This document shows positions 1-38,137 of a stretch of DNA of 38,137 nucleotides, piece after piece (positions within the stretch are counted from its first letter, which is position 1; each line of letters starts with the position of its first letter). A program made the translations under genes and the position numbers. The stretch covers positions 1,419 through 39,555 of the forward strand of contig CAZVVX010000005.1 of the NCBI GenBank assembly GCA_964631035.1. Reading direction: 5' to 3'. This DNA is from an uncultured Candidatus Saccharibacteria bacterium (GTDB taxonomy: Bacteria > Patescibacteriota > Minisyncoccia > Phycocordibacterales > PALSA-1337). Under the pieces are notes generated by a model. It ran no database searches. It was given only the letters and a program-made list of their open reading frames with translations, and was not told where the DNA came from.

Positions 1-125
1 CTGGTGTATTCTATTTCAAGTTAAATATTAATACTTAAATTGATAAATTTCAAATATTTTCACTCCTCTGTTGGCTTTCGCATATGATAAATGCATAAAA
101 TATTTAATTAATATATAATTAGGAA

Positions 126-416
126 ATGAAAAACAGCAAAATACTTATATTTACTTTTATACTAATTTTATTGGCGATAGGTTATATAGTTTCAATCAAT
201 GCTGATAAGCCCAAGGTTCAAGATTTACCTATCAACAGCGGCTCACAAGGTAAGTTGAATATTGATGTAGTCTGTACAAGCGCCCTATCATATATGACAT
301 TTGAAAATGGAGAAGCATCAGACAAATTTATTTCTGAGTGCAAGGAAGGTAAGCATCCAGATGTTGTAGAAAGATACAAGAAAGACATGAACCTAGGTGA
401 TGGTGTTGCAATCTAA
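126..416 (+). CDS. hypothetical small membrane-anchored or secreted protein
   Basis: 96-aa ORF with an N-terminal hydrophobic helix (ILIFTFILILLAIGYIV). No family motif recognised. Confidence 0.5.
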   Translation: MKNSKILIFTFILILLAIGYIVSINADKPKVQDLPINSGSQGKLNIDVVCTSALSYMTFENGEASDKFISECKEGKHPDVVERYKKDMNLGDGVAI

Positions 417-799
417 TTTACAAACTCAATCTCAAAGGGATACATTCCCATACCACATGAACCTCTGAATTTCCCTGCTTTCTGAACACCAATATCTATA
501 TCTGTTGAACCGGTATTCGGTAATATTTTAGAAACACCCACACCTGGAATTCTTATAGAAGCAGAGCAGTCAAAAGTATTACTAGTATTGAATCTAACAA
601 TAGTTGGTATATCAGCTTTAGCTTGGCTAATTCTTGGGAAATATCCACCTTTAGCATTTATTTCTACAATTTGTTTGCCATCAACAATACTTACATTATT
701 GTAATCAACATACTGAACATTTTCCTTATTATTAACAAGAAGAATAGATCCGAGAATAAATATAACTGCGACTATTATTGATATTATGGTTGATTTCAT
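413..799 (-). CDS. cupredoxin-like copper-binding protein (Cupredoxin_1 type), last gene of the copper operon
   Basis: 128 aa with an N-terminal TM anchor. Pattern GGYFP...IVRFNTS..FDCSASIRIPG...KAGKFRGSCGMGMYPFEIEF is typical of small cupredoxin-fold proteins next to copA. Start lies 13 nt downstream of the preceding gene. Confidence 0.7.
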   Translation of the reverse strand: MKSTIISIIVAVIFILGSILLVNNKENVQYVDYNNVSIVDGKQIVEINAKGGYFPRISQAKADIPTIVRFNTSNTFDCSASIRIPGVGVSKILPNTGSTDIDIGVQKAGKFRGSCGMGMYPFEIEFVN

Positions 800-812
800 A
801 TTTATAATTATA

Positions 813-1844
813 CTAGAAATTAAAGACTGGAGATATCAGTCCGATAACAACTAGACTATTAATAAGATTGAAAATAGCAAACATAATAACTATTAATCCA
901 GCAGTTTTGAAGAATATACCTGATTTTGAACTATTCTGAATACTAAATGAACTAAAACTAATTAGTGCTAGAACAGGTAAAGTTCCTAATGCAAATGCAA
1001 GCATAGTAAATCCCCCATTCAAGAAACTACCAGTAGTCAAAGTATATATTTGCATTGACTGAGTGAATCCACAAGGAAGGAAAAAGGTTGCAATACCTAC
1101 TAGAAGTGGAGTTAAAGTATGATTTAATTTTGATACTCCATGAGCGTGTTTTGCAATGAATTTTGGCATTGATGGTTGCAACTTTTTTGCCCAATGAAAT
1201 GTATCTAGAAGATTTATTCCTAGTATTAGCATGATAATACCAACTATTAAGCTTAATACAAATGTAGATGTAGAATTGAGAGTAAATGCAGACCCAATAG
1301 ATCCAATAACACCACCAAGGACAAAGAAAGAAACAATTCTACCGAAATGAAATAGAATTTGTGGCTTTAATTTATCTCCCTCTTTTGCAAAAGTAGCTGA
1401 CATAGATAACACTAACCCACCGACTACAGCCATACATGTAGAAAGTGAAGCAATGATTCCAATGATAAATGCAGTACTATAATTCACCTCGCCTGAGTCA
1501 ACTAGATTTACTATTCCTAGTTTCTGTAGAACTATAAAAACAACAATGAATCCTATAGCAATAGGAAATGCAATTTTGAAATCATTCCATTTAATATTTT
1601 GTATTTGTTTTTCAATAGAAACCCTATATCCATATGACTTAACTGGAATTGATAATTCCTCGGCTATTTGTTCCATAGTCCTATCACCAAAATCTCCTTC
1701 AACTTCAATAGAACGAGTTTTTAGATCTGACTTTACTGATGAAATATTTGGCAAACTCCCTATCTCATTCTCAGTTAGAATAACACAAGAATTACAATGC
1801 ATACCGTGAACATGAAATTTATATTTTTTAATTTGATTATTCAT
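813..1844 (-). CDS. HMA (heavy-metal-associated) domain fused to a DsbD_2/TauE-like multi-pass membrane protein
   Basis: N-terminal HVHGMHCNSCV metal-binding motif, then about 6-7 hydrophobic helices including the FLPCGFTQSMQ motif. Lies 13 nt downstream of copA. Confidence 0.7.
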   Translation of the reverse strand: MNNQIKKYKFHVHGMHCNSCVILTENEIGSLPNISSVKSDLKTRSIEVEGDFGDRTMEQIAEELSIPVKSYGYRVSIEKQIQNIKWNDFKIAFPIAIGFIVVFIVLQKLGIVNLVDSGEVNYSTAFIIGIIASLSTCMAVVGGLVLSMSATFAKEGDKLKPQILFHFGRIVSFFVLGGVIGSIGSAFTLNSTSTFVLSLIVGIIMLILGINLLDTFHWAKKLQPSMPKFIAKHAHGVSKLNHTLTPLLVGIATFFLPCGFTQSMQIYTLTTGSFLNGGFTMLAFALGTLPVLALISFSSFSIQNSSKSGIFFKTAGLIVIMFAIFNLINSLVVIGLISPVFNF

Positions 1845-1857
1845 ACTTTATATTTAA

Positions 1858-4095
1858 TTATAATTTTTTAGTCTTAATACGAAGTGAATTTGAAACCACA
1901 GACACTGAGGACATGGCCATAGCAAATCCTGCGAATACAGGGTTCAATAACCAACCGAAGATAGGATAGAACACTCCAGCAGCAAGTGGAATACCAACAA
2001 TGTTATATATAAATGCCCAGAATAGATTCTGCTTTATTCCTCTCATAGTTATCTTAGAAAGCTTTATAGCTTTCACTAATTTTGAAATATCACCACCAAG
2101 AAGTGTAATACCAGCGCTCTCAATGGCCACATCTGTTCCTGTACCCATAGCAATACCAACATTCGCCTGAGCAAGAGCAGGAGCATCATTCACACCATCA
2201 CCAGCCATAGCCACAATTCTACCTTGCGCCTGCAATTCTTTAATCTTAGACATCTTATCTTGTGGTAGAACATTTGCAATAATCTCATCAATACCCACCT
2301 GTGAGGCTATATACTTTGCAGTCCTCTCATCATCTCCTGTCAACATAATTACCTTTATGCCCATTTTGTGTAAATTAGTTATTGCATCTTTTGACTCCTT
2401 TTTAACATCATCAGCAACCATTACAAATCCCAAAACCTTTTCTTTATTAGCAATTATAACCGGAGTCTTACCCTGTGATGAATACTCAACAATCTTTGTT
2501 GTATCAAATGAAATTCCTAAATCATCAATCAATCTAACATTACCTATATAATATTCCGCATCATTTACTTTTCCCCTTACTCCTTTACCTTGTATATTAT
2601 CAAAATCTAAGACATCTGAGATAGAAATACTCTTCTCTTTAGCATAATTTACTATTGCATGAGCGATTGGATGTTCTGACTTACTCTCTAGTGATGCAAG
2701 TATTGTGATAAGTTCCGCTTCGCTTAAATTAGATAGATTATTGATATCAATCAAAGTCGGCTTACCTTTAGTTATTGTTCCAGTTTTATCAACTATAACA
2801 GTGTTTACTTTGTGAAGTTCCTCTAGAGTCGCTGCGTCCTTGATAAGAATACCCTCTTTTGCACCCTTACCTACACCAACAATAATCGCTGTGGGTGTAG
2901 CTAGGCCTAAAGCACATGGACAAGCGATAACTAGAATACCTACAAAAGACACGATTCCGTATGACAATGCCTGAGAGAATCCAAGATAAGCAGATCCAAA
3001 TATGAGCCAAGCTCCCAATGTGATAAATGAAATAACTAGAACAATAGGTACAAATATAGATGAGATCTTATCTGCTAGAGCTTGAATTGGTGCCTTACTT
3101 CCTTGCGCATCTTCAACCATTTTTATTATTTGTGATAGCAGGGTTTCAGAGCCAATCTTTGTGGCCTTAAATATAAATGAACTATTAGTATTTATAGTTC
3201 CAGCTACTACATTATCTCCAACATTCTTCTGCACTGGCATTGGTTCTCCTGTAACCATAGACTCATCAACAAATGATTTACCACTTGTAATTTGTCCATC
3301 AACAGGAATCTTTGAACCAGGTTTTATTACAATCAAATCTCCATGTACAACATCATTCACAGAAATTTCAATTTCCTCTCCATCTCTAATAACCAAAGCA
3401 GTTTTTGCTTGTAAATTAAGTAATTTTTTTATGGCATCACCAGTTTTTATTTTTGACCTCGCTTCTAAATATTTACCAATAGTAATAAATGCAACCACAA
3501 CAATAGTTACATCATAATATTGATAATCCACATTTATAAATGGCCTTAGTAAATCTTCAAAAGCAGTTACAGCAAAGCTATATACAAAAGCTGCACTAGT
3601 ACCAATACCAATAAGAGTATCCATATTAGCCTTACCATATTTTATAAAACGATAAAAACCAAGAAGATATGGTTTACCAATTACAAAAAGTGTATAAGTA
3701 GCTAATAAAGGTAGAAGATGATGGAAAAATTCTTCTAATGTATAGTTCATAATAATTTCATTTTTAGAAAGAATATCCCAACCCATCATAAATATAGCAA
3801 TAATTGCAAGAATAATAGAAGGCCATATATTTAATTTGTCAGAATTATCACTTTTAGACATATGATTTGCATGGGGATCATCTTCTGATAGGTCTAAAAT
3901 ATAACCAAGTGGCTCAATCTTTTTAGAGAGATCTGCGGGTGTGATTTTTGAATTATCAAAAGAAACCTTGGCCTTCTCAGCTCCATAGTTTACTTCTACT
4001 AGACTCACTCCTTTAGTTTTTTTCAATGTGCTCTCAATAATACTAGCGCATGAGGCACAATGCATTCCTTTAACTTTATATATTTTTGTATTCAT
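1858..4095 (-). CDS. copA: copper-translocating P1B-type ATPase
   Basis: 745 aa. HMA motif GMHCASCA, membrane CPC motif ([11 protein letters not shown]), phosphorylation site DKTGTIT and hinge GDGVNDAP. Confidence 0.95.
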
Positions 4096-4100
4096 AAGTG

Positions 4101-4361
4101 TTATTTTCTTTTTAACTTATAAACTTTTAAGATTTCCCCAACAGCTTTGTCTGTACTACCACCCTTGATCTGTTCAACCACACAATGCGAAAGATGATTT
4201 TCCATAAGTATATCTTCAACGTTTGAAAGACCTTGTTTGATTGCCGAACTTTGAGTAATAATATCTATGCAATATTTCTCTTCTTCAATCATCTCTCGCA
4301 ATCCACGAACCTGCCCCTCTATAATTTTTAGTCTTTTAGTTATTTTTGTTTTATCATTCAT
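4101..4361 (-). CDS. csoR: CsoR/RcnR-family copper-sensing transcriptional repressor
   Basis: 86 aa, 5 nt upstream of cop[12 protein letters not shown]...YCIDIITQ...HLSHCV carries the Cys/His/Cys ligand pattern of the DUF156 family. Confidence 0.85.
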
Positions 4362-4367
4362 ATAAAT

Positions 4368-4395
4368 ATGATACCCCCTGTGGGGTATATGTCAA
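4368..4395 (-). promoter_or_regulatory. sigma70-type promoter (TTGACA-16 nt-TATCAT) with a CsoR operator palindrome in the spacer
   Basis: Minus strand reads TTGACA (4395-4390), 16-nt spacer, TATCAT (4373-4368). The perfect inverted repeat ATACCCC-CTGT-GGGGTAT (4371-4388) overlaps the -10 hexamer and nearly fills the spacer. The -10 ends 6 nt before the csoR ATG, implying a leaderless or near-leaderless mRNA. Confidence 0.55.
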
Positions 4396-4463
4396 TAAGA
4401 TATCATCAGTGCTTGAATATATAACAATATTTGTATAACATTGTTAATAAATCACTAAAATAT

Positions 4464-5441
4464 ATGGATGTAATGACAAGTAAAATGAAGATTAATTTGG
4501 TTTTGATTATAGTTATTGCATTTATTATTGGATGGTTATCCTCAATATTATATATAAAGTCAAATAATAGTAAGACTCCTAATTCAATCAGACAAAATTC
4601 TCCTGATTTTCAATATATCAATCCCCTACTCTTTGTAGATAATTCAGAAGAGAATTTCTCTGAATACAGACCACTGGAATCAAAAATCAATAAATACATA
4701 GATGATACTGTAGACAAAAATAACGCAAGGAAAGTATCTGTATATTTCAGAGATCTCAATACTTCACATTGGGGAGGTGTAAATGAAAATGAGCTTTATG
4801 CCCCATCAAGTATGCTTAAGGTTGCAATTCTTATTAGTTATTTAAAATTAGCAGAGAAAAATCCTGATATTTTAAATAGAAAATTAGAATATAATTATAA
4901 AGAACAATATCAGGAATACTACAAACCAAACAAGCTAAAAAATGGTAGTTATACTGTTTTGGAAATGTTACAACAAATGATTATAGAGTCTGATAATACA
5001 TCTATGTCTCAGTTGGTCGCACTACATTCAGACGAGATAGTTAAGCTTTATAAGGATTTGAAATTACCAAATATTATTGATTCCAATACTGATTTTATGT
5101 CTACAGAAGATTATTCATATATTTTTAGAACACTTTATAATGCTACATATCTTAGAAAAAATTATTCGGAGCAAGCATTAAAATTATTAACATTTACAAA
5201 ATTTGATAAAGGTATAGTTGGTGGAGTTGGAACAACTACCAAAGTTGCTCATAAATTTGGTGAACATACTATTACATATAATGGCACAGTCACAGAAAGA
5301 CAATTGCATGATTGTGGAATAATTTATTTCCCAAATAAGCCATATTTGTTGTGTATAATGACGAAAGGTGAAGATTTTACAAAACTTGAAACAATAATAT
5401 CTGATTTATCAAGAATAATATTTGATTTTATTAAACAGTAA
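4464..5441 (+). CDS. class A beta-lactamase-related serine hydrolase with an N-terminal membrane anchor
   Basis: SxxK (SMLK), SDN (ESDNTS) and KxG (HKFGE) motifs in the expected order. The ORF track starts at TTG 4431. I prefer ATG 4464, though 4473 or 4485 are also possible. Confidence 0.6.
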   Translation: MDVMTSKMKINLVLIIVIAFIIGWLSSILYIKSNNSKTPNSIRQNSPDFQYINPLLFVDNSEENFSEYRPLESKINKYIDDTVDKNNARKVSVYFRDLNTSHWGGVNENELYAPSSMLKVAILISYLKLAEKNPDILNRKLEYNYKEQYQEYYKPNKLKNGSYTVLEMLQQMIIESDNTSMSQLVALHSDEIVKLYKDLKLPNIIDSNTDFMSTEDYSYIFRTLYNATYLRKNYSEQALKLLTFTKFDKGIVGGVGTTTKVAHKFGEHTITYNGTVTERQLHDCGIIYFPNKPYLLCIMTKGEDFTKLETIISDLSRIIFDFIKQ

Positions 5442-5467
5442 TTTATATAATCTATTCAAAATAAATA

Positions 5468-6115
5468 TTAATTCGCTCCATAACTATCAACCAAATTGAT
5501 AAAGCACATTGTATTCTGACCAACATTGAATGTATTAGATTTCTCAATATTACATTTTACATTTCCTAATAATGCCCACGCTATTCCATTCTTTGTACAG
5601 ACATTATTATTCACAATAGAGCATGTATACTGTATACCAACAAAATCATCAGGTGGTCCGGGTACACAACCCCAATCTATAATATCCTGAGCAGTACAAC
5701 CAGAAGCTAAATCTACAATTTTAGTAAGCTTTGTTGGTTTAATATATGGACGAATATTGTTATTTATTATAGCGATCTCAGTAGCAGGTGTTGAACTATT
5801 AATATAACCACAAATACCTCCAGAATATCCCTCACCCAGACAATTCCAACCAGTAGTCGCAGTAGGATATGTTTTATTATCATTTTTGTATAACTCAAAT
5901 GCTAATACATACTGCCTCATAAGTTGAGTAACATACGAATTATATGCTTTATCTCTTGCCGAACTTACACTAGCCAAAACTACTGATGACAATATAGAAA
6001 TTATTGAAATAACTACCAATAATTCAATTAATGTGAAGCTCTTATCACCTCTAAGAATTTTAGATTTAATTAATTTCTTAAAAATTAGTTTTTTAAAAGA
6101 ATTAATTATACTCAT
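5468..6115 (-). CDS. type IV pilin-like protein, Cys-rich, with a long leader
   Basis: FTLIELLVVISIISILSSVVLA is a class III signal/N-methylation helix with Glu at +5. The leader is 26 aa and ends RGDKS. The globular part has 10 Cys. Its ATG overlaps the uppP stop by 4 nt. Confidence 0.7.
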   Translation of the reverse strand: MSIINSFKKLIFKKLIKSKILRGDKSFTLIELLVVISIISILSSVVLASVSSARDKAYNSYVTQLMRQYVLAFELYKNDNKTYPTATTGWNCLGEGYSGGICGYINSSTPATEIAIINNNIRPYIKPTKLTKIVDLASGCTAQDIIDWGCVPGPPDDFVGIQYTCSIVNNNVCTKNGIAWALLGNVKCNIEKSNTFNVGQNTMCFINLVDSYGAN

Positions 6116-6885
6116 AAATAATAGAAATAAATTAATACGAACACACCAAGAATAATTCTATAGTAAGCGAATAAAGTAAAGTTGTGTAATTTAATATATT
6201 TGATTAGAAATTTAATAACCATAAGTGCCACAACAAATGAGGTCAGAAAACCCAGAGTAAGCAGAATAATTTCACTTCCCCTAATAATAAGACCGTGTTT
6301 TATAAGACCATAACCAGATGCAGCAATCATCGTTGGTATAGCTAGAAAAAATGAGAATTCGACCGCAAGCGATCTAGATGCACCAAGTAATAATGCACCA
6401 ATTATTGTGGATGCAGATCTTGATGTGCCAGGAATCATTGCAAGACATTGTATAAGGCCAATTATAAAAACTTTTTTATATGATATAGAATCTATAGAAT
6501 CGTATTTGACTATATAATTATTCTTTTCAACAACAAGAATAACTATACCTCCAACAATTAAAGATAAAGCAACAGTCCAAAAATTAAATAAAGTCTCTCT
6601 AATATAATCACCAAATACTGCTCCGATAATAAGAGCTGGAATAACTGCGACAAGCACTTTCAACCATACACCAGTATTTATTGGCCATAACTTTTTTCTG
6701 AAATAGAAAATTACTGCAAATATAGCTCCCAACTGAATAAAAATATCAAAAAATTCTGTGAATTGTTTATCAAAATAAATCCATTGATTAAGTAATATTA
6801 AATGTCCTGTCGATGAAATAGGAAGAAACTCTGTTACTCCCTCTATAATACCCAGAAGTACGGATTTAATAATATCAAACAACAT
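6112..6885 (-). CDS. uppP: undecaprenyl-diphosphate phosphatase
   Basis: 257 aa, polytopic. N-terminal GIIEGVTEFLPISSTGHLIL and PGTSRSASTI motifs are characteristic of BacA/UppP. Confidence 0.9.
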   Translation of the reverse strand: MLFDIIKSVLLGIIEGVTEFLPISSTGHLILLNQWIYFDKQFTEFFDIFIQLGAIFAVIFYFRKKLWPINTGVWLKVLVAVIPALIIGAVFGDYIRETLFNFWTVALSLIVGGIVILVVEKNNYIVKYDSIDSISYKKVFIIGLIQCLAMIPGTSRSASTIIGALLLGASRSLAVEFSFFLAIPTMIAASGYGLIKHGLIIRGSEIILLTLGFLTSFVVALMVIKFLIKYIKLHNFTLFAYYRIILGVFVLIYFYYL

Positions 6886-6894
6886 AAATTAATA

Positions 6895-7284
6895 CTAAAA
6901 TGATTGAGATTTAAGTATGCTATCTACTTCTTTAACTATATTTTCAAGACTTTCACTTGATTTTACAATATAACCCTTAACACCAAGAGTTACTGCTTCA
7001 CTTATATAATCAACTGTAGAAAGATTTGATGTTAATAATATAGGAATCTTTGGTATATCCTTATTTAAATTAATTCTTTTAAGAAGTTCAATACCATCAA
7101 CTTTTGGCATTTTGATATCAAGTAAAATTAAATCTGGCTTTTCATTAACTATTTTATTATACCCATCCTCCCCATCAAATGATGAAATAACTGAATATCC
7201 AAGCTCAGCAATCTTTCCTGGCAATAATTTCTGAAATGTCTGATCATCATCAATAATCAATACTTTTTTTGTCTTATTTTCCAT
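6895..7284 (-). CDS. stand-alone response-regulator receiver domain (CheY-like)
   Basis: 129 aa. VLIIDDD acidic pocket, LILLDIKMP phospho-acceptor Asp, conserved T/S and K regions. No output domain. Confidence 0.85.
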   Translation of the reverse strand: MENKTKKVLIIDDDQTFQKLLPGKIAELGYSVISSFDGEDGYNKIVNEKPDLILLDIKMPKVDGIELLKRINLNKDIPKIPILLTSNLSTVDYISEAVTLGVKGYIVKSSESLENIVKEVDSILKSQSF

Positions 7285-7293
7285 ATTATTTTG

Positions 7294-9033
7294 CTACAAT
7301 GGTAACATGAAGTAGAATATACTACCAACCCCGTATTCAGATACTGCTCCTATTCTTCCACCATGTTGTTCTATTATGCCTTTTGCAATAGCTAAACCTA
7401 ATCCAGTTCCTCTTATAGCAGTTTCGGATCTATTTCCGAATTGTTTGAACTTATTAAATAACTCCTTCATATCTCCCTGACCTATACCTGTACCGGAATC
7501 TGAAACAGCTACAACAACCGCATCACCAAAATTCTTAAATTTATCTTCTGGCAATGGAATTATTAAATTATTGGTTAATTTCCTTAATTCATCATTAATA
7601 TTTAAGCCCTTTTTATGATTTACTACAAAAATATTTATTGCTCCACTTGCTTTTGTAAACTTAATAGCATTTGAAATAATGTTATTTAGCACTTGCTTAA
7701 TACCATTCTCATCTACAGAAACATTCTCAGGTAACAACTCATCATATTTAACACTAAAGTCTAATTTGGCATCTCTACATTCTGGAAGGAAGAAGCTTAC
7801 TCTATTATCAATTATCTTCTTTATATCTTTTGACTCTTTTACAATATCAAACTTGCCCGCCTCTAGCTTTGAAACATCTAAAATATCATTGATAAGCAGG
7901 AGCATATTTGTACTATCTGACTTAATTAATTTAATATATTCACCATATTCCTTTTTTGAAATTTTATCCCTAGTATTACCCAATAACTCACTAATTTTTT
8001 GTATACCTGATATTGGTGATCTAAGTTCATGAACAAGCATTGAGGTGAATTGATCTCTCAACTGTTCAACTGCCTTTTCAGAAGTTATATCATGAAATAT
8101 TGTTACACCACCGACAACTTCCCTCTCACCATTTAACTGAGCATGTACTGGAAATACAAATATTTTATAGTACTTATCTCTTATTAGTATTTCTTCAGAT
8201 TCAAATATTTTATTTAATTTTACACATTCTTCAAGTCTGCCTCTAATATCGAATTTCCCTTCAAGATTATCTATAAAATCAAATATAGTAACGTTCTTTT
8301 TGTCATTCAAACCGACCACAGATCTAGCATTAGGATTTGCAACCAATACTCTATAATCAGTATCAGTCATAACTACCCCATCTACCATACTTTCAACCAT
8401 GGCATTTAACTTTGCTTGTTCTGACTTAACAACACTCTGTAGACTTGTTACTGCCTTTGATGCCTGTTTGATAATTTTATAAAGAATAGTCATATCCTCT
8501 TCCTTATAAAGGCCAATCTTTGTATCTGCAATAGTTAGAACACCTACAACTTTCTCATCAATTACAAGGGGAATATTAAAGAAGGAACGTACTGGATCTT
8601 CTAATTCTTCTATTATTATCGCTCCAGAGATAACCTCTTTAACCTCTTTTTTGTCGAATTCTCTATCAAGCAAAGCTGATAGCGAACCCAACATTCTATC
8701 CTTAATATCATCAATGAATTTTTGATTTACCGACCTCTCAAGATGAATCTTGAACACCAGCTTATCTTGTCCAAACAACATATAAGAGACAGCAGAATAA
8801 TCGATAAACTGATGCAATGAATTTATTATTACATCAATAATTTGCTGAACATCTAATGAATAACCAACCCTATCACCTAATTCCTTGAGTATAGCCAACT
8901 CGTACATTCTTCTATTTATATCTTTATCTCTCTTTAACTGATACCTTGCAACACCACGATCCTTAATCAAAAGATATATTGTAGATACCATTCCACCTAT
9001 TGTTAGCAATATTAGTATTATGGTTATACTCAT
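7294..9033 (-). CDS. sensor histidine kinase (TM-GAF-PAS-HisKA-HATPase)
   Basis: 579 aa. Single N-terminal TM, GAF-like region, PAS-like region (MVESMVDGVVMTD...), H-box HELRSPISGI and G2 box GTGLGLAIAKGIIEQHGG. Confidence 0.85.
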   Translation of the reverse strand: MSITIILILLTIGGMVSTIYLLIKDRGVARYQLKRDKDINRRMYELAILKELGDRVGYSLDVQQIIDVIINSLHQFIDYSAVSYMLFGQDKLVFKIHLERSVNQKFIDDIKDRMLGSLSALLDREFDKKEVKEVISGAIIIEELEDPVRSFFNIPLVIDEKVVGVLTIADTKIGLYKEEDMTILYKIIKQASKAVTSLQSVVKSEQAKLNAMVESMVDGVVMTDTDYRVLVANPNARSVVGLNDKKNVTIFDFIDNLEGKFDIRGRLEECVKLNKIFESEEILIRDKYYKIFVFPVHAQLNGEREVVGGVTIFHDITSEKAVEQLRDQFTSMLVHELRSPISGIQKISELLGNTRDKISKKEYGEYIKLIKSDSTNMLLLINDILDVSKLEAGKFDIVKESKDIKKIIDNRVSFFLPECRDAKLDFSVKYDELLPENVSVDENGIKQVLNNIISNAIKFTKASGAINIFVVNHKKGLNINDELRKLTNNLIIPLPEDKFKNFGDAVVVAVSDSGTGIGQGDMKELFNKFKQFGNRSETAIRGTGLGLAIAKGIIEQHGGRIGAVSEYGVGSIFYFMLPL

Positions 9034-9053
9034 TTTATTTTATCAAATCCAAA

Positions 9054-9782
9054 CTAAAGCTTTAACTTAATCGTAAATTTATCTAACTTAACCGCAACCG
9101 CAGTGATTGAAACAGATGCAACGATTAGAATAATAATCTCAACCCCTTTATTAAGATTAATAGAAGGATTTATCAGATTCCATCTAAATAATAATTCCCA
9201 TAAATGTTGCAAACAAAATGCCCATACTAAAACCATCATTGGATTTGCTACTGCCTTACCTATCAAACCAAAATTATTTTTTGCAATCAGTAAATATGAA
9301 CCCAGAAGTCCAGCAACTAAAAAAGCAATAAAATTATGGAATCCATATAATGCTAGAGCAGAACTAGCATATTGAGATATTATTGGGTCAACCCATTTTG
9401 GAATGAAAAATATGAGTATTAGTATTATTGCAACTATCAAACCCCAAATATTCTCTGAGCCAATTTTCATTGAACCATCATCACCATTTGCAAGCTTAAC
9501 CAAAGATCTCAAGCCAAGATAATAAGATATCATTCCGAGATAGAACATTATATGCCACCATATATCTACAGATCCCTGTGAAATATCAAAGAAGCTAGGG
9601 CCTAATTTTTTAAAAAGAGTAATTGCAAAAAATATTGATGTACCAACAAAAATGTACGAGAAAACTGAACCGAGAGCTGATTTGCCGAAATTCCTAACTG
9701 TCATTGACATAATAACTGTTGAGACAAGAAAACAAATAGTTGAGAGATAGTATCCAGACAAAATTAATATTTCAGTATTCAT
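9054..9782 (-). CDS. 7-TM integral membrane protein, unknown function
   Basis: 242 aa with seven hydrophobic segments. Ends 20 nt upstream of the histidine kinase on the same strand. No family motif recognised. Confidence 0.55.
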   Translation of the reverse strand: MNTEILILSGYYLSTICFLVSTVIMSMTVRNFGKSALGSVFSYIFVGTSIFFAITLFKKLGPSFFDISQGSVDIWWHIMFYLGMISYYLGLRSLVKLANGDDGSMKIGSENIWGLIVAIILILIFFIPKWVDPIISQYASSALALYGFHNFIAFLVAGLLGSYLLIAKNNFGLIGKAVANPMMVLVWAFCLQHLWELLFRWNLINPSINLNKGVEIIILIVASVSITAVAVKLDKFTIKLKL

Positions 9783-9786
9783 AAAA

Positions 9787-10065
9787 TTATTTTGTATTAA
9801 TATTTAAATTTGAATACTTGGCAAAAATGGATCCGAGTGCATTCTTTACTATTTGACCAGATAATTCTACATACTGATCAACAAGCTTCTGTAATGTTTC
9901 CTTTGGATTTGAACCTACACTAACTACCTTACCATCATTCTCAACGACAAGGTCCTTAACACTTCTTGCTTTTAAAATAGCAATCTCAGGTCCGAGAATT
10001 ACTGACTGTTTTTTTATTACTTCACTTATTAGTGATGTATATTGCTGATTCTCATCATTATTCAT
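9787..10065 (-). CDS. hypothetical soluble protein
   Basis: 92-aa ORF, 4 nt upstream of the 7-TM gene, with host-like AT-rich codon usage. No motif recognised. Confidence 0.45.
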   Translation of the reverse strand: MNNDENQQYTSLISEVIKKQSVILGPEIAILKARSVKDLVVENDGKVVSVGSNPKETLQKLVDQYVELSGQIVKNALGSIFAKYSNLNINTK

Positions 10066-10145
10066 ATTTTTAAATTAAATAAATAAACTAATTATGATAA
10101 ATTATACCACATTTAAAATAAGCAATTTATGTATTGTTGATTACT

Positions 10146-12080
10146 TTATTCTAAATCAATACTCCTTATAAGAGGTTCTAGAACTTTAAACAGATCACAT
10201 GAAGCAATTCCAATTACTTTATCTGCCCCACCATAATATAGGTGTATTTTGTCATGAACTACTGACATTCCACATGGAAATACAACATTATTTACAACAC
10301 CATATTTCTCATAGTCCTCTGCTGGCTCAAATATGGGGTCAGTACTTCTTGCTAGAACAATTGTTGGATCATCTTTGTCTAAAAGTACAGCACCTATTCT
10401 ATAAGTATGATGTTGTTTTGAACTTGCATGATATAACAATAACCAGCCATACTTTGTCTTTACAGGTGGACCAGAAATACCAACCTTTCCAGAATCCCAT
10501 GTTCCATTCCTTGGTGACAAAACAGTAATGCAAGTATCTACTTTTTCTTTTTCAAAATTTAATGATTTAACATAATCAGCACAAATATCTGTACCAATTC
10601 TATGGAAAATTAGATATGAATCATTAATTCTCTCAGGGAAAATACATGCGTCCTTATCATCAACACCCTCAGGAGTAATTATTCTAGCTTTATCCCAAAC
10701 GAAATTTCTATTTATAAAATCATTAATATTTATTGAAGATATTGCAACTCTAGGAACATGGACGCTATCATATGCAGTATAGAGCATATAAACTCTATCC
10801 CCGATTAAAGTTACACGAGGATCTTCACAACCTGAATTTGCATTTTCAATCAATTTCATTTCAAATGGCTCTCTGGGAACATAAATCGGATAAGGTAATC
10901 GTTCATCAATTGTCTCATTATCAAGACTTATAGCCAGACCGATAGTTGAAGTATTATCCATAGACATAGCTCTATAGAAAATATATGTTTTATTCTTGTA
11001 TGTTAGAACACCAGGATTTAAAACAGCAAATGATTCCCAGCTATGACTAGGTATTGGTGTTAGTATTGGATTATAAGGTGCTCTTACAAATATTCCATTG
11101 CCAAATAATTTTGACTGCATCGTACTGACTAAATCACTTAAATAAACACTAGCCATACATATAACATTATCTGCTCCACCATAATAAACCCTTAGAATAT
11201 CATCTTCTAATAAGGCACCAGAAGGGAAAACAATCTCAGATACCATTCCCCTTCTTTCATATAATTCATCAGGCGACAAGAATGATCCTCTCGTTCTACA
11301 TTCAATATTATGAGGATTATTAATATTTAGAACTACTGCTTCAATTCCAAAAGTAGCTGGCAATCTTTCTGGATTCGGGAAATAATTTTGAATATGAGAA
11401 TATACCAATAACCATCCTTCTTTTATTTTGATTGGCTGAGCACCTATTTCTACATGGTCAAAATCACTTCTTCTAAATGTAATTTTGTGATTATCTATTT
11501 CAGAATACCATTTATCCCAGAACTTTTGATCCCACAGATCCTCTATTTCATCGACATAGCCAATAGCTATTTTTGAATTTGATGAATCCGGATCTACTGT
11601 TAAAATGAAAGCTATTTTACCCTTTATTCTTTCAGGGAAAATGATCATAGCTTTGGAATTAAATGGAGTAACAAGATGTTTTGATTTAATACTTTTTAAA
11701 TCCTTTGATATTGCTACTGCAGTCTTTATATTGCTTGGACCAAATGGATAACCACCAAGTGCGGTATAAAAAATATAGTACATTCCCTCAAAAAAAATAA
11801 CCCTAGGATCTTCACATCCATATTTGTCCCAATCTTCACTAGGTTCAATAAAAGGAATTCTATTTTCAAAATGTACACCATCATCGCTATCTGCCCTGCC
11901 AATCACAGAGATTTGATGTGGTTCTCTAATAGGATCATGATGTGAAATAGCTCTATATAAGCCAAAATACTTTTTACCTGATTTTACAACAGACATATTA
12001 AAAACTGCTGATGCTTCAAAATGATGGTCACGATAAGGAACCATTATTGGATTATGTATTGATCTCTTGACTACAAACAT
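10146..12080 (-). CDS. double-module GH130-family glycoside phosphorylase/hydrolase-like protein
   Basis: 644 aa. The GH130 hallmarks occur twice: NPI..P...E..AVFN, GCEDPRV, YYGGAD(N/K)V. Confidence 0.75.
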   Translation of the reverse strand: MFVVKRSIHNPIMVPYRDHHFEASAVFNMSVVKSGKKYFGLYRAISHHDPIREPHQISVIGRADSDDGVHFENRIPFIEPSEDWDKYGCEDPRVIFFEGMYYIFYTALGGYPFGPSNIKTAVAISKDLKSIKSKHLVTPFNSKAMIIFPERIKGKIAFILTVDPDSSNSKIAIGYVDEIEDLWDQKFWDKWYSEIDNHKITFRRSDFDHVEIGAQPIKIKEGWLLVYSHIQNYFPNPERLPATFGIEAVVLNINNPHNIECRTRGSFLSPDELYERRGMVSEIVFPSGALLEDDILRVYYGGADNVICMASVYLSDLVSTMQSKLFGNGIFVRAPYNPILTPIPSHSWESFAVLNPGVLTYKNKTYIFYRAMSMDNTSTIGLAISLDNETIDERLPYPIYVPREPFEMKLIENANSGCEDPRVTLIGDRVYMLYTAYDSVHVPRVAISSININDFINRNFVWDKARIITPEGVDDKDACIFPERINDSYLIFHRIGTDICADYVKSLNFEKEKVDTCITVLSPRNGTWDSGKVGISGPPVKTKYGWLLLYHASSKQHHTYRIGAVLLDKDDPTIVLARSTDPIFEPAEDYEKYGVVNNVVFPCGMSVVHDKIHLYYGGADKVIGIASCDLFKVLEPLIRSIDLE

Positions 12081-14000
12081 TTAGTTTTTATTTAATTTTG
12101 TAATTTTTAAATGTGGCTGAATGTCTTTTTTGAGACTATCTATAAGTTCATCAGTATGAATTTGTGCAACCGCTGAGACCTTATCTCCACCACCATAATA
12201 CACATGTAGTGTATCATTTAGATTAACCACACCACCAGGGTAAGCAACCCCTGGCTTACCATCATTCTCATAGAATTCTTCTGGTGATAATATAGGCTTC
12301 CTTGACCTAGCCAAAACTTTAACAGGATCATTTAAATCTAGTAACATCGCTCCTATCTTATACTTACTACTATCTAGTCTATCAACTGCATTATATATTG
12401 TAAGCCAGCCATCTTTTGTCTTTAATGGAGAAGCTCCCACTGACAATTTCCTACTATCCCAAAACGACTTTCTTGGTCTAATCATATGATGACCCTCCAA
12501 ATATTTCTTATTCTCACCAAATTCAAGATCATCGACTAGATCAACCATTATATTGGGCCACACTCTATGAAATATATAATTTTTATTGTTTATTTTCTCA
12601 GGAAGCAGTACGACACTTTTACTACCAACTCCGGGTGGTGACATTAGCATTGGCTTACTCCATCTCCATCTCTTTTTCAAAAAATCATCAACGGATATTG
12701 ATGTCAGAACTGTTCTTGTCGGCCAACTACCTGTAAATGCAACATATGTTAAATATATCCTATTCCCTATCTGTGTTATCTTGGGATCTTCGCAACCTCC
12801 CCATCCACCACCAGACGAGAATAAATGCTGAGATCTAAAATCAATATTTGTTGAGTCTCCCTTTTCAAACCATGCTTGAGGGGTATATATAGGATAATCC
12901 AATCTCTCATCTATATTTACACCATCCTTACTTGATGCATAACCTATTCTAGACATACCATCTGGACCTATAGCTCTATATAACAAATGAACCTTTCCAT
13001 CTAAATGCAGTGCTGTAGGATTAAACGCACCATCTCTCTCCCAATCCAAATGACTTGGTTTTAGTATTGGATTACCACTCCATTTCTTCAATAAAGTCTG
13101 CCTTCTATTTTTATTATCTAATATATAAGATTTAGTTATATCAAGATAACCCATATCCCCATTATCAGATGAGGTATAAATCCTGTAAGAATCCTCTACA
13201 GGCACAACACCAAGAACCCTTACATCGCCATGAGTTTCAATCGGCACTTCAATAACTGGTAATTCACTCTGCCAAAGTAATCTTGTTGGCTCCTTTTTTG
13301 AAAAAAGGGCAAAACCTATTTTTAATAATTTCTCTTCACCAATCTTTTGATCACTTAGATTGATATCTTTCATAATATCTACTTTGTGATTTGCAGAATA
13401 AAACACAATGAAATATTCATCCAATTCTAATCCTCCAAATACTGAAAATGGTACACCTTCAAAGAAATGCCAGTGAGGCACTCTGGGCGGTGTAATTATT
13501 TCAAATGAGACCTTGGCAACTTTAGTTGAAGATTTTGTAATACTTTCCTTGGCAATCTTTAATATTTGATTGCCGAAATATATATGTGTATTTATCTTTT
13601 TGCCACAAATAAGGACACCTGGAGTATGGATTTTTGAAAGTACATGCTGAATGGTCCATGTTTTAAGATTTTTTGACTGTGCATATATAAGTACCGAACC
13701 CTTCTCTGACAATCTCATATAAGTCATTATGACTTTACCATTTGATTCAGAGAATTTGAAATCTGAGCACATTGATATATTCTCTGACTTTCTCTTGGAA
13801 TCAACGATTTTTATCTTAAATGATTCAGTATCAAATTTTGAATCCTTTTTTGCATATGAAATATTCAATGATTCTGTATTTTTACTAGAAAATGTTATTT
13901 CTCTAAATAAAAGAAAAGTTTTATTTCCAATAAATCCCACAGCAAGAGGCATTGTCTCAATCCTCTTTTTCTGTATAATTCTTTTTTTGGAAGTTCTCAT
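12081..14000 (-). CDS. GH130-family protein (C-terminal GH130 module, divergent N-terminal half)
   Basis: The C-terminal half has GNPILKP...GAFNPT, GGCEDPKI and YYGGGDKV. The stop directly abuts the downstream GH130 start. I moved the start to ATG 14000 (MRTSKK...), which removes the 26-nt overlap with the cupin gene. Confidence 0.7.
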   Translation of the reverse strand: MRTSKKRIIQKKRIETMPLAVGFIGNKTFLLFREITFSSKNTESLNISYAKKDSKFDTESFKIKIVDSKRKSENISMCSDFKFSESNGKVIMTYMRLSEKGSVLIYAQSKNLKTWTIQHVLSKIHTPGVLICGKKINTHIYFGNQILKIAKESITKSSTKVAKVSFEIITPPRVPHWHFFEGVPFSVFGGLELDEYFIVFYSANHKVDIMKDINLSDQKIGEEKLLKIGFALFSKKEPTRLLWQSELPVIEVPIETHGDVRVLGVVPVEDSYRIYTSSDNGDMGYLDITKSYILDNKNRRQTLLKKWSGNPILKPSHLDWERDGAFNPTALHLDGKVHLLYRAIGPDGMSRIGYASSKDGVNIDERLDYPIYTPQAWFEKGDSTNIDFRSQHLFSSGGGWGGCEDPKITQIGNRIYLTYVAFTGSWPTRTVLTSISVDDFLKKRWRWSKPMLMSPPGVGSKSVVLLPEKINNKNYIFHRVWPNIMVDLVDDLEFGENKKYLEGHHMIRPRKSFWDSRKLSVGASPLKTKDGWLTIYNAVDRLDSSKYKIGAMLLDLNDPVKVLARSRKPILSPEEFYENDGKPGVAYPGGVVNLNDTLHVYYGGGDKVSAVAQIHTDELIDSLKKDIQPHLKITKLNKN

Positions 14001-14004
14001 ATTT

Positions 14005-14346
14005 TTAAACTCTATTATATTTATCTTCAACCCTGACTATATCCTCTTCATCAAAGTTGCCGAGTGATATTTCAAGGATAATAACATTATTCTCTGGCGC
14101 AGATATTCTATGTCTTGACTCTTTCTTTATTTCAAACATATCACCGACATTTGCTTGCTCTCTAAGCTCTCCAATCTCAATAAGAGGGTTACCCTCTATT
14201 ATTTTCCAATATTCATCTCTATTATTATGATATTGCAAACTAAGTGACTCACCTTTTTTGATATATAAAAGTTTTACTGTTGAATTTTTATTATGGGTAA
14301 GACGTTCAAACCGTCCCCAAGGCCTTTCAACCATAAGATAGTCCAT
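14005..14346 (-). CDS. cupin-fold protein resembling the C-terminal domain of type II mannose-6-phosphate isomerase
   Basis: 113 aa. ERPWG.FE...SLQYHNNRDEYW....G...HRI pattern. Confidence 0.7.
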   Translation of the reverse strand: MDYLMVERPWGRFERLTHNKNSTVKLLYIKKGESLSLQYHNNRDEYWKIIEGNPLIEIGELREQANVGDMFEIKKESRHRISAPENNVIILEISLGNFDEEDIVRVEDKYNRV

Positions 14347-14398
14347 TTGGGAATTATATCATGCACAATATTTTCAATACAATATAAATGTGCACAAC

Positions 14399-15139
14399 TT
14401 ATAAGAAAGCAGAAAGTATATCCTTAGTCTCATCTGGACCACTTACTGATCTACACTGAATACCGGTCTGTATAACAGTATAATCATTACCCCCCTCATA
14501 CAATGCATCACCAATAAATAACAATTCTTCCTTATTTAGTTTCATTAATTCTAATATTTTACCAATAGCATAGGCCTTATTTATCCCCATACGAGTAATA
14601 TCTATAGTTGTAGTTCCACCAATTCTAATTTCAAAATTAGATATATATTTTTTTAAAATACTTATCAAATATTTCCTTTTAACTTGATCTGGATCCCATT
14701 TCTCCTTTATTTCAAGTGGAGCCAATTGTCCTCTTCCAGAGAAACTTATTTGAGAACCTCTATCTTCAATTATCTCACCGTAAGGGTTAGAAAAATCAAA
14801 ATTTGATTCTTGAATTGTTATATTAAGCGCATCAAATATTTGTTTTTTCTCATCATCAGACAATTCTTCACTATATAATTTAGTAAAACCAGAATTTGTA
14901 TTGTATATATAACAAGCACTACCATTTGTAGGAAACAGAAATAGATTTGTTAAATAATCAGAATTAGGTAGATTTGAAATAAACTGCTTTTTAAATTGTT
15001 CATAAGAACCACCTGTTACAACAGCCATTTTATATTTCTCAAGAATCTTAATAATAACTTTAGCCATATCTGGCTGTAATGAGGACTTACTAGGCGCAAG
15101 CGTTCCATCCAAATCACATACTATTGCTTTAATTTGCAT
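14399..15139 (-). CDS. HAD-superfamily hydrolase, IIB/phosphomannomutase-like
   Basis: 246 aa. Motif I CDLDGTL at the N-terminus and GDALYEGGNDY at the C-terminus. Confidence 0.75.
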   Translation of the reverse strand: MQIKAIVCDLDGTLAPSKSSLQPDMAKVIIKILEKYKMAVVTGGSYEQFKKQFISNLPNSDYLTNLFLFPTNGSACYIYNTNSGFTKLYSEELSDDEKKQIFDALNITIQESNFDFSNPYGEIIEDRGSQISFSGRGQLAPLEIKEKWDPDQVKRKYLISILKKYISNFEIRIGGTTTIDITRMGINKAYAIGKILELMKLNKEELLFIGDALYEGGNDYTVIQTGIQCRSVSGPDETKDILSAFL

Positions 15140-15161
15140 TAATCAATTATATCAAATTCAA

Positions 15162-16139
15162 TCAGATAGTCATTATCTTGTTATCAAATTTTTCTAGGAT
15201 CCTCTCTGTATCTATTTCCCTTTCACCAAATTCTGATCTTAGAATTATTACTGCAATCGGTATTGTTGTAGTTGAATTTTTGGTCTGATAATTAAATAAA
15301 GATACCATACTTTCTTTTGCCTCACTTGTCCTACCAGTCTTACCACCGATAAATGGCTCATATGGAGTAAATGGATTTATTGATATAAAATGATGGTAAC
15401 CATGATCAGAAGATGTTGCAAGAGTCATTTCTGGTAATCTTGTCTTTGCTAACAAATCAGATTCATTCTGATAAATATATCTAGCCAATAGGAATAAATC
15501 ATTTGCAGTTGATGTATTTGATGAACTAAGTCCAGAAGCATCTCTAAAATTAGTATTATTTAATCCATTCTCCTTTGCAAAACCATTCATTAGAGAGACA
15601 AATTCTTCATAACCGAATGATTCTGCAAGTGCATCAGCTGCATCATTACTGGATTCAAGTAATAAGGGATACAATAATTCATCTACAGTGAATTTCTCGT
15701 CCTTAACTAGATGACCAGCATCACCATATGAATCAAGCATAGATTCGGTAATTGTAATCTTATTTTCCTTGTTTAAATGATGTATTGAGATAATCGCAGT
15801 AAACAATTTGCTCAATGATGCAATCGGGAAAATTTTGTTTGAATTATTTCCTAGATAGACTTCACCATTTTCTAAATTACCAACCAAATATGCTTCTGAT
15901 GTAATCTTATTGAGATCTCTTTTGACCTTAACTGGTGCTGGTCTATTCTCTATTGTCTTATCAATTGGTACATCCTCCTCTTTTAATAATGGCGGTTCAA
16001 ATGTCTGCTCAATCTGACCACGCAAAAGAGGCTCAATCACTTGAGACCTCTTCATTCTCTGTTCTTCAGATATTTGAAATACAAGAGCTGAGAAAACAAT
16101 TACTATACAGATGATTAGAAGAAATCTTCTATTTGTCAT
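15162..16139 (-). CDS. D-alanyl-D-alanine carboxypeptidase (peptidase S11, PBP5-like)
   Basis: 325 aa. N-terminal TM, SxxK (SLSK), SxN (SSND) and KTG (GGKTGRT). Confidence 0.8.
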   Translation of the reverse strand: MTNRRFLLIICIVIVFSALVFQISEEQRMKRSQVIEPLLRGQIEQTFEPPLLKEEDVPIDKTIENRPAPVKVKRDLNKITSEAYLVGNLENGEVYLGNNSNKIFPIASLSKLFTAIISIHHLNKENKITITESMLDSYGDAGHLVKDEKFTVDELLYPLLLESSNDAADALAESFGYEEFVSLMNGFAKENGLNNTNFRDASGLSSSNTSTANDLFLLARYIYQNESDLLAKTRLPEMTLATSSDHGYHHFISINPFTPYEPFIGGKTGRTSEAKESMVSLFNYQTKNSTTTIPIAVIILRSEFGEREIDTERILEKFDNKIMTI

Positions 16140-16170
16140 CTGTATATTTTAGCACAAATATATACAAGAC

Positions 16171-16635
16171 TTATCTTGTAACTGTTATTGGATTTGTAAT
16201 CTCACCATCAGCTGTTACAGTTACTCGTCCATCAGAGTCTTGATAAATATAATATCCAGTATTATAACTATTAACATTAATGAAGTTTGCAGTCTGTTTT
16301 GACGGATCAAATGGCAAATTAGAAATATAATTTGGTATTAGACAACTTGCTATGTTTAGATTAGTACTTTCTATAATAGTAGATGTTGCCGGCAAACTTA
16401 TACCTGTACAATTAAATATTCCTTTGTTCTCTGCAATATTTTGTCCAACCGCATTTAATATTGCAGTAATATTACTTACCCTTTGTGAATCTCTAGCCAG
16501 TTTAAATTGTCTTGAAGGGTTAATAGCAACCAAAACTACAGCAGCTAGAACAGCTATAATTCCAATCACTACCAAAATCTCAATCAAAGTAAATCCATTT
16601 TTATTATTTTCTATTTTTCTTATTTTTTTATACAT
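16171..16635 (-). CDS. type IV pilin / pseudopilin, probably the major subunit
   Basis: 154 aa. Canonical prepilin site KNG|FTLIEILVVIGIIAVLAAVVL with Glu+5. Two Cys in the globular part. Confidence 0.85.
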   Translation of the reverse strand: MYKKIRKIENNKNGFTLIEILVVIGIIAVLAAVVLVAINPSRQFKLARDSQRVSNITAILNAVGQNIAENKGIFNCTGISLPATSTIIESTNLNIASCLIPNYISNLPFDPSKQTANFINVNSYNTGYYIYQDSDGRVTVTADGEITNPITVTR

Positions 16636-16678
16636 AAATTATTTTATTAATTAATAATATTTCTATATTACAAAATCA

Positions 16679-16700
16679 GGTATTAAGAAAAGCTTAAGAA
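16679..16700 (-). promoter_or_regulatory. 22-nt conserved element, copy 1 (43 nt upstream of the major pilin ATG)
   Basis: GGTATTAAGAAAAGCTTAAGAA is identical to 20760-20781. On the minus strand it reads as the heptamer TTCTTAA twice with 11-nt spacing. Confidence 0.5.
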
Positions 16701-16723
16701 AAGTGCCAAAATTCGTAGTTACA

Positions 16724-17107
16724 TCACTTAATTGAGATTATTTCAAGATGATCGTCATAAAGCTTAACAATAGCAACGCGCTTTATGATAATATTTTTAG
16801 AATTTCCTTTAACCTCAATTATTCTAATATTTTGTGAGCTAATATCTTTAGTTACAGACAAAATAGAACAATTTAATTCATCGAATCTCATTTCCGAATT
16901 TAAAATAAAGAAATAATCACTATTAATAGATAGCATTGCCTGATCAATACAAGAATATGCATTATAGAATGCTATTTCTCTATATTCTTTTCTCTGCACT
17001 TGATCAAAGAAACTTATAATTTCAATTGAATTTATATATTGAAGAATTATAATAAAAGACGAAATTGTAATTAGCATTGTAAATGCAACAAAGCCTCTAT
17101 TTAACAT
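16724..17107 (-). CDS. minor pseudopilin-like protein lacking Glu+5
   Basis: 127 aa. N-terminus MLNRG|FVAFTMLITISSFIIIL is prepilin-like with Thr at +5. The start overlaps the preceding mini-pilin ORF by 11 nt. Confidence 0.5.
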   Translation of the reverse strand: MLNRGFVAFTMLITISSFIIILQYINSIEIISFFDQVQRKEYREIAFYNAYSCIDQAMLSINSDYFFILNSEMRFDELNCSILSVTKDISSQNIRIIEVKGNSKNIIIKRVAIVKLYDDHLEIISIK

Positions 17108-17270
17108 GAAAATTTTTAATTAAATTTTTATAATGAGTAATATTAATTGAGCTATTAATAGAATATTGGTTCAAATTAAGTATTTCAATATAAATGCCAG
17201 AAATAACTACTGATAAAATACCAATGTATATAATAGTCTCAATCAAAGTAAATCCTTTTATATTTCTCAT
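17097..17270 (-). CDS. 57-aa mini-pilin with a prepilin-type N-terminal cleavage/methylation motif
   Basis: Not in the supplied ORF track. My translation is MRNIKG|FTLIETIIYIGILSVVISGIYIEILNLNQYSINSSINITHYKNLIKNFHVK. Its ATG overlaps the TGA of the upstream gene (ATGA). Confidence 0.6.
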   Translation of the reverse strand: MRNIKGFTLIETIIYIGILSVVISGIYIEILNLNQYSINSSINITHYKNLIKNFHVK

Positions 17271-18574
17271 AATTTAATTGATATAAATCCACGACTATCT
17301 CCTGTAGCAAAATATATTTTAGACCTGTCACATTTCATTGATATAGGACTAGAATTTAAACCTATTTCATATTTTTTATTTAATAGATCAGAACTCCATA
17401 TTTGAAATTCTCTATTAATATCATGTGTTAAAACAAAGATATCTGAGCTACCAACAATCAAACCATATACACCTGATGGAATATCACGAGATATTGTCAT
17501 ATTTAAACTTGTACTAGTTGAAAACAGAAATAATTCATGATTATTAGTTCTATTTATACCACCTACAGTTCTACCTAATATTATTAAGTTCTCAAAAAGT
17601 GAAATAACTTTACCTTGTTGAACTTGCCAACCAGAAGATGTGAAAATTGAATGTAGTTTTGGTGCACTCTTATCAGTAATATCCAATACTCTCATCTGAT
17701 ATATATCCGAAGTCGCTAAATATGCTTTATCATCATAGACAAAAATATCATTTATCAAAGTATCAGTATCAAATGTACCCACAATAATAGGATTGCTCGG
17801 ATCTTTGACATCTATTATGGACAATTCTGGACCATCCCATTTATTTGTACCCAGAAATACATAACCATTATTATAAGAAATGCTTGCTGATCTGGTGGGG
17901 GTTGTTGAAGCATTTGGTAATGGTAATTTCAATTGAGAAATAATGTGAGGTGAATTACGATCATGAATATCTAATATTTGTAAATGTGAATTTATACTAG
18001 TATTAGCTAAATACAAATATGGACCAGCGACTGTAAGTGAAGCAATCCCAGGACCTGTATTCATACTAGACACAATGTATGGTTTGCTATCATCTGTATT
18101 ATCAATAATATATAAATCTGGTAATGATGTTATAGATGAATCAGCTGATAAATATACATAAGAATTCCTAATTTCAATATTTGTACTTTTATTACCTAGA
18201 CCAATATCTATTCCTATATTATTGATGCTCAAATTTGAATTATCATATTTAATTCTTGGATAACAACTAGAACTTCCCCATGAATTTAATAGATCAGACT
18301 TTGTAAATTCAAAAGGAAATAACTTTACTAATTTAGTATAATTTCCAAAATATTCACCCTTATAATTGTCATTTTTAATAAATTGATCCAAAATTTTTAT
18401 CTTGTCTTCAATATCAGGCAATTCATTTATTGACCAAAATTTTATTTTATCTATTGAGATTTTAAAATACAATGCAGAAATAATAAAAATCGAAAATAAA
18501 GAAATAACCATGATTGATTCAACAATCAAAAAACCACCTATAGAATTATTTATTGAGATGATTTGTAATCTCAT
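17267..18574 (-). CDS. pseudopilin-anchored LVIVD-repeat beta-propeller protein
   Basis: 435 aa. N-terminus SIGG|FLIVESIMVISLF is a prepilin motif with Glu+5. At least four LVIVD-type blades follow: LYIIDNTDDSKPYIV, LQILDIHDRNSPHII, LSIIDVKDPSNPIIV, MRVLDITDKSAPKL. Confidence 0.7.
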   Translation of the reverse strand: MRLQIISINNSIGGFLIVESIMVISLFSIFIISALYFKISIDKIKFWSINELPDIEDKIKILDQFIKNDNYKGEYFGNYTKLVKLFPFEFTKSDLLNSWGSSSCYPRIKYDNSNLSINNIGIDIGLGNKSTNIEIRNSYVYLSADSSITSLPDLYIIDNTDDSKPYIVSSMNTGPGIASLTVAGPYLYLANTSINSHLQILDIHDRNSPHIISQLKLPLPNASTTPTRSASISYNNGYVFLGTNKWDGPELSIIDVKDPSNPIIVGTFDTDTLINDIFVYDDKAYLATSDIYQMRVLDITDKSAPKLHSIFTSSGWQVQQGKVISLFENLIILGRTVGGINRTNNHELFLFSTSTSLNMTISRDIPSGVYGLIVGSSDIFVLTHDINREFQIWSSDLLNKKYEIGLNSSPISMKCDRSKIYFATGDSRGFISIKL

Positions 18575-19607
18575 ATATTGGTAAAATTATTGATAATGCA
18601 ATAGAACCAACTATTAATCCCATAAATATCATTAGCATTGGTTCAATAAGTGATGAGAATCTTTTTAAGATGAGATCTATATCTTGTTCAAATATCCTAC
18701 TGCAATGCCCCATCATTTCTGAAAGATTTCCGGATCTTTCACCTATATCGCACATATTAATCATTGTTCTATTGAAAAATTTAGGGAATCTTGAAAGTGA
18801 CTGTGTAAATGAAATTCCTACTATTGAGTCTGTATATACCAAGTCAAAAATATTTTTGTATATTAAATTATTAATAGTATCTCTATTAAAAATATGCAGA
18901 TCAGATAGTGAACGATTAGAACTTAATAATATTTCACCAATACTGCATATTGATGAATTTATATTTAAAATTATGTAATTTGATAAAAGTGGAATTGTTA
19001 AAATAAATTGATGGAATTTTAACCTTAAATAAGAATATTTTTTATACAAAAGTTTTGTAATTATTAAAACAACAATTATAGAAATAATTATATATAATCC
19101 ATAACTAGTGCCGGACTCAAACAAAAATTTTATAAATCTAGTCAGAAATGGTAATTCTATATTTAAGCTATTCAATAATGGTAATATCTTTGGAAAAATA
19201 TACATAACAAGGAAAATCGCCATAAATATAGTCGCTACAAAAATAAAAATTGGGTAAATCAGGGTGCTAATTAATCTTTTTTTTAATTCATTCTTCTTTT
19301 CAAGATTCTTAGAGATCTGCGATAATGCTAAAATCAACGAGCCAGTCTGCTCACCATTTTTTATTAGAGTTATCATGAAATAGTCTAGTTTTATATTGAG
19401 ATTCAATAGACTTTTGGAAAGTGAAATGCCTTTTTGACAATCACTAATCAGTGATTCATATATTTTAATTTTGTACTTATTAATTTCCATTGATTTAATT
19501 ATTTTTAAAGAATCTAATACTGATAAATTAGAATTCAACAAAATTGATAATCTATGAGTAAAGAATATTTGATCAGAAATATTAAATTTATTAAAAATGT
19601 TTCTCAT
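18546..19607 (-). CDS. type II secretion/type IV pilus platform protein (GspF/PilC/ComGB-like)
   Basis: 353 aa with the duplicated T2SSF architecture and three TM segments. Starts 1 nt after the ATPase gene. Confidence 0.85.
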   Translation of the reverse strand: MRNIFNKFNISDQIFFTHRLSILLNSNLSVLDSLKIIKSMEINKYKIKIYESLISDCQKGISLSKSLLNLNIKLDYFMITLIKNGEQTGSLILALSQISKNLEKKNELKKRLISTLIYPIFIFVATIFMAIFLVMYIFPKILPLLNSLNIELPFLTRFIKFLFESGTSYGLYIIISIIVVLIITKLLYKKYSYLRLKFHQFILTIPLLSNYIILNINSSICSIGEILLSSNRSLSDLHIFNRDTINNLIYKNIFDLVYTDSIVGISFTQSLSRFPKFFNRTMINMCDIGERSGNLSEMMGHCSRIFEQDIDLILKRFSSLIEPMLMIFMGLIVGSIALSIILPIYEITNHLNK

Positions 19608-19608
19608 A

Positions 19609-20739
19609 CTATTGTTGTATTACTCTTAATACCTCTTCTCTAGTTGTAATTCCCTTTTCCACTTTTTCTAGTCCATCTTCATACATTGTTATCATTCCCT
19701 TACTCTTCGCATATCTCAATATTTCAGAAATAGATAGATGAGACATTATATATTTCCTTAATTCATCATCTATTAGAATTGTCTCAGATATAACTGTACG
19801 ACCCTTATAACCCAACATTCCACATATTGGACATGCCTTACCTCCGCAGTGTTGGCATACTTTCCTCACAAGTCTTTGAGCTATTATTAGAGAAATCGTT
19901 GATGCTATTAAATATGAATCTACTTTCATATCTATCAATCTTGGTATAGCACCAATAGCAGAATTTGTATGTAAAGTTGAGAGTAATAAATGCCCAGTTA
20001 AAGATATATTCACAGCTATTTGAGCTGTCTCTGTATCACGAATTTCACCTACCATTATTATGTCCGGATCTTGTCTGACAATAGAGCGTAAACCATTTGC
20101 AAATGTTATTCCATGTCTTGCGTGAATTTGTATTTGTCTAACCCCTGGTATTGCATATTCAACAGGATCTTCAAGAGTAATGATTGAATTATTTTTGTCT
20201 TTTAATAATGCAATAAGAGAATACAGGGTTGAAGTCTTGCCAGAACCTGTAGGTCCAGTTACTAGAATCATTCCTTGATGATTATTTATTACTGAGTTGA
20301 TTCTTTGACAATCATTATCAGAGAATCCGAGTCTATCCAATGTTAAATTGTTATCAGAATTTCTTAATAATCTAAGTACTGCATTCTCTCCATGATGTGT
20401 AGGAATGATGGAAACTCTAATATCACAGTCACAGATTGAATAACTAAAATGAAATCTTCCATCCTGTGGAACAAAATGTATATCAGTTCTCAATCCTGAT
20501 ATTACTTTGATCCTAGCTATTAATTCATCATGAATGTTAATGGCAAGTGTATCTATATATAGTAATACCCCATCAATTCTAAATCTTATAACAATTCCAA
20601 GTGGTGTCGGATCAATATGAATATCAGATGCATTCTTATGATATGCAAAAGATATTATTGAATCTACCAATTCCACTATAGATGTTATATCGTGTAATAT
20701 TTTATCTTCTTCTTTTATTTCATAATTATTTTCTTTCAT
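19609..20739 (-). CDS. type II/IV secretion ATPase, short form (GspE/PilB/ComGA-like)
   Basis: 376 aa. Walker A GPTGSGKTST, Asp box DPDIIMVGEIRD, His box LTGHLLLSTLHTN and a tetra-Cys CQHCGGKACPIC. Confidence 0.9.
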   Translation of the reverse strand: MKENNYEIKEEDKILHDITSIVELVDSIISFAYHKNASDIHIDPTPLGIVIRFRIDGVLLYIDTLAINIHDELIARIKVISGLRTDIHFVPQDGRFHFSYSICDCDIRVSIIPTHHGENAVLRLLRNSDNNLTLDRLGFSDNDCQRINSVINNHQGMILVTGPTGSGKTSTLYSLIALLKDKNNSIITLEDPVEYAIPGVRQIQIHARHGITFANGLRSIVRQDPDIIMVGEIRDTETAQIAVNISLTGHLLLSTLHTNSAIGAIPRLIDMKVDSYLIASTISLIIAQRLVRKVCQHCGGKACPICGMLGYKGRTVISETILIDDELRKYIMSHLSISEILRYAKSKGMITMYEDGLEKVEKGITTREEVLRVIQQ

Positions 20740-20759
20740 TATTACATCCTAGCAATTTG

Positions 20760-20781
20760 GGTATTAAGAAAAGCTTAAGAA
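20760..20781 (-). promoter_or_regulatory. 22-nt conserved element, copy 2 (20 nt upstream of the gspE ATG)
   Basis: Letter-for-letter identical to 16679-16700. Confidence 0.5.
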
Positions 20782-20956
20782 GTTATTAAGATTTAATGAA
20801 GATTGGGGATAAAATTTCATTTATATAAGGAAATTTGATTTAGCTTGCTAATTAGTATTTTTGTGGTAGTATTTTTATCCGGATTCAGTTCTAATTCCCG
20901 TTCGACTCAGCGAATTGGGAATGATACAGTACAAACACTCAGCAACAAGACAAATC

Positions 20957-21652
20957 ATGAGTTTTGAGGATAGACCATTGACGTTGATTGTTGGGCCAAG
21001 GGCATGCGGTAAAAGCACACTTGCAGGTGTGTTAAGATTGATTACCGACAAAGACAGTAGTGTTTTAGTGCATATTGAAACTTCACACCTCATCAGTATG
21101 CACATGGAAAAGGGTACCAATATCGGTATTCAGCTTCTCGCTCATCAACAAAGCATGCAAAACGGTCATGTTATGCAGGTGCATGATGTGATTGTTCAGA
21201 TGATCATGGAATCTGCAATGACCATTTGGCAAGAGCTTGGTACAAAGCAGATTGTGGTCACTGGTACGCCCAGACACCCCGATCAATCAAATAAGATCGT
21301 GGCTACTTTGGGTAAGAACAGGGTGCGTGTCGTCCATATCCAGCAGGACAAGAGTCAGACGACTCGCGGTGTTCTTCATCGACAAAAGGAAACCGGCAAT
21401 ACCCGCACCGATGAAACCGACCATGCAATTGAGGTTGCCTGGCAGGAATACAACGATATGATTCTTCCTGCGGTGAATATCTTCAATGGTGAAGCCCTGC
21501 ATATTCACCGGTTAGATCCGATGAAAAAGAGAGTGGAGCAAGTTCTCCATCATATGAAGATGCCGGACACATGCAGGGCAAAAATCATTAGCAGATTGAA
21601 CACCCGGGATCATCCTGCAGCAAAAAGAATTGCCGAGCTAGATATTAACTAG
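20957..21652 (+). CDS. P-loop NMP kinase-like protein (divergent adenylate-kinase fold)
   Basis: Walker A LIVGPRACGKST about 10 residues from the chosen ATG. VVTGTPR aligns with the DGFPR segment. R..LHRQ....R.DET...IE..W.EY aligns with the short LID/R-x-DD region of adenylate kinases. The ORF track starts at TTG 20915; ATG 20921 is also possible. Confidence 0.6.
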   Translation: MSFEDRPLTLIVGPRACGKSTLAGVLRLITDKDSSVLVHIETSHLISMHMEKGTNIGIQLLAHQQSMQNGHVMQVHDVIVQMIMESAMTIWQELGTKQIVVTGTPRHPDQSNKIVATLGKNRVRVVHIQQDKSQTTRGVLHRQKETGNTRTDETDHAIEVAWQEYNDMILPAVNIFNGEALHIHRLDPMKKRVEQVLHHMKMPDTCRAKIISRLNTRDHPAAKRIAELDIN

Positions 21653-21672
21653 CTGCGCAGATTCACACATAA

Positions 21673-21717
21673 CAGGCGATGCCTCCCTTACGGGAGCGCA
21701 TCGCCTGATTTTTATTT
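21673..21717 (+). terminator. rho-independent terminator of the kinase-like gene
   Basis: CAGGCGATGCCTCCC-TTAC-GGGAG(C)GCATCGCCTG forms a 15-bp stem, followed by TTTTTATTT. Confidence 0.75.
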
Positions 21718-21732
21718 AAGATCCAATTACAT

Positions 21733-21762
21733 TTGACTTTTATATTATTTTTATGCTTTAAT
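21733..21762 (+). promoter_or_regulatory. candidate typA promoter (TTGACT-18 nt-TTTAAT)
   Basis: Hexamers at 21733-21738 and 21757-21762, 20 nt upstream of ATG 21783. AT-rich context, so weak evidence. Confidence 0.3.
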
Positions 21763-21782
21763 TATTGCTCAATAATACAAAT

Positions 21783-23573
21783 ATGGATATACGAAATATA
21801 GCGATCATAGCCCATGTGGACCATGGCAAGACAACCCTTACAGACGCCATAATGACTCAATGCGGTCATGGTGATGATGGAACAATGGATTCAAATGCCC
21901 TTGAGCAAGAAAGAGGTATTACTATTTATGCCAAGAATACATCTATAGAATACAAGGGTACAAAGATAAACATAGTAGATACACCAGGTCACGCTGATTT
22001 CGGTTCAGAGGTAGAGCGAGTTCTAAGATCTATTGATACTGTGTTACTTGTTGTAGATGCTCAGGAAGGACCTATGCCACAGACACGTTTCGTACTCAAA
22101 AAGTCACTAGAATTAGGATTAAAACCTATTGTAATAATAAATAAAATAGACAAGCCAGCAGCAAATCCAGATCAATGTCATGAGATGGTTCTAGAACTAT
22201 TTATGGAATTAGGAGCCAATGATTCCCAACTAGACTTCCCAACTGTATACGCAATAGGTCGTGATGGAGTTGCAATGAGAAAATTAGATGATCCAAGAAA
22301 GGATCTTACTCCCCTTTTAGATATGATTCTTGAACATGTACCACCAGCAAATCAGAATCACAGTGCTACAGCTCCACTGACACTTCAAACATTTAATCTT
22401 GGCTACGACAATTTCCTAGGAAGATTGGCTATTGGAAGAATTTATGATGGAACTATAAAAACAGGACAGCCAGTATATGAGAAGAAGATTGACGGTACAG
22501 TAAGTACAGGAAGAGTTACAAAACTATTCACATTTGAGGGTAAAAAAAGAGTAGAAATACAAGAAGCGCAGGCTGGAGATATAGTAACAGTTGCAGGATT
22601 CCCACAAATTTATATAGGTGAGACATTAACTGACAATGCAGATACACCAGCATTACCAGCTATCAAGATAGATGAGCCAACAATTTCCCTAAATTTCCTA
22701 GTTAACAATTCCCCATTCGCAGGACGAGAAGGTAAATTCGTAACAGGAAGACAGATCCGAGAAAGACTAGAGAAGGAATTAGAAATAAATGTAGGACTAA
22801 GAGTAGACTTCAATTCAAATGAATTCTACACAGTATTTGGTCGTGGTGAATTACATATTGCTGTTCTACTTGAGAATATGAGACGAGAGGGTTATGAACT
22901 TCAAGTATCACAACCACAAGTTATTATAAAAGAAATTGACGGAATAAAAAGTGAGCCATTCGAAGAGTTAACAATAGATACTCCAGATGAATTCACTGGT
23001 TCAATTATAGAGAAATTGGGCAAAAGAAAAGCCACAATGATAGATATGAAAACAAAAGACGGCATAACTCGTATGCTTTTTGAAATTCCTACTAGAGGAT
23101 TGCTTGGATATAGAGGATCATTTGTTATAGATACAAAGGGAAATGGAATTCTCGCAAGTCGATTTATTGATTTCAAACCTTATGCAGGTGAAATTGAGAA
23201 GCGAAGTACAGGATCAATGACATCAATGATGACTGGTAAAGCTCTTGCTTTTGCACTATGGAATCTTCAAGAGAGAGGTAGAATATTTATTGAGCCAACA
23301 ACAGAAGTCTATGAAGGAATGGTTGTAGGAGATACATCAAAAGGTGATGATATGGAAGTTAATCCATGTAAAGGTAAGCAGTTAACAAATATGCGATCTT
23401 CTGGAAATGACGAGCATATTATGCTAACTCCAGCTTGGAAAATAGATGTTGAAAGAGGTCTTGAAACAATGAGAGAAGATGAATATCTAGAAATAACTCC
23501 TAAGAGTGTGAGATTGAGAAAGAAATTTCTAACAAGTACAGATAGAGCTAAGGCAGGAAGGAAGGATTTGTAA
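21783..23573 (+). CDS. typA: translational GTPase TypA/BipA
   Basis: NIAIIAHVDHGKTTL (G1), DTPGHADF (G3), NKID (G4) and the full EF-G-like domain order. I use ATG 21783 rather than the track's TTG 21765. Confidence 0.95.
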   Translation: MDIRNIAIIAHVDHGKTTLTDAIMTQCGHGDDGTMDSNALEQERGITIYAKNTSIEYKGTKINIVDTPGHADFGSEVERVLRSIDTVLLVVDAQEGPMPQTRFVLKKSLELGLKPIVIINKIDKPAANPDQCHEMVLELFMELGANDSQLDFPTVYAIGRDGVAMRKLDDPRKDLTPLLDMILEHVPPANQNHSATAPLTLQTFNLGYDNFLGRLAIGRIYDGTIKTGQPVYEKKIDGTVSTGRVTKLFTFEGKKRVEIQEAQAGDIVTVAGFPQIYIGETLTDNADTPALPAIKIDEPTISLNFLVNNSPFAGREGKFVTGRQIRERLEKELEINVGLRVDFNSNEFYTVFGRGELHIAVLLENMRREGYELQVSQPQVIIKEIDGIKSEPFEELTIDTPDEFTGSIIEKLGKRKATMIDMKTKDGITRMLFEIPTRGLLGYRGSFVIDTKGNGILASRFIDFKPYAGEIEKRSTGSMTSMMTGKALAFALWNLQERGRIFIEPTTEVYEGMVVGDTSKGDDMEVNPCKGKQLTNMRSSGNDEHIMLTPAWKIDVERGLETMREDEYLEITPKSVRLRKKFLTSTDRAKAGRKDL

Positions 23574-23707
23574 AGCTTATTTAGAATATTTTTTGTTAAA
23601 TATTTTATTCTGTGTCTTAACTACAAAAATATTTGCACCGGAGGTGCAGGTTGAATTATAATTTGTAAAATAAAAAACTAATTATTAATTTAAATCCATC
23701 TACAAAT

Positions 23708-24217
23708 ATGAATAAAACTGAACCAATTTACATTACTCAATTAAAAGATAGCATCATAAATTTAGATAAGAAATTAGACACCGGCTTTAAACTTATTAAG
23801 CATGATATCGGTGAAATTAAAGTTGATATAACTGGGATGAAGGGTGAGATAACGGGAATTAAAAGTGAGATGATCGAGATGAAGAGTGAAATCACAGAAA
23901 TGAAGGTTGATATTATAAGGATCAAGGAAGACATCATAGATATGAAAGACGATATTAACAAAACTGCTATAACAACAAATGACAATGTTAATAACATCGA
24001 TTGGATTAAGGAGAATATGGTTACAAAAGAAGATATAGCTGATATGGTAACTAAATATGATATTTCCGATATGGCCACAAAAAATGATATTAAACCTATT
24101 TTGAATCTTATAGGTTCATATGAAATTAGATCCAAAAACACTGAAGATATAGTACTTCATGATCATAAGCCTAGAATAATAGATTTAGAAAAAGAAGTTT
24201 TTGCTAAATTATTATAA
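23708..24217 (+). CDS. coiled-coil repeat protein, unknown function
   Basis: 169 aa. Seven consecutive heptads (I/M)K.(D/E)I.. , then three TK.DI.DM-type 9-aa repeats. No TM segment. Confidence 0.6.
   Translation: MNKTEPIYITQLKDSIINLDKKLDTGFKLIKHDIGEIKVDITGMKGEITGIKSEMIEMKSEITEMKVDIIRIKEDIIDMKDDINKTAITTNDNVNNIDWIKENMVTKEDIADMVTKYDISDMATKNDIKPILNLIGSYEIRSKNTEDIVLHDHKPRIIDLEKEVFAKLL
23816..23962 (+). repeat. 7 x 21-nt in-frame tandem repeat (heptad array)
   Basis: Encodes IKVDITG MKGEITG IKSEMIE MKSEITE MKVDIIR IKEDIID MKDDINK. Confidence 0.7.
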
Positions 24218-24342
24218 GTAAATATTAACATATAATCACTATTTTATTATTGAACATTGACATATTAAATTCATTTGATAAACTAATACTACTGACAAGA
24301 AGGGATTCAACAAATCAAAACATTGGTAAATCCAACAAAACT

Positions 24343-24362
24343 CCGCATTCATGCGGTTTTTT
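24343..24362. terminator. bidirectional hairpin terminator
   Basis: CCGCA-TTCA-TGCGG is flanked by an A-run upstream and TTTTTT downstream. On the minus strand it sits about 15 nt after the relic ...KTKWG-stop copy. Confidence 0.55.
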
Positions 24363-24377
24363 GTTTGTCCAATTCCC

Positions 24378-24408
24378 CTACCCCCACTTAGTCTTTGTGT
24401 ATTTTGAT
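24378..24408 (-). repeat. direct repeat copy A: relic of the last codons of the bPH/AlbA_2 gene
   Basis: The 15-nt core CTACCCCCACTTAGT is identical to 25047-25061, and 12 of the next 16 nt match. The minus strand reads S K Y T K T K W G stop. Confidence 0.8.
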
Positions 24409-24410
24409 TT

Positions 24411-24458
24411 TTAAAAAAAGAAAAAACCCGCTGCGACAGGTCTTTCCTGTGCTACGGG
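24411..24458 (-). terminator. rho-independent terminator of the 122-aa cassette gene
   Basis: Imperfect stem CCCGTAGCACAGG-AAAGA-CCTGTCGCAGCGGG (minus-strand reading), followed by TTTTTTCTTTTTTT. Confidence 0.55.
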
Positions 24459-24587
24459 TGATGAACTTAATAAAGTCAAGGAGGTTTTTGAGTTCTCCTC
24501 AATCTTAAGTGGTGTTTTTAGGTAACCACTTCACTACCCTAGAAAGCCCAAGGCAAATGCTCCTTTTTTCAGAACTGTTAGTGTCCA

Positions 24588-24956
24588 CTAAACACCGGTG
24601 CGATTCAGAGTCCCATCAAGGAATCCCCGAACTGCAGCGACGAAGTTTTCACGATTCTTTTCAATGACGTGATCAAATGGGCCTTCAATAGGGTCAACAG
24701 AGAAGCTCATACAAACCAATTCAGGGTTGCATTCGCGTGCCTCCTGAACCATTTCTACAACTCCTTCTTCACTACCAGAAAAGGTTCCGGTGATGAAGAG
24801 TTGGCGTTTGCCAGGCTCCCATTGATCATGGATACCTAACTCATCTCTGAAAATGGAGAAATCCGTATCAACTTGCAAGCCCATTCTTCCGAGTTCTTCA
24901 CAGCAAAACATGAAGCCATGGTGTGATGACTGCATAATAATAATTCTCGGTCTCAT
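24588..24956 (-). CDS. hypothetical protein (cassette cargo)
   Basis: 122-aa ORF with GC-rich codon usage. The alternating beta/alpha hydrophobic pattern (RIIIMQS, LFITGTF, LVCMSFS) suggests a Rossmann/flavodoxin-like fold. No motif recognised. Confidence 0.5.
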   Translation of the reverse strand: MRPRIIIMQSSHHGFMFCCEELGRMGLQVDTDFSIFRDELGIHDQWEPGKRQLFITGTFSGSEEGVVEMVQEARECNPELVCMSFSVDPIEGPFDHVIEKNRENFVAAVRGFLDGTLNRTGV

Positions 24957-25046
24957 AATTCATTGCTGGTTAACTAATCACTCAAGAAACCATGTAAAAC
25001 GCTATCATACTACACTACAAAAGTCAACCCTTGTCCATTTTACCCT

Positions 25047-25077
25047 CTACCCCCACTTAGTTTTTATATATTCTGAT
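25047..25077 (-). repeat. direct repeat copy B: functional 3' end of the bPH/AlbA_2 gene
   Basis: Encodes S E Y I K T K W G stop. The core starts exactly at the stop codon. Confidence 0.8.
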
Positions 25078-26021
25078 GCCTCACTCATTGAGAATGGTTG
25101 TGTAGAGTTACCAACACGCACGAAAAATTCTTCTTTCTTATCACCATCTTTTAGATATGCTGGCTTATGACTTTCTAATACAGTTATCATACAAATATCT
25201 TTACTATCAACCATTTCAAATTTAATATTTATATATTTTGAAAAGTTCAAACCGATCATGGTTTTGATAAGCATACTAATATGATTTTCAAGTCCATCGC
25301 GATTCTTCTTTGGTAAAGTTTTATAATCACTTTCCAAACCCTTAACCACACCATCATCACTAACCCCGATAATCAGGGTTCCGCCAGAAGTATTGAGGAA
25401 TCCCACTATAGTTTTCATCACCACTCTTTCTAGATCTCTACTAACTTCACCTTTTCTAATATCATTTCTAAGTGTTTCTTTAAATTCTACAAACATTCCT
25501 TCACCTTCTTCAATCAAAACTTTTGGATCTCTTGTTAGAACCTTGCCTGATGAACTGTGAACCATCTGTTTAATAACGTGTACATATTCATCAAAATTAG
25601 AAACATTCTTAATCTTGGTTAGTCTGGAATTATTATGCTCAAGTATTATTGTTGCATGATGCATCATTCTACCGACAGGGCTCTGATATACCTCCACAGA
25701 TGCAACATCATGAATATTCACAGATTTCCTCCTTCGGAAAAATAATCCGGATTTTTTTATTATCTCCTTTTCTGATATTTCAAAATGAGAGAAATACCAA
25801 TCCAAGAACAATATAATCATGTATCCAACTTGAAATATTGAAAAAAATAGAATTTCTAAAATATCATATCTAATATATGAAGTAATAGCTGAACCTCTAA
25901 ATAACAATTCATAATTACCAAGATAAGATATAATCACAAAGAAAATAGATGCAATGATTTCCATCACGACAACATTCCTCAAGAAGACCAGAGGTCCTTC
26001 TTTTATAATCATTTTCCTCAT
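25047..26021 (-). CDS. membrane-anchored bPH_2 (YdbT-like PH) domain fused to an AlbA_2/Schlafen-type DNA-binding domain
   Basis: 324 aa. Two N-terminal TM helices, then KKSGLFFRRRKSVNIHDVASVEVYQSPVGR (bacterial PH motif). The C-terminal EGEGMFVEFKETL...IVGFLNTSGGTLIIGVSDDGVVKGL is typical of AlbA_2. Confidence 0.7.
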   Translation of the reverse strand: MRKMIIKEGPLVFLRNVVVMEIIASIFFVIISYLGNYELLFRGSAITSYIRYDILEILFFSIFQVGYMIILFLDWYFSHFEISEKEIIKKSGLFFRRRKSVNIHDVASVEVYQSPVGRMMHHATIILEHNNSRLTKIKNVSNFDEYVHVIKQMVHSSSGKVLTRDPKVLIEEGEGMFVEFKETLRNDIRKGEVSRDLERVVMKTIVGFLNTSGGTLIIGVSDDGVVKGLESDYKTLPKKNRDGLENHISMLIKTMIGLNFSKYINIKFEMVDSKDICMITVLESHKPAYLKDGDKKEEFFVRVGNSTQPFSMSEASEYIKTKWG

Positions 26022-26046
26022 ATATTTATTACAATTCTAACACAGT

Positions 26047-26643
26047 TTAACCTGCATTATATATACTCATTGCCTTATCTCTTCCCTCTTTGACTAGAAC
26101 TTCTATTGCTTCACATATCTTCTTTGAAATTTTCTTTAGAACCTTCATTTCATCTTCTTTAAATTTACCTAGAATGAATTTCTCAATTTTATCATCACCA
26201 TGTGGAACTTTGGCTAATCCTTTTGAATTCTCAGGAGCAACACCAATTCTAATTCTGACAAATGCTTCTGTTTTAATAGATTTAATTATTGATTCAAGAC
26301 CATTATGTCCACCTGAACTTCTGTTATATGAAATTCTTATCTTTCCCAAAGGTAAATTAAAATCATCATAGATAACTATTAATTTCTCTGCAGATTTAAC
26401 ACTTTTTACTAGCTGAGAGATGCTTTTACCTGAATTATTCATAAATGTTTCAGGTTCAACTAATTTAATCTTCTCTTTTCCAACTTTTATTTCGGAAGAT
26501 AATGCATTTATCTTCTTTTCAAAGACAAAATCATCTCCAGAAAATTCATCTTTTATAAAATTTAGAATAATTCTACCAGTATTATGTCTTGTATTCTCAT
26601 ATTCTTGACCTGGATTTCCTAAACCTGCAATTATGTATGCCAT
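26047..26643 (-). CDS. pth: peptidyl-tRNA hydrolase
   Basis: MAYIIAGLGNPGQEYENTRHNTG is the canonical Pth N-terminus. I chose ATG 26643; the track's longer N-terminal extension overlaps the lepB promoter region. Confidence 0.9.
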   Translation of the reverse strand: MAYIIAGLGNPGQEYENTRHNTGRIILNFIKDEFSGDDFVFEKKINALSSEIKVGKEKIKLVEPETFMNNSGKSISQLVKSVKSAEKLIVIYDDFNLPLGKIRISYNRSSGGHNGLESIIKSIKTEAFVRIRIGVAPENSKGLAKVPHGDDKIEKFILGKFKEDEMKVLKKISKKICEAIEVLVKEGRDKAMSIYNAG

Positions 26644-26679
26644 AACACTAGTGTGCCATAGACATAAATCTTGTGTCAA

Positions 26680-27264
26680 ATGAATATCCATAATACAATT
26701 ATCGCAATGAATCCTGAAAATATTCCAAAACAAGAAAATTTTCTAAAAGAAATTTTAAAATTCACAGTAATTGCAATCGCAATAATAATTCCAGTAAGAA
26801 CATATATTGCACAGCCATTTATTGTAAGTGGAGCGTCAATGGATCCAACTTTTATATCAGGTCAATATCTAATAGTTGATCAACTAACCTATCACCTTAA
26901 TAATCCAAGACGTGGTGATGTAATAATTCTTAAAAATCCACTAAATCCAAGCATATATTTTATTAAGAGAGTAATAGGACTACCAAATGAGACATTGATT
27001 ATGAATACAGGTAAAGTTACTATTAAAAATAGTGATTTTCCTGATGGATTCCAGTTAGATGAGAAATACATAACTCGCAATCACAGAACTTCAGATACAT
27101 TTGAGATCAAATTATCATCAACAGAATATTTTGTTATGGGAGACAATAGACCAGAGAGCTCAGATTCTAGGTCTTGGGGACCATTAGATGAGAAATTCAT
27201 AGTTGGCAGACCTGTATTGAGACTGTTTCCATTTTCAAAAGCATCAATATTTCCGGGAATATAG
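26680..27264 (+). CDS. lepB: signal peptidase I
   Basis: TM anchor, catalytic SGASMDPT, the KRVIGLPNE box and GDNRPESSDSR. ATG 26680 (26707 also possible); the track starts at TTG 26671. Confidence 0.9.
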   Translation: MNIHNTIIAMNPENIPKQENFLKEILKFTVIAIAIIIPVRTYIAQPFIVSGASMDPTFISGQYLIVDQLTYHLNNPRRGDVIILKNPLNPSIYFIKRVIGLPNETLIMNTGKVTIKNSDFPDGFQLDEKYITRNHRTSDTFEIKLSSTEYFVMGDNRPESSDSRSWGPLDEKFIVGRPVLRLFPFSKASIFPGI

Positions 27265-27272
27265 AAAGTCCT

Positions 27273-28505
27273 ATGCCAAAGAATACAAAAACAAATCCTG
27301 ATCAGAAATATATTTCTTATGATAACCTAGATAAGGTTGGAGAAATAACTCTATATTATGGATTTGAACCATATAAGAGCCCCGAGATTAAAAAGATTGA
27401 TCTTGATAATGCAAAGAGTTTACTTGAAGGAGATTTTATTGAAGAGAATGATAAAGATAAAAAGAGCTTACCACTGCATGTAGAAGAGAAAATCGCCCTA
27501 CTTAGAAAATATACAGAAGAAGAATTACACACCAAGAGTCAGCCAATAATGATGTATTTCAAAGAACCATTCAAGGGTTCAATCAAGAAGGGTTCAGTAA
27601 CATATAACAGATATTGCGACCTAGAGATAATTGGGAATTCAAAAAGCATAGCAGAAGCAACATTGATACAGACAGCAAAAGCCATTCTTAATGAAGAAGG
27701 TTATAGTAATATTTGTATTGAAATAAATAGCATAGGCGACAAAGAATCAATAAATAAATTCACTCGTGACTTAGCAAATCATTACAAGAAGAATATAAAT
27801 GATATGCATGCTGAGTGTAGACAATTATTAAAGAAAGACCCATTTGAAGTGTTAGGATGTCAAAATGATAAATGTAAAAAGATAAATGAAACAGCTCCAA
27901 AGTCTATGGATTTTCTTTCTGAACAAAGCCGAATACATTTCCAAGAAGTATTAGAATATCTTGAAGCACTTGATATACCTTACAGAATAAACAATTCATT
28001 AATAGGTAATCGCAAATATTGTACAGAAACAATATTTACAATAAATGATTTAGACCAAGACAAAAAATCAAAATCACAGAAAGTATTGGCAATCGGCGTT
28101 AGATACGATGGACTATCAAAAAAGATTGGAATAAAGAAAGAAATACAAGGTGTTGGAATATCTATTATAGTCAAAAGCTCAAAAGCAGATCTAAGAAAAG
28201 ATATTAAAAAGATCAAAAAACCATTTGCTTCATTTGTTCAATTGGGATTTGAATCAAAACTATTAAGTCTAGGTGTTATAGAAAGCTTAAGAAATGTAAA
28301 AATACCTCTATTACTCTCGCTTGCAAAGGATAGACTAGGAGCACAAGTATCAATGGTTGAGAAGAAAAACGTGCCATATTCAATAATAATGGGCAAAAAG
28401 GAAGCAATGGATAAAACAGCTATTGTAAGAAACATGGATACGCATTCACAAGACATTGTCCCATTAAATGAATTAGCAAAATACATGAAGAGACTTGAGA
28501 AATAA
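27273..28505 (+). CDS. histidyl-tRNA synthetase-family protein with degenerate catalytic motifs
   Basis: 410 aa. HisRS-type GVRYDGL motif and a C-terminal HGTP anticodon-binding domain. The motif-2 region reads MMYFKEPFKG...NRYCDLEIIG instead of the usual fRyErPQ.GR.ReF.Q. Confidence 0.65.
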   Translation: MPKNTKTNPDQKYISYDNLDKVGEITLYYGFEPYKSPEIKKIDLDNAKSLLEGDFIEENDKDKKSLPLHVEEKIALLRKYTEEELHTKSQPIMMYFKEPFKGSIKKGSVTYNRYCDLEIIGNSKSIAEATLIQTAKAILNEEGYSNICIEINSIGDKESINKFTRDLANHYKKNINDMHAECRQLLKKDPFEVLGCQNDKCKKINETAPKSMDFLSEQSRIHFQEVLEYLEALDIPYRINNSLIGNRKYCTETIFTINDLDQDKKSKSQKVLAIGVRYDGLSKKIGIKKEIQGVGISIIVKSSKADLRKDIKKIKKPFASFVQLGFESKLLSLGVIESLRNVKIPLLLSLAKDRLGAQVSMVEKKNVPYSIIMGKKEAMDKTAIVRNMDTHSQDIVPLNELAKYMKRLEK

Positions 28506-28532
28506 TACACTGTATGGTATCATTCTAAGCCT

Positions 28533-28778
28533 ATGATAAATGTAGAAATTACAAGAAATGGAACTGAGAATAGTATGAGTACTCTTAGACGTTTTACAAA
28601 AAGAGTACAAGGATCAGGTATATTACCTCGAGTTCGAAGTCTTAGATATAATCAGAGAGGTCTTTCTCATTACAAAACTAAGGTTAAAACATTAAAATCA
28701 ATAGCAAGAAGAAATGAAATTCAAGAATTGATTAAAATGGGCAAAATGCAAGAGAAAACATCTAGATTTTCTAAGTAA
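28533..28778 (+). CDS. rpsU: 30S ribosomal protein S21
   Basis: 81 aa, basic. N-terminal V.V......S...LRRF.KR pattern. Confidence 0.85.
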   Translation: MINVEITRNGTENSMSTLRRFTKRVQGSGILPRVRSLRYNQRGLSHYKTKVKTLKSIARRNEIQELIKMGKMQEKTSRFSK

Positions 28779-29164
28779 TGTCAAATATAACTTTCAATAT
28801 AACAAACACTACAAAAGCCAAGCTTCCTCGCTTGGCTTTTGCTGATATGAAAGATGCAATACTAGGTAAAAAATACGAATTATCATTCATAATTGTAAAC
28901 AAAAAAGAAATTCAAAGACTGAATAAAGAATATAGAGACATAAACAAGCCTACAGATATATTAAGCTTCCCTCTTTCTGAAGATTTTGGAGAAATTTATA
29001 TAAATCCTGATATGACAAAAATAGAAGCTAAAAAATTTGATAGAGATTATGAGAATTTTTTTGGTTTCCTATTTATCCACGGTTTAGTACATTTGAAAGG
29101 ATTCGATCATGGTAGTACAATGGAGAGTATAGAAGCTCGTTTCCGAAAACAATTCGGCATCTGA
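28778..29164 (+). CDS. ybeY: rRNA maturation endoribonuclease YbeY
   Basis: 128 aa. Zinc motif HGLVHLKGFDH. TAATG overlap with rpsU. Confidence 0.9.
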   Translation: MSNITFNITNTTKAKLPRLAFADMKDAILGKKYELSFIIVNKKEIQRLNKEYRDINKPTDILSFPLSEDFGEIYINPDMTKIEAKKFDRDYENFFGFLFIHGLVHLKGFDHGSTMESIEARFRKQFGI

Positions 29165-29175
29165 CTTCTGTCTCG

Positions 29176-30360
29176 ATGTCTAGCTCAATAATAACCGGAA
29201 TTGATATTGGAACATACCACATCAAAGTGGTTATTTCTAATTCAAAAGAAAAAAATGAAAAGGGATTCCCAAAGATTATAGGAGTTGGTTCTGCAGAATC
29301 ACGTGGACTTAGACATGGATATATAGTAAACATTCAAGATGCAGTAGAAAGTATCAAAAGAGCAGTAGGTGAAGCAGAGAAAAGAGCAAATATCAAAGTC
29401 AAAAAAGCATTTATATCTATTGGGGGTATTGGTCTTTCAAGTATAACATCAACAAGTTCCGTAATTATCACAAGAGCAGATTCTGAAATTACAGCACTAG
29501 ACATCAAAAAAGTACAAGAACAATGCGAGAAAGATATACCACCAGCAGCATCTTTAAATAAAAAAATAATACATTCTATTCCCCTTCATTTCAAAATTGA
29601 CGGCAAAATTGCATTAGGCAAGCCCGAAGGAATGAAAGGAAATAAATTAGAAGTTAAAACTTTATACATTACATCACTTGAACATCATTTAAATGACATT
29701 ATACAAGCTGTGGAAGAAGCAGGAATAAGTGTTCAAGACGTTATGGCCTCACCTATTGCTGCTAGTCTTGTAACTCTTACAAAAGCGCAGAAGATAGCGG
29801 GTTGTGTACTAGCGAACATTGGTGCAGAGACAGTATCAATAGCAGTATTTGAGAACAACATTCCTGTATCATTAGAAATATTCCCAATAGGTTCTACAGA
29901 TATTACAAATGATATTGCATTAGGACTGAAGGTACCACTTGAAGAAGCTGAACAAATAAAAGTCGGCGCAATAACCGGAAGTTCATATCCAAGGAAAAAG
30001 CTTGAGGAAATAGTTACTGCAAGACTTTCTGATATATTTGAATTAATAGAAGCACATTTAAAGAAGATAGGCAGAAATGGACTTCTACCTGCTGGAATAA
30101 TTATCACAGGTGGAGGTTCAGGATTATCCAATATTGAGGATTTAGCTAAAATTTCATTAAGATTACCTTCAAGAATTGGTTCTGCGAGTCTTGGTTTATC
30201 AGATAAACAAAGCTACAAGGATTCCACTTGGGCAGTAGCTTATGGACTATGTATTTTAGGTATTCACGCTGATGAGGATTTGCCATTAGATAATAGTAGC
30301 GTGGTACTCAATAATGCTTGGAAAAGAATAGTAACTTGGCTAAAGCAATTCCTACCTTAA
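29176..30360 (+). CDS. ftsA: cell division protein FtsA
   Basis: 394 aa. Actin-fold phosphate-1 motif GIDIGTYHIKVV, the G..HGYIVNI segment and ITGGGS. Directly upstream of ftsZ. Confidence 0.9.
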   Translation: MSSSIITGIDIGTYHIKVVISNSKEKNEKGFPKIIGVGSAESRGLRHGYIVNIQDAVESIKRAVGEAEKRANIKVKKAFISIGGIGLSSITSTSSVIITRADSEITALDIKKVQEQCEKDIPPAASLNKKIIHSIPLHFKIDGKIALGKPEGMKGNKLEVKTLYITSLEHHLNDIIQAVEEAGISVQDVMASPIAASLVTLTKAQKIAGCVLANIGAETVSIAVFENNIPVSLEIFPIGSTDITNDIALGLKVPLEEAEQIKVGAITGSSYPRKKLEEIVTARLSDIFELIEAHLKKIGRNGLLPAGIIITGGGSGLSNIEDLAKISLRLPSRIGSASLGLSDKQSYKDSTWAVAYGLCILGIHADEDLPLDNSSVVLNNAWKRIVTWLKQFLP

Positions 30361-30399
30361 TAATTTTGACTAATTTTCTGTATTTGATAAGATTTGTCC

Positions 30400-31599
30400 A
30401 TGCCTAACATCACACCTGAAATTGAAGCTTTTGCAAGAATCAAAGTAATCGGAGTAGGAGGCTCTGGTAAAAACGCTGTTAATCACATGATATCAACCAA
30501 GGTTAAGGGTGTTGATTTTATTTCTATAAATACAGATGCGCAAGACCTTCATCATTCACTAGCTAAAAAAAGAATACATATAGGTAAGAATTTAACTAGA
30601 GGACTGGGTACAGGAATGAATCCAGAGATGGGCAAAAGAGCTATTGAGGAGACCAAGGAGGAGGTACAGGAGGCATTGAAGGGTGCAGATATGGTATTTG
30701 TGGCTTGCGGATTGGGTGGAGGAACTGGTAGTGGTTCAAGCCCTACTGTAGCCAGAATTGCAAAAGAACTGGGAGCACTTACTGTCGCTGTAGTTACAAA
30801 ACCGTTCTTTTTTGAAGGTCAACAAAGACTAAAAATAAGCGAAGCGGCACTTGAGGAATTAAGGAAGGAAGTTGATGCAATTATAGTAATTCCAAATGAT
30901 AGATTGTTATCAACAATAGACAAAAATACTACAGTCAAAAATGCATTCTCAATGTGTGATGAGATATTGAGACAAGCAGTAGAGGGTATTTCTGATCTTA
31001 TTACTACTCCAGGATTGATTAACATAGACTTTGCAGATATAAGAACAGTTATGGAAAGTGCAGGATCAGCTCTTATGGGTATTGGATCAGCATCGGGTGA
31101 TAATAGAGCTATAGAAGCTGCAAAACTCGCTATTAACTCCCCTCTTCTGGATGTATCAATAAATGGTGCAAAGGGTGTATTGTTCTCTATTGCAGGTGGT
31201 GAGGACCTAACAATGTTTGAAATACAAGACGCAGCTAAAGTCATAACAGAATCTGTGGATCCACAAGCCAAGGTTATATTTGGTACAGTTAGAGATGATA
31301 AGCTTAAGAAAAATGAAGTAAAAATTACTGTTATTGCTGCTGGATTCCCAGAGACAAATACTTCTGACAACAATCAGAGTAGTATCTTATCAAAGAATCA
31401 ATCACCTGTTCTCCCAGAATCAAAGCCAAAGGAAGAATCAAAAGGCAGAATATTTAACTCAATTTCATCAAATCAAAATCAGGCACCAGTAAGGGAAAAA
31501 ATAGTCGTTGAAGAGAAAAAGGAGATAAAGAATGATACACAAGACGATGATGATTGGGGTGCTGTACCTGCATTTTTAAGACGATCTAAGTTAAAATAA
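30400..31599 (+). CDS. ftsZ: cell division GTPase FtsZ
   Basis: IKVIGVGGSGKNAVN, tubulin signature GLGGGTGSGSSP, NDRLL and a C-terminal DDWGAVPAFLRR peptide. I use ATG 30400; the track uses TTG 30394. Confidence 0.97.
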   Translation: MPNITPEIEAFARIKVIGVGGSGKNAVNHMISTKVKGVDFISINTDAQDLHHSLAKKRIHIGKNLTRGLGTGMNPEMGKRAIEETKEEVQEALKGADMVFVACGLGGGTGSGSSPTVARIAKELGALTVAVVTKPFFFEGQQRLKISEAALEELRKEVDAIIVIPNDRLLSTIDKNTTVKNAFSMCDEILRQAVEGISDLITTPGLINIDFADIRTVMESAGSALMGIGSASGDNRAIEAAKLAINSPLLDVSINGAKGVLFSIAGGEDLTMFEIQDAAKVITESVDPQAKVIFGTVRDDKLKKNEVKITVIAAGFPETNTSDNNQSSILSKNQSPVLPESKPKEESKGRIFNSISSNQNQAPVREKIVVEEKKEIKNDTQDDDDWGAVPAFLRRSKLK

Positions 31600-31603
31600 A
31601 TAG

Positions 31604-32527
31604 ATGTTATATGATTTAACAATTATTGGTGGTGGACCTGCCGGAGTAGCTGCTGGTGTTTATGCAGCTCGCAAGGAGCTCAGAACCTTATTTATTACAA
31701 AAGATTGGAATAGTCAGAGTACTGTATCTGAAGGTATTGAGAATTGGATAGGAACTATAAAAATCCATGGATTGGATTTTGCTAAAAGTCTGGAATCACA
31801 TTTGAGAGCGTATTCAAAAGACTCAGTTAATATTATAGTTGGTGAGTCATGCGAAAATATTGAAAAAACAGATAATGGCTTCAAGATAACTACAAATAAA
31901 GGTAGCTATGAGTCTAAAACTGTATTAATAACAACTGGTAGCTTCAGAAAAAAACTAGAGGTAAAGGGTGCAGATATATTTGAGCATAAAGGATTAACAT
32001 ATTGCGCATCATGTGATGGTCCACTATTTGCAGGACAAGATGTGGTGGTCATCGGTGGAGGAAATGCTGCATTTGAAAGTGCATCACAGCTCCTAGCATA
32101 TTGCAAAAATGTAACTATTATAAATAGATCAGATAAATTCCGAGCAGATCCCATAACAGTTGAAGCAGTTTCCAAGCATCCAAATCTAAAAATAATAACA
32201 AATGCTATTTCAAAGGAGGTTAAAGGTGATAAATTTGTTACTGGATTTGTCTATACTGACACAAAAACAAATATGGATATAGAATTACCTGTCACTGGTA
32301 TATTCGTTGAAATTGGCTCATTACCTACCACATATTTTGTTAAGGACTTGGTCAAATTAGACCAATGGAATCATATTGTTGTTGACCCAAGAACTCAAAT
32401 GACTTCAGTCAAGGGTATTTGGGCTGCAGGAGATTGTACAGATGGGCTTTATCATCAGAATAATATAGCAGCAGGTGATGCAGTTAAGGCACTAGAAGAT
32501 ATATATCTATTTCTCAGAGCAAAGTGA
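31604..32527 (+). CDS. trxB: thioredoxin-disulfide reductase
   Basis: 307 aa. FAD motif IIGGGPAG, redox CASCDG, NADPH motif VIGGGNAAFE and the C-terminal GDC motif. Confidence 0.92.
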   Translation: MLYDLTIIGGGPAGVAAGVYAARKELRTLFITKDWNSQSTVSEGIENWIGTIKIHGLDFAKSLESHLRAYSKDSVNIIVGESCENIEKTDNGFKITTNKGSYESKTVLITTGSFRKKLEVKGADIFEHKGLTYCASCDGPLFAGQDVVVIGGGNAAFESASQLLAYCKNVTIINRSDKFRADPITVEAVSKHPNLKIITNAISKEVKGDKFVTGFVYTDTKTNMDIELPVTGIFVEIGSLPTTYFVKDLVKLDQWNHIVVDPRTQMTSVKGIWAAGDCTDGLYHQNNIAAGDAVKALEDIYLFLRAK

Positions 32528-33034
32528 TCCCCATAGACCTAATTTCCCTTCTCTTGCATCTTTTTCTAATTTCTTAAATTCTTTTTGGTATTTATATGGA
32601 ATTTTATATGTGTATTCATGTGCATAACCATTTTCAACTAAATATCTATTTATAAATAGTCCATCTTCCCTTTTAACATAAGCTAAAATTCTGCCGTATT
32701 TGTCATATACTGATTGGCTTTTATCTATTTCAATATTAATATTTTTATTTAACAATAGTTCTTTTGTTTTGTCCGATGCCTCTTTACCAAAACACTGCAC
32801 TGTTTTCCTTGGATCTACTGTCTCTGGCGTATCTACTCCCATCATTCTAATTTTTAAAATCTTATTATCTGATTTAATTTCAAATGTATCACCATCTATA
32901 ACATTAGAAACTAAATATTGCCTATTAATATCTAATTTTAATTTTGGCTTACTTGGATAACTTATAAATATAGTTACAGTAGCAATTATTATAATTAAAA
33001 TTATCTTTATTTTATATTTTGATAGAAATACCAT
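32507..33034 (-). CDS. secreted thermonuclease (staphylococcal nuclease fold)
   Basis: 175 aa. N-terminal TM/signal, VIDGDTFE, GVDTPE, RILAYV and the HEYTY region. Its 3' end overlaps trxB by 21 nt (convergent). Confidence 0.85.
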   Translation of the reverse strand: MVFLSKYKIKIILIIIIATVTIFISYPSKPKLKLDINRQYLVSNVIDGDTFEIKSDNKILKIRMMGVDTPETVDPRKTVQCFGKEASDKTKELLLNKNINIEIDKSQSVYDKYGRILAYVKREDGLFINRYLVENGYAHEYTYKIPYKYQKEFKKLEKDAREGKLGLWGSLCSEK

Positions 33035-33108
33035 TTACTTAGATTAACACCAAATATACAATCATGGAACTTGCATAATACTATTTTAGTAGTAGCATTA
33101 TACTTTGG

Positions 33109-33234
33109 ATGAGTGCATTATTACTTGGAGGAAGTGTAGCACTCGTTATTATTGCGGGAGGTTTGGTATGGGCATGTGCAATAATAGCGCACCAAAACCC
33201 CCATCCCACCACAGACGAGGAATGTGGTGAATAG
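33109..33234 (+). CDS. candidate 41-aa single-TM peptide
   Basis: Not in the ORF track. ATG...TAG translates as MSALLLGGSVALVIIAGGLVWACAIIAHQNPHPTTDEECGE. A strong terminator starts 5 nt downstream. No obvious SD. Confidence 0.3.
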   Translation: MSALLLGGSVALVIIAGGLVWACAIIAHQNPHPTTDEECGE

Positions 33235-33238
33235 GAAC

Positions 33239-33276
33239 AGAGCTGAGGCGTTTTGACGCCCAGCTCTTAGTTTTTT
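33239..33276 (+). terminator. rho-independent terminator (plus strand)
   Basis: AGAGCTG-A-GGCG-TTTTGA-CGCC-CAGCTCT, followed by TAGTTTTTT. Confidence 0.6.
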
Positions 33277-33305
33277 ATACAAATAAAAGCACCCGTAAAG
33301 GTGCT
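33277..33305 (-). terminator. rho-independent terminator of the 7-TM gene (minus strand)
   Basis: Minus strand reads AGCACC-TTTACG-GGTGCT followed by TTTATTTGTAT, 30 nt after the ORF stop. Confidence 0.6.
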
Positions 33306-33335
33306 TATGGAAGAATTTTGGCTCTTCAGACCATT

Positions 33336-33926
33336 TCAAACCATGCGGTAATATAACACCCCCACAATGATAACCAGCCAATACACAATCGTTAATCCAG
33401 GAATTAATCTGGCCTCGAAGGTTGGCTTGTCACCGTAATACGATAGGAAACTGATAAGTGAATAAAGTGTGCAAATTAACAAACTCGTCTGAAATGGATT
33501 ATTGAATGAATCAACAATCTGAGGTACTCCAGCGAGTATAGCTGCCGTTGCACACACAATCACAGCAGGCCCATACTTTTTTCTCCTCTCACACCAAACA
33601 TACATCGCAAGACACATGATGGTTAGTGTTGTGACAAACGCTTCGAAATATCCGAAACTGAGCCTACCGTCCTTATAATACGCACATGCTCCGATCGCAA
33701 AATCGGACAAGATATAGCCAATCATGATTGTATAGCCACCCTGCCCTGCACGGACAAGGACCACTACACACACAACTGACAATAGTGACCACAAAAAGTA
33801 GGAAACAGGATTGAACTTGTCGCCCTGGAAAATCCCCCAGATCACCGGGAGACAAACCAGAACCGCACCAAATCCACCCAGATTCTTGCACAGATTCCTG
33901 AAATCAGCCTTAATTCTCGTCTTCAA
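33336..33926 (-). CDS. 7-TM membrane protein with an apparent 3+1+3 internal repeat (PQ-loop/SWEET/PnuC-like topology)
   Basis: 196 aa with seven hydrophobic helices. CLPVIWGIFQGDKFNP in helix 1 is echoed by GVPQIVDSFNNPF in helix 5. GC-rich codons. Confidence 0.6.
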   Translation of the reverse strand: MKTRIKADFRNLCKNLGGFGAVLVCLPVIWGIFQGDKFNPVSYFLWSLLSVVCVVVLVRAGQGGYTIMIGYILSDFAIGACAYYKDGRLSFGYFEAFVTTLTIMCLAMYVWCERRKKYGPAVIVCATAAILAGVPQIVDSFNNPFQTSLLICTLYSLISFLSYYGDKPTFEARLIPGLTIVYWLVIIVGVLYYRMV

Positions 33927-33981
33927 ATTCGATTCTCCTTCTGGTGAGAAACATTACCTAAAAATTAGCATTCTGTCAATT

Positions 33982-34140
33982 GTGACCCTACAGGGAGTCG
34001 GTCATAGGTCTCGGCTTGCTAGCCTCGCCTACGACCCTGACTCGCTCGCCTTCGCTCGCTCCGTCTTTCGACTCTCGCCTAGCGATCACTAGCGATATAA
34101 AAAAGCATGGCCTAAAGGTATACTTTTTTTAATCGTGTGA
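33982..34140 (+). repeat. 159-bp direct repeat copy 1 (19-nt tRNA-Glu 3'-end core plus 140 bp)
   Basis: Identical to 37018-37176 in my base-by-base comparison. Begins GTGACCCTACAGGGAGTCG. Confidence 0.95.
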
Positions 34141-34310
34141 GCCCATTGTACCTGAAATGGAACACCTTAGAAAATGAGATTATTCGTTGGAATGAGACCT
34201 TCGCTCTTTTTGGTTCCCGATTAAATACTCTAGTTATTGCTTGAATTTAGGAAGAAAGTTACCTAAAGACTTTACCTTACTGGTAATAGAACTAGAGTTG
34301 TATGAGGGGT

Positions 34311-35843
34311 CTAGCGACTTAATTCTTCGATAAATCTTGAGGCTTTTCCTTTCCACATTCGAGACCTAAAGTCGAATTTGAAGTCAGGTTTATTTACTGT
34401 GTTGGCGTGTCGACCTTCAAGGTTAATGCTCGATAAAAGGTGAAGGCTTTTCTTTGCGCGGGTCATTCCAACGTAGAACAATCGCCTCTGGCTCTCAATG
34501 GTGTCGTTACCTTTAGCAACATTCGGAATAACTCCTTCAACAAGACCAATCATAAAAACGTGGTCGGCACCGAGACCCTTCGATTTGTGTATCGACATTA
34601 TGTTCACTCGCTGCTCAACTTCTTCACTTACCAAAACAAAGAGGTTTTCAAGCTTCTCGTCTGCGGTATCTCCCTCTGCCTTTTCATAAAGTTCCGCTAG
34701 TTCGGCGAAGGCAGGTGTTTGCAACGCTTCTTCAATACTTGGATAAGTTACTTTAACTTCTTCGGGAAGCCTGCTTAACAGCAAAGCGTAAAGCTCATCG
34801 ATGTTTTGACCACTATCGTAATGAGACTTTATAAGCGCATAGTACTTACTTCGGGTTTGAAGTACGCGATACCCAAGTAGTAGCAGGTTGAGATATTTGT
34901 GCTTACCAAACAAACTGCATAAACCCCAAGCTTTCACAACCAATTCGACAGGAACTTTTCCGATAAAGTAGTTCTTAAATTCAATCCCCGCCGCTTCCAA
35001 CTTCTTGGTCAGTGGTTCGACAAAAAACCTAACAGGAGAAAGTATTAAGACCTTATCCTCGGCATTTGCAGCAAGAGCCTTCTGTGTCTCGTTAAGTACA
35101 TAGTCTGCGCTATCTTCACTCGTCGAGAACTGTTTGATTTCAAGATTACCTGGCTTGTTGGTTTTCTCCCATTTCTTATCTACACGCTTAACGTTGTTCT
35201 TTATAAGCTTGGTCGCTCCGTCTACAACCACGTCAGGACAGCGATAGCATTTATGTTCGTGAGCTATTGTTTCGTGTGACGGGTCTTGGTGAAGTTCGAT
35301 AATCTTTTCGTTTGACGCGTCTTTGAAGTCGTATATACACTGGTCATCATCACCGAGAATATAAGCCTCCTCCATTACCTCTACGAGTAGGTCTATAAGT
35401 TCCTGCTCTTTCTTATTAAAGTCTTGGTATTCGTCTACTATCAAAATTGAATAGGGTGCAAGCTTTTCCTTGAGATATGCAGGGTTCGCTTTTGCATACC
35501 CAACGAACCTTTCAATCATTTGGTCGAAGGTTGTCGTAGCTAGGAAGTTGCAAAGGTCGACAAAGCTTATTTCTGTTTGGTCAGAAATTTGTTGAAGCTG
35601 CTCGATTTCCTTATTTTCAAGAACGTGACGAGTTTTATCGTGATTGTATTTAACGGCAAACTTATGGAGGGTCATACAGCATTCCACATTTACTCCTGCG
35701 GGAACGAGAGATTTCTTTAAGTCCTCAACCGTGGCGTTGGTGAATGAAATAACCAGAATGCGAGAAGGGTCTGGTTTCTCTGCAATGATTTTCTGTATGT
35801 TAGTTGTTTTGCCCGTACCAGGCCCAGCGAGCAGTACTTTCAT
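34311..35843 (-). CDS. superfamily 1 UvrD/Rep-like DNA helicase, compact (510 aa)
   Basis: Walker A AGPGTGKTT at residues 6-14, motif II LIVDEYQDF, SIHKSKGLGADHVF, motif VI FYVGMTRAKKSL and a C-terminal SRFIEEL. Confidence 0.9.
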   Translation of the reverse strand: MKVLLAGPGTGKTTNIQKIIAEKPDPSRILVISFTNATVEDLKKSLVPAGVNVECCMTLHKFAVKYNHDKTRHVLENKEIEQLQQISDQTEISFVDLCNFLATTTFDQMIERFVGYAKANPAYLKEKLAPYSILIVDEYQDFNKKEQELIDLLVEVMEEAYILGDDDQCIYDFKDASNEKIIELHQDPSHETIAHEHKCYRCPDVVVDGATKLIKNNVKRVDKKWEKTNKPGNLEIKQFSTSEDSADYVLNETQKALAANAEDKVLILSPVRFFVEPLTKKLEAAGIEFKNYFIGKVPVELVVKAWGLCSLFGKHKYLNLLLLGYRVLQTRSKYYALIKSHYDSGQNIDELYALLLSRLPEEVKVTYPSIEEALQTPAFAELAELYEKAEGDTADEKLENLFVLVSEEVEQRVNIMSIHKSKGLGADHVFMIGLVEGVIPNVAKGNDTIESQRRLFYVGMTRAKKSLHLLSSINLEGRHANTVNKPDFKFDFRSRMWKGKASRFIEELSR

Positions 35844-35848
35844 AGTGG

Positions 35849-36829
35849 CTATGCGGACAAGGTCTTTAATTGATTAAGTATTACGTCTTCAATTTCGACC
35901 TCTCCTCCATTCAAAAGAGCTATAATCTTTTCTTCTGTATCGTAGCCAGGTATATGGATACTCTCGCCAGATTTTGTATTGCCACCTTTTACTTTCCTCA
36001 CAAGTTCCGAGGAATTCTTCTTAAACTGTTCTGTGCCAACTAGAAGGTCGGGGCTTAATGCGATAAATACCGTGCCCCAATCACCCTCATCGAATACAAA
36101 TGATGCACCAGTGAGTGCGCCTGCAAGAAGTTCAACAACCATTGCCAATCCTGAACCTTTGTATGAGCGGTCAAATGGAAGTATCGCTCCCTCCATTGCA
36201 GCTTCTGGGTCGATGGTAATGTTGCCTTCTTTATCGATAGCGACATTGTCAGGTAGCTTTTGACCAAGTGCTTTTGCACGAACTAGGCCATACCAAGTAA
36301 TTGCAGAAGCCGCCATATCAAAAACGATTGGATATTCTTCTGTTGGAAACCCAAAAGCAATCGGGTTAGTTCCGTAGGTTGGAGAAATTCCACCAGCAGG
36401 AGCAATAGCTCGTGGCGAGCTTGCTGCAACAATTCCGATTAAGCCTTCTTTAGCTAGCTTTCGTACATAAAAACCAATAGCACCAACACTTGAGAACGTG
36501 TCATTCAAGCCGACTATCGCAAAGCCATTTTCTTTAGCAATTTCAATTGCTTTATCTACAGCAACCTGTGCTGAAAGAGGGCCTGCTGCGCCACCCCCGT
36601 CTATCAATGCAGAGAGCTTGGTCTCTTTTACAACTTTTGCAGGATATTTAGGCTTAATGTTTTGTGCTGGCTCCGAACCTAAAAGCTTGAGAATACCTTG
36701 CGTGTTTTTGCCCGAAACTTCTGCATATAGCAAAACTTCCGTAATTTGTTCAGCTTCTTTTTTGGAGTAATTGTTTGCTGAAATTATATCAACAAGCAAG
36801 GCCTTTAATTCAGCTACTGGGATTTTCAT
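35849..36829 (-). CDS. Ldh_2-family (malate/L-lactate/sulfolactate dehydrogenase type 2) oxidoreductase homologue
   Basis: 326 aa. Family-typical segments EVLLYAEVSG...G, NPIAFGFP, FDMAASAITWYGL..A...G..LP....ID..GN.T.DP and SYKGSGLAMVVELLAGALTG. Stops 5 nt before the helicase ATG. Confidence 0.85.
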   Translation of the reverse strand: MKIPVAELKALLVDIISANNYSKKEAEQITEVLLYAEVSGKNTQGILKLLGSEPAQNIKPKYPAKVVKETKLSALIDGGGAAGPLSAQVAVDKAIEIAKENGFAIVGLNDTFSSVGAIGFYVRKLAKEGLIGIVAASSPRAIAPAGGISPTYGTNPIAFGFPTEEYPIVFDMAASAITWYGLVRAKALGQKLPDNVAIDKEGNITIDPEAAMEGAILPFDRSYKGSGLAMVVELLAGALTGASFVFDEGDWGTVFIALSPDLLVGTEQFKKNSSELVRKVKGGNTKSGESIHIPGYDTEEKIIALLNGGEVEIEDVILNQLKTLSA

Positions 36830-36838
36830 AATAGAAGT

Positions 36839-36867
36839 ATTTTAACACTTTTGGCCTTAATCGTTAA
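36839..36867 (-). promoter_or_regulatory. candidate promoter of the Ldh2-helicase operon (TTAACG-17 nt-TAAAAT)
   Basis: Hexamers on the minus strand at 36867-36862 and 36844-36839. The -10 ends 9 nt before the ATG, so the leader is very short. Confidence 0.3.
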
Positions 36868-37017
36868 GCGAGAAAATGGTAAAATGTAAAGACCTATGGA
36901 GCCGAAAACCTACAATTTCCAAAAGCCAGAGATACGCGCTAAAGCCTCACAGAAGGCTTGTACGGCTCCACTATATTCAAGCTTTCGGAAGAATTTAAGG
37001 GTAATAAAACCCAACTG

Positions 37018-37176
37018 GTGACCCTACAGGGAGTCGGTCATAGGTCTCGGCTTGCTAGCCTCGCCTACGACCCTGACTCGCTCGCCTTCGCTCGCTCCGT
37101 CTTTCGACTCTCGCCTAGCGATCACTAGCGATATAAAAAAGCATGGCCTAAAGGTATACTTTTTTTAATCGTGTGA
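37018..37176 (+). repeat. 159-bp direct repeat copy 2
   Basis: Identical to 33982-34140. Its last 4 nt (GTGA) are also the first 4 nt of the third core, which is part of the intact tRNA-Glu. Confidence 0.95.
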
Positions 37177-37245
37177 CCCTACAGGGAGTCGAACCCTGGT
37201 TAACGGATTGAAAACCCGTTGTCCTAACCGTTAGACGATAGGGCC
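37174..37245 (-). tRNA. tRNA-Glu (anticodon UUC), no encoded CCA
   Basis: Hand fold: acceptor GGCCCTA/TAGGGTC, D stem GTCT/GGAC, anticodon arm ACGGG-TTTTCAA-TCCGT, variable loop TAAC, T arm CAGGG-TTCGACT-CCCTG, discriminator A. Confidence 0.93.
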
Positions 37246-37306
37246 TAGTAAAAAGTACTATAACATTTTTTGAGAAAAAGGCAAAAAATGCTAGAGTTTA
37301 CTTTAT

Positions 37307-37393
37307 GGAAAGGTGGGTGAGTGGTTGAAATCACCGCTCTCGAAAAGCGGCAGGCCAGAAATGGTCTCGAGGGTTCAAATCCCTCCCTTTCCG
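37307..37393 (+). tRNA. tRNA-Ser (anticodon CGA) with a long variable arm
   Basis: Acceptor GGAAAGG/CCTTTCC, anticodon arm CCGCT-CTCGAAA-AGCGG, long variable arm, T arm GAGGG-TTCAAAT-CCCTC, discriminator G. Confidence 0.93.
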
Positions 37394-37425
37394 CTAATAT
37401 GCTATAATTTAATGCAAAATAAACC

Positions 37426-38067
37426 ATGTTAGCTTTTTCAATAAGTTTGATCTGGGGAATAATAATTGGACTCGCTTCAGCAATTCCAGTTGGACCAGTA
37501 GGACTTGTTTGCATACAAAGAACATTAGCTAAGAATAAGCTGTCTGGACTAATATCAGGTCTTGGTTCATCAATCGCTGATGCATGTCTTGCAATAGTTG
37601 GAGCATTTAGTATTAGATTTATAATAGACTTTATAGTTCAAAATCATGTAATAATGCGAATTTTAGGTTCTTTGTTATTGATCTTTATAGGTATCTCATC
37701 ATTTTATAATGAGAGAAATAAAGTAGCAGTGAAAATAGATACAGCATTGAGACATTTAGACGAATTTCTTTCAGGATTTGTTATGACAATTACAAATCCA
37801 CTAACAGCTTTTGTATTTTTTGCTGGATTTGCAAGTATAACTACCAAAGTAGGTCACAGTTTTACTATTTCCTTATTATTTGTTATTGGAGTATTTCTGG
37901 GATCAGGATTATGGTGGATAATTCTAACATTTGTTACTGACAGACTGTCTCATAAGATAAAAGAGGGCTACATTGATATAATAAATAAAGTATTTTCTAT
38001 ATTTATTGTAATTATTGGTTCTATTCTTCTTCTTAGTGTACTTTTTCGATTCATTGATATAATATAA
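37426..38067 (+). CDS. LysE/RhtB-family amino-acid exporter
   Basis: 213 aa, six TM helices. N-terminal GLASAIPVGPVGLVCIQRTL is typical of the LysE superfamily. TATAAT at 37403-37408. Confidence 0.8.
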   Translation: MLAFSISLIWGIIIGLASAIPVGPVGLVCIQRTLAKNKLSGLISGLGSSIADACLAIVGAFSIRFIIDFIVQNHVIMRILGSLLLIFIGISSFYNERNKVAVKIDTALRHLDEFLSGFVMTITNPLTAFVFFAGFASITTKVGHSFTISLLFVIGVFLGSGLWWIILTFVTDRLSHKIKEGYIDIINKVFSIFIVIIGSILLLSVLFRFIDII

Positions 38068-38085
38068 AAACACAATTTTGTATTT

Positions 38086-38137
38086 GCGCGATTAGCTCAG
38101 TTGGTAGAGCATGGGATTGACGTTCTCAGGGTCGCAG
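38086..38137 (+). tRNA. tRNA-Val (anticodon GAC), truncated by the window end
   Basis: GCGCGAT-TA-GCTC-AGTTGGTA-GAGC-A-TGGGA-TTGACGT-TCTCA... matches the acceptor, D arm and anticodon arm. The T arm is cut off. Confidence 0.85.

Follow-up and report, generated by a model that had tools for sequence, protein, structure and literature searches.

A segment of about 0.65 to 0.67 kb in the window (the whole 38,137-nt stretch of DNA analyzed here) follows the stop codon of a conserved bPH_2/AlbA_2 gene, and the comparison of alleles supports its being an insertion relative to very close relatives. The segment would be a strain-specific accessory transcription unit, made up of a promoter-like module (P1), a leader, an open reading frame (ORF) for a 122-residue protein of predicted receiver fold, a 3' hairpin module, and a terminator (T2). 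It would lie in a low-GC Patescibacteria (CPR, Saccharibacteria-like) chromosome, where two convergent core genes enclose a recombination hot spot, and the imperfect direct repeat of 44/47 nt at its borders would be the scar of one insertion-duplication joining event. We give a probability of roughly 55% to such a one-off insertion-duplication at a recombinase-free hot spot, via short-homology or homology-facilitated illegitimate recombination. This interpretation builds on what the data show: an insertion polymorphism, an empty site, gene content that changes at the hot spot, flanks that are mosaic, and neither att-like features nor, in the window, a recombinase. On our best reading, the event is of a known kind, and the repeat records one insertion event rather than a new type of mobile element.

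The target gene (25047 to 26021, minus strand) encodes 324 residues with Pfam matches to PF03703 (bPH_2; E = 8e-11) and PF04326 (Schlafen/AlbA_2; E = 1.6e-18). It is conserved, with 391 homologs in Patescibacteria metagenome-assembled genomes, mostly of 324 residues, and its 3' end is the part that is duplicated. The exact 15-nt core CTACCCCCACTTAGT occurs twice in the window, at 24378 to 24392 and 25047 to 25061, as an earlier, sequence-only reading had stated, and no other copies were found there. With up to two mismatches allowed, 0.04 matches were expected and two matches occurred in 0 of 100 shuffles; on these figures, a chance origin of the pair was rejected. The alignment of the two regions proposed by that reading gave an ungapped repeat of 34 nt (24375 to 24408 versus 25044 to 25077) with 85% identity, and a gapped one covering 24365 to 24408 (copy A, 44 nt) and 25031 to 25077 (copy B, 47 nt), with 39 of 47 columns identical and a divergence of 17 to 19% between the copies. 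Because a perfect run of at least 15 nt arises in 30% of random placements of the eight differences, the 15-nt core is statistically indistinct from the rest of the repeat.

Both copies are read on the minus strand, and translation bore out what had been claimed for each of them. Copy B comprises the last nine codons, SEYIKTKWG, and a TAG stop, followed by AGGGTAAAATGGACAA; it is the true end of the 324-residue ORF, and its 16-nt coding arm is identical to that of L020, a strain with an empty site. Copy A is a pseudo-tail that still reads SKYTKTKWG-stop and continues with GGGAATTGGACAA. Its K and T stand where 110 of 119 homologs have E or D and 109 of 119 have I. It shares 88.6 to 90% identity with the corresponding junctions of alleles L009 and L023 but only 81% with copy B. 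After its stop codon and before the terminator T1, copy A carries the post-stop sequence of occupied alleles, whereas the empty sites of L010 and L020 have GGTTAATAA or GGTTGATAA at the same place. The motif TGGACAA in copy A is typical of occupied-type junctions, unlike empty sites, and equals the first 7 nt of the promoter module 3' of copy B. The host-like part is the coding arm of copy B, the occupied-type part is the post-stop arm of copy A, and both flanks are mosaic. Neither copy contained dyad symmetry beyond A/T runs. The insert had no terminal inverted repeats, its terminal 70 nt scoring below shuffled controls, and the junction of T2 with copy A (TTTAAAA/ATCAAAA) was without clear microhomology.

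Relatives with the uninterrupted arrangement, for which the sequence-only reading had suggested a search, were found. In L020, L021, L022, and L010, the gene end is followed by 14 nt and then by a T1 identical to that of the window. The bPH gene of L020 to L022 is ~99% identical to that of the window strain outside one 160-nt recombined patch. T1 is a bidirectional hairpin called by a terminator scan at 24341 to 24362, between the convergent genes; with its hairpin CCGCATTCATGCGG at 24343 to 24356 and T-runs on both strands, it is terminator-like for both of them. In the empty-site strains, T1 is the bPH gene's own terminator. The proposal that the hairpin near copy A was the gene's original terminator holds for those strains, but in the window the occupied-type sequence of copy A precedes T1. 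Copy A thus does not appear to be simply the original gene end beside its terminator, since it carries GGGAATTGGACAA and not the empty-site GGTTAATAA. On the other side of T1, a convergent coiled-coil-like gene of 169 residues (23708 to 24217, plus strand) forms the right border of the variable spot, and its orthologs (133 to 166 residues) border the spot in L009, L020 to L022, L046, and L053.

The segment between the cores is richer in GC than its surroundings, as had been noted: 42.5% for 24409 to 25046 and 45% for the 122-residue ORF, compared to 33% for the whole window. Directly 3' of the bPH stop lies P1 (TGGACAAGGGTTGACTTTTGTAGTGTA; 25011 to 25037, minus strand), which L009 and L023 carry in the corresponding position; the L009 island holds another copy at 6901 to 6936. 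P1 would act as a promoter judging from its TTGACT motif only, and a consensus scan made no call there. The 5' leader (24957 to 25010, minus strand) resembles by eye the homolog leaders in L004, L006, and L007, and BLAST similarity to L004, L006, and L008 begins only at about the cargo start codon. The cargo ORF itself occupies 24588 to 24956 on the minus strand. Homologs encode a 16-residue C-terminal extension, Q-WTPPAPK(R/K)EHWPWAL, whereas the window has a TAG and then out-of-frame sequence; in the protein alignment, these ~49 nt (24539 to 24587, minus strand) are the remainder of a decayed extension. DNA similarity to L006 and L008 runs ~125 to 130 nt beyond the cargo stop. The conserved 3' module (24458 to 24531, minus strand) consists of hairpin 1 (24507 to 24531), hairpin 2 (24478 to 24500), and the box GACTTTATTAAGTTCATCAC (24458 to 24477). 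It also lies behind the 122-residue homologs in L004, L006, and L008, and hairpin 2 with the box lies behind unrelated cargo in L023 and L046; the stems of both hairpins are altered on both sides in L004 and L008. T2 (24413 to 24457, minus strand; terminator scan) is a G+C-rich hairpin with its stem at 24419 to 24448, followed by a T-run, and its 23-mer CAGGAAAGACCTGTCGCAGCGGG recurs without change in L009, L023, and L046/47, where the cargo genes ahead of it differ. The insert is a single-gene unit complete in itself, with promoter-like and terminator-like signals of its own. The ORF, the structured 3' region, and the unit's own terminator are all present as first described; of the ~130-nt hairpin-rich 3' untranslated region, the hairpins stand, but the first ~49 nt are the decayed coding extension.

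No Pfam or NCBIfam match was found for the 122-residue protein. Its AF2 model (pLDDT 89.7, pTM 0.86) matched response-regulator receiver domains as the best PDB folds, with TM scores of 0.63 to 0.71 and E values of ~5e-3. The protein has 5 close homologs, and a wider set at E ≤ 1e-3 comprises 156 cluster representatives; neither it nor 36 relatives had a Pfam match, to PF00072 or otherwise. Read by eye, strand 3 ends in ITGTF, without the phospho-acceptor Asp, and strand 1 in QSS. The model predicts an unannotated receiver-like (CheY/flavodoxin fold) protein outside the Response_reg family. The cargo proteins at the same site in L046 (128 residues; weak Response_reg match, E = 1e-4) and L023 (135 residues) were rejected as diverged alleles of it, hhalign and BLASTP having found no similarity. 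Because the cargo and its homolog loci have 40 to 50% GC versus 33% for the host, base composition points to a foreign origin of the cargo. A tRNA, tmRNA, or known RNA as the insertion site was rejected: ARAGORN found two distant tRNAs only and none near the insert, and Rfam gave nothing at the gathering threshold and one chance match alone in 24300 to 25100 at E ≤ 1.

The spot between the core genes was found in at least seven different states across L009, L010, L020 to L023, L045 to L053, and the window. The interval holds 0 nt in L053 and T1 only in L010 and L020 to L022. The window has a single gene there, L023 has two or more before its contig breaks off within the island, and L046/47 and L009 have four or five; in L048 to L052, a Bro-N gene lies directly behind the bPH gene. 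With such different content between the same two core genes, the spot appears, from the alleles compared, to be a recombinase-free hot spot with turnover of gene content between lineages. L009, L046/47, and L048 to L052 carry other cargo, unrelated genes in L009, L046/47, and L048, at the same site and no second core or tail; L009 and L046/47 do so with the same left junction and T2 as the window. Among the alleles that could be scored, the second tail is confined to the window strain (L001 to L003). L023 shares the left-junction and T2 modules, the most of any allele, and could not be scored for the pseudo-tail because its contig ends in T2. Four occupied alleles keep the block TAG-GGGnAAnTGGACAAG at their left junctions, where it leads into three different continuations. 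Short-repeat rearrangements can be seen nearby: L023 has the box AGTTCATCAC on either side of its second gene, and the window has it fused to T2; the Bro-N gene of L046 lies between copies of a 95-nt direct repeat that includes T1. Homologs of the cargo gene in five other genomic contexts (L004 to L008) had no core or tail-like flanks. No convincing target duplications were seen at L004, L006, L007, or L008; L005 has large flanking repeats (~580 nt) of a different nature. Scans guided by the protein yielded only 11 loci each from the genome and the metagenome contig collections, and all loci of the metagenome scan were at most 73% identical, adding no further close alleles.

The flanks differ in their affinities. 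A single 160-nt patch of the bPH gene accounts for 26 of the 34 positions at which the window and L020 differ in this gene, and the left flank is L020-like, with ~99% identity. From copy A to 24249, the identity to L010 is 90.6%. Farther right, 24007 to 24212 is 91% identical to L020, and 24213 to 24329 is unalignable to it; overall, the right flank is 91 to 95% identical, compared to ~99% on the left. We read the flanks as recombination mosaics, apparently produced by homologous recombination in the flanking core genes. No recombinase was found in the insert, in the scanned ORFs of the 38-kb window, or in the annotation of L001, which agrees with the earlier description of an element without one, and no transposase was seen for the insert. 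The window encodes PilB, PilC, and a pseudopilin, and natural competence has been shown experimentally in Saccharibacteria (PMC10633639). Hot spots that lack integrases and change via recombination in the neighboring core genes occur widely, above all in transformable bacteria (PMC5635113), and small variable segments are known to arise by homology-facilitated illegitimate recombination (PMC2884548).

From these observations we infer the mechanism of joining and the direction of transfer. Incoming DNA with an occupied-type junction (bPH tail, stop codon, GGGnAAnTGGACAA, then cassette) would recombine with the resident gene end over short homology, either by a Campbell-type single crossover or by homology-facilitated illegitimate recombination after natural transformation. 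The outcome would be a working gene end, copy B, and a redundant one, copy A, which would later have decayed; subsequent spread between strains would proceed by ordinary homologous recombination in the flanking core genes. Several points weigh against this scheme. No donor molecule or intermediate was observed, the T2/copy A junction offers no clear microhomology, and 47 nt of homology is short for RecA-dependent recombination. The scheme also needs either a recipient whose T1 was already preceded by TGGACAA, and no such allele was found, or one more small rearrangement. A site-specific event would account equally well for the perfect 15-nt block and for the placement of the repeat exactly at the gene end, and L023, the allele sharing most modules, ends before the place expected for a pseudo-tail.

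Such a site-specific event would involve a nonautonomous mini-element, comparable to psiSCC, CIME, or IMEX, mobilized by a recombinase from another part of the genome or from a helper element; we regard this as unlikely. The attP of a circle would mimic the last codons of bPH/AlbA_2, and a crossover within the core ACTAAGTGGGGGTAG would make copy B attL (host arm plus element arm) and copy A attR. The predicted attP junction would be AAAATCAAAATACACAAAGACTAAGTGGGGGTAGAGGGTAAAATGGACAAGG, and a circular, plasmid- or phage-borne form would show the junction T2-ATCAAAATACACAAAGACTAAGTGGGGGTAG-AGGGTAAAATGGACAAGGGTTGAC. The perfect block with diverged arms on both sides that ends exactly at the stop codon, the existence of an empty site, and the constant TAG-GGGnAAnTGGACAAG at the left junctions all agree with this, and the coding arm is that of the empty-site strain in copy B and different in copy A, as a crossover in the core predicts. 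There are also precedents in SCC/psiSCC at rlmH (PMC4723332) and e14 at icd (PMC6379469). However, the attL/attR pair did not recur in independent insertions: attR is absent from the scorable occupied alleles L009 and L046/47 and from every other locus of the cargo family. An empty site should equal the attL host arm, core, and attR host arm; the left arm fits, but the putative right arm, GGGAATTGGACAA, is not the empty-site GGTTAATAA, and the flanks are mosaic. Dyad symmetry, terminal inverted repeats, and a recombinase in the 38-kb window are all absent, and at such identity a perfect run of 15 nt would arise by chance in 30% of cases. Viral contigs held no attP-like form; the 15-mer had 10 matches there without flank similarity, which is the chance level, and the hairpin-2 box and T2 had 0. 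Of the proposed likeness to integration at tRNA 3' ends, the insertion, the empty site, and the intact gene remain, but there is no recurring pseudo-tail, no dyad, no recombinase in the window, and no core at homologs, and a look-alike att site carried by the element is not supported, the pseudo-tail being present in the window strain only among the alleles that could be scored. It is improbable that the insert belongs to a Patescibacteria family of recombinase-less, promoter-to-terminator single-gene modules with conserved noncoding ends (TGGACAAG/P1 and double-hairpin box/T2), inserted or swapped at the exact end of bPH/AlbA_2. The mover may then be a recombinase acting in trans, or the competence/recombination machinery, and the pseudo-tail may be one preserved attR; such a family, if real, would be an SCC-like or integron-like cassette platform in CPR.

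A rather doubtful alternative is that the repeat is the remnant of a larger local duplication, either a tandem copy running from 31 nt before the bPH stop through the cassette or a copy of the bPH region. The second copy would have been mostly lost between short repeats, leaving the 44-nt pseudo-tail fused to T1. Copy A does contain the TGGACAA start of the promoter module, as if an occupied-type junction had been copied and truncated. Short-repeat deletions are evident nearby, for example, in the fusion of the AGTTCATCAC box to T2, and larger duplications surround single genes in L046 (95 nt) and L005 (~580 nt). At least two further events would be needed, however, and no intermediate with two cassette copies was found. 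Copies made in situ begin identical, and yet copy A is closer to L009 and L023 than to copy B. The arrangement might also be an assembly artifact in which sequences of two strains were joined at the shared 15-mer, the source being metagenomic and two contigs with the arrangement stopping soon to the right, at window positions 24248 and 24273. Such an artifact is extremely improbable and was rejected, because three assemblies from three samples (L001, L002, and L003) are 100% identical over both junctions. One of the identical contigs is a 98.9-kb scaffold, the assemblers differ, judged from contig names, the 15-nt repeat is shorter than usual assembly k-mers, and the gene signals of the insert are coherent.

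Several classes of mobile DNA were tried and rejected. Integron cassettes are promoterless ORFs with an attC site (R''-L''...L'-R', GTTRRRY core), arrayed beside intI/attI. The insert has its own promoter-like module and, by eye, no GTTRRRY-bounded imperfect palindrome; Rfam and Pfam returned nothing, and neither the L001 annotation nor the window scan placed an integrase nearby. dif-like sites are 28 bp long, with two 11-bp inverted arms and a 6-bp spacer. The repeat contains no such arms around a 6-bp spacer, and a Xer-dependent module (IMEX, pdif) was rejected. By eye, resemblance to dif is limited to the AT-rich stretch GAATATATA. Insertion sequences and MITEs have terminal inverted repeats (subterminal hairpins in IS200/IS605), together with a short target-site duplication whose copies start out identical. 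With neither such repeats nor a transposase, and with a duplication of 44 to 47 nt that is 17 to 19% diverged, the insert was rejected as a transposon, IS, or MITE.

The locus illustrates cleanly, and on a small scale, how single accessory genes may enter and leave reduced, naturally competent CPR genomes without mobile-element machinery. It also provides a scorable marker (empty, occupied, or differently occupied) between Pth-bPH/AlbA_2 and TypA for recombination among co-occurring strains, and its cargo adds a structurally confident, unannotated receiver-like protein family. If the shared noncoding modules were recombination sites and not expression signals, they would point to a cassette platform undescribed in this group, which the present data do not show.

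Campbell-type insertion-duplication leaves an insert flanked by a direct duplication of the homologous segment, whatever its length, and works without a recombinase or a specific site. Insertion-duplication mutagenesis relies on this principle, which normally calls for at least 100 bp of homology; the window differs in its ~47 bp of homology, and no circular donor is known. Phage 21, a prophage in icd of Escherichia coli, comes with a duplicated gene end and has its own integrase. The element e14 leaves a 163-bp pseudo-3' end of icd (PMC6379469). As in the window, the gene's 3' end is supplied or duplicated, the ORF stays functional, and a pseudo-3' end lies at the far junction, but e14 is a full prophage with an integrase and a 163-bp duplicated end, whereas the window has no integrase and the host side of the displaced copy mismatches the empty site. 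In staphylococci, SCC and psiSCC are bounded by 15-bp direct repeats that correspond to the last codons of rlmH/orfX, and some of the segments lack ccr (PMC4723332). They share with the window an insertion behind the last codons that leaves the gene intact, a 15-bp repeat that re-encodes codons, and a "melting pot" downstream region with some segments devoid of recombinase genes. SCC repeats, however, recur and partition the region, have adjacent inverted repeats, and are served by known Ccr serine recombinases. In the window, the repeat occurs once in one strain, other cargo comes without a second repeat, inverted repeats are lacking, no recombinase is known for it, and the unit measures ~0.65 kb as opposed to kilobases (8.9 kb in the cited example, PMC4723332). 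Given e14 at icd and SCC/psiSCC at rlmH/orfX, tRNA-like logic at a protein-coding gene is not new.

Integrase-free hot spots and small variable segments (Oliveira et al. 2017, PMC5635113; Touzain et al. 2010, PMC2884548) differ from the window in two respects: its repeat of 44 to 47 nt is longer than the usual microhomologies and coincides with a coding end, and the units at its spot share noncoding P1, hairpin box, and T2 around unrelated ORFs. Otherwise, the likeness extends to small, fast-changing content between conserved genes, the lack of a mobility gene, mosaic core-gene flanks, a naturally transformable host group, and short imperfect border repeats.

The window is from a housekeeping region of a low-GC chromosome of Patescibacteria (CPR), where the gene order includes FtsZ, FtsA, YbeY, HisS, signal peptidase, Pth, bPH/AlbA_2, the insert, a convergent coiled-coil gene, TypA, Adk, PilB and PilC. 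The nearest MAGs carry the labels Candidatus Saccharibacteria or Patescibacteria. The insert sits directly behind the stop codon of the bPH gene (25047-26021, minus strand), and the sequence-only reading had taken it for an insertion next to the gene's original terminator. Uninterrupted relatives bear out both points. L020, L021 and L022 have a bPH protein 98% identical to that of the window; in these three and in L010 (84% identical), an identical hairpin terminator, T1 (CCGCATTCATGCGG, 24343-24356), begins 14 nt past the gene end. Relative to these empty sites, the window has ~680 nt in place of 13 nt. The hairpin near the second copy of the gene end (copy A) was thus correctly recognized, but its distance from the copy A stop codon is 21 nt, the earlier figure of ~15 nt having been counted from the start of an A-run at 24362. 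With its T-runs on either strand, T1 serves the convergent 169-aa gene (23708-24217, plus strand) as well. That gene is rich in repeats, both 27-nt tandem units (especially at 24015-24068) and recurring heptad-like (D/E)I..MK motifs; relatives differ in its length (133, 153, 166 and 169 aa), and its segment 23830-24006 lacks a counterpart in L020.

The segment is GC-richer, as claimed (42.5% for the interval and 45% for its ORF; the window as a whole has 33%). It carries one 122-aa ORF (24588-24956, minus strand), followed by a 3' region with hairpins and by a terminator of its own, T2, although the first ~49 nt of the supposed 3' UTR come from a coding tail that has decayed. Neither the insert nor the window ORFs examined yielded an integrase, transposase or other recombinase. 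Over both junctions the sequence is 100% identical in three contigs, each from a different assembly; a chimeric assembly is therefore very unlikely, and an assembly artefact is barely conceivable.

The proposed core repeat, CTACCCCCACTTAGT, is present at 24378-24392 and 25047-25061 and at no third place in the window, even with up to 2 mismatches; 0.04 matches were expected, and none of 100 shuffles contained two. The repeat extends beyond it, with 85% identity over 34 nt without gaps and 39 of 47 identical columns in a gapped alignment of 24365-24408 (copy A) with 25031-25077 (copy B). Since 30% of random placements of 8 differences over 47 columns leave a perfect run of at least 15, the 15-nt core does not stand out statistically within the repeat. 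On the minus strand, copy B reads SEYIKTKWG*, the real end of the 324-aa bPH_2 + Schlafen/AlbA_2 ORF, and copy A reads SKYTKTKWG*, both as described earlier. The K and T of copy A stand where homologs have E/D (110 of 119) and I (109 of 119), which points to a decayed pseudo-end.

Copy A is closer to the junctions of L009 and L023, relatives with extra genes at this site (88.6-90% identity), than to copy B (81%). In such occupied alleles (window, L009, L023 and L046) the stop codon is followed by TAG-GGGnAAnTGGACAAG, beyond which L046 has a different promoter region, whereas empty alleles have TA(G/A)-GGTT(A/G)ATAA. Copy A has the sequence of the occupied type, GGGAATTGGACAA, after which it joins T1. 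It thus appears to be a truncated duplicate of the junction of an occupied allele and, given this GGGAATTGGACAA, probably neither an untouched original gene end nor the attR host arm expected on an L010- or L020-type attB.

The surroundings are mosaic. The bPH gene of the window differs from that of L020 at 34 nucleotides, 26 of which fall within one 160-nt patch (25467-25626), with ~99% identity elsewhere; by this pattern, the patch is a clear candidate for a homologous-recombination tract within a core gene. The left flank of the window is L020-like as far as the gene's last few bases. From copy A to 24249, identity with L010 is 90.6%, while only 79 nt align with L020 (85%) before the alignment resumes at the 169-aa gene (91% identity). 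These mosaic flanks suggest that the arrangement was probably moved between lineages via homologous recombination. L002 and L003, two independent contigs carrying the insert, end at 24248 and 24273, inside the mosaic boundary in the spacer right of T1. The two ends lie within 25 nt of each other, where the window-L020 alignment stops and the window-L010 alignment persists. This suggests co-occurring strains that diverge from there onward.

We compared what lies between the bPH gene and its convergent neighbor across related lineages. This interval is empty in L053, where the stop codons abut, and holds T1 alone in L010 and L020-22. The window has the 122-aa unit; L023 has genes for 135 and 148 aa, its contig ending inside the island, in T2. 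L046/47 contain genes for 128 aa, a HicB-like 82 aa and 58 aa, then T1 and Bro-N; L009 contains 207 aa, Bro-N, 58 aa, 131 aa and 89 aa, and in L048-52 Bro-N follows the bPH gene immediately. By this comparison the interval is a hot spot, and the pseudo-tail appears to be a one-off. When all fetched loci were scanned for motifs, the second tail or core turned up in the window strain only (the L023 contig ends in T2). L009 shares the left junction and T2 with the window; beyond T2 it continues into the sequence found upstream of Bro-N, which in L048 comes directly after the bPH stop codon, with no tail duplication past T2.

Two further features of these loci are recorded here. In L046, a 95-nt direct repeat (3644-3737 and 4695-4783, 81% identical) that begins in the upstream gene's last codons and includes a T1 copy flanks the single Bro-N gene, a second case of gene-end-plus-terminator duplication around one gene; the order there is 58-aa gene then Bro-N, the opposite of L009 and L048. 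By eye, a putative convergent tRNA gene (TGGACCC...TCGAACC) lies just behind the bPH gene in several more distant relatives, namely L010 (~5105-5190), L016, L017/L031/L032 (~100 nt past the stop) and L019 (4965 onward, seemingly overlapping the gene end); the window lineage has none there.

Neither the 122-aa protein nor 36 relatives matched Pfam or NCBIfam, and a profile search with the protein returned 156 cluster representatives (E<=1e-3). Its AlphaFold model is confident (pLDDT 89.7), with response-regulator receiver domains as top PDB matches (TM 0.63-0.71, E ~5e-3). The model predicts a receiver-like protein; by eye, it lacks the phospho-acceptor Asp and the acidic pair. The first cargo gene of L046 (2552-2938, 128 aa) has a weak Response_reg match (E 1e-4), and its product has no detectable sequence similarity to the window protein. 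The GC contents of the ORF and of the homolog loci (40-47%) indicate a foreign origin. Where the ORF has TAG, three homologs have Gln and 16 more residues, Q-WTPPAPK(R/K)EHWPWAL. The DNA past the stop (24539-24590, minus strand) is still recognizably homologous but out of frame, so the window protein has lost its C-terminal end.

Unrelated ORFs at the hot spot and at the cargo-homolog loci are framed by common non-coding pieces. The promoter-like module P1 (TTGACTTTTGTAGTGTA) occurs after the bPH stop in the window, in L009 (twice) and in L023; the leader motif GTTCTTTGAGT is found in L009 and L023 and, with one mismatch, at the homolog loci L004 and L005. The 3' module after the cargo family consists of two short hairpins with CAAAC-containing loops followed by the box GACTTTATTAAGTTCATCAC (window 24458-24531, minus strand; L006 2200-2269; L008 555-616; L004 6440-6500). 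The hairpin-2 box GAGGAG...CTCCTYGACTTTATTAAGTTCATCAC lies behind the cargo family in these four and behind unrelated genes in L023 (5500-5543) and L046 (2950-2986), which have hairpin 2 and the box only. Both stems are altered on both sides in L004 and L008, RNAalifold support from six sequences is weak, and the module has no Rfam match. A 23-nt stretch of T2 is shared without a difference by the window, L009, L023 and L046. In L004 the cargo homolog precedes a homolog of L023's second gene; in L023 a short box, (A/G)GTTCATCAC, stands on both sides of that gene, and in the window this box is fused straight to T2, as if a second gene had been deleted between two boxes. Such features fit local reshuffling through recombination between short stretches held in common. 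They might also be nothing more than conserved expression signals, and a cassette platform of the CPR whose non-coding ends are conserved is improbable. A second P1-like motif, TTGGCTTTTGTAGTGTT (2 mismatches), lies at 28805-28821 (minus strand) inside the YbeY 3' end, just before an 81-aa gene (L001 2136-2152), and at the same position in L009, L010, L020, L023 and L048-51; it may be an ordinary lineage promoter, in which case P1 is not cassette-specific. In L005, the most distant homolog (P0006, 123 aa) lies between ~580-nt direct repeats (5433-6002 and 6420-6995, 81% identical), each with a promoter-like element and a ~100-aa minus-strand gene; the promoter-like element is present a third time at 5113-5148.

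The idea that the insert integrates, as at tRNA 3' ends, by bringing a look-alike of the gene end was not supported. An integrating family carrying such a look-alike should show it repeatedly; it recurs neither in the other fetched alleles nor around the five cargo homologs, which lie in five unrelated contexts (e.g., beside ParB, between DnaK and GrpE, behind an acetyltransferase), with no core or tail-like sequence near any of the five. A site-specific mini-element mobilized in trans is quite unlikely: the second tail is restricted to one strain among the fetched loci, copy A does not fit the attR host arm expected from L010- or L020-type sites, dyad symmetry is absent from both copies, and terminal inverted repeats are absent from the insert. 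That the pseudo-tail is what remains of a larger duplication, later trimmed by deletions, is credible but unlikely. We favor a single insertion-duplication event at a hot spot that lacks a recombinase (probability roughly 0.55), of which the joining step is inferred. Incoming DNA comprising an occupied-type junction and the cassette would have recombined with the resident gene end over ~47 nt of homology, by a Campbell-type single crossover or by homology-facilitated illegitimate recombination following transformation. This would leave one working and one redundant end, and the arrangement could later have spread by homologous recombination in the core flanks. An insertion-duplication agrees with known integrase-free hot spots (PMC5635113), with known small variable segments and homology-facilitated illegitimate recombination (PMC2884548) and with the natural competence of Saccharibacteria (PMC10633639).

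Operation on a protein-coding gene had been set beside integration into tRNA 3' ends; integration at protein-gene ends with resupplied last codons is already established. e14 in icd leaves a pseudo-end of 163 bp (PMC6379469), and SCC/psiSCC regions are split by 15-bp repeats that re-encode the last RlmH residues, with ccr absent from some segments (PMC4723332). The psiSCC layout is like the window's, but the window departs from psiSCC in recurrence, inverted repeats and recombinase, as far as these are testable. We would class the insert as a small variable segment at a hot spot of recombination.

Follow-up and report, generated by a model that had tools for sequence, protein, structure and literature searches.

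The window, a stretch of 38,137 nucleotides from an uncultured Candidatus Saccharibacteria bacterium, contains an intact tRNA-Glu(UUC) gene on the minus strand at positions 37173-37245, found by ARAGORN and by Infernal with the Rfam tRNA model (62.7 bits). A tRNA-Ser(CGA) gene lies on the plus strand at 37307-37394. The last 19 nt of tRNA-Glu, named core 0 (37173-37191), recur twice on the minus strand as exact matches. Core 1 (37018-37036) is a copy of the T-loop, the 3' strand of the T-stem and the acceptor 3' end; core 2 (33982-34000) is a displaced tRNA-Glu 3' end that makes an attR-type junction to chromosomal DNA. Written on the plus strand, the 19-mer GTGACCCTACAGGGAGTCG occurs exactly three times, with starts at 33982, 37018 and 37173; the chance expectation is zero copies, even with three mismatches tolerated.

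Cores 2 and 1 each head a copy of a direct repeat, R: positions 33982-34143 equal 37018-37179 over 162 nt; 159 nt are perfect, and the only mismatch falls close to the end. The copies are spaced 3036 nt apart, and no homology was found past either end of the repeat. The original prediction had called the tRNA-Glu gene, the three copies of its 3' end in the same orientation and a perfect 159-nt repeat: both tRNA programs confirm the gene, and exact matching confirms the rest. Its reading of the duplicated tRNA ends as integration footprints is likewise supported. The part of R that follows the core is termed X (distal copy at 34001-34143, minus strand, identical to the proximal copy).

Cassette Y carries two intact minus-strand genes. 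One, at 35849-36829, encodes a 326-aa Ldh_2 family dehydrogenase that we regard as cargo (Pfam PF02615, 2.9e-77, full length; all NCBIfam matches fall below their cut-offs). The other, at 34311-35843, encodes a 510-aa UvrD-like SF1 helicase, assigned by Pfam and GajB-like on PADLOC profiles (3e-42). A non-coding spacer (34144-34310) runs from the helicase stop codon to the distal X. Its end reads ...GGCTCAC|ACGATT and the tRNA counterpart GGGTCAC|ACGATT, a likeness spanning just 4-7 nt. We considered whether this junction holds a fourth core in degenerate form, or a remnant of the tRNA, and rejected it: only TCAC (6/7 nt) is common, and the score is no better than that of shuffles. The GC content is 0.42 in the cassette, 0.58 in the GC-rich part of X and 0.32 in the remaining window.

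No integrase, transposase or Rep domain was found in window ORFs of at least 100 aa, which upholds the earlier statement that the window lacks a recombinase gene, save for a fossil of 16 codons described below. Transfer genes are absent from the window as well. The array was also considered as an integron-like series of cassettes; this was discarded, as IntI is absent and there are just two units. Blastn of the entire unit against plasmids and phages gave no match.

On the far side of core 2 lies Z, a gene for a 196-aa multi-pass membrane protein (33336-33926, minus strand). Its orthologues adjoin an SNase gene in every relative examined (L002, L013, L016 and L017). In L017 and L013, Z is preceded by an AAA_33 kinase gene whose 3' end is homologous to the window's flank at 33954-33981. 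Z is thus a chromosomal neighbour and does not belong to the mobile array, contrary to its first description as a part of the layout that carries a 7-TM protein. The window carries a divergent allele: its protein is 70% identical to those of L002 and L013 and 97% identical to that of the MAG CAZOGG.

The locus is polymorphic among relatives. L002, 99.86% identical to the window over 11 kb on the tRNA side, lacks Y, as does L013; X is absent from L016 and L012. Base by base, the tRNA flank of L016 is homologous to the stretch that follows core 1 in L013. In relatives that have X and a core alone beside tRNA-Glu, these form a clean insertion of about 150 bp with respect to an X-less relative. 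The empty-site variants that had been called for therefore exist, both for Y (L002, L013) and for X (L016).

Serine recombinase fossil and intact relatives

Abutting core 1 on the plus strand, at 36970-37017, lies what is left of a large serine recombinase (LSR) gene, its 16 final codons, TIFKLSEEFKGNKTQL. These 48 nt share the reading frame of core 1, which reads VTLQGV. The fossil scores 25.7 bits with the family PSSM, against 4.1 bits for the runner-up among 30,957 six-frame positions, and is the top match of the full-length LSR HMM. It is recovered by tblastn (E about 1e-6) and, at 79% identity to L031 and L032, by blastn (E 2e-6). A weaker colinear trace may extend as far as 36870.

The parent family has about 560 aa and 355 matches at E < 1e-30; its gene overlaps the tRNA 3' end in antisense orientation. 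Genes with a Resolvase catalytic domain and a Recombinase/zinc-ribbon domain are absent from the window and present in L014, L031 and L032. The LSR genes of L031 and L032 have their stop codon 39 nt within a tRNA-Glu(UUC) gene whose core is identical to that of the window or almost so, and L032 has its LSR at the syntenic TsaD-PrsW-HSP20-LepA locus. For about 90 of the best 120 LSR homologues, the tail reads as tRNA antisense. Since the ORFs of this family terminate within the targeted tRNA, the C-terminus of the recombinase would be rewritten upon integration.

The helicase family recurs beside LSRs. In L014 the order is tRNA-Glu end, LSR, then a helicase 79% identical to that of the window; a 69% homologue adjoins the LSR in L019-L022. 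No second core was found in L014 and L032 within the 10-13 kb of available DNA, and complete elements of the family with both ends were not recovered. Searched one at a time, neither the helicase nor the LSR had relatives in viral contigs. Taken together, sequence comparison identifies the 3-kb cassette as a decayed, recombinase-less member of a family of LSR elements at tRNA-Glu.

A conserved fold in the X module

The original prediction described X as the 140-bp non-tRNA part of the repeat. Rather than an anonymous spacer, it is a conserved structured module that is also present at another tRNA. The proximal module, with helices P1, P2 and P3, occupies 37030-37111 on the minus strand (33994-34075 in the distal copy); it was delimited by covariance models, pair counts and RNAalifold, and the covariance models R1 and R2 score it at 138 and 101 bits. 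The 3' strand of P1 is made of the first nucleotides of core 1. Closer to the tRNA, at 37133-37172 on the same strand, alignments and folding reveal an A-run, a hairpin and a T-run, a terminator-like arrangement (variant A); in L002 and L013 it is replaced at the same place by an unrelated hairpin (variant B).

The search for further copies, proposed at the outset, yielded a diverged X (X_Ser) in L013, beside tRNA-Ser and followed by an 18-nt copy of the tRNA-Ser 3' end. Four other clusters also hold traces of the X peptide, flanked by repeated tRNA ends, and in one of them an intact LSR reads into core, X, core and tRNA. Both versions of X fold alike, into three helices on the tRNA-sense strand. 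The fold has 31 pairs, of which 89% of cells are paired, compared to 25-35% with the partners slid, and 12 pairs are compensatory; these counts come from two diverged versions, the same sequences from which the structure was derived. None of 500 shuffles attains the observed value. RNAalifold returns the same helices, with 26 pairs, 12 compensatory and none broken. Both versions fold better on the tRNA-sense than on the antisense strand, and a conserved G.U pair, together with a G-C to G-U change in L013, is compatible with the sense strand only.

The closing helix pairs X with the T-loop derived from the tRNA: GAGUC:GACUC at tRNA-Glu and GGAUUU:AAAUCC at tRNA-Ser. At the level of sequence, this comparison shows the closing helix covarying with the target tRNA. 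Judging from the modelled fold, X is most likely an RNA element that is transcribed and forms part of the att arm.

For X, ARAGORN and Rfam rule out a tRNA, a tmRNA or a known ribozyme, and a 271-nt query has no Rfam match at E up to 10. Nor does X look like the coding 3' tail of a circular-form LSR: where the tail of an LSR homologue is not tRNA, it reads WNTIEN..., and the X-encoded peptide differs. The open frame in X is estimated to be unremarkable at its GC content, and matches of the 56-aa ORF in a representative search were mostly WD40-like repeat proteins, discarded as spurious. An exact 25-mer of X had no matches in viral and genome contig collections, though the X of L013 itself mismatches the word used for the genome contigs. 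In metagenome contigs an exact 20-mer gave two chance matches, in high-GC coding DNA; a 23-mer, the 19-nt core and a degenerate codon pattern gave none in viral contigs. Scanning about 270 kb of loci with R1 and R2 (90 kb with filters off) returned only the training copies.

Origin of the array

We consider it likely that the host tRNA-Glu(UUC) is an attachment site of LSR elements and that the window holds their tandem remnants, with the conserved X fold. X would then be the arm of the element, placed against the displaced tRNA 3' end in attR and against the core in the excised attP. If X is such an att arm, the window holds two recombinase-less, att-flanked units in tandem: X alone, then LSR fossil, Ldh2, helicase and X. 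This layout supports the earlier proposal of a miniature unit (X only) next to a full one (Y-X). The tandem may have arisen by accretion at a resident X-core, either site-specifically through an LSR acting in trans or by RecA recombination over the 162-bp homology; present-day movement of the cassette would be possible only via an LSR in trans or recombination between the perfect repeats. Canonical serine integrases act on attP and attB only, and a 2-bp overlap is enough for them. An X|core target and repeats of 19 bp would both be atypical for such enzymes, and this counts against the reading that we prefer.

The first interpretation of the locus invoked a tyrosine recombinase, and a tyrosine integrase, now lost or encoded elsewhere, might indeed have made the three cores by classical tRNA-targeted integration. 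Tyrosine-integrase islands are classically recognised by repeats of about 19 bp from the T-loop to the tRNA 3' end (Islander, PMC4383910), and tyrosine enzymes readily integrate in tandem at attR (PMC5704250). However, the DNA fused to core 1 is the fossil C-terminus of a serine recombinase, three intact relatives have an LSR over the same tRNA-Glu end and no tyrosine integrase, and the window has no Phage_integrase domain. This origin is largely refuted already, and we hold it to be very improbable. A different scenario concerns the state of the cassette: the chromosome could read tRNA-Glu-X-core-Z, as in L002, with the 3,036-bp Y+X+core being a free circle threaded into the scaffold, either an excised element or a mini-plasmid, with the 162-nt R common to circle and chromosome. 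The integrated state is read from a single scaffold, and R (162 nt) exceeds the largest assembly k-mer (141). Since R is longer than any k-mer used, both states give an identical graph, and by short-read assembly an integrated cassette and a free circle are indistinguishable. A second assembly (MEGAHIT, k=141) gives a contig of 3,177 nt (L005), that is 3036+141, with identical 141-nt ends; the Z-side contig L006 ends inside R, the tRNA-side Logan contig L003 begins inside it, and the junction between X|core 1 and the LSR fossil has exactly the look expected of the attP of an excised circle. Yet a loop-shaped contig is equally expected from a repeat-flanked insertion, and one 98.9-kb scaffold crosses R-Y-R. 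With neither a Rep nor an initiator gene in the unit, a free circle could be kept up only by constant excision, but there is no recombinase in the window. We find a free circle unlikely.

It is possible, rather than probable, that the repeat was not made by site-specific recombination in this lineage: homologous recombination with a diverged Saccharibacterium would have brought in the entire segment from Z to X, R-Y-R included, and R-Y-R would stem from a circle that RecA integrated by way of its X homology. To the right of X, the window and L002 have 99.86% identity, whereas their Z alleles are just 76% identical in DNA, and the window's Z protein is the one nearly shared (97%) with a more distant MAG. 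The terminator part of X was exchanged wholesale between the window strain and L002, and the identity of the repeats spans all 162 nt, beyond the core. Such an import leaves the existence of the cores, the LSR fossil and X unexplained. It accounts only for the arrival of the allele and the duplication of R, and therefore supplements the attachment of LSR elements at tRNA-Glu without replacing it.

A further step, which we advance as a long shot from the modelled fold, is that X-core acts as a functional structured RNA, or folded single strand, of tRNA-targeting serine-recombinase elements, with a role in att function or in target choice. The 5' arm of X would match, by complementarity, the T-loop of the particular tRNA that an element targets; alternatively, X-core units of about 150 bp would persist and spread as minimal att-flanked elements.

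Known counterparts and significance

The ssrA islands of Dehalococcoides are alike in layout. They have a gene for a serine recombinase of about 540 aa on the reverse strand beside attL, direct repeats of about 20 bp from the T-loop to the 3' end of the tRNA-like gene, a conserved element-derived motif just upstream of each repeat, and tandem arrays of which many units lack the integration module (McMurdie et al. 2011, PMC3146451). The window and its relatives match them in the strand and position of the LSR, in the T-loop repeats and in the integrase-less tandem units. The islands differ in their target, tmRNA instead of tRNA, and in the phylum of the host; neither an overlap of the recombinase ORF with the target nor a structured arm of about 80 nt is described for them (PMC3146451). 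SCCmec with CcrAB (cited in PMC3146451) also has a large serine recombinase, forms composite tandem elements and carries direct repeats of about 15-20 bp at the 3' terminus of an essential gene; however, its target is the protein gene rlmH, two recombinases are needed and no structured arm is known. The 19-nt repeats of the window are thus of the ssrA-GI and SCC style, and not of the phiC31 style with its shared 2-bp crossover only.

CIMEs are att-flanked tandem units at a tRNA 3' end that have lost their integration and transfer genes, and their expected path is the one proposed here: integration, decay and further integration at a resident att site (Pavlovic 2004; Bellanger 2011; PMC5704250). 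In the window the att sites are kept, with cores 0, 1 and 2 identical, the integration and transfer genes are gone, and decay from an autonomous element is marked by the LSR fossil at core 1 and by the helicase common to LSR elements. The CIMEs described so far derive from tyrosine-integrase ICEs and IMEs (PMC5704250), in contrast to the serine recombinase parent found here; moreover, one of the window's units is just about 150 bp, and its mobilisation in cis would be a prediction. An intact tRNA with displaced 3' fragments in direct orientation, together with a T-loop-type attachment position, marks the tDNA islands of Islander/TIGER (PMC4383910) and equally the window, with its three identical 19-nt cores. 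The integrase family associated here is serine, for the gene at the core in relatives and for the fossil alike, which sets the locus apart from tyrosine-type tDNA islands. Membership in the Gabija system was rejected: the helicase scores on GajB profiles, but GajA is absent, the partner genes vary, and the sole neighbour, Ldh2, gets no PADLOC match.

Saccharibacteria are a lineage of ultra-small episymbionts, and the literature consulted holds little on their mobile elements. Tandem island remnants at tRNA genes are ordinary; the serine family, the X fold and the saccharibacterial host are not. The arm at the displaced tRNA fragment has a conserved three-helix fold without an Rfam match, and the closing helix of this fold follows the tRNA that is targeted. 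A functional fold would offer a handle on how these recombinases pick their tRNA targets, and serine integrases specific for tRNA genes, a compact set whose att sites are defined, would be gained as well. Integration by serine recombinases is regarded as guided by protein alone. Should X-core prove to act as RNA, it would bring a component of nucleic acid structure into this process.

Architecture of the tRNA-Glu locus

Our tRNA gene search places tRNA-Glu(UUC) at 37173-37245 on the minus strand, an assignment that scores 62.7 bits with the Rfam tRNA model, and tRNA-Ser(CGA) at 37307-37394 on the plus strand. A tRNA 5' part at 38086-38137, truncated by the window end, belongs to tRNA-Val(GAC), as the longer contig shows. 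The 19-mer GTGACCCTACAGGGAGTCG from the tRNA-Glu 3' end occurs three times in the window, starting at 33982, 37018 and 37173, where chance predicts no occurrence even at three mismatches. The direct repeat R (33982-34143 and 37018-37179) spans 162 nt with a single mismatch close to its end and a spacing of 3036 nt; comparison past either end of R found no similarity. The three tRNA ends and the direct repeat of the original prediction are thus borne out. In the tRNA direction the array reads tRNA, core 0-X, core 1-(recombinase fossil)-Ldh2-helicase-X, core 2-chromosome.

The window lies within a 98.9-kb metagenome scaffold (ENA ERZ28655916 scaffold_59). When one genome per species was queried with TsaD, only Candidatus Saccharibacteria MAGs matched, and the insert differs among these relatives. 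Contig L002, 99.86% identical across 11 kb on the tRNA side, has the order Z'-core-X-tRNA-Glu and lacks Y, the Ldh2-helicase DNA. Contig L013 (TsaD 93%) reads Z''-kinase-Fic-core-X-tRNA-Glu, and L016 reads Z-kinase-Fic-tRNA-Glu, with neither X nor a second core; X is absent too from L012 (TsaD 71%). Since the post-tRNA DNA of L016 is homologous from base one to the DNA following core 1 of L013, X and its core constitute a clean insertion of ~150 bp duplicating the last 19-20 nt of the tRNA.

Z, originally drawn as part of the cassette layout, encodes a 196-aa membrane protein and adjoins an SNase gene in all useful relatives examined; it is a chromosomal gene. Its product in the window shares only 70% identity with the L002 and L013 alleles but 97% with the Z protein of a less closely related MAG, so the Z-to-X segment was probably replaced via homologous recombination. 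A Fic/DOC protein and an AAA_33 / zeta-toxin-like kinase are encoded between tRNA-Glu and Z in three relatives (L013:7388-8481, L016:5589-7532, L017:1-143). The window and L002 have both lost this pair, with unlike inner end points, but in each the deletion reaches precisely to the tRNA-derived core. A 41-aa hydrophobic ORF (33105-33234), located between the SNase gene and Z, falls in a stretch of ~100 nt missing from L013; on this side L002 has an unrelated AT-rich ORF. In MAG CAZOGG the contigs (L010:1-76, L017:1-170) break off precisely at the 3' end of tRNA-Glu and within the kinase gene ahead of Z; the hot spot is also unresolved or heterogeneous there.

A serine recombinase fossil beside core 1

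The bracketed DNA is GC-rich, as first noted (42% against 32% in the remaining window), and carries intact Ldh_2 and 510-aa UvrD-like helicase genes. No integrase, transposase or Rep domain occurs among window ORFs of at least 100 aa, in agreement with the first reading of the sequence. The nearest helicase homologue (79%) lies on L014, a contig that begins with the final 30 nt of a tRNA-Glu gene, directly followed on the opposite strand by a 558-aa Resolvase-plus-Recombinase protein. The ORF of this large serine recombinase (LSR; L014:3-1676) continues through the tRNA end and off the contig end. Another helicase homologue, at 69%, also adjoins an LSR.

The L014 recombinase belongs to a family with 355 matches at E < 1e-30. 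Its C-terminal tails read ...KLSEEFKTNKSLS followed by VTLRGIEPRF, the portion from VT on being the antisense translation of a tRNA 3' end. Such tails occur in about 90 of the best 120 LSR homologues, and 21 have a conserved non-tRNA tail (..WNTIENxVxKWNxVF..). Two LSR genes of ~560 codons (L031:2686-4371 and L032:10001-11686) have their stop codon 39 nt within tRNA-Glu(UUC), whose 3' end is identical to the window core in L031 and one base off in L032. The latter belongs to a syntenic TsaD-PrsW-HSP20-LepA locus that also has a Prim-Pol primase and defence-like genes.

In the window, the segment TIFKLSEEFKGNKTQL (36970-37017, plus strand) abuts core 1 in frame, core 1 itself reading VTLQGV. 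With a position-specific matrix from the 16 family columns preceding the tRNA-encoded part, it scores 25.7 bits; the runner-up of 30,957 six-frame positions reaches 4.1 bits. It is also the top match of the full-length LSR family HMM, tblastn finds it at E of about 1e-6, and in blastn the gene ends of L031 and L032 match 36979-37036 with 79% identity. This in-frame LSR C-terminus, fused to core 1, identifies the cassette as a decayed serine-recombinase element and not the product of the tyrosine recombinase that had been predicted.

As an object the cassette is ordinary: an island remnant that lacks a recombinase, sits in a tRNA hot spot and varies from strain to strain. Its GajB-like helicase (34311-35843; L014, L018, L023-L029) is paired with different genes: in the window with Ldh2, in L014 and L018 with a gene for an Ea47-like protein, and in JGI contigs with type III Mod/Res or restriction-endonuclease-like genes. 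Helicase and partner may form a modular defence pair. Two more candidate defence or toxin genes, with no link to the tRNA-Glu cassette, lie elsewhere in the window: one for a bPH_2 + SLFN/AlbA_2 protein (25047-26021) and one for an adenylate-kinase / zeta-toxin-like protein (20915-21652), the latter in locally GC-rich DNA (0.43 at 21-22 kb).

Junctions and origin of the repeat

The junction of X with core 2 and the chromosome is of attR type. That of X with core 1 and the LSR end has the form expected of an excised-circle attP, or of an inner tandem junction. The layout recurs in another genome, whose protein P0314 shows an intact LSR, then core, X-like sequence, and core with tRNA, in the same order as in the window. 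A complete LSR element with both ends was sought and not recovered; X would be the distal arm of intact elements.

The repeat may stem from two integrations in succession, after which the proximal unit lost its interior, a deletion for which the junctions GGGTCAC/ACGATT and GGCTCAC/ACGATT provide microhomology. Alternatively, a Y-X-core circle may have integrated at a resident X-core, through a recombinase acting in trans or through RecA-mediated recombination over the 162 bp. Most cells may also be without any integration: when a related sample was assembled at k=141, the unit came out as a contig of 3,177 nt whose ends are identical over 141 nt, and the flanking contigs broke inside R. An insert flanked by repeats and a free circle would both give this pattern.

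A structured arm and a tRNA-targeting recombinase family

Between the window and L013, X is 97% conserved, against 82-85% identity for the neighbouring genes; its tRNA-proximal 40 nt, a terminator-like hairpin, are exchanged wholesale between strains. A profile of X-encoded peptides led to another X in L013, diverged in sequence and next to tRNA-Ser(CGA), in the order tRNA-Ser, 12 nt, X_Ser (9051-9127) and 18 nt copied from the 3' end of tRNA-Ser (L013:9040-9145). In the window, the gap from tRNA-Ser to lysE is just 31 nt (37395-37425). With phmmer, the ORF crossing fossil, core 1 and X reveals four more X traces in other organisms, each between two tRNA-end copies, with three different core types and, in one case, two X-core units in tandem.

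Three predicted helices are common to X_Ser and X_Glu, the copy beside tRNA-Glu, on the tRNA-sense strand, which outfolds the antisense strand in both. In P1, the X 5' end pairs with the T-loop portion of the core derived from the tRNA, as GAGUC:GACUC at tRNA-Glu and GGAUUU:AAAUCC at tRNA-Ser; P1 therefore follows the target. P2 and P3 form hairpins whose loops, GAAG and AGCA, are conserved. One G.U pair is conserved, and tandem G.A pairs in X_Glu are standard pairs in X_Ser. In this fold, which rests on two diverged DNA versions and was derived from the very sequences counted, 12 of 31 pairs are changed on both sides and 89% of cells are paired, against 25-35% with partners slid; none of 500 shuffles reaches the observed pairing. 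RNAalifold independently gives the same helices (26 pairs, 12 compensatory, none broken). No Rfam family matches X, and the fold may be formed by single-stranded DNA.

The closest described system is that of the ssrA genomic islands of Dehalococcoides, in which a serine recombinase of ~540 aa is encoded next to attL on the reverse strand, and the 3' end of ssrA recurs in 20-bp repeats that begin within the T-loop, with a conserved motif upstream of each (PMC3146451). They form tandem arrays, many without an integration module, read by the authors as cis-mobilizable elements (PMC3146451); a decay-and-accretion scheme exists for such tandem islands (PMC5704250). Serine-integrase IMEs as described disrupt protein genes, and their att sites are identical over 2 bp. 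The literature searched contains no description of a tRNA-targeting LSR family in Saccharibacteria.

Two features of the locus are less ordinary. One is an apparently conserved structured arm whose predicted closing helix follows the target tRNA. The other is the large tRNA-targeting LSR family it exposes, with an ORF overlapping its own attachment site: as the ORF ends inside the target tRNA, and tails can be tRNA-antisense or non-tRNA, integration would alter the C-terminus of the recombinase.
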